The position numbers were made by a program, and so were the translations under genes. A stretch of 64,000 nt of DNA from Eledone cirrhosa. Taxonomy: Eukaryota. Numbering within the stretch: position 1 is the first letter of the stretch; each line of letters starts with the position of its first letter. The DNA is taken from contig OZ024743.1 in NCBI GenBank assembly GCA_964016885.1, positions 96,534,001 through 96,598,000 of the forward strand, given 5' to 3'. Positions 1 to 64,000 of the stretch are shown piece after piece. The notes beneath the pieces are model-generated. The model did not search any database and was not told the DNA's origin. It was given only the letters and a program-made list of their open reading frames with translations.

Positions 1-937
1 TCAATTTAGAATCCTTTGAACTTTTTGTAAACATCCCCTTGAAAACATTTTATTACATTTAACATATCTATTGTTTCTATTTGGAACCTTTACTTCGACT
101 GTTATGTACAGATCCATGCACACACAAACACAAACACGTATAGTTATGTATATGCATGCATTAAATGAAAGCAACATGGTATGATAAGATATTTGTTTAT
201 CTAGTTTCTGCAGATTCAATGCATCAGCAGATCAGCCATTACTTTCATCTCTACAGTAATCACAATGCGTAATTTGCTTCATAAATCTCAGATGCCAAAT
301 GCAATATATGTAAACATAATATTAGCTTGGTGGAAATGTTAATATCTATTATGAAGACACCCCCACATACTTCACAGACATGAACTTATACACAAAATCA
401 TTAACGTATTGGACAGGAGGCCTTATGGTTTTTGCTCTGGCTCTTTATAGAGCTTCAACTTCTGCTATTTCTAACTTTCTCACTTTCCTTCTCATTTACC
501 CTGTTGTCCTACAGTGAAGCAATACCCACAGTACTTACCTTATACAATACCACAGTACTTGCCATAAAAAAGTCACATGCACTAGCAGGTCATGTCCCAC
601 AATATTTTATGCTGTTCATTTTCAGCCTTTCCCTTTTTAATTGTTGGCAAGGCCAGCCATAAAATCTCTTTGTATGCAAATGAAGCTAATCAGTCGATGT
701 ATACTTTAGAAAATACTATATATTTTAAAGAGTTCAATTCAGTAGCAGAAGGGAAATGACCCAGAAACATATTGGTTGTTCCTTGATATTACTATTGAAC
801 AAACAGATGATGATAGTCATCAGAGACAGAATATAGTGTAGTGAGACCATCTGCTTGCAAACAAATCAAATATTCTATTATTAAATATAACCCATTTTTA
901 CACACACACACACATATATATATATAAAGAAGTGCCA

Positions 938-1121
938 AGAAAACCCAGTAGAAGGAAGACAGTAGAGGAAGACCACGAAAAACATGGGCGGAGGTGGTGA
1001 GAGCAGACCTCAGATTGCTGAAACTCACGAAGGACCGTGACAAGTGGAGAGATGCTGTGCTGAATAGGACCTGTCCCACTCTTGAAAGCAGGGAAAAGCA
1101 GACGTAAAATGATGATGATGA
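938..1121 (+). mobile_element. RTE LINE 3' fragment (subfamily C, no 3' UTR), (GAT)n tail
   Basis: Encodes RGRPRKTWAEVVRADL..TKDRDKWRDAVLNRT; ends cttgaaagcagggaaaagcagacgtaaaat(gat)n then (TA)n. Confidence 0.85.
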
Positions 1122-1142
1122 TTATATATATATATATATATA

Positions 1143-2245
1143 TAGGAAAATAGGGCGCAGGTTCCCTCTGGGAAATGGCTATGCTCAGTATGTAGGAAAA
1201 GAGTAGGTAGAAATTCCATTCTATGCCCCAAATGTAAACTATAGATATATAAAAGATGTAGTGAGATCACAGTCAAGCTATCTAAGAATGTAGATTTTAT
1301 ATGTGGTTGATGCTCAGATGCAGTAAGTAGCAAGTGCTCCTTCAACTGCCCAGATGATTCTATAGAAATAGTAGACACTTTCTGTTACATGGATGACAAA
1401 ATCAGCAGTGGAGGAGGGTGCTCTGAATGTACAGTAGCCAGAGTGGGGTGGAAAACGTTCAGAGAGCTAATACCGCTGTTGGCTACAAAAGGTTTCTCTC
1501 TAAAAATGAAAAGCAGACTGTATGATGCTTGTATACGAACAGCAATGTTGCATGGCAGTGAAACATGGGCTTTGTGTGTAGTGTATCTGTGCCAATTGGA
1601 AAGGAACAAAGCATGCATGCTCCGATGGATGTGTAATAGTAATATACATGAATGGCAAAACGTAAATGAACCAAGTGATAAATTAGGAAAAAGAGGGATC
1701 AGATGTAGTTTACTTGAACTGAGATTATGTTGGTATGGTCATGTGATGCATATGAAGGACGACAGCTGTATAAAAAAAGTGCAGGGCGATCAAAATTGAT
1801 GGAAGCTCCCGAATAAGTAGATGCAGAAAAACCTGGGATGAGGTGATAAAATCTGACCTTGCACACTTACACCTCTCTAAGACAATATCACTGGATCGAG
1901 ATCTTTGGCGCTATGCAGTAATACAGAAGACCCGCCTTCCCTTACATATGAACTTAAACCTACAGTTAATAGGACCTCTTAACTCAATATACACACCACC
2001 CACACACCCTACTCTATTCTCTTACTTCTGCCTACACCACCCTTTCTCTGTAAAGTTATGTTGGTACTACAGAACATCCAATCCACACTGTAAAGTGGTT
2101 GTGTAGGAGACATGGCAAAAAGGCTCCCAGTCCACACTGTAAATGTGATTGGCATTAGGAAGAGCATCTAGCCGTAGAAAACCAGCCAGATACAGTTCTG
2201 TATGAGTGAGACACAGTCACGCAACCAATCTTGCTTCAAGTAGGA
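1143..2245 (+). mobile_element. Degenerate 5'-truncated RTE LINE (PHD + RT C-terminus + 3' UTR)
   Basis: ORF 1389-1799 (DKISSGGGCSE..ARVGWKTFRELIPLL..YGHVM) matches the 52335 ORF; 3' UTR motif ggcattaggaagagcatc. Confidence 0.9.
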
Positions 2246-2246
2246 C

Positions 2247-3462
2247 ATCATCATCATCATCATCATCGTTTAACGTCCATCTTCCACGCTAGCATGGGTT
2301 TGGACGGGAATCTTCCCACTTGAGGCAAGATTGGTTGTCTTGCTCGTATAGGACTGTCTGGCAGGTTTTCTACGGCTGGATGCCCTTCCTAACACCAACC
2401 ACATTTACAGTGTGGGCTGGGAGGTTTTTACCGTGTTACCTACACGGCCACATTACAGCGTGGACTGTGTGTTTTTTTGTCATGACACCTACACGCCCTC
2501 ATTTGTTTCGGACTGGATGCTGTGGTACCAACATAACTTTACATTGGAAGGGGTGGTGTGGATGGGGTGGGGGTAGGGGGGCCGGGGTGTATTTTTGTTA
2601 GAGGTGCCTACTGACTGTAGTAGGTTTCGCTTTGTACTTAGGCAAGGCGGGTCTTCTGTATTACTCTGTATCGCCAAAGATCTTGGTCCAGTGACATTGT
2701 CTTGGAGAGGTGTAAGTGTGTGAGGTCGGAATTTAGCAAGTCGTCCCAGGTTTTTCTGGGTCTGCCTACTCCGTGGCTACCGTCTATTTTTATCGCCCTG
2801 CACTTTTTTATACAGCTGTCTTCTTTCATGCGTAGCATTGAGTAAACAACATCTGATCCCTCTTATTCCTAATTTCTCACTTAGTTCGTTTATGCTTTGC
2901 CGTTCACGTATATTACTATTACACATCCAGTGGAGCATGCATGCTTCGTTCCTCTCCAGTCTGCGTATATCCTCTGCACACAATGCCCTGGTCTCACTGC
3001 CATGTAACATTGCTGTTCGTATGCAGGCATCATACAGCCTGCCTTTCATTTTTAGTGAGAACCCTTTAGTGGCCAATAGTGGTATAAGCTCTCTGAACTT
3101 TTTCCATCCCGTTCTGACTCTAGCTACTGTACTTTCGAAGCACCCTCCACCACTGCTGATTTTGTCACCCAAGTAACGGAAGGTGTCCACTATTTCTATA
3201 GAACCATCTGTGCAATGGAATGAGCTAGTATTCTGTGGGCACTTGCTGCTACTTATTGCAACAGAGCACCGGCCACATATAAAATCTATATTCTTAGTTA
3301 GCTTACCTGTGATCCCACTACATCCTTTATGCACCCATACTTTGCATTTGGGACATAAAATGGAGTTTCTGCCTACTCCTTTCCTACACACTGAGCATGG
3401 CCATTTCCCAGATGGGACTGGTGCCCTATTTTTTTCCTACAAACTAGAACTTTAGTCTTAGA
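2247..3462 (-). mobile_element. 5'-truncated RTE LINE (subfamily A)
   Basis: ORFs 2777-3391 and 2638-2838 nearly identical to the C-terminus of the 52335 ORF; (CAT)n tail at 2247-2268. Confidence 0.95.
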
Positions 3463-3518
3463 CAAACCCGTCTAACCCATGCTAGCGTGGAAGATGGACA
3501 TTAAACGATGATGATGAT
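3463..3518 (+). mobile_element. Ultra-short RTE 3' terminus (stem-loop + GAT tail), inverted to the adjacent LINE
   Basis: cccgtctaacccatgctagcgtggaagatggacattaaacgatgatgatgat. Confidence 0.8.
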
Positions 3519-3648
3519 ATAAACACACACACACATATGTATATATGTATATATATGACCAAAGATTAATATGGTTCATTGATTACTCAATGAATACAGT
3601 TTTACAATAGATTAAAAGCACTCAACAGAGGTTTTCCTGGAGTTTTTA

Positions 3649-3843
3649 ATATTATTCAAAATATGAACAAATAAAGATATTCATATAATCAAAATATATG
3701 ATTTATTATATATATTTCGAAGGTACTGTGTTGTTTTTTCGATGAGGACGTACTGAAAGAACAACACAGTAACTTCAAAATATATATAATAAACCATATA
3801 TTTTGATTATGTGAATATCTTCATTTGTTAATATTTTGAATAA

Positions 3844-3846
<3 letters not shown>
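3649..3846. repeat. Imperfect palindrome (~93-bp arms, ~12-nt loop) abutting (TA)n
   Basis: atattattcaaaatatgaacaaat...ttcg / tgaaag...atttgttaatattttgaataatat are reverse complements with scattered mismatches. Confidence 0.85.
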
Positions 3847-3882
<36 letters not shown>

Positions 3883-4309
3883 ATGTATAAATTTAGAAAT
3901 ATATATTTGTAACATTATTATAACAAATATTTCATTAAACCTCTAGATTCCTTTTCAATAGTATTTTCAAGTATTGCTTTAGAAATCTGAATATTAGCAT
4001 GACCTTTTAGAGCAGATGTTATTTCTGTTAGAATACTTCATCCAATACTAACTGCTCTTTCTAATTTGGTAACCTTAGGTCAGATTGCCTAAGGACATAA
4101 CTGTATTTGTGACAGTTTATATCCCTGATTGTTAATAAAAAATTCAATGCCTAAAGCTAAACTACTTTTCTGGGGCAACTAATCCATCGACAATTGGATC
4201 TAGTGAAGAATTCATGGTCTGGAATTAAAACCCACAGGTTATTAGCATATATAGTCACAGCACACACACATACATGCATATGCACACACACACACATACA
4301 CAGAGACAC

Positions 4310-4462
4310 AGTGAAGTTTTGTAGGTTCTATATACTAAATTTCTCTCACAAAGCTCTACTCAACCTGATGCAATAGTAGAAGTCTCTTGCTTAAGGTACC
4401 AAGCAGTGGGACTGAACCTAAAATAATGTGATTACAAAGCAAACTTCTTAGCCACACAGCAA
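4310..4462 (-). mobile_element. Degenerate tRNA/CORE-type SINE
   Basis: Minus strand reads gctgtgtggctaagaagtttgc..ggttcagtcccactgc..ccttaagcaagagactt (A box, B box, CORE-like motif). Confidence 0.6.
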
Positions 4463-4679
4463 TAGTGAAACCTGATAATTAAATTCTGTGATTGAAATGA
4501 AATAAGTTGAATATAAACTCTTTCAGATGCAGAATGTTAAATCATGAGAAAAGCTGAAAACAATAAAGTTTTGAGTGATATTTGATATACAGCTTCACTG
4601 ATGTGAATATGTCTACACTTTAGCTGCAGACAATTGTTTTCTCTGCTGTAAACTTTAGTAGATGATTCTGAGTGCTTCT

Positions 4680-5127
4680 TTTACCCTTTCATCAACATAT
4701 TTGTAATGAAAGACACTTTCTATGATTTTTAAATTATCACGAATATGGAGGGAAATAGTAATATAGCTAACTTTCTCATTATTAAGTTGATATTTTGTAC
4801 ATACCAAATGTTCTTACATAAAATTATAATGGATGGTTTTTAGATAAACATTAACATTTTAACATTTTTACATTGCTGCTGTGTTTTTAAAGAATGACAT
4901 TACCTATTATTTTCAAATCATTTTGAAAATGATCAAAAATGTTGAGGGATTTAGTAATGTAATTAGTTTTCTCATTATTAAGCTGATATTTGGAACGTAA
5001 CTTAAATATTCTTATATAAAACTATGTTGGAAGATTTTTTACATAAATACAAAGCATTTAAAATCAAACATGATTCTATCATGAAGCCAGTGGCAGTTTC
5101 AGACAGGTATTGTATCAAAAGAATTAA
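4680..5127 (-). mobile_element. Degenerate piggyBac-like MITE (family of 18068, 24107, 63850)
   Basis: Ends ttaccctttcat... and ...gtatcaaaagaattaa; internal similarity to 18068-18518 in reverse. Confidence 0.45.
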
Positions 5128-5589
5128 ATATTGTCAAGTTGGGTGAAGATACTTTCTGAAATTTATATGCAAAATAGAGAAGCATATCTCATGATACTTC
5201 TTGACTGTGCTTTGTAAACAGTAGTAAACCTGTCATTTGTATTTTTGTGGCTTTCCATGGCATTCAAAATATTTATGCAGTTTTGTTGCTAATAGCAGAG
5301 ATATTTGAGGCTTGCTATCTTTAGTAGCACATAGAATTTCCAGCTTCCTCCCTTGAAATTCCAAAAGCGGAATTCAAAGTTTGGTGTATTCCTTTTTATA
5401 GATTGATATGTATTTTTATAGTTTAAATGAAGGGTTTGTCCTTGTTAGTTTCTTTTTATCAGTAATCTAATATCTAACATTTTATTACTCATGCAATACT
5501 GCCTTAGAGTTAGATGTATAGTATCTCTTAATCTTTCCTAACATAGGTACAAGGCCAGGAATTTGTGAAATGAAGTAAATTGAAATTTA

Positions 5590-5960
5590 CAGCTCACATC
5601 TATAGCTTCTTTTGAGGTTGCATCTCATAAGAGTTTTCTTGTTATCTTTAATAAATGCCCCAGTTCTATCATGAAAAGCAACATGAAATGAAACATCTTG
5701 CTGAAGAACACAATGTGCCAATCGGTCCAGGAATCAAACCTTCAAACATTTGATTGTGAGTGCAATAAACTAGACACTAAACCATCCAGAAATTTGTGGG
5801 AAGGCAGTTAATTGATTAAATTGACACCAGTACTTAGATGGTATTTCATTTTATTGACCCGGGAAGAATATAAGTAAAAGTGTATCTTGGTGCAATTTAA
5901 ATTCAGAACATAAAGACATGGAACAAATACAAGGCATTTTGTCCAATGCGTCGATCTAAG
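5590..5960 (-). mobile_element. Degenerate SINE fragments (tRNA head and Meta-domain-like)
   Basis: ttgacaccagtacttagatggtatttcattttattgacccggg resembles the 18320 SINE; ccaggaatcaaacc is a B-box complement. Confidence 0.5.
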
Positions 5961-7924
5961 ATATCTTAACGGGGATTTAAATAGAATTGGTAGAAAGATG
6001 TTTAGATTTGTTAAACTGATCTTTGTGGGGAAATACATTTCCCCTCAGCACTTGGTGCTATTTAGTACTTCCTGTACATAGTTTAGTGTATAAGAGCATT
6101 AACACTATATACAATAAAGATTTTAAAGTTCAATCCTTGCTCTATTGTATGTACATAGATATTGTACATGATGGTAACTCATTTAAATGACTTTTTGCCA
6201 AAACATAAACAAAGAAAGGGCATCTATGCAGTCACTTAATCTGCTAGAATTAGCAACGATGCCATCCTCAAATCACTCCTTCTCTTTTGTAAAAAAAAAC
6301 ACAGACACATTGAATAATATATGTCTGAACAAAAATGGATGGTTACGATCACAGGTTTTCTCATTTCTTACCATTTAGTGAGGAGGCAGAGCAGTGGGGA
6401 TGATGCTTTTCAGGGCTTGTGATGCTGAAGTGACAGAGAAAGATATCCTCAACTCAGTGACCTGTTTTGAATGTTTACAGCAAAGAGCAGATGGGGTTGT
6501 TTAACTGGTCCACAGATTAAGTCAGCCATGGTAGGATTTAAGCTCAGAACACAAAGAACCATACCAAATATTTCAAAACATCGATTCCAATGTTTCAATG
6601 ATTCAGACAGTCTATTAGCCTAGACTGTCACTTTATCAAACCCAGAAAGTTAAAAGACAAATATGACCATGGTGGGGTTGTAACACAGAACACTAGTAGC
6701 CAGATAAAATATAGCAAGGTATTTTATATAAAGCTCTAATGCTTTCACCAATTTATCCCCTATAAGGAAAATCAAAAACATCAACAATCAAAAACAAATG
6801 ATGAGGTTTAGCAATCTGAAGAATGTTTCTGTAACTGTTCCAGATAAATGTAGGTATATTGGAATTTAAATTGTTAATGATAGTGTTGACAGTGTGTGGT
6901 GGCAGAATATTTGGAATTAATTGAATGGAAGTTCACTAAAAGATGCTATGGTAACAACTGAAGGGATAAGGTTATAGCATTTGGTTGCAGAGTAAAACAG
7001 CAGTATGTCACTCTTTTTTCCCCCTCGGACCTTTTTCTACACAGAAGCAAAGCTACTCTTTGTTATACATAGCCATTTTACATAACATAGTTTCTATGTA
7101 GAGATCCATAAAATTAATGTTGAGTTTTATTTTTTTTATGGTTAGGGTTAATATAAACATAAGACTGATGAATAAAAAGAAACCATATGGCATTGTATTC
7201 TTCCACCTGAATATCATAAAGACTTCTTTGGATAAAACTTTTTACTAAATTTTCATGATTGTTTTTAATGTTTATTTACTGATATATTTGAAAGTTTCAT
7301 CTGAAAAGTGCTATTTTCACTGGACGTTTGCCAAAAATGTAATGGTAGTTTATTGAAAGAATAGTGATGTGTAGGTGTGATACAAAAATGCTGTTCTCTG
7401 TTGGAAGCTTCAGTTTATAATATAACGAGAAAGATAGATAGAGAGAGGGGGAGAGAGAGAAAGGTCACATGTTCTTTAGCAAACAAACTGTTTAAAGATC
7501 CTTATGGAATTCAAGGAAAGTCTTGTTTGTTTGATTAGATTAGATATAGTTTCTATTGTATTATAAACATTCAAGATTTCATATAAATTCAATGTCAACA
7601 AAAATAGAACTGGTTGCTATTATATGCAAGGAAATATCCTCATAACCTAAACTGCTACAGCTAAACCTTTTCTTCATTTTTGGAGAATGCTTTGCGATAA
7701 TTTTACACGTTCTTTTGGATTTGGTAAATCCACTTGCTACAGAAATCTCAGTTACATTCTACATTTTGTCTAAGTTCCTAAACCCTGGTGTGGCACAATG
7801 GGATTAAACTTAAAGTCACATGATTTCCAAATGAGATTCTTAACCACATGGCCAAGCCTGTGACCATATGATCAAGAGAGAAATATGTGAGAGTTAGTTT
7901 AATTGCTGAAAATACCAAACTAAC

Positions 7925-8175
7925 GAGGTTGTGTAGGTGTCACGACAAAAAGACACACAGTCCACGCTGTAATGTGACCGTGTAGGTAACATGGTAAAAA
8001 ACTCCTGGTCCACACCGTAAATGTGGTTGGTGTTAGGAAGGGCATCCAGCCATAGAAAACCTGCCAGATAGTCCTATACGAGCAAGACACGGTCTCCCAA
8101 CCAATCTTACATCAAATGGGACAATTCCTGTCTAACCCATGCTAATGTGGAAGATAGACGTTAAACGATGATGAT
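7925..8175 (+). mobile_element. RTE 3' UTR fragment
   Basis: Matches 54565-54800 including ggtgttaggaagggcatccagc and the terminal stem-loop. Confidence 0.85.
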
Positions 8176-9164
8176 CTTCATGGTCATATCTGCTTAAGCT
8201 CTTGTTATTATTGTTGTTGGAAAACCTTAGCCGTGTCTACTTGAGCAGACATCTAATATTGAGTTAGCTGACCAAATAAAGCATTCGATTAGTTGTTTAA
8301 CTATGGCTATTTAATCTTCTTCCTTACCTAAGATTTAGAACTGTAAACCTGTGGTTCCTTTAAAACCAATGTTGTTTTTTAGCTCATGACCTTCCTTGAT
8401 CAAGTAAACCTATTACCAAATGATTTCCTTCCATGAGCATCCTGACTTTTAGCAGTGCCTAAGAGTGCATTATCTAGTGTGTCCTTCATATTTTTTATGA
8501 TGGTAGGGTGTAATTTGATGAAGAATTTGCTGACTGCTATATCTAAAATGTTAAGTGTCTGTACTTTTTGTGGCCTTTCATTTGGGAGTTTGTTGAGAAG
8601 TGTAGCTGTACTATTGTTCAAATTGAGTAGCCACATTAGCAAATTATCATTTGCTCAAAAGCCATTCAATTGATTTGCTGAGAAATTCAAGTATCCTCCG
8701 GGGAAACGCCTTCTCTATTCTGTCCGCTGGGGCTGTGGGGACACAAGCCGATTATATTACGAATTCTGTTGAATAGTCTTAAACACCCTTTCTCAATATA
8801 TCTAGTGAAGGTATTGTTCTTTTTAAAGACATAATTTACAGCAATAGCCGGGCTTTTAAAATGTTTTCATTAATGAATATAATGTCAAATATAAAGTTAT
8901 AAAAGTAATAATTTAGCAAAAATATTATTAAATTTATTGACATGGGGTAGGGCATATATCAAGACAGTATGTCTAGTCCTTGCTCTTCCTCTCCTTTCCC
9001 TTTCATTTATGGCCCTTATAGTCCTTTCCAATGTTGCTCTCTTTTCCTGTATGTTTATGTAAGTACATGTGGAATACAGGCTTACCGGTTATTTCTAACC
9101 TTATGTCTGAGTGTTGTTAACATGGATAATTTGTCAGTTACATAAGTAGATTTCATTTAGATAT

Positions 9165-9520
9165 GGAGGCACATGGCTTAGTGGTTAGAGCATTGGCCTT
9201 GCAATCGAAAGGTTGTGAGTTCAATTCTCAGACCGGGTGATGTGTTGTTTCCTTGAGCAAGACACTTTATTTCACATTGCTCCAGTTTACTCAGCTGTAG
9301 AAATGAGATGATAGGGACTGGAGTCCATATCATTCCACTGCAAAGTGGTCGTGCAGGTGCCACGGCAAAAAAGCACCCAGCACTCACTGTAAATGAGGTT
9401 GGTGTTAGGAAGGGCATTCAGCTGTAGAAATCAAGCCAGAATCAGTTCCCGTCCCACCCTTGCAAGCAGGGAAAAAGTGGACGTAAAATGAAATGATGAT
9501 GATGATGATGAAATGATATA
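9165..9520 (+). mobile_element. tRNA-head/CORE-like SINE with RTE-derived 3' end
   Basis: A box tggcttagtgg, B box gttcaattc, ccttgagcaagacacttt core, then RTE 3' UTR module and cccttgcaagcaggg..(gat)n tail; second copy at 15734. Confidence 0.85.
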
Positions 9521-11052
9521 ACTAAATTTTGAGGACTTAAAGTGTTGTACACTTTTATATAAAGATTTTGTAATGCTTAGTTTTACTTTGATAAAATGAG
9601 TTGAAACTGACTGTTATTAAAGTAATTTTTTCATTCCAGCCCACAAATCACTTAAATTAATGAAAGGAAATATTCTTTCAATTAAAATAAATAAATGAAT
9701 AAACAAACAGGAAGTGTAAAAGAGCAAATTCCTTGCTTAATTTGTATTAAATTATATTTATTTCGATAATCAGATTGATAACTGACACAAATTATCCAAC
9801 ATCTCTTATATAAAAGCCTAATTATTTTCATTTGGAATTTTGTCAAGCAATTAAAAATTATTTGTCAATTAAAGTTAGTGAGATTTTGTGTTTAATTAAG
9901 TCTTTGATTAATGGGGATTTTCTGATACTGTGATTTTTTCCTCCTCTTAATTCTTTGGATTATTTCCCATAGAATGAACTTCTCACAGGACTATCACTAT
10001 TCATGAATCTTGTTGATATTCACAAGTCATTTTTCATTAGCAAGGCATTAGACTGACATGTATTATGCATGGCAATTTGATTTAATTGAACAATAATTCT
10101 ACAACTGCAACATCTTTAAAGATTTGTTATAAATTTAGAAAGCTATTAGAATAGACAATTTGCTAAATATATAATTTTTAAATGACATTTTGTATGTATG
10201 GATTATAACAAAGTATCTTTTATTAGGTTACATTAATTGCATAGAAGCAATGATTTCCTGGCATTAGCTAAGAGAATTTTGTCTACATGCGCCAACTGAT
10301 TCACATCATGAACTGAAAGCTGAGAATGTTGCACTGCTTGTCACCATTAAGGAAAAGGTGCATAGCATTTTCCTCCTAATCATCATCATAATATTCATCA
10401 TCATCAACATCATCATGACATGAGTTTTAAAATGATTGAAAACCTAAGAAGTGTATAATAGTTGGATTTTATTGTGGAACAAATTTTTTGTTGTCTTTTG
10501 AAAAATGAAATAAAAATGCATACATACATGTTTTCACATTAACATGTATTGAATGTATATTCAAAATCACACGTTTGACAGAATAACTAAATTACTACAT
10601 TTATTTCCTTTCCAGATGTCCAGTTTTGAACAATTACTATGATAATATAATTATATGATATTAAATAATATAATTACTTACATAATACAATTATTGCCAA
10701 TGTCTGCATTGTCCTTATCAATCATATTTATCATGATTATTGTCTGAAAGGATCCCCATTATTATTTATTAATTACCCATATTTCTATGCTTGTATAGGT
10801 TGGATTGGTGCAGCACAAATCTTTCCATACATTTTTTGATTCATTACTATCTGTATCATTCCACATATTTTATGCAATGAAGGAGCCTCTTTGTAGTCTC
10901 TTACATGCTAGAAGTATTAATGAAATCTCCAACAGGAGGAAACATTGGATAATGTTGTCTTAGATTCACAGTATGGGGGAAACTAATATGGAACCTCTAG
11001 TTGTTGCCCAGAGATTTATCCATCTGCATTGTAGATGCTTCCAAAAATGACC

Positions 11053-11417
11053 ATCATCATCATCATCATCGTTTAACGTCTATCTTCCACGCTAGCATGG
11101 GTTAGATGGGAATTGTCCTACTTGAGGCAAGATTGGTTGGGTGACCGTGTCTCGCTCGTATAGGACTATCTGGCAGGTTTTCTACAGCTGGATGCCCTTC
11201 CTAACGCCAACCACATTTACGGTGTGGACTGGGAGCTTTTTACCGTGTTACCTACATGGCCACATTACAGAGTGGACTGCGTGTTTTTTTGTTGTGACAT
11301 CTACACGATCTTATTTAGTTTGGACTGGTGGATGTTGTGGTACCAACATAACTTTACAGAGAAAGGATGATGTTGGTGGGAGGACCACTCTTTCTCTGTA
11401 AAGTTATGTTGGTACCA
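11053..11417 (-). mobile_element. RTE 3' UTR fragment with 28-bp inversion at its 5' junction
   Basis: (CAT)n tail, 3' UTR match, arms 11338-11365 and 11390-11417 are reverse complements. Confidence 0.85.
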
Positions 11418-11440
11418 TATGTATATATATATATATATAT

Positions 11441-11562
11441 AATTGTTTCTACTTTAGGCACAAGGCCAGCAATTATCCAGTGCATTACTGGTACTTTATT
11501 TTATCGACCCCGTAAGGATGAAAGGCAAAGTCAACCTCGGCTGGATTTGAACTCAGATCGTA
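11441..11562 (-). mobile_element. Meta-domain-like SINE 3' part
   Basis: ctggtactttattttatcgaccccgtaaggatgaaaggcaaagtcaacctcgg, the same family as 18320 and the 42757-45445 copies. Confidence 0.8.
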
Positions 11563-11948
11563 AATATTTGTGTGTCTTTGTGAGTGTGGTATCAGGAAGG
11601 GAATCCAACTATAAAAGAAAAAAAAAACTGCCTCCCAAAAGTCTTATCAGACATAAACCAGCATTGGGAGTCATAAGTCAAAACTGATGATGTAAAAACC
11701 AGTTACAGCTCACATCTATACTAGTTTAGCTGGCCTCCTATGAGCTGGCATCTTGGACATTTCTTTGGTGCTTTGATAATAGCTGTAATCCTATCATGTA
11801 AAGCAGTATGAAATGAAGCATGAGGCTCATGATCCTAATTCACCATTTGGTCCAAGAATCAAACCCATGTACTTATGATCATGAGTACTTATGATCATGA
11901 GTCTATCCGAAAGGACGTGTACCTTGATAATGATGATGATAAAGATGA

Positions 11949-11979
<31 letters not shown>

Positions 11980-12043
11980 AATTTATATTTATTTACCCAT
12001 GCTAGCATGGAAGATAGACGTTAAACGATGATGATGATGATGA

Positions 12044-12079
<36 letters not shown>

Positions 12080-12282
12080 GTGTATCCCGGGTTCAATCAG
12101 AGGTAACCACAGTAAGTAAGATACTCAATACATGGCATAGTATAATCCTGATGATTTCCTTCGAATGAAACAGTTCTAGTCCTGTAGAAGCCATTTCTTT
12201 ATATATATTAGTTCTACAACAGTTAATTAACCATTATCAAGGACAATTGTTTCACCTTGCAGATCTTCAGCTTGGCTGAATA

Positions 12283-14338
12283 TCATCATCATCATACGTT
12301 CTCTTTTCCCTGCTTGCAAAGATTGGACGGGTCCTATTCAGCACAGCATCTCTCCACTTGTCATGGTCCTTCGTCATCTCCTCGGTGAGTTTCAGCGATC
12401 TGAGGTCTGCTCTCACCACCTCTGCCCATGTTTTTCGTGGTCTACCTCTACCGCGTCTTCCCTCCACTGGGACTTCCTGGCACTTCTTTACCCAGCGGTC
12501 ATCCTCCATGCGCATCACATGTCCATATCATCTCAGCCTTCTCTCCTGCACACCACAACTTATCCCTCTTATACCCAGTTTCTTTCTCAACTCGTCTATG
12601 CTTGGTTGTTCACATACATTGACATTGCACATCCAACGGAGCATACTTGCTTCATTTCTCTCCAGCCGTCGCATATCTTCTGCAGTTGCTGCCCATGCAG
12701 CATCGTACATCTCACATAGGCATCATATAACCGTTCTTTCAAACGCAGGGAGAAACCCTACTTTGTCAACAAAGGAAGCAGCTCCCTAAACTTCTTCCAA
12801 CCCGTCCTTATTCTAGATACTATGGCCTTGGAACAATCCCCTCCCATGCTAATCTGATCACCTAGGTACCAGAAGCTATCAACCATTTCTATAGAACCCA
12901 ACTGCATTGGAAAAATGAGTCTATCACAGTGATTACTACTGCCAACTTTCCCAGTACATCTACTGCATATGTAGTTTTCCCTACTTGTTAGTTTGCCTGC
13001 TATCCTACTACATCTCTTGTGTACCCAAGAACTGCATTGCATACATTTTATGGAATATATGCCAGTTCCTTTCCTACATATCGAACATGGCCATTTCCCT
13101 GATGGAATCAGAGTATTGTCCTCTCTTCTACTTATCAACACTTTTGTTTTAGCTATGTTTACTCTCAGTCCTCTTGATTCCAACTGCTGTTTCCATAGCC
13201 AGAATTTATTCTCTAGCTCCTCTACTGATTCTGCTATAAGAACCAGATCATCAGCATAAAGAAGTTCCCATGGGCATCCAGTCTTAAACTCCTCTGTTAT
13301 GGCTTGGGGGACTATAATGAACAAGACTGGGTTGAGGACCGAACCTTGATGTACACCTACTTGTATCTGGAATTCCTCATTAAACTCTATTCCTATTCTC
13401 ACTTTACTGACAGCACCCCTGTACATAGCTTGCACTGTCCTCACAAGCCATTCCTCTACACCTAGTTTCCTTAGGGATCACCAGATGACAGATCGGGGTA
13501 CCCTATCAAAGGCCTTCTCTAGGTAAACAAAAGTTAAGTATAGTGGCTTTTTCTTCTCTAAGAACCTCTCTTGTAGTTGCCTCACTAAGAAGAGGGCATC
13601 TGTTGTACTTCTCCGAGGCACAAAACCAAACTGCATCTCATCTAAATTGGCCCTTTCTCTAATCAGTTGCGCTAATATTCTCTCTGCCACTTTAATAACC
13701 TGATCCATCAGCTTTATGCCCTATAATTGCTCCTCTCTAGAACATCCTCTTTACAATTGATGAGAATACTGCTGCACCAGTCTTTGGGTATGACACCACC
13801 ATATATAGCCTGATTGATGATGCATGCAACTAGTTTAGTGCCTACTTCTCCTGATGCCTTCAGCATCTCAGCAACTATCCCCGACGGCCCAGGAGCCTTA
13901 TCATTCTTCATTTCCTTAATCGCCTCTTGGACCCTATATTCATCAATCTCAATAGCTGGTCCCTCTGTTGGATCTACTAAGGGTAATTTCTCTCTCTCCC
14001 ATTCGTTCTCCACATTCATCAGTCTCTCATAATGACATTTCCAGGCCTCCTTCTTTAAATCATTCGTGACACTAAGTACACCAGCATCATTCCGGACCCA
14101 CTTATCTCCAACAACATCCTGATTTGCACTGACACACTGCCTTCCAATGCAGAACACCGCAGGTCTCTGATCTTCCCGTCGCAAACCTCCTACTCTCAGC
14201 CTCCCTGTGTGCTAAGTACACCTGATGTCTAGCTTCTCTCTTAGCGGCTGTGTATCCGTCTCTACTCCCACCAATTTTTCAAGCTTTCCATGCCAGTCTT
14301 TTGTCTCTAATGGCCCTATCTACCATGCTGTTCCACCA
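12283..14338 (-). mobile_element. 5'-truncated RTE LINE (subfamily C), RT pseudogene with frameshifts
   Basis: ORFs with KAPGPSGI, QFGF, EKAFDRV, HQGS, LLYADDL, PHD-type cysteines, RGRPRKTW. Confidence 0.95.
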
Positions 14339-14340
14339 TA

Positions 14341-14538
14341 TGTATTAAGTGTTTCCGTAGGATAGGTAAAGGAAAGGAGAGTGCTCTATGTAGGCTACAG
14401 AGTTATTTAGTTATGTAATAAACAAAATAAAATTTCATTCTGATGAACGATTTCAGATGTCTGTGTCGAGCTCGTCTGTCTTCGTGAAACCTTTGGTAAA
14501 TGGAATAATTGTCTTATATTGTTTATTACATAACTATA
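14341..14538. mobile_element. Penelope-like pLTR / retrozyme-like remnant with inverted arm and hammerhead
   Basis: tagttatgtaataaacaa / ttgtttattacataacta inverted arms enclose an HHR; ends in (TA)n. Confidence 0.6.
14432..14506 (+). ncRNA. Type I hammerhead ribozyme, complete core, predicted cleavage after GUA (14498)
   Basis: Stem I atttcatt/aatggaat; CTGATGA 14440-14446; stem II acga..cagatg/cgtctg..tcgt; GAAA 14486-14489; stem III cc-ttt-gg; TA. Confidence 0.8.
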
Positions 14539-14954
14539 TGTATATATATATATACATATATATATTGGGAGTTACCAGTTTAGACCATTGTTAACTAATA
14601 CTTGGAAAAGTAGTGTATATATATATTGTAAAGCATCAGTGCCTGATGGCTGAGATCTTTACAATACATACACATGCATTATATGAATACGATCTCAGCA
14701 CAAATACATGCTATCTAAAGTTTCAAACTTTCACCACCATAGGACATAGACTTTCTATGTCTGTTAGTTTAGTTGCCTGTAGGCCAAACCAAGATGACTG
14801 AACAATATTTCATGTGTGATCTTGTCAGATATAAGTGGGTTAATAATGTGATAATACATTTGGTATTTTTGTTGTTGTAGAGGAGAAACAACTCATGTGT
14901 CTGCCAGTTATACACACACACATATGTATATATATATATACACACACACACGTA

Positions 14955-15032
14955 TACAGGGTGGCCCAAAAATATATACACACTTCAACAGCATTATAAT
15001 AAATATGTGTATACATTTTGGGGACAATCTCT
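14955..15032. mobile_element. Degenerate Tc1/mariner-like MITE
   Basis: TA-cagggtggcccaaaaatatatacaca ... tgtgtatacattttggggacaatctc imperfect TIRs. Confidence 0.5.
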
Positions 15033-15491
15033 CTCTATATATATATATGTATATGTGCATGTTCACACACACATACATATATATATATATAGGGTTATCG
15101 GATTTTGAGCTCCGCTGACGATCGATTCCAACCGTGACCATCTCCACTGAAAGTTTCGTGAAATAGTAATTTTAAGACTACACAGAGCATTTGTAGATTT
15201 TCCAAATTGTAGGATGAGTATTTAGACTTTATTTTATTCTGAATTAAGGCTCTATTGATTTTTCCCTGGATTTCACAAAATTCTGTGGATAAGTCAATGT
15301 CTTGATTTTTTTTTAATTGAGTTTGAATTATTTTCCCACATCTTACGTTAACTATTTTTCCATTTTGACGTTATAGTCACTTATATATTATGAAATACTG
15401 TTCGCTTCATGCTCACAATAATTTCTATACTTTTATTTATATATTATATATATATAAGTATGTAAAATGAAATTTTGTTTCATTTTTTCCG

Positions 15492-15540
<49 letters not shown>

Positions 15541-15544
<4 letters not shown>

Positions 15545-15679
15545 CAAAGGAATTGTGGTAAGGAACCAGATGGACCATAACGCACCAGAGTACTCAATAC
15601 TTAGGGTAGTAGAGTGGGAAATAGGAAAAAATATGACCCCAATGGCAGAGCTCTGCCGTCGGGGTCATACTTTTTTCCT
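15541..15679. mobile_element. TA-flanked fold-back element (ataacgaagg family), palindrome centred on predicted HHR stem III
   Basis: Same leader as 26841 and 27753; hairpin 15623-15679 with axis in ggcagag|ctctgcc followed by GTC-ggggtc. Confidence 0.7.
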
Positions 15680-15692
15680 CTCTCTCTCTCTC

Positions 15693-15733
<41 letters not shown>

Positions 15734-15735
<2 letters not shown>

Positions 15736-16050
15736 AGGCACATGGCTTAGTGGTTAGAGCATTGAAAGGTTGTGAGTTCAATTCTCAGACCGGGTGATGT
15801 GTTGTTTCCTTGAGCAAGATACTTTATTTCACATTGCTCCAGTTTACTCAGCTGTAGGAATGAGATAGGGACTGGGGTCCATATCATTCCACTGCAAAGT
15901 GGTTGTGGAGGTGCCACGGAAAAAAAGCACCCAGCACTCACTGTAAATGAGGTTGGTATTAGGAAGGGCATCCAGCTGTAGAAATCAAACCAGAATCAGT
16001 TCCCATCCCACCCTTGCAAGCAGGGAAAAGCGGATGTAAAATGATGATAT
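15734..16050 (+). mobile_element. tRNA/CORE-like SINE with RTE tail (copy of 9165 family)
   Basis: Near-identical to 9165-9520 with a short deletion in the tRNA head; flanked by (TA)n. Confidence 0.85.
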
Positions 16051-16339
16051 ATATAAATTTAGAAGAAACAAAGGGCTGTGTGGTTACTTGATAAAGTGTA
16101 ATTGTTAATGTGGCAATATTATCTTTATGTATATATATATTTATTTGTATATTTGTCTATGTATTTTCTGTGTGTAAATATATGAATTGTTCTAGTGTGT
16201 GTGTCTATATAGATTTTGTCTTAGACTTTATAGAGCAGGGATGCAGAATTATTGATAGTGTATTTATTATTTATGTACATAATATTCAAGTAACTCATTG
16301 GGTTTAACTGGGTGTAGTTTTCTTTAGAAACTATTGGTA

Positions 16340-16375
<36 letters not shown>

Positions 16376-16457
16376 TTTATTCATTAGTAGTACAGATTAA
16401 ACTTTATTCTGTACTAATAATAAATATTTGCTCTACGGGTTTATATATACTTTTTTT

Positions 16458-16631
<174 letters not shown>

Positions 16632-17415
16632 TATATTGTATTGTTTATTATACATTATATATATATATAATATATACACAATCCTTTAGCCCTCTTCAGA
16701 TTTTGGTCTTTGTATTTATTATTACTATATATATCAATGAAAAAAGGAATGTTGGATTCCAAATGTTGTTTTAATTTTGCAAAAATCCCAGTATATATTT
16801 CTATGGCCACAAAGCTTACATCATCAGATCATGACACAAGATGTGTGGCAGTATCATTAGGTCTAATTCACAAAGATTAGCTAATCAATTATTGGATTGT
16901 GGCAAATTATAAACAAAGAATAGAATTGATATGGAGGCGGTTTGCCAATCAATGCAAATACTGTGGCAGGTGGCCTCTGTATATGTATGTGTGTATATAT
17001 AAATATATATTATATATATACATATATATATAGGATGCCTTTACTGTTGGAATTCAGGAAAACCACAAATCAGGTTAATACTCACTGCATACTTAGATAC
17101 ATTTGGTATAGATATTCTTTAAAATTCCAACAAGGCCCCATTCTATTTAAGCTAGCCTGCATATATGTTTATATTTTAGTACCTATGTCAGTATCTATAG
17201 GACCTATGTCAGTATCTTCAAAGGAATGCTTAATTTGCAAAATGCAGTAAAAAAGAAGCTTTAAAATCTGAGGATCTTAAGGAATGTAAACCATCATTCA
17301 CTCCACCCTTTCTCTTTCTTTACCTTTTTCACTTGTAAATTCTGTCCTCATTACTTGAGAGAGAGAGAGGGAGAGAGAGAGAGGGACATTCAGAAGCTAT
17401 TATTAAATATAAGCT

Positions 17416-17836
17416 ATGAGGTGATAAAAGCCGACCTTACCCAACTACACCTCTCAAAGTCAATGACACACGACCGTGACTTCTGGCGTCACGCAGTAAT
17501 ACAGGGTACCCGACCTCCCATGGGTACATGCTGAAGCATATAAACAATATGCCCCCCCCCCCCACCGCAAGGTGGTCGTGGAGGTGCCACGGCAAAAAAG
17601 CACCCAGCCCACACTGTAAAGTGGACGTGTAGGCGCCACGAAAAAGCACCCAGCACTCACTGTAAATGAGGTTGGTGTTAGGAAGGGCATCCAGCTGTAG
17701 AAATCAAGCCAGATCAGTTCCTGTATGAGCAAGGCATGGTCAGCCGACCAGACACTGCCCACAACAGGACAACCCGTCTAACCCATGCTAGCGTGGAAGA
17801 ACGGACGTAAAACGGTGATGATGATGATGATGATGA
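17416..17836 (+). mobile_element. RTE 3' fragment (subfamily B)
   Basis: Virtually identical to the reverse complement of 30749-31168; (GAT)n tail. Confidence 0.9.
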
Positions 17837-18067
17837 AGCTACTTCCTACTTCTTAATGCTGATAATAATAATAGCCACTCAGTATTCAATTACTCGAAAG
17901 CTCTGACAAAATTATGCCAAATAGGGTTTGGCATGGTGGAAATATTTCTTCTCACATCCATCTGTTTCTCAAAATGGGAAATTGGCTTCATTATACTAAA
18001 CCTGACAACTCTGATTTGCAACAGTGACAAAGTTTGAACTCATAACATTCAGATTAGTAGTTATACA

Positions 18068-18518
18068 ATAACCCTTTTCATACCAAGCCACCTGAAACCA
18101 CACCTAGTTCTGTGATATAAAACTGTTTGTTGTAAAGTTGTTTATATTTATCTAAAAACCTTCCATAATAATTTTCATGCAAGGTCCTTTGTTTAGTTAT
18201 GCTCCAAACACCAGTTTAATAATGAGAAAGTTTAATTGCTAAATCCCTCAAAATTCTTTATTATTATCAAAATTATTGGAAAACTATAGGCAGAATTTTT
18301 CATTAGAAATATGATAATGGTTTCTACTTTAGGCACAAGGCCAGCAATTACCCAGTGCATTACTGGTACTTTATTTTATCGACCCCGTGAGGATGAAAGG
18401 CAAAGTCAACCTCGGCGGGATTTGAACTCAGATCGTAAAGGGACGTAACTATGCTGGAAAGCATGGCGTCCGACACTCTACCGATACTGCCAATCCACAT
18501 GATAATGAAAGGGTTTAA
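18068..18518 (+). mobile_element. piggyBac-like MITE interrupted by a SINE
   Basis: Ends (a)taaccctttt ... gaaagggtttaa; similar to 24107-24370. Confidence 0.5.
18320..18498 (-). mobile_element. Full-length tRNA-derived Meta-domain-like SINE with 9-bp TSD
   Basis: Minus strand gtggattggcagtatcggtagag..gagttcaaatccc..gcctttcatcctcacggggtcgataaaataaagtaccag; TSD atgataatg at 18311-18319 and 18499-18507. Confidence 0.85.
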
Positions 18519-18789
18519 GATTAAATGAGTGTGGGAGGATGTTGTCAGTTGAACTTTTAACCAAATTTATCATTCTTATTTATTTGTAAAATGAATATTT
18601 AATATTGATAACTCAATATCAGCAGTTTATATTAAGTCAGTGGTGCTGAGAACAGTAGTAACTTCATGAATTTCATTCCAGCTTTCATTTCTCTTTTCCG
18701 TTAATCTTTTTAATGTAATTCACTTTTAGAGAGAGTTTGTGTTTACATATGATTGATGGGTGTTTGTCTGTTGTCTTTATACAAGGTGG

Positions 18790-19140
18790 ACACAACATGC
18801 CTGAATGGTTAAGGAATTTGCTTCACAATCATTTGGTATTGGGTTCAAACTCACTGCATGACATTTTAGGCAAGTGTCATTTACCATAGTCTCCGATTGA
18901 CTACTGCCTTTTGAATGAAACTAGGTTGTCAGAAGCTATATGGGAGCCTGTCAAATGGACTGTACCTGTAATTCAAGGAGCTAGCCTTATCACACACTGT
19001 TATACTGAACCGCCTTGAGAATTATGTTAAGGATACATGTGTCTGTGGAATGCTCAGCCACTTACATGTTTAGTTCATGAGCAGGCTGTTTTATTGGTTG
19101 AACAACTCGAGCACGCATCAGTAAAACTGAGGGATGTCCA
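18790..19140 (+). mobile_element. Degenerate tRNA/CORE SINE with long 3' body (related to 28275)
   Basis: ggttaagg..gggttcaaactc..ggcaagtgtc; body tatgttaaggatacatgtgtctgtggaatg shared with 28275-28580. Confidence 0.6.
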
Positions 19141-19532
19141 TTCCATTTCCTTATATAACGTGTTACAAATAATACTGATGTGATGGCAGTGGTCTGTCAC
19201 TTTACCTGGCATGGACATTGGATCTGATGTATCATGGTAGCCTATTGCATGATGGTAGAGATTTGAAGTTAATTAAATCAACCCTAGTACTTTAATTTAA
19301 TGGACCTAGAACAAATACTGCAAAGTAATTTTGTCCAACATTTTAATGATTCTGTCAATTCACTGCCATCATGAAATTTATTCCATTAAAATAGTTATTA
19401 TTTTCCAGCATTATCTATTATCTATAAAATCCGAACCAATTTGTAAAGGACAGGAGTGATGTTCTACCAAATATTGCTAGAGAAATTCCACATGATAGAA
19501 GTGGCATCTACAGTATGTGCTCTAGTAACTTG

Positions 19533-21690
19533 TGAAACACTGTAAACACTTCTATAACTCTACACTGCCAATGTTTACTGAAATACTGTAAACACTTCTA
19601 TAACTCTACACTGGCAATGTTTACTGAAACACTGTAAACACTTCTATAACTCTACACTGCCAATGTTTACTGAAATACTGTAAACACTTCTATAACTCTA
19701 CACTGGCAATGTTTACTGAAACACTGTAAACACTTCTATAACTCTACACTGCCAATGTTTACTGAAATACTGTAAACACTTCTATAACTCTACACTGGCA
19801 ATGTTTACTGAAACACTGTAAACACTTCTATAACTCTACACTGCCAATGTTTACTGAAATACTGTAAACACTTCTATAACTCTACACTGCCAATGTTTAC
19901 TTAAACACTGTAAACACTTCTATAACTCTACACTGCCAATGTTTACTTAAACACTGTAAACACTTCTATAACTCTACACTGTCAATGTTTACTGAAACAC
20001 TGTAAACACTTCTATAACTCTACACTGCCAATGTTTACTGAAACACTGTAAACACTTCTATAACTCTACACTGCCAATGTTTACTGAAACACTGTAAACA
20101 CTTCTATAACTCTACACTGCCAATGTTTTACTGAAAGACTGTAAACACTTCTATAACTCTACACTGCCAATGTTTACTGAAACACTGTAAACACTTCTAT
20201 AACTCTACACTGTCAATGTTTACTTAAACACTGTAAACACTTCTATAACTCTACACTGTCAATGTTTACTTAAACAGTGTAAACACTTCTATAACTCTAC
20301 ACTGCCAATGTTTACTGAAACACTGTAAACACTTCTATAACTCTACACTGCCAATGTTTACTGAAACACTGTAAACACTTCTATAACTCTACACTGCCAA
20401 TGTTTACTGAAACACTGTAAACACTTCTATAACTCTACACTGCCAATGTTTACTGAAACACTGTAAACACTTCTATAACTCTACACTGCCAATGTTTACT
20501 TAAACACTGTAAACACTTCTATAACTCTACACTGCCAATGTTTACTTAAACACTGTAAACACTTCTATAACTCTACACTGTCAATGTTTATTTAAACACT
20601 GTAAACACTTCTATAACTCTACACTGTCAATGTTTACTTAAACAGTGTAAACACTTCTATAACTCTACACTGCCAATGTTTACTGAAACACTGTAAACAC
20701 TTCTATAACTCTACACTGTCAATGTTTACTGAAACACTGTAAACACTTCTATAACTCTACACTGCCAATGTTTACTTAAACACTGTAAACACTTCTATAA
20801 CTCTACACTGCCAATGTTTACTGAAACACTGTAAACACTTCTATAACTCTACACTGCCAATGCTTACTGAAACACTGTAAACACTTCTATAACTCTACAC
20901 TGCCAATGTTTACTGAAATACTGTAAACACTTCTATAACTCTACACTGTCAATGTTTACTGAAACACTGTAAACACTTCTATAACTCTACACTGTCAATG
21001 TTTACTGAAACACTGTAAACACTTCTATAACTCTACACTGTCAATGTTTACTGAAACACTGTAAACACTTCTAAAACTCTACACTGTCAATGTTTACTGA
21101 AACACTGTAAACACTTCTATAACTCTACACTGTCAATGTTTACTGAAACACTGTAAACACTTCTATAACTCTACACTGCCAATGTTTACTGAAACACTAT
21201 AAACACTTCTATAACTCTACACTGCCAATGTTTACTTAAACACTGTAAACACTTCTATAACTCTACACTGCCAATGTTTACTGAAATACTGTAAACACTT
21301 CTATAACACTACACTGTCAATGTTTACTGAAACACTTCTATAACTCTACACTGCCAATGTTTACTGAAACACTGTAAACACTTCTATAACTCTACACTGT
21401 CAATGTTTACTGAAACACTGTAAACACTTCTAAAACTCTACACTGTCAATGTTTACTGAAATACTGTAAACACTTCTATAACTCTACACTGTCAATGTTT
21501 ACTGAAACACTTCTATAACTCTACACTGCCAATGTTTACTGAAACACTGTAAACACTTCTATAACTCTACACTGTCAATGTTTACTGAAACACTGTAAAC
21601 ACTTCTAAAACTCTACACTGTCAATGTTTACTGAAATACTGTAAACACTTCTATAACTCTACACTGTCAATGTTTACTGAAATACTGTAA
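19533..21690. repeat. 46-bp tandem satellite, ~47 copies
   Basis: Unit actgtaaacacttctataactctacactgccaatgtttactgaaac; period 46 (tgtaaac at 19541 and 19587). Confidence 0.97.
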
Positions 21691-21751
21691 GACATATTTA
21701 TGTCATAATGTACACTATAGATATTTATGTCACAATACACTATGAACATAA

Positions 21752-22060
21752 AGGCACATGAGATACTGATTAGAGTGTTGGACTCAGAATCAGAAGGTTG
21801 TAGTTTTGATTCCCAGACTAGATGGCATGATGTATTCTTCAGTAAAGTACTTCATATTGCTCCAGTTTTCCTGCAATGCCACTGGTGCCAAGATTTGACT
21901 GGTGCCAGCATTTGACTTTCCCATGAACAACATTGTTGGAATGAAGAGAGTCAACTATCATGCTTGGCAGCTTGCCGGTCTTCCTGAAACACCTTGTCCA
22001 GGTTTATGCATTTGAAAGAAACTTTCCAGATGAACATACATGGTCAATCACGCATTGAAG
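21752..22060 (+). mobile_element. Degenerate tRNA/CORE SINE
   Basis: aggcacatg..gattagagtgttggactca..tttgattcccagac..catattgctccagtt resembles the head of the 9165 SINE. Confidence 0.6.
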
Positions 22061-24106
22061 ACAACAATATTGACATTAAAGACAACATTAAAGACAACAT
22101 TAAAGACAACAATATTGCTGCTCTAAATATTTATGTCACAAGATGATATAAGTATCTACACCACTATAATAACTACTGATGTTTACTGAATAGCTGTAAG
22201 TATAACTTCTTAGGTAATTGAAATGGCTTTGACTGCTTGGCTTTGAAGGGGAAGTACTAGTTGGCTATTGGATCCATTGACAAAATAAGAGGTGCATTTA
22301 GAGCCACAATTAAAAAAGTAAATATACAAAATTATAGAAGGGTTATTGTATAAAATTCTTTGTACAATTAGCTGTTAAAAAAATCTAAGGATGTTTTTGA
22401 AATAATTTTAAATGATTTATTTACCACTTTTTTTTTTTATAAAATATACTCAATTTATTATATATTTGACTTCCATCTAATATTTTCAATTCATTAAAAT
22501 AGATATCCACCTGCAAAACCAACACATTACTATTTTTTCAATTAACTAGCTAAGATTTATGCGTAGTAAATGTGAAGTTCACCTGATCCGCATCAATGTA
22601 AATGCAGTTGTTTCCATTTTTCATTAATGTAAGTTAAAGGTAACAGCAAGTATACATAGCAAGCCACCCAAGATTATTACATCTGCCTAAAGTTGGCATT
22701 TAATATCTTACACTTATTAAATTGCCTTAACACATTTGTTATGTCAAATAAGTATACCAACTGTATTAAAATCTTATGCAGCTTAAACCTAAATTAGAAC
22801 TACACTAGCTAAATATTTATAAGCAATTCTATATGTTAGCATAGGCTAAATGGCTTTGAAACATTAGATATTAACAGAAAATTGACAATATTGTAGATCT
22901 CTGAGTTAAGGATGTCATCACCCACTGTATCCTTGGTGATAGACTTGCAGAAGCAGATGCTTTAAGGAATGTGATATGAGAACATATGTATATTTTAAAT
23001 ATAGAATAATTAAGTAAAAAAGAAAACTTGGAAATATAGAATAAATACTAGAAAATAAAATATTTAAAAAAAAACATCTTATGTAAAAAATATTATACTT
23101 GAATCTATGTAATGTAAGAAATAACAAGCTACAATCACATTAATAAAAATATCAAAATAGTAGGGATATATATAAAAGGAAATGCTACCTATCATAACAA
23201 TATATTATCAAGGTTTAAAAAGTAACTAAGCACACAGCCACAAGAGTTTTATTACCTTTGCTAAAGCAGGGGTTAATCTTACTGATCCCTATAACAAGCT
23301 TCATATCCATCATAGGGTCCTTTTCAATATTTTGTGACCAGATGCTCTTCCTTGTGCCAACACTTTTAGTAATTTCTTATGACACAAAGGGATACAGTGT
23401 ACTTATTCTGATTACAGACTAAAGGGAAATGCAAAATACAAAAACAGAACTCTAGTTGTAACGGAAAATATCAAAGAATTTGATCCTAATAATTACATAA
23501 AAATACAAAAACAAAATAATCTAGCAACAGGAAACCCTCTTGTATTCTATAAAGGCTATTTCACAAGATTCTAGGACATACAGGTGGAACCCTGAGCTAA
23601 TTGACAGTAGGAATGAAGTTTTACTTTAAAATCCTGACTTTCAAAATAGATCATATATATGCAAATATCATCCAACACTTTGACAATTTCATACTCTCAT
23701 ATAAAGTTTCAATATCCCTAAACCACAGATATACTGAAAAGGGATATAGAGGGTAAAAGCACAAATATTCATTAAAAGAATACTGTATACCACTTTGGAT
23801 AAGTGCCTTCTACTATAACTTTAGGTTAATCAATGAAATGTGAGTGAATTTTGTTGATGAAACTGCAGAAGCCCATGTGTGCATGCATGGGTGTGTGATT
23901 CTCTGTCTTTATGACTCCATTTAAGCAAGAAGTGCCATTTGTTTATGTCCAACATCTGAACAGTATCAGGCTTAAAAGCAGTGTGGGTTAACATAAAAAA
24001 GTCTTATATAATCCATGCCATGGAAAAAGGAGATGTAAAAATGATGTAGTTGATGATGATAGGAATGTGTAAGAGAAAGAATATTCAATACAGTGAGGAA
24101 ACGAAT

Positions 24107-24370
24107 TTAACTCTTTGGGTACCAAACTAACGGAAACTGCCCTCGATTTTATGACATATAGACATTCTTTTTAAAGTATTCATATCTAATTTTAAAACTT
24201 CCAACATAATTTTATGTAAAAAAATTGTGTAACTTACAGAGATTTCAACACCAGCTTAAAAATGAAAAAGTTAGTTACATTACAAAATCCTTACAAATAC
24301 TTTTTTAATTTTCAAAATTAGTTGAAAATTATAAGCTGTATCTCTCACTAGAAATATAATGAAAGGTTAA
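24107..24370 (+). mobile_element. piggyBac-like MITE
   Basis: ttaactcttt ... gaaaggttaa termini; internal similarity to 18068 and 63850. Confidence 0.5.
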
Positions 24371-25879
24371 CTCTTCAGATGTGTAATAAATGAATAAATC
24401 ATTGGGTAAGAGTAGATTTATTTAAGTTTATTAATGGAAGCAGAATTGTTGAAGGATGTCCAATAGAAACCTAATTTCTGTTAGGATTAGAGCAAGTAAA
24501 ACAAAGATTTGAATTGATAATTCAAAATTCCTGAAGAAAATTATCAAGAAAAATAATAAAAGCATTCTTGTAAAATTATCCTAATTTTCAAAATTGCATG
24601 CATGCACACATTTACAGATATAATTGCATATTGGATTTTTGTATCAATATATGTGAATGTGTAGATGCATATGTGAATATGTAAGAATTTGAGAAAGTGT
24701 GTTAGAATTCAATAAGATAACAGAAAAAGGAAGAGAAAATGATGACCTGGGAAAGGAAGATGGGGAGAGGGAAATAATGTGATTTAAAGTAATGAATGGA
24801 AAAATGGAAAAAAAAAGAAAAAATAATAGAGAAATGAAGAGTGAGCAAGAAAGAGGAGGGAGAGAGAGAGAAGGGGATATATATATATATATATAGGGAG
24901 TGAGAGAGAGAGAGAGGGAGCAATAAATAAAGGAAATGAGGTGAAGGAAGGGTGAGATGGTATTTAAATAGCTGTTGTATATTATTAACCTCTAGTATTT
25001 GAAGATAAGGCCCAGTGTTGATTATAACTCATGAACTGATCATTCAGTTTCCAAACAGGGTATTATTATCCTTTGTAACCTAAAATAAGATTACTTTTTA
25101 AATAAAGATATACAGAAATATTTGCTTCTTGATTGCATGCAAACTACGTCTTTTGTTAGAGATAAGATACATACTGCGAATGAGGGCAATAGTTATTGTT
25201 GTAAGCAAATTGATCTGTATGGAAGATTACTATGAAAACATTTGTTGTATACAATCTTGTGCTATCCCAACATTGTTGCCTGACCAGTATTAACTTCAAA
25301 GTACTGAGTAACAAAAAGACATTTCCGTCTGTGTGATATTACACTAATCAAAATTACAGTCCTAATTAGGGCTTGTAAGATGAATGAGTCACTTGAGTGT
25401 CATTGATTTAAAAAAAAAAAAACACATTATCTTTATGCCACACTCATTTTCTTTTCACTTTGTAAAATACTGAAATACTTTGATGTACAAACTACATTTC
25501 TCCTGAAGTCAATGGGTATTGATTAGTTGTTAGAGGGTTCTTTTAGTACAGAAATTTACATCTGGTTCCTTTGTTCCATGATTTTGAACCTAAATATTAG
25601 TTGATCAGTTTTAAACAAACCAGTCTACACATCCCTCTCAAAGATGGAAGGTAACGCTTAACCCTTAACCGTTAACCCTTTTCTGACTATATTGTACGCA
25701 AAACACTACCTCTTCTAAAATTAATGATGAAATAAACCAGCAATTTTAGAGTGTCTTAGTAATATAACAAACCTTTTTTTTTATTTGTTTATTTGTTTAT
25801 TTTATATCAAGATTTTAACAATAACTTCCTTGGTATAGGATTTCAATGGGCCAATTCCTAGTTCACTGCATTCTGATTG

Positions 25880-26105
25880 TTAACCCTTTAGCATTCAAAC
25901 CGGTTGTATCTGGCTAGAATTCTTTCACCTCTTTCTGTTCAAACAGGCCGTAACTGGCCACTCATACTGATGTTAAGGTATTGTTCTGCAAATAAATAAT
26001 ATCAAAATCTCATAGATTCAATATTATGTGAGATATTATGTGAGAAAGCATTTACCATGAAAATACAATAGTAGATATAGAGTAATGTAAATGCTAAAGG
26101 GATAA
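25880..26105 (+). mobile_element. piggyBac-like MITE (second family)
   Basis: TIR ttaaccctttagcatt ... aatgctaaagggataa; reversed relative at 34462-34610. Confidence 0.65.
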
Positions 26106-26840
26106 AGTAGAGTTGAACTTCACCAAATATTGCAAAAGACTTTGTTATAGGAACACATATTTTAAAAATTTCTTTGCTAATGATAAAACCAGAACATACA
26201 TGCACATGCATCACAAATACACACACACACACACATGTTAATGCATACATACATGCATACACACACACATACATACATGTCTGACAGGCCTCTACATTCT
26301 TACCCTCAACTATATTGAACTTCCAAAGTATTAACCAATCTTAGACAGTATTAGAAGACACCTTACCAAGGTTCCATACAGCGGAATAGTAACTTAAACC
26401 ATGTGGTTGAAATTGTACTTTTTCACCACATAGCCATTCCTCATTTTTGTTGTTGACCACTGTATAGGTGTTACTGACACCAACACAAGAGAAGTTGTTT
26501 CATCCACTGTAGGTTAAATGGGACCTCTTCACTCCATACAGTCCACATTTAGAGTCACCATATTTAATTTTAGTGTCACAATACTAGTAATGGTATGCTA
26601 GTCTTTTCTAATATAGTCAGTTGTCATTTCCTTCACAAGGTTCAGTTTCTTGAGCTCATTTTTCATAACATCACCCAATGTCTTCCTTAGGTTCCCTCTT
26701 GAACAAGTTCTGACTTCTTTGAGCACTTGACATCTTTATATACTACTCAATTTAAGATAAAGTCCAGATCTTAAAATGTCATTCTTGCTAATGAAAATAA
26801 TCATTTATGTCTCCCTCTATATATATATATATATATATAT

Positions 26841-27031
26841 ATAACGAAGGAAATGTGGTAAGGAACCAGGTGGACTATAACGCACCAAAGTACTCAATAC
26901 TTAGGGTAGTAGAGTGGGTAATAGGAACAAGTAAGACTCCGACGGCTGAGCTCAAGCCGTTTCGACGGCTAATTCTGTCCAGAATTAGCCGTCGAAACGG
27001 CTTGAGCTCAGCCGTCGGGGTCTTACTTGTT

Positions 27032-27036
<5 letters not shown>
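26841..27036. mobile_element. TA-flanked fold-back element; 116-bp palindrome holding the 3' half of a hammerhead
   Basis: Hairpin 26921-27036 (axis 26978-26979); GAAAC-ggct-tgagctc-agcc-GTC-ggggtc on both strands. Confidence 0.75.
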
Positions 27037-27060
<24 letters not shown>

Positions 27061-27066
<6 letters not shown>

Positions 27067-27630
27067 ATACTTTGGGAGGGTCATGTTGCCATTAAGAAAC
27101 ACACGCACCAGTTATTATAATAAATTTATAAATTTAGGAATTTATGAATTTCCGGTTGGTTGGTTCCACAACCAGATGATTGTTTATATATTGTCAAAGT
27201 TCTTTCGTCACACATTCTGTGACCTCTTCAGTGACTGGGGATTCTTTTCTTTGTTTTTGTGCCTCTCCTTTTCTGAAAAGGAGAGGCACAAAAACAAAAA
27301 CAAAAACAAAAACAAAAACAAAAAACAAAAAACAAAAAACAAAAAAAAACAAAACAAAAAAAAGAATCCCTAGTCACTGAAGAGGTCACAGAATGTGTGA
27401 CGAAAGAACTTTGACAATATATAAACAATCATCTGGTTGTGGAACCAACCAACCAACCGGAAATTTATAAATTCCTAAATTTATAAATTTATTATAATAA
27501 ATTGAAGTGAAAGCAACTGGTGTGTGTGTGTTTCTTATTGGCAACATGACCCTCCCAAAGTATAACAATATCGGTTTCAACACACGTTTTCAGATAAAGA
27601 ATCTTGCTAAACAAATTCAGAAACGAAATA
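27061..27630. mobile_element. Large fold-back Penelope-like pLTR remnant with two mirror hammerhead-like motifs
   Basis: Arms 27061-27273 and 27275-27570 are inverted about the axis at 27274; (TA)n on both sides; ends in MTLPKYNNIGFNTRFQIKNLAK. Confidence 0.75.
27373..27415 (+). ncRNA. Minimal type I hammerhead-like motif (mirror copy 27193-27235 on minus strand)
   Basis: gtca-CTGAAGA-g-gtcaca-gaatg-tgtgac-GAAA-gaac-TT-tgac. Confidence 0.6.
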
Positions 27631-27752
27631 TATATATATATATATTATATATATATATAGAGAGAGAGAGGGTTCCTAATGATTTCTACCGAATGAAACA
27701 GTTCTAGTCCTGCAGAAGCCTTTCTATATTAAATATATATATATATATATAT

Positions 27753-27948
27753 ATAACGAAGGAAATGTGGTAAGGAACCAGATGGACCATAACGCACCAA
27801 AGTACTCAATACTTAGGGTAGTAGAGTGAGTAATAGGAACGAGTAGGTCCCCGACGGCTGAGCTCAAGCCGTTTCGACGGCTAATTCTGGACTCCAGAAT
27901 TAGCCGTCGAAACGGCTTGAGCTCAACTGTCGGGGTCCTACTCGTTCC

Positions 27949-27951
<3 letters not shown>
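27753..27951. mobile_element. TA-flanked fold-back element (sister of 26841)
   Basis: Hairpin 27833-27951, axis 27892; same leader and HHR 3' half. Confidence 0.75.
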
Positions 27952-27980
<29 letters not shown>

Positions 27981-28274
27981 TAGATAAATATACACGGGTG
28001 TGTATGATTGTGTATAAAAGATTATATTAATAAAAGGAATTCCAACTTTGTCTGATTTACTCGTTTTATTTACAATCCTTTAAAATTTATAATGGTATTA
28101 GAATGAAATAGTATGGTAGAATATTAAATGTTAAGTGTTAATTGAACAAGTACTTTCATGCTTTCGCAATCTTCAGGTTCATATTGTGTGGTGACAGTCA
28201 AGTTTGCAATTTTCAACTGTGACAGTTGAAAGTTGGAATTCCTTTTATTAAAATATATATATATATATGTAGTG

Positions 28275-28580
28275 AAGGCATATGGCTTGGTGATTAGAGT
28301 GTTCAGCTCATGATCCTGAGGAGATAGCATTGATTCCTGCTGGTTCATTGTGCAAGACACTTTATTTTACAATGCTTCTGTCAGCTAAGCTGACAAATAT
28401 GAGTTGTACTTGTATTTGAAAGAGTTAGATTTCCACACACTGTATCACGCTGAATCTTCCAGAGACCTATGTTAAGGGTACAAGTGTCTGTGGAATGTAC
28501 AGCCACATGTATTTAATTTCATAAGCAGGCTGCTCCTTTGTTCATATTGCTGGAAAACTTATTATTAGAACAGACAGAAA
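28275..28580 (+). mobile_element. Degenerate tRNA/CORE SINE
   Basis: ggcatatggcttggtgattagagtg..gcaagacactttatttt; body shared with 18960-19140. Confidence 0.6.
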
Positions 28581-29867
28581 TCCAAACACACACACACAAG
28601 TGTGTGTGTGTGTGTTTATGGATACGTGTATATATGTATGTATGTGCATATGCATGCATGTGTGTGAATGCATTCATTAATGTTTGTTTATTCATTTTAA
28701 AATTTCATCAGATAGAAAATGGAACTTTACTATGCTGAAACAATTTTGTTAAATTTGAAGTTGTGATGTATAAAATTTGATTATTAAAAGTCATGAATAC
28801 AATTTCTTGAAAATTTTAAGAAATAGTATCTTAATAACAGAAAAATGAATCCTACAACTTCATGATAATAATTGCAACAAATTATATTAGATGAAATTAA
28901 ATTAATTGTTTGAAACATCAATAATAAATTACTAACAATTCTAGAAAAAGAATGTTCAGTCTGTCTAAGTTATCTAGAGAAAATATTTTTGAAATTCATT
29001 TTGAAGTTGAACAATTTAAAGAAATATTTCAGTAATATTTTCAGATTCACCCTTGTTAAAAAAATAACAAAATAATAAAACTTTTATCCTTTGTTGTAAG
29101 TTGATGAATGCTAACAAAAGGAATATGAGTTTAATTTCTTGGCAATTTTAATAACAAAGCATTTTATATAGACAGTGATACAAAGTTATATATCAAAGTC
29201 TGGTGATGGAGAGATGAAGATGCCTCACATGAATTAACTATCTCGTTAGCTGTTTTAGATTTACTATTAATAAAGCACCCAATTTAATTAATGTTCTATG
29301 TTTCTGGTCTCTAATCTGAAGTTTGAGCTATTATCTAGCTTCATAAAAGTGTGTTCTGTCTTATTGATGAACATTTAATGAAATATTAATAATATCTGAA
29401 GAGTATAAAAATTAAATATCAATAAATTGAAAAAAACATAAAAGAAATATTACACTTCATTTCTTTTTTTATAGAAACATCTCTTATTTCAACATTTTGT
29501 CCTCTCAAACCAAAGATCTTGTCATATTCCTTTACCTGTTTTCTTTTCACCACACACACACACACACATACACATAAACACACGCACATGCACGCACACA
29601 CACGTACACACGCACGTACACACACACACACACACTATCATCATCATCATTATCATCAATTTTTTACATGCTTGCATGAGTTAAGTCAATACATTTTGAG
29701 GCCAGTTTGATAGAGTAGGATGACTTCTATGATAAAGAAATGATACCTTTATTTTAAGTATGGTATATATAATTAACATTTGGTGAACATTTGTCTACAC
29801 TGTTTATGGAGGACAGACATTGTCATCACATAAGCAGTGTTGATATGACCCTTGCAGTAACTGGAAT

Positions 29868-30512
29868 GTACACACATACAGACACACACATACAGACACA
29901 CACATACGGGCACACACACATACAGTCACACACATACGGGCACACACATACAGACACACACATACGGGCACACACACATACAGGCACACACATACAGACA
30001 CACACATACAGGCACACACATACAGGCACACAAATACGGGCACACACATACGGGCACACACATACAGGTACACACATACAGACACACACATACGGGCACA
30101 CACATACAGACATATATACATACACACACATACAGGCACACACATACAGGCACACACGCATACAGGCACACACATATAAGCACACACATACAGGCACACA
30201 CATACAGGCACACACACATACAGGCACACACATACAGGCACACACACACATACAGGCACACACATACAGACACACACATACAAGCACACACATACAGACA
30301 TATATACATACACACACATACAGGCACACACATACAGGCACACACACATACAGGCACACACACACATACAGGCACACACATACAGGCACACACATACATA
30401 CAGACACACACATACAGGCACACACACACATACAGGCACACACACATACAGGCACACACACATACAGGCACACACATACAGGCACACACACACATACAGA
30501 CACACACACACA
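29868..30512. repeat. Compound (CA)-rich minisatellite, ~14-bp unit cacacacatacagg
   Basis: Direct inspection; source of the spurious HT/VC-rich ORFs. Confidence 0.9.
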
Positions 30513-30702
30513 TTACTTTTACAGTGAAGATCTGAACTAAGCTTAGTTTTCAACAGAAACAGTGTAATGGAAGGTGAAAGTGATTTTTTTTTTTGCTCCA
30601 CTTTCAAGCATTAACTGAATGAGAGCTCAATACTTGTGAGTAGAGTATATCTATTTTGTGGAGAAAAAGGTGGCAATGGCTCCAAAGATTCAACATTGAT
30701 AC

Positions 30703-30748
<46 letters not shown>

Positions 30749-30750
<2 letters not shown>

Positions 30751-31876
30751 CATCATCATCATCATCATCACCGTTTTACGTCCGTTCTTCCACGCTAGCA
30801 TGGGTTAGACGGGTTGTCCTGTTGTGGGCAGTGTCTGGTCGGCTGACCATGCCTTGCTCATACAGGAACTGATCTGGCTTGATTTCTACAGCTGGATGCC
30901 CTTCCTAACACCAACCTCATTTACAGTGAGTGCTGGGTGCTTTTTCGTGGCGCCTACACGTCCACTTTACAGTGTGGGCTGGGTGCTTTTTTGCCGTGGC
31001 ACCTCCACGACCACCTTGCGGTGGGGGGGGGGGCATATTGTTTATATGCTTCAGCATGTACCCATGGGAGGTCGGGTACCCTGTATTACTGCGTGACGCC
31101 AGAAGTCACGGTCGTGTGTCATTGACTTTGAGAGGTGTAGTTGGGTAAGGTCGGCTTTTATCACCTCATCCCAAGTCATCTTGGGTCTCCCCACTCCGCG
31201 GTTTCCATCAACTTCTAGTGCTCTGCACCTTTTTATGCAGCTGTCATCCTTCATACGCATCACATGTCCATACCAGCGTAACCGCCTCTCCTGCACGCAG
31301 CATTTGATTCCTCTTATGCTCAGTCTCTCTCTCAATTCCTTTATGCTTTGTCGTTCACGTATATTACTGTTACACATCCATCGGAGCATGCAGGCTTCGT
31401 TTCTCTCTAATCTACGTAAGTCTTCCACCTTCAGCGCCCAGGTCTCACTACCATGCAACATCGCTGTTCGGATACACGCATCATACAGTCTGCCTTTCAT
31501 TCTGAGGGAGAAGCCTTTTGCAGCTAGCAATGGTAGTAGTTCCCTAAACTTCTTCCATCCCGTTCTTACCCTAGTTATTGTACTTTCTGAGCACCCACCT
31601 CCGTTGCTAATTCGGTCACCTAGGTAGCAGAAGCTGTCTACTGTTTCTACAGGGCCCTCCCAGAGATTGGTGGTACTTGTTTCCTGTGGCTGTTTGCTTG
31701 CTGTTTCAGCACAGCTGCTGCATGTGAATCCTACATTCTTAATTAAGCTTCCTGAGATCCCGCTACATCTCTTGTGTACCCATTGTTTGCATTTGGGGCA
31801 GAGAATGGAGTTCCTACCTACACCTTTCCTACATACTGAGCAAGGCCATTTCCCTGAGGGGATCTGGGTTCTGTTT
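30749..31876 (-). mobile_element. 5'-truncated RTE LINE (subfamily B)
   Basis: ORF 31051-31530 RTE C-terminus; PSGKWPCSVCRKG..HKRC PHD; flanked by (TA)n. Confidence 0.95.
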
Positions 31877-33079
31877 TATATATATATTAGGTATAGGATT
31901 ATCCAAGATATAGTAAATTTGCACATAGCATAACTAGGCTGTAGTACCACCGTGGAAACATTTGTAAGCACACGGAATAAATTACCTTTTATGATGTCTA
32001 CCTGTTATTATTCATTCTTTATATATATATATATAAGGAAAAGAAATCGAAAATGCAACTGGAGTCTTTTTAAGAATATGTATTTATTTCCTTTACCAGT
32101 TTCACAGTTCTTATGCTTTTCAAAAGTAGAATTGAGATGGAGGGTTTAACACCATTGTGTATGTCAATATACAGAAAATACTCAATACTTTAATAGTTTT
32201 CAGTAGAGTGTAATATGTTTTGTGAGTTGCTACTTGGAATTTCACTTTCCTGATCCTGAGGCAACAAAGACACTGCTGATGCTAGAAAGAAGAAAATATT
32301 TATTTTATAAAAATATATATGTATAAATGTCACATTATGTATGTCTTTTTCTTACGAATTCCTTCAATTCAAATAATGAAATTCTTTACTGTTCATCATT
32401 ATTTTAATCTGTTACTAAGAGCAAAAAATCTTTAAAATCTGTTCTATACTTTCACAAAATTGAGCAGCTCTGCATTAAAAAGATCCAATTGCTCTTTCAT
32501 TCTTTTCAGACCCCTGTGTTTTCTTAGCATTTTATTTTATCAATATCTGTAACCAAACCCATTGCATATATCAATAGTAAATGCAAGAGTTATTTGAAAT
32601 TATTTTTATATATTAGATAACATCCTTAACACTATGCTAATAGATTTCTTTTCTGAATTGTCTTTACCTCAACACTCCTCCAGAATGTAAGGTTTGTTTA
32701 AGTATATTATGAGGTTTTGATAGAGTTTATAGAAATACAGTGTGCTATTATTCACACTAATATGTGACAAGGAACCCACACACCCACCTAACTGCCCCTG
32801 CTTGTCTTAGAACAAGACAGCATCATTAATATTGATTCCACTATAAAGAGCACCCTGTATTCTCTATAAAGTGATTGGAACTTTAATGAATAAACAAAAC
32901 AGGTTTTCCATATTATCACCAAAAGATATCATCATTATTACTTTTCTATTAATATAATAATATAATGCTTACAGAATGAAAATTTAAACACATATAATAA
33001 ATAAAATTAATGATTACTAGAAACTTTATAAATGTAATGTACAAAAATATATGATCATAGCAAGAGAAAAATATAAACA

Positions 33080-33600
33080 AAAAACACAAATTCACCACCA
33101 AGTGCATCAATCGGTCATCACAAGGGTCAATGGAAATTTTTGAGGGAAGCCAACATGCTCGGAGCATTACTGCGGGTGATGGCAAGGCTAAGGCACTGAA
33201 ACCAGCTACCCTCACGGGCATCACCAGACACCTTGGTAAGGCAAGCTGCTAATGATGACAAGAACTTCACTGTCAGCAGCCCAGCTCCACTTGAATGCCA
33301 CAGGCTGGAAAAAATAGTTATTTGATATTTCCTGGTATTTTAGGATGTCATTCTATTTGGCAATGGAAGCAGTGACCCTCACATTTTCTGAAGCATCCAT
33401 GATATGGGAGGGAGCAAAAGAGTCACCAACTGTGGCATCCCACATGAGACATCTGCCTCTTACCCAGGGACAAAGGGTAAGACCATTTGGTCTCTTCTAT
33501 TTAAATTCTGGATAATCCAGCTAGCTCCAGAATTGAGGGGATATTTATCTGAGCTAGGGTCGACTTGATGATTAGGTTTAGTTCAGTATATGTTGGTGTT
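33080..33600 (-). mobile_element. Degenerate CRE-clade non-LTR 3' end (restriction-like endonuclease domain)
   Basis: Manual minus-strand translation: NLIIKSTL..IPSILE.AGLSR..KRPNGLTLCPWVRGRCLMWDATVGDSFA..KY..FQPVAF..GDAREG..LSLAI. Confidence 0.7.
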
Positions 33601-33689
33601 TACACTGAATTTCACATATATATGTATATTTCCCACCCTTGAAAGCAAGGAAAAGCAGACATAAAATGATGATGATGATGATGATGATG

Positions 33690-34000
33690 GTCTCCCTATA
33701 TTGGTCAGCTGAGGTACATGTGCATTCTCACAATTCTACATCCCAACAGCAACATTTTGAGTTGTCATATGTCAACTCAAAATGTTCAAGGATTATTTCC
33801 CTTTCAAAAGCTCTCTAATATATAAGATATCTTCTGACGAGCACTTCCTCAAACTGGTTGAATGAACACAGATGCTCCCCCCCTCCCTCCCAGTTTTCAT
33901 CTTTCTTCCTATTTTCACTATCCTTCTATATTCATATTTCTTTTTATTTCTTATTCTGTCATCTCATGAAGGAATAAAAGCAGAAATTTTAAGACTCTTT
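33690..34000 (+). pseudogene. Possible highly eroded Penelope GIY-YIG 3' end
   Basis: tat att ggt cag (YIGQ), later frameshifted IF..LPQTG/LNE, then ctcatgaag...agaaat resembling a decayed HHR. Confidence 0.25.
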
Positions 34001-34461
34001 TCTTACTATATCAAGCGTTAAATTAATATATATCTTCATTATACTGTGTTATTTGCTGCATTGTTCTCCATTTACTATTTGTACACACACACATATACAT
34101 GTGTATCATCATCATTTAAGCGTTACTAGCCAAGGTTAGATGTGTCATCACATACCAAGTCTAATTAATCAGACTAACCACTGAGATGCTCTGGGGTCCC
34201 ACATCATGATAGGTAGGTTTTTATCAGTTGTGTCAAAGACATGACAATCTTTATAGTGTTAATGATCTATATAATAAACATCGTAAGGTGGTTGGTGACA
34301 GGAAGGGCATTCAACCATAAAATATATGCCAAAGGGTTGTTCAGAGGACCCTTTACTTATGTCAAAGATATGACAACCTCCCTAGTGCTGGTGTTATGAT
34401 AAAATAAACTCAATAAAGCATGGAATCATATGTAAGTGAGATGCAGGACCCATATTCCTGC

Positions 34462-34610
34462 TTAAACCTTTAGCGTTTACATTACTCTGTATATACTAAT
34501 ATACTTATATACCTTAACATAAGCATGAGCAGCCATTTATGGCTGGCTTGAACGGAAAGAGGTGAGAGAATTCTGGATGGATATAGCTGGTTTAAATGGT
34601 AAAGGTTTAA
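34462..34610 (-). mobile_element. piggyBac-like MITE (25880 family)
   Basis: ttaaacctttagcgttt ... aaatggtaaaggtttaa. Confidence 0.55.
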
Positions 34611-35249
34611 GCACTGACTTGGACTGTGAACACCTATCCAACCCTTCCTAGCAGGGAAAACGGATATTACATGATGATCTATATGAAAGCATGGAAAGGT
34701 GGACGTAAAATGATTTTGGTGATAATGATGATAATATGTAGAAAGTATGTTAGCTTGAGAAAACTTCTACAAAGCATGAAGTATAAAAGTATAAAGAGTT
34801 GGAAAAAATAGAAATGCCTGTGGGAAACAAACTCCCCTCTGCTGTTTGACAGATGGCTGCATCACCCTTACATCAAAGCTCTTCTAGCCATGTTAGCCAT
34901 TTCTTTTATAAGCTTTATCTCTCAGCCAAGAAATGTAAACAACAATGATTAATCACTATACAAAATACTGGGCAAATTTGAAATTTTCAATGTGTGTTAG
35001 CTTGTGAAAGCTGCTACAATAAATGTTTAGATACTTAACTATAAAACAGAACTTTGTTGCTAACAAGGAAAATGATGTTACCTGAATAACACTTAATATA
35101 TGTAAGCAAAATGTAAATTCTATTTTCTGAAGAGAAAATGTGGCAGTGACTCCGAAGTTTCAGCTTAGTATGTTTGTGTGCATATATATATGTATGGAAG
35201 TATGCGCACGTACGCACACATATATATATACACACACATATATATACAC

Positions 35250-35473
35250 CCTCCCACTGCAAAGTGGACGTAGAGGTGCCACGGCAAAAAAGCAGCCAGC
35301 ACTCACTGTAAATGAGATTGGTGTTAGGAAGGGCATCCAGCTGTAGAAAACAAGCCAAAATCAGTTCCCGTATGAGCAAGACAAGGTCAGGCGACCAGAC
35401 ACTGCCCACAACAGGACAATCCGTCTAACCCATGCTAGCGTGGAAGAACGGACGTAAAAGGGTGATGATGATG
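35250..35473 (+). mobile_element. RTE 3' UTR fragment (subfamily B)
   Basis: Matches 17560-17830 with one pseudoknot unit. Confidence 0.85.
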
Positions 35474-36014
35474 ATATGTATACATACACACACATATATA
35501 CATATAACCCGTAAGTACATATTATGTATATCGAACATTAATAATAATGCTAGGAAAAGAAATAAAATTCTAATTTTATATATATATATATATATATACA
35601 TATATGAGTCTTCTTTACAGTTTTTAATCCATCAAATACATTAACTTGGCATTGGTTGGCCTAGGGCTAGTTCGATTGAACCTGAATCCATATAGTTCAC
35701 TAAAAAACTAAAAAATTGGTCTGGTGGGATACGATGTTTGGAAAGAGAAACTGAATGATAGATGGAGAAAGTAGGCCGTAAAATGGTCTCCACAATACAA
35801 TGACAATGAATAGCGAGGGATAAATGGAGGAAATATGCTTATGATATTTTGTACTTTACTGTAAATGGAAATAATATTAAGAAAAATATATGTGTGTATG
35901 TGTTTATATATATGATGATATATATATGTATATATATATATATCATCATCATCATAGTTTAATGTCTATCTTCCATGCTAGCATGGATATATGTATATGC
36001 ATTTATACACACAT

Positions 36015-36370
36015 ATTCGTAGAAACCACTACAAAATAACAGTGGTTGGACTAGAAAAATACTTCGAAGCAAGTTTAGGAAACCTGATTAGTGTAATAAG
36101 GAAATATGAAACTATAAAAAAACTCCAATAACAAACAAAACTTCAAATCTTTTTTTCTGAATACATGGAAATACAAACTGGAAACTACATTGAAGAAAAA
36201 TATTTACAGAAGGAAAAAATAATAGGAAAAGTTAAAAAACAAAAAAGAAAACAACAACAATCCTGACAAAATCAAGATGGAATTCCAAAATATCTTGAAG
36301 AATGGAAAGAGAAACGACTCCATTACGAATACCCCATAAGACTCGAGAAAACATCTGATTTTTGCTGAGC
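36015..36370 (+). mobile_element. Degenerate R4/Dong-like ORF fragment
   Basis: YKITVVGLEKY..., EEWKEKRLHYEYP resembling the W..K.LHG motif also seen near 45930. Confidence 0.45.
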
Positions 36371-36534
36371 AGGACTAATGCTTATATTTATGATTTTGTT
36401 ATCTATATACATGTGTGTATACATACTTATACACACATGTATCTGTATATACATATGTATATACACACATACAGATGCTGTATAGGTAGGAATACTATAT
36501 CTTTCACTCAATGTAATCTATAGCTGCACAGAAG

Positions 36535-37412
36535 ATGCAGCAGCTTTACAAGCAGTTTCCAGATACAGAGAATTTTCCATGTTGCAGATGCACAGGAATA
36601 GTTAGCAGCAAGAAAACCCATGAAATGGCTTCATTTTTTGTGTGTGTGTGTGTGTGCTCAGAGTTCTCTGTAGAAGTAGCTGATAGATTCTGTTACATAT
36701 ATGACATAATTGCCAGTAGGAGAAATTATTCTGAAAGCAAAGTAAAGAGGATAATAAAAGGAATGGAAAATGTTGAGGGAACTGTTGTCCCTTTCAATCA
36801 GAGAGAATCCCTGAAAGTTTGTTGGATTCTTGTGGTTAAAGTGGCACAGAAGAAAAATATGAATATTGAATATAGAAGGGATTTATGGACGATGGAAAAA
36901 AATCTAGTCGAGTATCCTCTGCAGGACATGTAATGTTAGTGTAATAATAGTGAACATTGGCAGTATCGGTAGAGCATCAGAGACCATGCTTTGCAGCATA
37001 GAGTTATGGCCCTTCATAGTCTGAGTTCAAATCTCGCCAAGGTTAACTTTGCCTTTCATCCTCACGGGGTCGATGAAATAAAGTACCAGTAATGCACTGG
37101 GGTAATTGCTGGCCTTGTGCCAAAAGTATAAACAATTATTGTGTACAGTGCTCAGGTGCAGTACAATATGTATGAACAATAGTGCACAAATGAGACTGGA
37201 TATGAGAGGAGCAGAGATTGAGTTAGTATAGAGATTTGATACATGGAGGATGTTCGTCCAAGGAGTAAAGAGGAATAAAATAGCAGAAGCTAATCTCTGA
37301 ACTTCATACAGCAGATGACAAAGGACTGCAACAAGTGGCAAGACACTCTTATAAAGCCTCATCTCACCCATGCAAGTATGGAAAGCAGACATAGGAGGAT
37401 GATGAGGATGAT
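36535..37412 (+). mobile_element. Old RTE fragment with nested Meta-like SINE (36955-37140)
   Basis: FPCCRCTG..SVEVADRFCYIYD remnant; terminal cccatgcaagtatggaaag; SINE core inside. Confidence 0.65.
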
Positions 37413-37560
37413 ATATAGAAATATTACATATATCTTAATGATCCTGTGATTGTACAGGAGAAACTCCAGAGCAATAAGACTCACTACTTGGCCATAATAA
37501 AATATATTTAAATTCTACTTTGGTATTAAGTACTCATTCTCACATCCATCAGTAACCCCC

Positions 37561-37590
<30 letters not shown>

Positions 37591-37591
<1 letters not shown>

Positions 37592-40500
37592 CAAAAATGC
37601 TCATGGTTGGCTATTCAGACCACAAGTTAGTGACCTGCATGGTCAACCTTGACAGAACGCATAGACAGGGACCCGGTTACTGGAAGCTCAACTTGTCCTT
37701 ACCGGCAAGTAAGGCTTACAGGGACCGGATTAGCACTTTAATTAAGGAGCGGTTGACGGGCCCCATTGTCAACAGCAGGTGGTGGGGATATCTCAAAAGA
37801 GAGATTAGAGTAGTCTCTATAGAATTTAGTAAGGAGATAGCCTCAAATAGAAATAGGAAAGAAAGGGAGTTGGTAGATAGTGTAGAAGAGGCAATTAGAA
37901 GCGGCGACGTGGCCAGAGTGCTAGCATCGAGAACGGCCCTGGGCCAGTTCTTCGACGCGAAACACGAAGGCTGCATCGTCCGAATCAAAATACGTGCTCT
38001 GGGAAACGAGGGGACTAAAGCTGCTGGCTGGGCCTGCGTGACAGAAGCCAAACGAGGGAGTAGATCCACTATCCAGTCTTTGCGAGTCCAGGATGGACGG
38101 GTGATCCTTGAACCTAAGCAGATGTGCGAGGATTTTCAAAAGCACTTTGCCAGATTGTTCGGAAGGAGCGGGGAGCTGGTTGGGGAAGTGGACTTCGGTC
38201 CATACCTCGACGGCCTACCGCGTCTCTTGGACAGGGAGGCAAAGTCCTGCGAGGTGCCAATTTCAGCCGCTGAGATAGAGGACGTGCTGAGCCAATGCGG
38301 CAAACGCAAATCCCCGGGTGTCGATGGTCTTCCATACGAACTATATCTAGCTATGCCGGACTTGTTCCTCGATCTCCTCAAGGCAGTCTACTGCAACTGG
38401 CAACAAAACGGGAGAATTCCCTGTGCTGTGACCAAGGGCGTAGTCACGCTAGTGAGGAAGGACGAGAACAAGGGGGATGATATAAATAATTTCAGGCCCA
38501 TAACTCTGCTAAATACAGAGTTACAGATTTTGGCCAAGGTGCTAGCAAAGAGGTTGGTGCTTGTCGTGGGCAACCTGGTGGGAGATGCGCAGACAGGTGC
38601 TATCCCATCCAGGTCCATCCACGACAACCTCTACCTCATGTGATATATCATAGAGAGGGTTGGGAACGAACCCGGCTTTAGTGGAGCCCTGATCAACTTG
38701 GATCAATCTAAGGCGTTCGATAGGGTCGACCATGGTTACCTGGATGCGGTGCTAGTGGCGGCAGGCTTCGGACCCGTTTTCAGGGGCTGGATCAATGCCA
38801 TGCACAGCAGCCGCACCTGTTCTAGGGTCAAGGTGAACGGCTACCTCTCGGAGCCGTTCGAAATCACGCAGTCCATCCGACAAGGGTGCCCTCTCTCCTC
38901 CCTTCTGTATGTAGTGACTCTAGAGCCACTGCTGCGGAAGTTGGAGTTGTTGCAGGGCATCCCGTTGGAACCGGGATTGCGGAAAGTGGTGTCGGCCTAC
39001 GCTGATGACATAACAGTAATGGTGTCGACGGCCTCAGAAATCGGGGCAATCGGCACCTTACTGGAGGAGTACGAAAGGTTTACAGGGGCTAAGCTGAACT
39101 GGAACAAGTCGATCGGTCTGCAACTCGGCACATGGAGGGGTAGATCGATGCTATCCAATGGCGTCATTGAGCACTGGATGGAGGGTCTGGTTTGGACCAG
39201 ACCTCCAGGTGGAGAAGAACTAGGGTGAGGTAACGAACAGGGTGTTTGCACTGACCCAGAAGTGGGCCGAGTCCCAACTGTCCCTGAAAGGTCAGGCGGA
39301 GGTGGCAAACACTTATATAGCATCCGTCATCTACTACCGCCTGACCGTCGTGCCTTGCCCAAGGGAAACGCTCGCCAAAATGGAGCGCACACTCCTCCAA
39401 TTCCTTTGGAAGAAGCGGGCTCCTATGGTGAGGAGATCCATCTGCTGTCAACACCCTTCAAAAGGAGGGCTGAGGATGCCGTGGCTGATGATGCGCAAAC
39501 ACACATTAAGGCTACGGCACCTCCAGGTATTCCTTACCGGTCAACCGGTGTGGGCTCCGTTTGTGAGGCGAGCCTTTCCCAGACTCGTCTCACTCACCGA
39601 GCTGCAATGCTGGGTCAAGCAAAGACCGAGAAAACTGGGCGCCTGGCACACCGAGTTTGCCCAGGTGCTCACGGCTCTCTAGCAGGCAGACCCGGCTGTC
39701 AGTGGAGAATCCACCTCGCCATTCTATAGAGGGCTGATGGTTAGCAGGTGCGACGACGCCCTCGGAGAAGCCCTAGACAGAGGAAAACGAACTGGCCAAC
39801 CTGTTCGGTAGGACATTCAGCCCGGGACCTATGGATAACTTCCAGAGGTCCCTGGTCTGGCAGTGCTACCAAGGGGCTCTGCCCGTTCGAGAAGGGACCC
39901 CTCGAAAAAGATCTGTCCCAGATGCGTGTGCGACGAGGAAACCATTGCACACACATTTGTACACTGCTCGGGCATTGCTGATCTGTGGGGCTATGTCGAA
40001 CGACTGCTGTCACGGGTGGGACCGATCCTGTTGACCACCGAGTCTATTGTAACGATCAAGCCGCCTCCCCTCTTCAAAAACGAAGGAGAGGCGGTGTTTC
40101 TGTGCGCAAAAGCCATGGCGAAAGAGGTTGTATGGTGGACGCATCTGAAAAAACTGAGGTCAGACATCTTTCACTCTGGCCAACAACTGGTCCGTTTCTT
40201 CCGATATCATTTCGGAAGAAGGATCAGGATGGAGAGAGAGGTGCTGCACCCCAGCCGTTTTTATGAAAGATGGGTGAAAGTGGCGAGAATGGCCCGTGTG
40301 AATGGCCTTTCACTCTACATCAGACTATAGGTGAGGAAGATGAAAGATCAAGGGAGCACACCCTCTTTGTGCTCCTGAGGAGAAGGGTTGCACACTTTTT
40401 CGGGTGTGTGTGCGACCCCCCCCCCCAAGGCGCTTCCTCTCTATTGAGGATTTTGTTATTCAATTTATTTTTGTTATATTTTATATTTTTATATTTTGTT

Positions 40501-40595
40501 ATTGCCTCCTCCTTATTGAGGACGCCATTTTATGTAAACTCCCCCCATTGTACTTGTCCCACTGTTTGACGCCCTGGTGGCAAATAAAAATAAAG

Positions 40596-40597
<2 letters not shown>
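37591..40597 (+). mobile_element. 5'-truncated Tx1/L1-clade LINE ORF2 (APE end, RT, C-terminal zinc finger), disabled
   Basis: SDHKLV, YWKLN, KSPGVDGLP, NFRPITLLN, DQSKAFDRV, RQGCPLS, AYADD, CPRC..ETIAHTFVHC; stop at 38641 and frameshifts; aataaa near 40583; (TCTA)n on both sides. Confidence 0.95.
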
Positions 40598-40632
<35 letters not shown>

Positions 40633-41026
40633 ACTCTCATCATCATCGTTTAACGTCCATCTTCCACGCTTGCATATATATAAATTGTATAAAAATATGC
40701 TGAAACTTCGAAGTCACTGACACCATTTTCTATGGAATATATATATATTTTGAACAATGAAAATAAAACAAAAGGTGAAGATAGGTGCTTAATTAGTTCA
40801 TTTTTTACAACCAGAAGGTTGAATGGTCGTGATAAATCGATATATTGACTAATTGATAGTGGTTGTACCACTATATATTACTAATCTCGATATTCTAGAT
40901 CTATCTCACCCCCTTCCTCAGAAACAATCTGTTCAAGACTACATGGAATTCTAATAATCAGTTAGATGCATGTATTTATATATATATATATATACACATA
41001 CAAACACACACACACACATATATATA

Positions 41027-41650
41027 TCATCATTTTACATCTGCTTTTCCCTGCTTGCAAGGGTGGGATGGGTTCTTTTCAGCATCTCTCCCTTCGTCAT
41101 GGTCCCTCATCATCTCCTCTGTGAGCTTCAGTTATCTGAGGTCAGCTCTCACCTCCTCCCATGTTTTTGTAGTCTTCCTCTACTGCATCTTTCTTCCACT
41201 GGGATTTCTTGGCACTTCTTCACCCAGCAGTCATCTTCCATGCACATCACATGACCATACCAATGTAGTCTTCTCTCCTGCACACTACAGTTTATCCCTC
41301 TTATACACAGTTTCATTCTCACCGCGTCCATGCTTGGTCGTTCACGTACATTGACATTGCAATTCCAACGGAGCATGCTTGCTTCATTTCTCTTCAACCT
41401 TCACATATACTCCGCAGTTGCTGCCCATGTCCCACTACCATGCAGCATTGCGCATCTCACACAGGCATCAAACACCTGACCTTTCATTCGTAGGGAGAAA
41501 CCCTTTGTTGTCAACAGAGGGAGCAGCTCCCTAAACTTCTTCCATCCTGTCCTTATTCTAGATAGTATAGCCTCGGAGTATCCTCCTTCCTTGCTAATCT
41601 GATCACCTAGATATTGGAAGCTATCAACCATCTCTATAGATCCTACCTAA
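41027..41650 (-). mobile_element. RTE 3' fragment (subfamily C)
   Basis: ORFs 41149-41397 and 41401-41631 match the RTE C-terminus. Confidence 0.9.
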
Positions 41651-41741
41651 CATTTCTACTATAAATTTTCTCTGAACATCTACTACAAATGAAATTTTCC
41701 TATGACCGCAAGATATAATATATATATATATACATACATAT

Positions 41742-42137
41742 AAAGGTGCAGGGCACTCAAAGTTGATGGAAGTAGTAAGACCTAGGAAGACTTGGGATGA
41801 GGTGATATAAGCTGACTTTGCACAATTGCACCTCTCAAAGTTGATGACATATCATCGAGATCTTTGCCATTATGCAGTGGTTCAGAAGACCTGCCTTTCC
41901 CTGTTGAAGCATACATCTAGTATGAACCATTTTCCCCTGCCTTGCCCCCTTCCATTAACTTCCCATGCCCTAACACTTTATCCCTGTCCTTACACCCACC
42001 CCTAGCTCCTAGTCCACACTGTAAAGTGTTCATTTTGGTGCCATAACAAAAAGTGCCCAGCACACACTCTAATGCGGTCATTTTGGTGCCATGTTAAACA
42101 GTGATGAAGATGATGATGATGGTGGTGATGATGATGA
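41742..42137 (+). mobile_element. Degenerate RTE 3' end with 3' UTR
   Basis: RPRKTWDEVI..LHLSK; two cacactgtaa/ggtgcc..aaaa units; (GAT)n. Confidence 0.75.
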
Positions 42138-42459
42138 TAATTATGTGTGTGTGTTTGTGCACACTTACATGACAGCTAATATTTGCATTTTTTTAGTCCC
42201 CAGCAATAATTAGGAACAATAAATTTTATGAGAATATACTCAGAAATAAATGAAATTAAAATTGCCAGGACGTAATTATTTATTACAGAAGCTAGTCACT
42301 GCAACGTCCATTATCTTTGGTGTATAACATGGATAATTTAATGAACGTTGCATATTTATGTAATGTTATCTGATTATCAGTCCTTATGAGATATATCTGT
42401 TACATAGTCAGATAGCTAATAATAATTATTCTTATTAGAATGATATTTTTTTGGGGCCT

Positions 42460-42732
42460 TCTGTTTGTGCACCTGTAGATTAGAGGAAGACAACTGGGAG
42501 GGGGAACTTGTTCTAGTGGTCAGGGTGACTATTTTGTGGGTTTTCTCCATTAGTGACCATCAGAAGGCTATCACTTATTGGGCAATTTTCTTTTCTTTCA
42601 ATTTTTTTAGTTGTCTTCTTTTCTCTTATAGCCTTTTTTACATGAAAAAACCCACATTGAGCTGTCTTATGTCATCCTGTGCTGCCGTCAATGTTTTCTT
42701 TTTGTAAACCCTTTGTGGTTAATAAAGAAATT
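42460..42732 (+). mobile_element. Tx1 3' UTR fragment
   Basis: Ends tgtaaaccctttgtggttaataaagaaa like 44985-45010. Confidence 0.6.
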
Positions 42733-42756
42733 ATCATCATCATTATTATTATTATT

Positions 42757-43012
42757 TAGTTCAAATCCCGCCGAAGTTAACTTTGCCTTTCATCCTTACA
42801 GGGTCGATAAAATAAAGTACCAGTAATATACTGACTAATTGCTGGCCTTGTGCCAAAAGTAGAAACAATTATTATTATTATTTACATTCTGAGTTCAAAT
42901 CCCACCAAGGTTAGCTTTGCCTTTCATTATGGGGTCGATAAAATAAAGTACCAGTAATGTACTGGGGTAATTGCTTGCCTTGTGCCAACAGTAGAAACAT
43001 TATTATTATTAT
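42757..43012 (+). mobile_element. Two tandem 5'-truncated Meta-like SINEs with (ATT)n tails
   Basis: agttcaaatccc..gcctttcat..gggtcgataaaataaagtaccag..tgtgccaaaagtagaaac(att)n repeated. Confidence 0.85.
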
Positions 43013-43014
43013 TA

Positions 43015-43615
43015 TTGTTTCTTCGTTGATTTTCTAACACTGTAGATGTATTACAGTGTTGGCTGTTTACTACCAGTGAACTGAGGTAACACCTCTTATT
43101 TTTCTAGTAATTGCCGGAGTATTCGAGCTGTTCCAAGCAATGCTGTGTTTAGTAATTATTGCAATCCCTATTTCTGTAACGTACTTTTGAAGATCTCTAC
43201 TCATTGTTCCCAAGACTCCAACTATTATAGGTATTACCACCATCTTTTTCAGTGACCTCAACTGTTTAACATCTCAGGCTAACCTGTCATATATATCAAT
43301 CTTTTTTACTTCTTTATCACATACCTTTTGATCAGCTGTACAGGTTAAATGCATGAGCCAACACTGTTTACCTTCCTTCTCAATACAATATCTGGTCTCC
43401 TATGCTCAATTACATGGGCACACTGTATCCAAAAGTCCCACAGGACCTTTATATCATCATTTTCGATAACACCCTTAGGGTTATGTTTGTACCACTTTCT
43501 GCTCTGTCAAGTGCATATTTGTCACAAAGTGCCCAGTGAACTATACTTGCTATGTTGTTGTAACATCTCTTTATTCTTCCTGATCTAGTGATGTACATTG
43601 ACTGATAATCTGCCA
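43015..43615 (-). mobile_element. R4/Dong-clade 3' fragment (RLE domain) in (TAA)n
   Basis: NNIASIVHWALC, ENDDIKVLWDFWIQ..IEHRRPDIV, VVIPIIVGVLGT; (ATT)n on both sides. Confidence 0.8.
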
Positions 43616-43627
43616 TTATTATTATAT

Positions 43628-44007
43628 TGGGGCGGTGGATTGGCAGTATCAGTAGAGACTCAGACACCATGCTTTGCAGCATAGAGTTGCGGCCCTTTAT
43701 GGTCTGAGTTCAAATCTCGCCGAGGTGAACTTTGCCTTTCATCCTTATGTCGTCGATAAAATAAAGTACCAGTAATGAGATAATTGCTGGCCTTGTACCA
43801 AAATTAGAAACAATTATTATTATTCGGTGGATTGGCAGTATCAGTAAAACTTCAGACACCATGCTTTGCAGCTTAGAGTTATGAGTGCAAATCCCGCCAA
43901 GGTTAACTTTGCCTTTCATCTATATTGGGTCAATAAAATAAAGTACCAGTAATGCACTGGGATAATTGTTGGCCTTGTGCCAAAAGTAGAAACAATTATT
44001 ATTATTA
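43628..44007 (+). mobile_element. Two tandem full-length Meta-like SINEs
   Basis: cggtggattggcagtatc heads at ~43632 and ~43825; (ATT)n tails. Confidence 0.85.
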
Positions 44008-45012
44008 GACGCGTCTTTCCCTAGCTTGTCTCCTTGACGGAGCTGCAGTCCTGGGTCAAGCGAAGACCAAGAGGGAGCGCTTGGAGACTGGAATATCTTC
44101 AGGCGCTCACAGCCCTCGACCAGTCGGGCAATGTGATCGTGGAAACTCCACCTTGGCGTTCTACAGAGGATTAGTAGAGGGGAAGAGTGATGATGTACTT
44201 GGGAAAACTCTAGGCGTCGACGAAAATCAACTAGCCAATCTCTTCGGAAGAACTTTCCGGCGGGGGCTTATGAACAATTTTCCAGAAATCCCTGGCCTGG
44301 CAGTGCTACCGAGGAGCTTTGCCAGTTCGGGATAAACTCTACAGGCATGGAAGTGCCGTCAGCTGGGCATGTCCAAGATGCGCGCAGGGCGATGAAACCG
44401 TCCTGCACGCACTCGTCCAGTGTCCGAGCATTGCTGACTTGTGAGTTTATGTCGAACACATGCTATCGCGTGTAGAACGGTTCTGGCTATCAGCTGAGTC
44501 CATCGTGAGGATTGCCTTGCCCTCTTCCTTTAGCCGGGAAGGGCAGGCAGTTTTTATCTGTCTGGTGGCCATGGCGAAAGAGATAGTATGGTGGACGTGT
44601 CTGAAAGAGCTGAAAACGAGCACTTACCTCTTCGGTGATGCCCTGATTAACTTTTTCAAATTTCATTTGAAAAGGAAAATCAGCATTTTGTTGAAAGATG
44701 GGTGAGAGAGGCAAGAATGGCCCAAGTGAATGACCTACTCTGAGTATGTGCCTGTAAATTGAAGGTGGAAAATTGGGAGTGGGTACTTGCCCTGGTGGCT
44801 AGGGTCACCATGGCTTTTTTTAATGGGCTTTCTCCACGATGGCCCTCGGAAGTCTCCCCCCTATTGGGGAATTTTTCATTGTTCCTTTTTTGTTACATCC
44901 TCTGTTTTTGTTTTTTTTACACGCAGAAATGCCCATTTGTACTGTCCTGTATTGTGCTGTACTGTCCTTAATGTCTTACTTTGTGTAAACCCTTGTGGTT
45001 AATAAAGAAAGC
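44008..45012 (+). mobile_element. Second Tx1 family 3' fragment in (ATT)n
   Basis: FPSLSP/ELQSWVKRRPR, CPRCAQGDET..HALVQC, AMAKEIVWWT homologous to 39570-40330; aataaa then (att)n. Confidence 0.9.
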
Positions 45013-45024
45013 ATTATTATTATC

Positions 45025-45445
45025 CGGTAGAGGGTCGGACGCTATGCTTTGACGCATAGAGTTACGGCCCTTGCTATTCTGAGTTCAAATCCCGCCGAGG
45101 TTAACTTTGCCTTTCATCCTTACGGGGTCGATAAAATAAAGTACCAGTAATGCACTGGGTAATTGCTGGCCTTGTGCCAAAAAGTAGAAGCAATTATTAT
45201 TATTATTGTGTGAAACTTCTTTGAATTCTACTTTTTCTCCATATCTTGCCGAAACAAAATTTGGTAACACACGTATTTATATGGAATACATATAATTGTT
45301 TCTACTTTTGGCAAAAGGCCAGCAATTATCCAGTGCATTACTGGTACTTTATTTTGTCGACCCCATAAGGATGAAAGGCAAAGTTAACCTCGGCGGGATT
45401 TGAACTCACATCATAAAGGGCTGTAACTCTTTGCTGCAATGGCCC
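45025..45445. mobile_element. Two Meta-like SINEs in inverted orientation (45025-45207 +, 45295-45445 -)
   Basis: Same core as the 18320 family. Confidence 0.85.
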
Positions 45446-45589
45446 TTGGAATACATATAATACTGTAATAGTATAAACAAAACAATAAATGACTTTACAA
45501 GGTATTCACCTTGATAATACCCTTCTTACGGAAATGGTTTTTCAGGTATCTGGTCCAAATATGTTTTATTTTATTTTCTATCATTTCAA

Positions 45590-46345
45590 GTGTACTGACT
45601 ATCACTGGTATTGACAGGTTTTGAGATGCCACATTCTTTTTTAATTTCAATTGTCAGATCTTTATTTTTATTGGGCTTTCGGAACTCTTACAAGGAGATA
45701 TGATTTGATTGAATACTCATGTGAATTAAGAAACATGTTTTCTTTTTATGGTCCTTCACTCTGGGTTAGGTCTATTTCTGATCATATTGGCTTGAAAGTT
45801 GCATGTTGAACGACACTGGTCTTGTGTAACCAAAATGAAGCCCCCCACTCTCTGCTTTTACCCAGAACTTCACAGCCATTCATAGATGAGAGTTTGATGT
45901 ACATCAGGTTTTTTGCTACTGAGAACATTCTGCCATGCAGTGGTGTTTGCTCTGATTTAGAGCACAATTTTCATTTACCTTTATTTTCCGCCAATAATTT
46001 GATGTTCTTTGCAGCCTTTTCAAAATTGCATAATTTTCAAAATATATTCTCAATTCTTCCACAACTATCCTACTTTCTTTCTTGATTGAATGTAGATTCT
46101 TATTTCATTCATGATCTGCAATCATTTTCAGCATCATATCTCTGTTGTTTAAAGGTATTTTTTTAATCTAATGGTTGGTATTTTGCATGAAAGCTCAAGC
46201 TGGATCGGTCTTCTATCTTCACTTTGTCTAGGGAGATAGAAGCATTCTATATCTGCTTTTGGGTGATCTAGTTTTGTTGCAGGTCAGACGTTTCCTGATT
46301 TTTGTGTTCATTTTCATTATTTCATCAATGTTCCAGTTTATCATG
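45590..46345 (-). mobile_element. Degenerate R4/Dong-like ORF fragment
   Basis: PKADIECFYLPR, TPLHG, QDQC, DHKKKTCFLIHMS, DLTIEIKK.WHLKT remnants across frames. Confidence 0.7.
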
Positions 46346-46370
46346 ATGATGATATTATACATAGAGCTGA

Positions 46371-46434
<64 letters not shown>

Positions 46435-46567
46435 ATACTATTTATAGTTATGTATATAGTATAAACAACTATAAATAGGAAGGTCAGTAATTTATTAATT
46501 ACCCTATTACCAGTAAGAGAAATAGCTCAATGTATCAACATAGCTGACAATCCTTTCTTCCAAACTC

Positions 46568-46621
<54 letters not shown>

Positions 46622-47240
46622 TCCCCTTAGATTTTTCACAGCTAATTCTGAGTGTAATTTTTGTTGCTTGTTCTTTTGCTAGATACATAATTCTTGTAGT
46701 CCAGTACTTGTTTTCCTCCAGCAGTACAATGTTATTGGTGAAATCCAGATTGCAATACCTTTCCACCTTCCTTCACTACAGCTGATGCAAATAAATAATC
46801 TCAACCTCTTCAGCAGACAGTAGGTTGTGAAGATGTAGAGAGTTTCTCATCTATGTAATGTGCTGAGTAACATCAAAAGTAATGTATACACTTAAATCAG
46901 TAAGATATGTTATGTTCCAGTACATTTAACAAAATTGGACAATATCAAAATTTAGCATTAAAATGAAGGTCAAACTCAATAATATTACAATACATTTTCT
47001 AACAGTGCAACATGGAAGATGAAAGCAATGTTGCTGAGATGCTGGACATTGTCCGCCAATGTTGCCTATAGAAAATCCTCAAAGTCATCTGGGAAGATGA
47101 ATTCACAAATGAAGAAATTCATTTCTGAAGCAGGTCCCAGCCACTTCAATGTGATGCTGCATCAGTTTTGCTTGGCAGGTACGTCACATTTTGAACTTGC
47201 CAGCCAGTTGGAAAGACCTAGCCTTAATGCAGATGTATAT
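46622..47240. mobile_element. Old RTE-like RT fragments in opposite orientations
   Basis: Minus LDFTNNIVLL..LRISCEKSK; plus CCL*KILKVIWEDEFTNEEI. Confidence 0.5.
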
Positions 47241-47340
47241 TAGCAGTAACACTAACCCAGTGTAATTCAGAATAGACTTATATATGGAAGTATATACAAT
47301 ATGTTTATTGTATGTATGTAAGTATGCATGCATGAATGTA

Positions 47341-47405
<65 letters not shown>

Positions 47406-48068
47406 TCATTCTCATTTAATGTCCATCTTCCAGGTAGCATGGGTTAGACAGGTTTTCCCCATTTAGAGTATATATATATTCATACACGTAACACATACCA
47501 ACCTGGAAAAATGTATGTTAAATGATGATGATAATGTATGTATATATACATGAATATATATATATGTGTGTATGCAGACTGAAACATACACACACGTCTG
47601 TCTACTCAGCCGAATGTAAAAATGGCTGCCTACATAAAAGTGTGTATGATTTGATATTTGATATTTGACCTGTTAACTTAATGATAGTCTAAAGAGTGTT
47701 TCAACCTGTTATCATCTTGATACCATTGATTTTTTTTTTGTTCCTACATGTATAGCTTCTGAAAGACTTCTTAGTGGAATTGTTTAACTTAAGCATTGCC
47801 ATTGATGGTAAATTTTGCTTAGGTCAGTGTATGATAAGAGAAATATATTTTCATTGTGTTTCAACTTCAGCGAGCAACGTTGAATGCTATTAGATTAATA
47901 TTCACATTTCTACTACTTTGAATTAACTTTATATCCTACATGTTACTCACATTAAACTCTGCATAGTTGTATTTCATGATCAACTAACATACAAGTCTAA
48001 TATGACATTTTGGTTTAACCACGTCTAAACCATCACCATATACATTTTCCAATATATATATATATATA

Positions 48069-48249
48069 TTGGAAAATGTGTGAGGTCCTTGGTATAGTTA
48101 GGTATATTTGAAAAAAAGGAAAAGAATGACTTCACTTGTAGTTCTAAATAATTTGATTTAATTTTATAATATTATTATAATATTATAGAATTAAATCAAA
48201 TTATTTAGAACTACAAGTGAAGTCATTCTTTTCCTTTTTTTCAAATATA
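48069..48249. repeat. TA-flanked fold-back element; near-perfect palindrome 48103-48249
   Basis: tatatttgaaaaaaaggaaaagaatgacttcacttgtagttctaaataatttg / caaattatttagaactacaagtgaagtcattcttttcctttttttcaaatata. Confidence 0.85.
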
Positions 48250-48260
48250 TATATATATAT

Positions 48261-48532
48261 AAATGGCATAGATATTACAATAGGAGGAAACATAATAGTA
48301 CCACTAATGATGTTGCAGATGTGTGATGAAAGAACTTTGATAGACTATATATATATATTTATATCTGTATTTTTAACCGCTGGTCAATCAATGATAACCA
48401 TTGATTGCCAAATAAATTAACTATAGAAATATAAAAGATACAGAAGCGAAAACCAACCCAAACAGGGAGTGTGTTCTGCTATTATTTCTGGCAATATTAT
48501 AACAATATGACCCTCCCCAAGTATAACAATAT
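48261..48532 (+). mobile_element. Penelope-like pLTR remnant (MTLPKYNN family) with decayed HHR
   Basis: CTAATGA-t-gttgca-gatg-tgtgat-GAAA-gaac-TT at 48304; ends atgaccctccccaagtataacaat(at)n. Confidence 0.65.
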
Positions 48533-48819
48533 ATATATATATGCATTCATGGTTGAATAATAAAAATAATATTATTATTATTTGGTTTGTTTGCAAGCCG
48601 AAAGCTTCATTACACCATGTGTTCAAGATGACTAATGTCATCCTTTTGTTCCAGTGGTAGTAGAGAGAAAAACAATCTACATTTGTTTCAGGGTTATTGC
48701 TCCTTATCAAGACTGTTTATTTCTCTACCTTCTGCTACACCCTGGACCAGTTGAGAATATATAGTATTCTCTAAAGTATACATCGGCTGATTAGCCTAAT
48801 TTACATACCAAGCAATTTT

Positions 48820-49034
48820 ACAGCACCCAGCCCACACTATAAACTGATTATGTAGGTGTCACAATAGTCACTGTTAATGTGGTTGTTGTTAGAAAGAGCA
48901 TCCAGCCATAAAAAAAAAGACCAAAATTGGTTCTGTATGAACAAGACATGTCATCTGACCTCGACTCGCATCAAATAGGTCAACCTGTCTGACCTATGCT
49001 AGCATGAAAAATGGACATTAAATGGTGATGATGA

Positions 49035-49037
<3 letters not shown>
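48820..49037 (+). mobile_element. Degenerate RTE 3' UTR fragment
   Basis: cagcccacactataaa..gttagaaagagcatccagcc..atgctagcatg..(gat)n. Confidence 0.75.
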
Positions 49038-49076
<39 letters not shown>

Positions 49077-49098
49077 TATATATACATATATATATATA

Positions 49099-49565
49099 TT
49101 TTGCGAGGTTTTTGATATGAAATCGTGTGTCGAGACAAATATTGTTATACTTGGGGAGGGTCATATTGTTGTAATAATATTGCCAAAATTAATAACAGAA
49201 CACATTCACTGTTTGGTTGGTTTTCGCTTCTGTATCTTTTATATCAGTTAATTTATTCGGTCCTTAATGTTTACCATTGACTGATGGCGTAGACATACAA
49301 TACAACAGGAGGAAACATAATAGCACCACTGATGTTGTTGCAGATGTGCAAAGAAAGAACTTTGTTAGACTATATATATGTGTTTGTGTCTATATTATAT
49401 CTGTACTTTTGACCGTTGGTCAGTCAATGGTAAACAGTGAGGACCGAATAAATTAACTGATATAAAAGATACAGGAGCGAAAACCAACCAAACAGTGAGT
49501 GTGTTCTGTTATTAATTCTGGCAATATTATTACAACAATATGACCCTCCCCAAGTATAACAATAT
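49099..49565. mobile_element. Fold-back Penelope-like pLTR remnant (MTLPKYNN family)
   Basis: Inverted arms 49138-49290 and 49410-49565; decayed HHR in loop (CTGATGT..GAAAgaacTT, 49329-49362); (TA)n on both sides. Confidence 0.75.
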
Positions 49566-49620
49566 ATATATATATTATATATATATATATATTATATATA
49601 TATATTATATATATATATAT

Positions 49621-64000: not shown

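Follow-up and report, generated by a model that had tools for sequence, protein, structure and literature searches.

Inverted copies of a Penelope-like element in Eledone cirrhosa: probable head-to-head joining of two separately primed cDNAs

Introduction

A 64,000-nt stretch of the Eledone cirrhosa genome (the window) harbors two sister elements, each with a palindrome that carries half of a hammerhead ribozyme motif on both of its strands, and this raises the question of how such a palindrome is made. The earlier note on this locus had speculated that a nascent cDNA, after copying stem II of the hammerhead, snaps back on that helix and primes itself, thereby erasing the catalytic strand. Inverted copies with a one-sided tail are a known architecture of Penelope elements, the origin of which is called undefined in PMC8557442, while PMC3846280 has proposed self-priming on an antisense template for the palindromes at Penelope inverted junctions. 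As another precedent, in LINE-1 twin priming the second strand of the target acts as a primer at an internal RNA site and the two cDNA ends are joined, resulting in an inversion (10.1101/2024.12.14.628481). Here we examine the junctions of this family across the genome.

Results

Sister elements in the window

The two sister elements (26841-27036 and 27753-27951), bordered by (TA)n on both sides, each comprise an 80-bp unique part, hereafter the tail, and a 57-59 bp hairpin (Table 1). Both hairpins are real, with arms that are 98% complementary in copy 1 (26921-26977/26980-27036) and 95% in copy 2 (27833-27891/27893-27951). As the earlier note had described, GAAAC, stem III, GTC and GGGGTC are found on both arms of both copies, CUGAUGA is absent, and the arm differences between the copies are concerted, as seen here at two diagnostic columns; stem III has a GAGCTC loop. 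These copies thus harbor the 3' half of the hammerhead only; an Rfam scan of the window yielded no match at the gathering score. We number the unit from the A of AGTCCAG in loop II (+1), the sense strand of the element being the minus strand of the window. The junctions of copies 1 and 2 differ and are of mirror types, with the tail-less arm extending further in copy 1, and the axis of a third, older copy coincides with GAGCTC (15648-15653), a self-complementary sequence in loop III.

Table 1. Features of the studied family and of other repeats in the window
Feature	Position	Strand	Unit coordinates	Remarks
Copy 1, tail	26841..26920	-	+62..+143	One side only; outer end adjoins (TA)n, probable first RT start site
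Copy 1, tail-bearing arm	26921..26976	-	+6..+61	Stem II 3' strand through stem I 3' strand; GAAAC 26963-26959, stem III with GAGCTC loop, GTC 26943-26941
Copy 1, tail-less inverted arm	26977..27036	+	+2..+61	Further 5' than the tail arm; outer end joined to (TA)n via TAT, probable second RT start site
Copy 2, tail	27753..27832	-
Copy 2, tail-bearing arm	27833..27893	-	+1..+61	First base is the A of AGTCCAG
Copy 2, tail-less inverted arm	27894..27951	+	from +4 (or +3 with shared base)
Third, older copy	15541..15679	-		Zero-loop palindrome
Second family, probably Penelope-like	27059..27630			Inverted insertion within the TA run next to copy 1; arms 27059-27273 and 27275-27571; tail 27572-27630, one side only
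Third repeat family	27985-28255			Short terminal inversion; CTGAAGA..GAAA motif on minus strand
Hammerhead-like motif, relaxed scan	14432-14510			CTGATGA, GAAAC, 8-bp stem I; long stem II region with GAGCTC
Diverged second-family relatives	48280-48535 and 49139-49565			One an inverted pair; ribozyme core decayed

A large family of Penelope-like elements

The 3-Gb genome contains 30,907 exact matches to a 27-mer from the tail and 15,251 short palindromes, counted with spacers of up to 30 nt between stem strands, vs. 0 for the reversed-pattern control. The first 100 tail matches listed served as a junction-independent sample, in which junctions were parsed by split point with hand correction of 18 rows; three of 99 copies were dropped (a satellite, a diverged subfamily and a chimaera), and locus L053 was left out as it is the same locus as L052. 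The satellite, at L098, is a tandem array of ~53-nt units made from part of the tail. The outer ends of the element are fixed, at +61 and +143, and lie at (TA)n: a TA run follows the tail end in 97 of 99 sampled copies, and the tail-less end is at a TA or GA run in 54 of 65; any target-site duplication would be masked by a (TA)n target. Assembled contigs from four sequencing runs of unknown kind display a depth plateau over +1..+141 and loose ends in TA at +61 and +141, which argues against an assembly artefact and has no bearing on expression.

In long copies the sequence extends upstream, by way of a 3' UTR, to an ORF, and partial tandem or inverted pLTRs with a one-sided tail are present, 21 long inverted insertions having been examined. 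At L183, a partial tandem plus inverted copy, the element goes on past the tail end (+143) into a 5' UTR and a 718-aa ORF starting ~270 nt after +1. At E<=1e-20, 2,217 of 8,000 scored candidates are related to this ORF; its predicted structure (pLDDT 90.6) has telomerase RT as the best Foldseek match (TERT 3du5, E 1.8e-8, TM 0.34), while sequence searches of Pfam and PDB with it returned no match. The motifs RWR, DKT, CNCPDRSIC, CNLC-EE and N..CKH fit the definition of the Hydra clade, which asks for RWK-like and DKT motifs, a CxCX5C linker, and CxxC and CxH around E and N (PMC8557442), and VIY..AYIG and the motifs downstream of it, a candidate C-terminal GIY-YIG endonuclease, align by eye, without a profile match, with the published Hydra alignment. 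With an RT-encoding ORF of this fold, the family is a Penelope-like element, as the earlier note had supposed, and, judged by its motifs, one of the Hydra clade.

We also considered whether a fixed palindromic unit had been amplified as a MITE-like DNA element or from a palindromic master. Forty scored copies do share one junction at 97-100% identity, having been selected by similarity to the query, but there are many junction types, each recurring across subfamilies, the 80-nt tail is found at one end only, and the unit passes without a break into the 3' UTR and ORF of an element that encodes RT. There is no pair of fixed terminal inverted repeats, and the junctions vary, in line with the earlier note's position that this is no DNA MITE; we regard amplification as a fixed unit as hardly credible. 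The sampled short copies are likewise single or inverted, with half ribozymes and without head-to-tail monomers of whole ribozymes, and a non-LTR retrozyme was rejected.

The hammerhead in long copies and the position of the axis

A whole hammerhead motif is found in long copies (6,488 matches), which read ACCCC-(U/C)UGANAA-G..CGGCUA, a ~38-nt loop and UAGCCGUC-GAAAC. Stem II in these copies is CGGCUA(UU)/(AA)UAGCCG, closed by the ~38-nt loop, and the predicted fold arranges stems I-III around the conserved core, as in a type I hammerhead, with 90.5% of cells paired vs. 24-49% when the pairing was slid. All four bases occur at N7; among 100 matches listed for a pattern that required A8, the core pair is U3:A8 in 78, a C3.A8 mismatch in 21 and G3 in 1. 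Among 12 closely related copies no pair had changed on both sides, a comparison of low power. The earlier note had recognized the 3' half correctly, and long copies do hold a 5' half, as UUGANAA or CUGANAA but not as CUGANGA; the canonical CUGANGA master that it had envisaged has 8 matches in the genome, all of them chance or chimaeric.

As stem II of long copies is closed by a ~38-nt loop, the left "stem strand" in the window is a mere reverse complement of the right one. The 14-bp "stem II" of the window is the inversion itself, and its axis, which had been taken for the loop of a natural stem II, is situated at the 3' end of loop II. The axes of the palindromes do cluster within the stem II domain, as had been predicted, but at one site in loop II rather than on a helix.

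These features bear on snap-back at stem II. Priming on this helix requires that the 5' stem strand and loop of the master remain between the arms, and the exact product so predicted has 0 matches vs. 15,251 short palindromes. Nor is the catalytic strand erased; both arms end before it, and it is missing because they stop short of it. The axis within the stem II domain would suit such snap-back, part of loop II is retained in one sampled copy out of 99 (L062), and some of the 403 genome-wide matches with the axis on stem III or loop III, a minor class, could be helix-primed; against this, the junction of L062 is not of the helix-primed type, long copies invert at scattered positions, and a neighboring family keeps its ribozyme core on both arms (see below). 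We deem it most improbable that the palindromes arose in this manner.

Arms made at insertion

One element of the earlier proposal, that the palindrome is built anew at each insertion, is borne out by the many junction types and by the arms of 55 short copies, which are concordant at 206 of 217 diagnostic cells vs. 44% between copies. Rare variants in short copies occur in both arms in 6 cases and in one arm only in 65, an indication that the arms are not homogenised afterwards. In 19 long insertions the arms are 98.9% alike within and 85.6% alike between insertions, with the own arm being the best or tied match in 17; in short copies this is so in only 20 of 55, the concordance being mostly at the level of the subfamily. 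The arms of L091 carry diagnostic letters of different subfamilies, which suggests two template RNAs or conversion.

Mirror junctions

A snap-back from a tail-bearing cDNA cannot yield a tail-less arm that extends further 5', and a hairpin from a tail-less cDNA cannot gain a tail. With the tail held fixed, the genome-wide patterns comprise 3,293 matches in which the tail-less arm goes further and 3,572 in which the tail arm does (48:52, near but not at 50:50; p=0.0008), and the insertion-bearing subset is divided 37 vs. 39. The tail-less arm goes further in 37 of 78 short inverted copies and the tail arm in 29, with 12 equal; among the 21 long insertions, 11 have a longer tail-less arm (by up to kilobases) and 7 a longer tail arm, the two being about equal in 3. 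Heavy truncation affects the tail arm in 620 cases and the tail-less arm in 287, a full tail-less arm is accompanied by a tail arm of <=~30 nt in 840 matches, and 7 tail arms out of 88 end within +58..+67, at the putative second primer site. This skew and these stops are expected if an outer cDNA must displace an inner one on a single RNA. As a separate observation, long A or T runs fill the junction at L055 and L112, where both arms reach loop II.

Another way to a palindrome is for one cDNA to fold back on a micro-hairpin of 1-4 bp and copy itself, with later inversions and deletions giving rise to the mirror classes. About half of the junctions, with the tail arm further and a loop of 2-6 nt, look as this would have it, as does the concordance of the arms; self-priming has been proposed for such palindromes (PMC3846280), and inverted duplications with small hairpins are described at LINE-1 breaks (10.1101/2024.12.14.628481). 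Later spacer flips and central deletions could mimic part of the mirror symmetry (small age check, 14 vs. 7 copies). However, this route is at odds with our data in several respects: 1) flipping would have to be near equilibrium while the 65 single-arm variants remain uncorrected; 2) kilobase one-sided deletions would be needed in pairs that are 99% identical (L187, L196); 3) neither the 620:287 excess of short tail arms nor the stops at +58..+67 are predicted; and 4) zero-loop junctions exist. We consider fold-back on a micro-hairpin to be quite improbable.

Inner ends near +1

The inner ends of the arms cluster near +1/+2, with 127 of 166 at -7..+8 and modes at +1 (34) and +2 (20), and non-inverted copies and cross-family chimaeras also start near +1. 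Since many arms continue in genomic sequence for 1-5 nt beyond +1, this end is a cluster and not a point; both arms are at or past +1 at 4,366 loci, with the genomic T in 73 of 100 such ends listed. Where the base before +1 was neither genomic nor from the other arm (judged by eye in the first 100 listed), it was G in 55, C in 26 and A in 19, vs. T 87, C 13 and G 0 among 100 matches listed for long copies. With G:A at 54:46 at control position +5, the G excess at +1 is significant (p=0.007), and copying of a cap would be expected to leave an extra G; this signal is mixed with extra C, and templated CAG duplications could explain part of it. A TA-rich box is present at -29..-31 and TT(T/C)AGTC at +1, which we take to resemble the TATA and initiator consensus motifs. 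Penelope promoters have been located in the pLTR (PMC2377424), and TATA- and Inr-like motifs have been noted there (PMC3846280). From these features we surmise, with less assurance than for the joining of two cDNAs, that the element's own mRNA may begin, capped, at +1, with the ORF following ~270 nt downstream. A shared arm end at the site of ribozyme cleavage was rejected, with only 6 of 166 ends at +41..+44, several of them with microhomology.

Alternatively, two cDNAs may be end-joined as we propose, with their common end in loop II marking a block to RT or an RNA processing site, by virtue of a sub-hairpin in loop II or a cut in read-through RNA, rather than a transcription start. A sub-hairpin predicted to span -4..+4, with its 3' strand over +1, makes such a block or processing site possible, and the spread of the ends from -5 to +8 and the extra C besides the extra G are in keeping with it. 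In contrast, the modes fall on two purines, G is in excess at +1 over the control position, template jumps to other RNAs occur exactly at +1, and this site precedes the ORF by ~270 nt; in addition, RT passes the site freely in the 6,488 long matches, and among 12 copies no compensatory change supports the sub-hairpin. A block or processing site is in our estimation unlikely.

Several composite copies were seen in passing. At L069:1330-1600 (L030 being this locus as well), a GC links the element's 5' UTR, retained through codon 8, to the +1 of another unit, a partial tandem that apparently stems from a template jump at the RNA end. At L033, the studied family is joined at its +1 to sequence related to the repeat at 27985-28255. 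A chimaera at L031:1250-1570 comprises the 5' half of the ribozyme motif of the second family and the 3' half of that of the studied family, joined via a shared CAGAAT.

A second family beside copy 1

The insertion at 27059-27630 belongs to a second family, probably Penelope-like judging from its architecture and motif. An intact minimal hammerhead motif, CTGAAGA-G, is present on both of its arms (27231 minus, 27377 plus), and its axis lies upstream of the ribozyme, off any helix, so that the core is kept on both arms. One arm only has an expanded (CAAAAA)n.

Discussion

Taking the junctions together, we think it probable that the palindromes represent two separately primed cDNAs of one RNA, likely run off at a start in loop II and end-joined head to head. 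We postulate that the element-encoded protein cuts both strands of a (TA)n target, with each strand priming a cDNA on the same RNA, one starting at +143 and carrying the tail and the other at +61, each start site being at a TAT that matches the target. The tail-primed cDNA would have to displace the other one and would sometimes stall; both would likely run off at the 5' end of the RNA, a transcription start within loop II, and their 3' ends would then be joined via 0-4 nt of microhomology or short templated inserts. With an RNA that begins at +1, this would lead to a short palindrome, a run-off product akin to the "strong-stop" kind, while a read-through RNA would give long inverted copies with scattered axes. 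As it would lack the 5' half of the ribozyme, an RNA from +1 could not cut itself; a start at +1 suggests how the template could escape destruction by the ribozyme.

This scheme can be set against what is described for related elements. As in the Hydra clade (PMC8557442), the studied family has a single ORF with what by eye is a candidate C-terminal endonuclease, the RWR, DKT, CxCX5C, CxxC and CxH motifs, (TA)n targets, a hammerhead in the 3' region, and an inverted 5'-truncated copy with a one-sided tail. It is nonetheless a family different from Hydra-1_Obim, its DNA and peptide motifs being without a match in the supplement of PMC8557442; its tail is ~80 nt in contrast to the 30-40 nt given there for the clade, and it has a U3:A8 core with a ~38-nt loop II whereas the Hydra ribozymes listed there have CUGANGA and mostly short loops. 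U3-A8 is a known core variant of Penelope ribozymes (PMC4209133). The Cercyon element of Schistosoma, described in the same study, shares U3-A8 covariation, dual motifs on opposite strands and a palindromic loop III with our family, which differs from it in a stem III of 5-6 bp, a long loop II and copies that are mostly 3' halves.

The Poseidon element PAc of Anolis offers the closest biochemical comparison. In vitro, the PLE protein, a predicted dimer, cuts and extends both target strands, and RT starts at two RNA sites between which the tail lies, with uncleaved RNA as the template (PMC11167929). The AT-rich targets and the two tail-bounding start sites of PAc are matched by the sites that we deduce from the genome for the studied family, and the two-cDNA reading fits the two start sites seen in vitro (PMC11167929). 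PAc is reported to prime without target homology, whereas the putative start sites here are at TAT matching (TA)n, and in the text consulted PMC11167929 gives no mechanism for the head-to-head junction. In contrast to the self-priming proposed in PMC3846280, the junction statistics here favor two sense-templated cDNAs. LINE-1 twin priming yields two pieces without overlap, whereas our family appears to have a fixed second site that the first cDNA usually passes through, stopping there in 7 of 88 cases, and a fixed site together with running through results in a palindromic product. In a plant retrozyme, the transcription start is located 5' of the ribozyme, and the RNA made is cleaved (PMC12029980). 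In the open-access literature searched, we found neither the joining of two cDNAs for Penelope inverted repeats nor a start inside the ribozyme. The architecture was already known; a genome-scale test of how the inverted repeats form was not found in that literature.

For this family, tens of thousands of junctions separate the models and favor two separately primed cDNAs. We offer more tentatively, and with rather less than an even chance in our own judgment, the combined proposal that Penelope inverted repeats result from a two-ended reaction on one RNA and that the promoter of this family fires within its own ribozyme. If this is true, the 5' end of the mRNA would be immune to self-cleavage while read-through RNAs would carry the whole ribozyme; RT jumping to other RNAs at the run-off end would give rise to tandems and cross-family chimaeras; and the >15,000 genomic hairpins would correspond, in inserted form, to the strong-stop DNA of retroviruses, with the start site and the cap recorded in them. 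Those hairpins, if transcribed, may also be a large potential source of dsRNA.
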